From a virus (lineage: Duplodnaviria > Heunggongvirae > Uroviricota > Caudoviricetes): 8,054 nucleotides of DNA. Shown here in pieces: positions 1 to 8,054 of the stretch; the first letter of the stretch is position 1, and each line of letters starts with the position of its first letter. The DNA is taken from positions 1-8,054 of the IMG/VR virus record IMGVR_UViG_2778261448_000002; one strand, given 5' to 3'. The translations under genes and the position numbers were made by a program. The notes under the pieces were generated by a model, which saw nothing but the letters and a program-made list of their open reading frames with translations, ran no database searches and was not told where the DNA came from.

Positions 1-6542: not shown

Positions 6543-6629
6543 ATGGAAAACAACAAATCTGCACATTACGTTCCTTTTTTATCTGTAATACTTTTTGTTT
6601 TATGCTGTGCGTGGGCATTATTTTTATAA
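6543..6629 (+). CDS. Small hydrophobic peptide ORF (28 aa, MENNKSAHYVPFLSVILFVLCCAWALFL); toxin-like or leader peptide candidate
   Basis: ATG at 6543 preceded by AAGGTGAG at 6-nt spacing. Single C-terminal hydrophobic helix with a CC pair. Lies in AT-rich intergenic DNA; a perfect palindrome AACCCTATCAGGGTT (6505..6519) sits just upstream of the RBS. Confidence 0.3.
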   Translation: MENNKSAHYVPFLSVILFVLCCAWALFL

Positions 6630-6830
6630 AAATATTCACAGATAAAATATACCCGCCAAACCTGGTTAAGTGCGGGTGCGTTGAGGAGGCCTGACACATC
6701 AGAGGTGGCGAGGGATTCTTCATCATCTAACCAGCAACCTTAACTTTGGGATTCACTAATTTAAGTACGCTAAAGGTGTTAAAACCCCGAGCCACCCAGG
6801 GACTGCTTGAAAAGTATATAAAAATCAATA

Positions 6831-6862
6831 TCAACTATCGATTTTACCTAAATGTTATGATA
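6831..6862 (+). promoter_or_regulatory. Candidate promoter with extended -10 (TGtTATGAT) for the nuclease-domain gene
   Basis: TG at 6854-6855 and hexamer TATGAT at 6857..6862, with a weak -35. A 5-bp palindrome GCGTAtcatTACGC (6873..6886) lies in the predicted 5' leader. Confidence 0.3.
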
Positions 6863-6923
6863 TAAAAAGTTAGCGTATCATTACGCATCCACAATATTCG
6901 AAGGTTTCCATATTCAATGTAAG

Positions 6924-7604
6924 ATGTCGACAAAGGCCTATTATTCTATGGATATCATAACAAAAATCATTGAAGACGCTCAAAAATTACAGTTATCCTC
7001 TGCAAATGAAGCTGAAACACGCCTTAAGATCATAGATCAAATACTCTTTGAAGTATTGAAATGGACTAGGGATGATGTATCGGTAGAAACTCGAGTTAGC
7101 GAAGATGGCGAGACTACTTTTGCTGATTATGTCATTAAAACAGCAAGTACTGCGTTTATAATTGAAGCCAAAAAAATTGGTCAGGCATTCGACACAAAAC
7201 AATTCGATAGGAGACTGAAACTCAACAACAATAATCTTTCCGGTCCTTTTGGAGATGCCATAATTCAAGCAAGAGATTATTGTAGAAAACTGAGCATTCA
7301 ATTTGCTGTTGTAACTAATGGTGAACAATGGGTTATATTCCCAGCAAATAGAACGGATCAAGTTGCATTCAACTCATCTTACGCAATTGTATTTAACAAT
7401 TTACAAAGTGCACTTAAAGATGACTATACAGAATTTTATGACTTATTATCAAGAAAAGCAGTTATAAACTCTAGCCTTGAAGTTACTTTATTAGGCAACA
7501 GGGAAGATCAAATAGAAGAAAGACGCTTAAAAAATACAGTCCGTAAAAGTATCTCTTATGATGCAAAGAATCCAATATACCCATTAGTCGAAGAAGCAAT
7601 TATC
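6924..7604 (+). CDS. IS1-interrupted gene encoding an HsdR-N-like PD-(D/E)xK nuclease domain protein (N-terminal 227 codons); candidate defense/exclusion gene
   Basis: ORF track 6924..7685; the last 26 codons and the stop are IS1 sequence, so native coding ends at 7604. Translation has the type I restriction R-subunit N-terminal pattern: ETRLKIIDQILFEVLKW ... FADYVIK ... AFIIEAKK ... QFAVVTNGEQWVIF (E / D / E-x-K catalytic triad arrangement). Visibly AT-rich and on the opposite strand to the phage early-right genes. Confidence 0.6.
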
Positions 7605-8054
7605 GGTAGTGACTCCAACTTACTGATAGTGTTTTATGTTCAGATAATGCCCGATGACCTTGTCATGCCGCTCCACCGATTTTGAGAACGACAGCGACTT
7701 CCGTCCCAGCCTTGCCAGATGTTGTCTCAGATTCAGATTATGTCGCTCAATGCGCTGAGTGTAACGCTTGCTGATAACGTGCAGCTTTCCCTTCAGGCGT
7801 GATTCATACAGCGGCCAGCCATCCGTCATCCATACCACGACCTCAAAGGCCGACAGCAGGCTCAGAAGACGCTCCTGTGTGGCCAGAGTGCGTTCACCGA
7901 AAACGTGCGCCACAACTGTCCTCCGTATCCTGTCATACGCGTAAAACAGCCAGCGCTGACGTGATTTAGCACCGACGTAGCCCCACTGTTCGTCCATTTC
8001 CGCGCAGACGATGACGTCACTGCCCGGCTGTATGCGCGAGGTTACCGACTGCGG
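7605..8054 (-). mobile_element. IS1 family insertion sequence (partial; continues beyond window end)
   Basis: Terminal inverted repeat GGTAGTGACTCCAACTTACTGATAGTGTTTTATGTTCAGATAATG begins at 7605, and the following sequence matches IS1 throughout, with scattered substitutions relative to the K-12 IS1 sequence as recalled. Confidence 0.9.
7620..8054 (-). CDS. insB: IS1 transposase InsB, C-terminal portion (5' end beyond window)
   Basis: ORF track 7620..7997 translation [22 protein letters not shown]...[69 protein letters not shown] is InsB. The frame stays open to the window edge. Confidence 0.85.

Follow-up and report, generated by a model that had tools for sequence, protein, structure and literature searches.

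The window analysed here is a stretch of 8,054 nucleotides from a Caudoviricetes record (IMGVR_UViG_2778261448_000002), and towards its end it carries the beginning of an AT-rich gene that is truncated by an insertion sequence. The locus raises the question of what this gene encoded before the insertion, whether it belonged to an anti-phage system, and what the lost part of the protein contributed. A sequence-only reading had regarded the fragment as the nuclease domain of a candidate prophage defense gene of unseen remainder. Comparison with intact relatives leaves very little doubt that the window carries an allele of DS-14 which IS1 has disrupted and almost certainly inactivated. DS-14 is a single-gene anti-phage system that resides, as an AT-rich insert, in the replication/nin-Q slot of Rac-like prophages.

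The interrupted gene and its junction with IS1

The ORF call on the window gives a fusion ORF at 6924..7685 on the plus strand (253 aa), in which the peptides ETRLKIID, FADYVIK, IIEAKK and VVTNGEQW were all found. Alignment with the intact L001 copy shows full identity through position 7604 (...gcaattatc) and none beyond it; the L001 copy continues after gcaattatc with acttcattttcagatacaata, whereas the IS1 end reads ggtagtgactccaacttactgat... from 7605 onward. This break at 7604/7605 places the cut after codon 227, as had been read from the sequence, when codons are counted from the first ATG at 6924, or after codon 219 when they are counted from 6948, the RefSeq start of the DS-14 gene. The 5′ fragment of the gene at 6924..7604 (+), which comprises 227 codons (219 from 6948), retains the entire HsdR-N-type nuclease domain and part of the following linker. 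Its PD-(D/E)xK catalytic core, as read from the sequence, extends over 7125..7280 (+), with the aspartate codon at 7125-7127, E-A-K at 7164-7172 and Q-x-x-x-Y at 7266-7280. The remainder of the fusion ORF at 7605..7685 (+), delimited by the same alignment break, is an IS1-derived tail of 26 foreign codons (7605..7682) and a stop. The element itself, a divergent IS1 variant on the minus strand, occupies 7605..8054; its terminal inverted repeat begins at 7605, it extends past the end of the window, and its transposase ORF is located at 7620..7997 (-) (Pfam DDE_Tnp_IS1, E=8.1e-69). The window IS1 shows about 88-93% identity to the IS1A/IS1B copies in 4,964 E. coli genomes, and the junction seen in the window is absent from all 4,964 genomes whose IS1A/IS1B copies were compared.

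The GC content is 0.344 at 6924-7604 and 0.361 in the leader at 6270-6923, compared with 0.487 in the neighbouring phage genes (4841-6269), in agreement with the reading of the gene as AT-rich and placed on the strand opposite its phage neighbours. An AT-rich, nuclease-domain ORF cut by IS1 is thus confirmed as real and is far above chance. The AT-rich leader at 6270..6923 (+) is non-coding, and the equivalent region of the RefSeq copies (L001 8571-9248) contains no annotated gene. A consensus scan of the plus strand upstream of the gene detected no promoter-like site. The leader probably carries the gene's own promoter, and leader and gene probably came in together as one cassette.

Identity with DS-14 and setting in E. 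coli prophages

Among 5,426 complete E. coli genomes, just 8 contain the DNA at 6700-7604, with an identity of 99.7-100%. The same eight genomes contain the full gene, which is intact in seven and carries a 2-nt deletion in strain C8; the window DNA is 99.8-100% identical to the intact E. coli copies. The intact gene has 2,451 nt and encodes 816 aa with the annotation 'P-loop NTPase fold protein', and the window fragment represents its first quarter. In these IS1-free relatives the frame goes on to 816 aa, so the ORF does not end naturally near the junction; in the window copy this complete frame is missing, as it is broken by IS1 at 7604/7605.

Up to the IS1 junction, 219 of 219 residues encoded in the window are identical to those of WP_040091717.1. 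This protein is DS-14 (working ID RMOR) of the DefensePredictor study (DeWeirdt et al., Science 2026, PMC13092281; bioRxiv 10.1101/2025.01.08.631726). In Table S6 of that study DS-14 stands at the top of the table with a log-odds of 14.71, classified as 'Remote defense homolog' and 'defensive = TRUE', and Table S8 records it as replicated (PMC13092281). The −log10 EOP values given for RMOR in Table S7 are 4.70 for Bas50, 3.70 for Candy and 1.15 for RB69, while the listing does not extend to other phages, among them T4, lambda, T7, T3, T5 and the Bas siphoviruses (PMC13092281). Bas50 is a Vequintavirus and Candy belongs to Tevenvirinae. Protection was measured from a plasmid, outside any prophage, and residues 270-569 were assigned to an AAA+ ATPase in Table S8 (HHpred, ORC1, probability 0.99); the nearest known defence protein by the authors' HHblits search was bNACHT09 (54% coverage, probability 99) (PMC13092281). 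The publication reports plaque assays and labels the domains ('AAA+ ATPase', PD-(D/E)xK) without giving a mechanism, and the Science main text contains no discussion of DS-14 (PMC13092281); the preprint devotes a single sentence to it, as one of 14 PD-(D/E)xK proteins with a large extra domain (bioRxiv 10.1101/2025.01.08.631726). No mention of DS-14 was found in the later papers that were searched, and a full-text literature search for WP_045170235 and WP_040091717 returned no match, the accession being found only in the supplementary tables of PMC13092281.

From the 219/219 identity and the listing of DS-14, it follows that the window holds a disabled allele of a defence gene whose activity had already been validated. 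The earlier description of the locus as an "inactivated or novel anti-phage system" is therefore right in its first half and wrong in its second, since the anti-phage role of DS-14 is already published (2025/2026) and the defence gene is hence not novel. The window copy and DS-14 are the same gene, a single unit in the same prophage setting, but in the window IS1 interrupts it after residue 219, and the NTPase, winged helix and tail are missing at this position. Because everything after residue 219 is lost, the switch and any sensor are gone with it, and on this reading of the sequence the window copy should be non-functional and its defence activity lost.

The intact gene is located in Rac-like prophages, alone and on the strand opposite its phage neighbours. 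On one side it is bordered by the replication module (ydaS/ydaT/ydaU/ydaV, DUF1627 and DUF977) and on the other by DUF1367, DUF1364/YbcO and the DUF1133 Q-like gene, a position equivalent to ren/nin of lambda; the right-hand neighbours in the window are those of the intact RefSeq loci. The gene has a GC content of 34.6% against 49-50% in its flanks, and it is present in 8 of 5,426 E. coli genomes, against 4,102 for the adjacent DUF977 gene. Elsewhere among E. coli prophages, the cargo of the slot next to DUF977 varies: in three strains it consists, respectively, of QueH and HokD; an SMEK-domain protein, a methyltransferase and HokD; and decayed genes. The placement at the site where lambda carries ren, previously proposed as one for accessory genes, is thus borne out by the IS1-free prophages. 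The partner genes that had been thought possibly to lie out of sight do not appear: none is found beside the intact copies in E. coli prophages, and none is conserved over 67 loci of the wider family.

Architecture, family and relation to known systems

A structure model of the intact protein was obtained with AlphaFold2 from 36 homologs (mean pLDDT 81.5). It comprises an HsdR-type PD-(D/E)xK nuclease domain (about residues 1-180 of 816); a variable linker that is partly disordered according to pLDDT and conservation (residues 181-285); a P-loop NTPase with a helical insertion of roughly 90 residues (residues 286-490); a helical lid in the model (about residues 491-605), followed by a winged helix; and a C-terminal tail modelled as three long helices of about 110 residues (residues 706-816). 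The NTPase, lid and winged helix together form a module of ORC/Cdc6 or STAND type at about residues 286-705.

For the N-terminal domain, Pfam HSDR_N_2 (PF13588) matches the 227-aa fragment with 30.6 bits (E=3.8e-7, cut-off 25) and the full-length protein with 26.9 bits, while HSDR_N (PF04313) falls marginally under its cut-off of 25.1 with 24.8 bits for the fragment. The fold also resembles a solved HsdR nuclease domain in structure comparison. The proposed HsdR-N-like PD-(D/E)xK fold with its catalytic D and E-x-K therefore stands, on a profile match over the cut-off, a structural match and motifs kept throughout the relatives; a reading as a phage structural or replication protein gained no support from the profile search. 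Neither single-protein nor profile searches returned a significant PDB relative at the sequence level, and no NCBIfam model exceeded its cut-off. PADLOC v2.0.0 assigned no family to the fragment, the full protein or 10 distant relatives, and gave weak partial matches to the DrmMI N-terminus, PDC-M54B, a type IIG REase N-terminus and mad8.

The remainder of the protein had been supposed to be a helicase/ATPase or other effector domain; an ATPase is indeed present, as an ORC/STAND-like P-loop NTPase, and a helicase is not. Pfam KAP_NTPase (PF07693) matches residues 291-454 weakly (25.6 bits, cut-off 20, E=8.9e-6), and the same region of the intact protein gives weaker, sub-threshold matches to nSTAND5, AAA_16 and AAA_22. 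The AAA+ base, lid and winged-helix fold of ORC/Cdc6 type is present in the model, and the best structural matches of the NTPase are ORC/Cdc6 initiators, which score above STAND proteins; further matches score 12.0 for CED-4, 11.8 for NRC2, 11.7 for BrxC, 10.7 for RdrA and 10.2 for EfAvs5. The winged helix is of the classic type, similar to those of the DNA binders MarR, PadR and TubR and of ORC2. Its net charge is +1 and that of the tail is -1, a strongly basic domain being absent; by net charge per domain, which is not decisive, there is no sign of a dedicated DNA-binding module. Transmembrane segments are likewise absent (maximum 19-residue Kyte-Doolittle hydropathy 1.32, with every segment below 1.6).

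In 103 full-length cluster representatives, D60, E73-A74-K75 and Q107 of the nuclease are kept in all 103 and Y111 in 102, and D60, E73, A74, K75, Q107 and Y111 are also invariant in a second alignment, A2. The Walker A lysine K304 and the Walker B motif D433-N434-x-D436, which has Asn at the usual second acidic position, are likewise kept in 103/103, R466 in 100/103, and R558 of the lid motif G-(N/D)-x-R in 102/103; we take this lid motif to resemble the sensor-2 motif of Cdc6/Orc1 sequences. These invariant motifs indicate that both the nuclease and the NTPase centres are under strong selection. Conservation across the 103 representatives is lowest in the linker and the C-terminal helices, as would be expected of recognition surfaces.

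At least 419 relatives emerged from a word-indexed search, almost all of them 813-840 aa long and with full-length alignments, in Enterobacteriaceae, Pseudomonas, Vibrio, Shewanella, Endozoicomonas and others. An exhaustive profile search against representatives clustered at 50% identity gave 2,025 hits at E<=1e-3, 1,357 at E<=1e-10 and 574 at E<=1e-30, counted as cluster representatives, and the layout of about 800-870 aa is kept throughout the family in these representatives. A scan of species-representative genomes yielded 79 loci, distributed over Alpha-, Beta-, Gamma- and Deltaproteobacteria, Melainabacteria, Acidobacteriota, Chloroflexota, Clostridia, Planctomycetota, Myxococcota and one archaeal MAG. 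The family is therefore large, spans many bacterial phyla and occurs on prophages, conjugative plasmids and chromosomes; plasmid-borne copies were found on 28 plasmids, 14 of which are conjugative. The commonest neighbour family of DS-14 relatives occurs in no more than 5 of 67 loci, which indicates that a partner gene is absent. Among the 127 nearest flanking ORFs are integrases, resolvases and IS110/IS66 transposases, and many are housekeeping genes; about 7-8 of the 127 are known defence genes, namely HerA, Drt8, Shedu SduA, MzaA, Septu PtuB, a type I methyltransferase (one ORF) and mad8. These 127 neighbours, scanned without a control set, point to a modest association of the family with defence islands. 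Individual copies illustrate the range of settings: that of P. putida is solitary and flanked by housekeeping genes, a Vibrio copy lies inside a PM2-like prophage, and a Marinomonas copy adjoins HigB and Fic modules. In two Serratia plasmids the copies are split by IS903B; together with the frameshift of strain C8 and the IS1 of the window, this makes inactivation by IS or frameshift a recurrent event.

The window locus itself matters little, as a dead copy of a published defence gene. The family deserves more attention, because it lies between ORC/Cdc6 AAA+ proteins on one side and STAND/NLR immune receptors on the other, and protection by DS-14 is strong (10^4-10^5-fold) and narrow in range, directed against Vequintavirus and T-even-like phages. 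As one of the smallest effector-NTPase defence proteins, it would be a tractable model for an NTPase switch that licenses a restriction-type nuclease. Database entries of about 815 aa named 'P-loop NTPase fold protein' or 'HsdR N-terminal domain-containing protein' can become the DS-14 family, and IS-disrupted copies are not to be tallied as active defence.

With respect to known systems, DS-14 possesses a true HsdR-N-type nuclease domain, but assignment to the type I R subunits was rejected: an SF2 motor and helicase/ResIII matches are absent, hsdM and hsdS are lacking in the E. coli prophages and as conserved neighbours in the 67 loci, and with the NCBIfam model of the EcoAI R subunit it reaches 17.6 bits, where the cut-off is 550. 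Assignment to the classical KAP NTPases was rejected because of the missing transmembrane segments, despite the weak pass of the Pfam threshold; KAP-fusion defence proteins have been described (PMC13552941). BrxC/PglY of BREX likewise bring an ORC/Cdc6-type AAA+ module into defence, and RdrA of RADAR a KAP-type NTPase, but BrxC and RdrA act within multi-gene systems, whereas DS-14 is solitary and carries its nuclease in cis. Upx is, like DS-14, a single protein with a PD-(D/E)xK effector, and it has a phage-protein trigger; in contrast to DS-14, it is about 1,200 aa long with a C-terminal nuclease and no NTPase, and it was rejected on these grounds; no PADLOC Upx model is among the matches to DS-14. 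Hailibu, a DUF4297-HerA system, and HepS, a HEPN protein, were rejected as well.

The relation to Avs/NLR-type STAND proteins is ambiguous. In the survey by Lee et al. (2026, PMC13581612), which counts 589 STAND clades, roughly 90 Avs families are defined by a sensor of 400 aa or more; a C-terminal sensor of the size specified there is missing from DS-14, in which the lid is followed by the winged helix and about 110 helical residues. E. coli DS-14 and 10 distant relatives have no AVAST or NLR match in PADLOC v2.0.0, and its NTPase, with a D-N-x-D Walker B, is structurally closer by score to ORC/Cdc6. Several observations on the protein thus lie away from an Avs-like assignment, among them the ORC/Cdc6 initiators rather than STAND proteins as top structural matches, ORC1 as the authors' HHpred hit, the ORC-like lid motif and the mere 110 or so residues after the winged helix. 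To the same side belong the lack of a PADLOC AVAST/NLR match, the nSTAND5 and NACHT Pfam scores under their cut-offs and the modest defence-island signal.

Proposed mechanism of intact DS-14 and alternatives

Based on the domain order and on precedents among immune NTPases, the mechanism regarded as most likely is one in which an Avs/NLR-like, NTP-driven switch would license the DNase of intact DS-14; the chances for and against this mechanism taken alone appear about even, and the identity of the locus with DS-14 together with such a mechanism is regarded as somewhat probable. Avs3/4 are nuclease-bearing precedents for NTPase-switched defence. In DS-14, an N-terminal nuclease and a central NTPase with invariant Walker A and B motifs are likewise found in the same polypeptide. 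A size-matched precedent is EfAvs5 (about 849 aa), which consists of an effector, an NBD-HD-WHD module and a small C-terminal sensor and is activated through filaments or oligomers (PMC11897194). EfAvs5 is a SIR2-STAND protein (PDB 9JAP), and DS-14 would work in an analogous way. The intact 816-aa protein may be a one-protein sensor and effector, built as a small Avs/NLR protein. In the uninfected cell, the NTPase module would hold the nuclease inactive. A cue that only certain large myoviruses (Vequintavirus and some T-even phages) provide could then induce nucleotide-dependent oligomerisation, by which the nuclease domains would be brought together and DNA cleavage licensed. Phage replication would be halted by this cleavage, and the cell itself may be sacrificed. 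The fact that two unrelated myovirus groups are hit while other phages are unlisted favours a specific trigger over general DNA restriction. The window copy, by the same scheme, would be left with a nuclease domain that lacks both switch and sensor and ends in a 26-residue foreign tail.

A second possibility, which is considered clearly less probable, is that intact DS-14 does not recognise protein patterns but senses DNA, acting as an ATP-dependent nuclease of a restriction-like kind, and that it confers direct immunity rather than abortive infection. Phage DNA, modified DNA or an intermediate of replication or packaging would be the substrate on which the AAA+ module and the winged helix load or polymerise, and the HsdR-type nuclease would cut there. 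ORC, TnsC, MuB and BrxC are known to load or polymerise on DNA, and QxxxY nucleases of the HsdR type are used by type I enzymes to cut the DNA on which they sit. This model would account for ORC1 as the authors' HHpred hit and for DNA-loading AAA+ proteins as the best structural matches, for a winged helix of the MarR/PadR/TubR/ORC2 type and the conserved G-(N/D)-x-R558 lid motif, and for a nuclease with the QxxxY motif as in type I enzymes; one family record even labels the N-terminus 'predicted type IV restriction endonuclease'. On the other hand, a methyltransferase or other self-protection partner is missing in the 67 loci, and phages with ordinary DNA (lambda, T7, T3, T5 and many Bas phages) are unlisted, whereas Vequintavirus and only some T-even phages are restricted, a host range predicted neither by plain restriction nor by a simple hmC-dependent type IV enzyme. 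The lack of a strongly basic domain (winged helix +1, tail -1) also argues against it. Moreover, winged helices are standard non-DNA-binding parts of STAND modules, so that of DS-14 need not bind DNA.

The same features could also be combined in another way, held with comparably low confidence: DS-14 may represent a distinct, unpublished class of minimal immune NTPase, in which an ORC/Cdc6-like AAA+ module, not a canonical STAND, is joined to a type-I-restriction nuclease without a large sensor. What such a protein senses in large myoviruses would be a nucleic-acid structure or an intermediate of replication or packaging; alternatively, its variable linker and tail would serve as a compact protein sensor. 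In either case it would then assemble on DNA and cut it; the frequent knock-out by IS or frameshift could reflect a cost of autoimmunity.

Quite improbable is the idea that the truncated 253-aa product of the window is still made and active, for instance as a nuclease released from its regulation or as a restriction factor that acts weakly on its own, so that the locus would be altered rather than dead. The fragment does retain its own start, its upstream region, an in-frame stop inside IS1 and a full nuclease domain in which no catalytic residue is missing. However, the full layout of roughly 800-870 aa and the invariant NTPase motifs kept over 103 representatives suggest that the nuclease depends on the NTPase module, a constitutive DNase would poison the cell and not last, and the loss of other copies through IS903B or a frameshift is a simple gene-loss pattern.

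Least probable of all is that the gene serves the prophage as an ORC-like replication or recombination accessory with an incidental anti-phage effect: although it adjoins the prophage replication genes and its NTPase resembles replication initiators, it lies on the opposite strand with a foreign composition (34.6% GC vs 49-50%), is far rarer than DUF977 (8/5,426 vs 4,102 E. coli genomes), has no tblastn match among 50,697 phage records, and elsewhere occurs solitary among housekeeping genes, on conjugative plasmids and beside TA/defence genes in many phyla. Nor does a role in replication initiation at an origin agree with a gene that is solitary, sporadic, foreign in composition and fused to a nuclease, and that is found on plasmids, in islands and in housekeeping surroundings. 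Plasmid-borne DS-14, for its part, protects 10^3.7 to 10^4.7-fold.

Walker B region of the DS-14 family

DS-14 is a published single-gene anti-phage protein whose HsdR-N-type nuclease is joined to a P-loop NTPase. The Walker B region of the NTPase reads D433-N434-x-D436 (816-aa numbering; these residues are absent from the window), and this D-N-x-D pattern is invariant in the full-length family representatives (103/103). In contrast to most P-loop NTPases, the second acidic, catalytic position is occupied by asparagine in the DS-14 family. This substitution could result in slow hydrolysis and switch-like behavior.

The IS1 insertion and other disrupted copies

The IS1 copy that interrupts the DS-14 gene in the window (7605..8054) is a divergent variant, which shares only about 88-93% identity with the IS1A/IS1B copies of E. 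coli, and its insertion junction is present in no complete E. coli genome of the collection searched. This suggests that the window derives from a source not represented among the E. coli genomes sampled. Other family members are also knocked out. On two Serratia marcescens plasmids (NZ_CP011641.1 and NZ_CP029448.1; matches H29 and H30), they are disrupted by IS903B, and the E. coli C8 copy (L003 9249-11697) carries an inactivating 2-nt deletion. These further knocked-out copies could be a hint that the gene is costly, either to fitness or through autoimmunity.

Cargo positions and accessory genes

In related prophages, the cargo slot is located just past DUF977 (L091 3828-4727 in E. coli EC-JS426 and L090 3744-4802 in VR50). 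There, one related prophage carries a SMEK-domain protein, a methyltransferase, and HokD, and another carries QueH and HokD; the validated DS-27 is a SMEK-domain protein (PMC13092281). The slot thus looks like a defense/accessory hotspot of Rac/Qin-like prophages. The Vibrio europaeus homolog (L006) has one copy of a PM2/corticovirus-type P2 major capsid gene on each side (5241-6062 and 20560-21351), and it appears to be cargo at a position where tandem or adjacent tail-less prophages join.

Besides the DS-14 fragment, an AT-rich (37% GC), opposite-strand ORF of 197 aa (window 2200..2793, + strand), flanked by lysis genes and DUF1441, looks like another accessory insert. Its product possesses an N-terminal hydrophobic segment and weakly matches the histidine phosphatase family His_Phos_1 (E=5e-5). 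The prophage also bears a tRNA-Gly(tcc)/tRNA-Thr(tgt) pair (window 4361..4514, − strand), flanked by a Q-like DUF1133 gene and holin genes.
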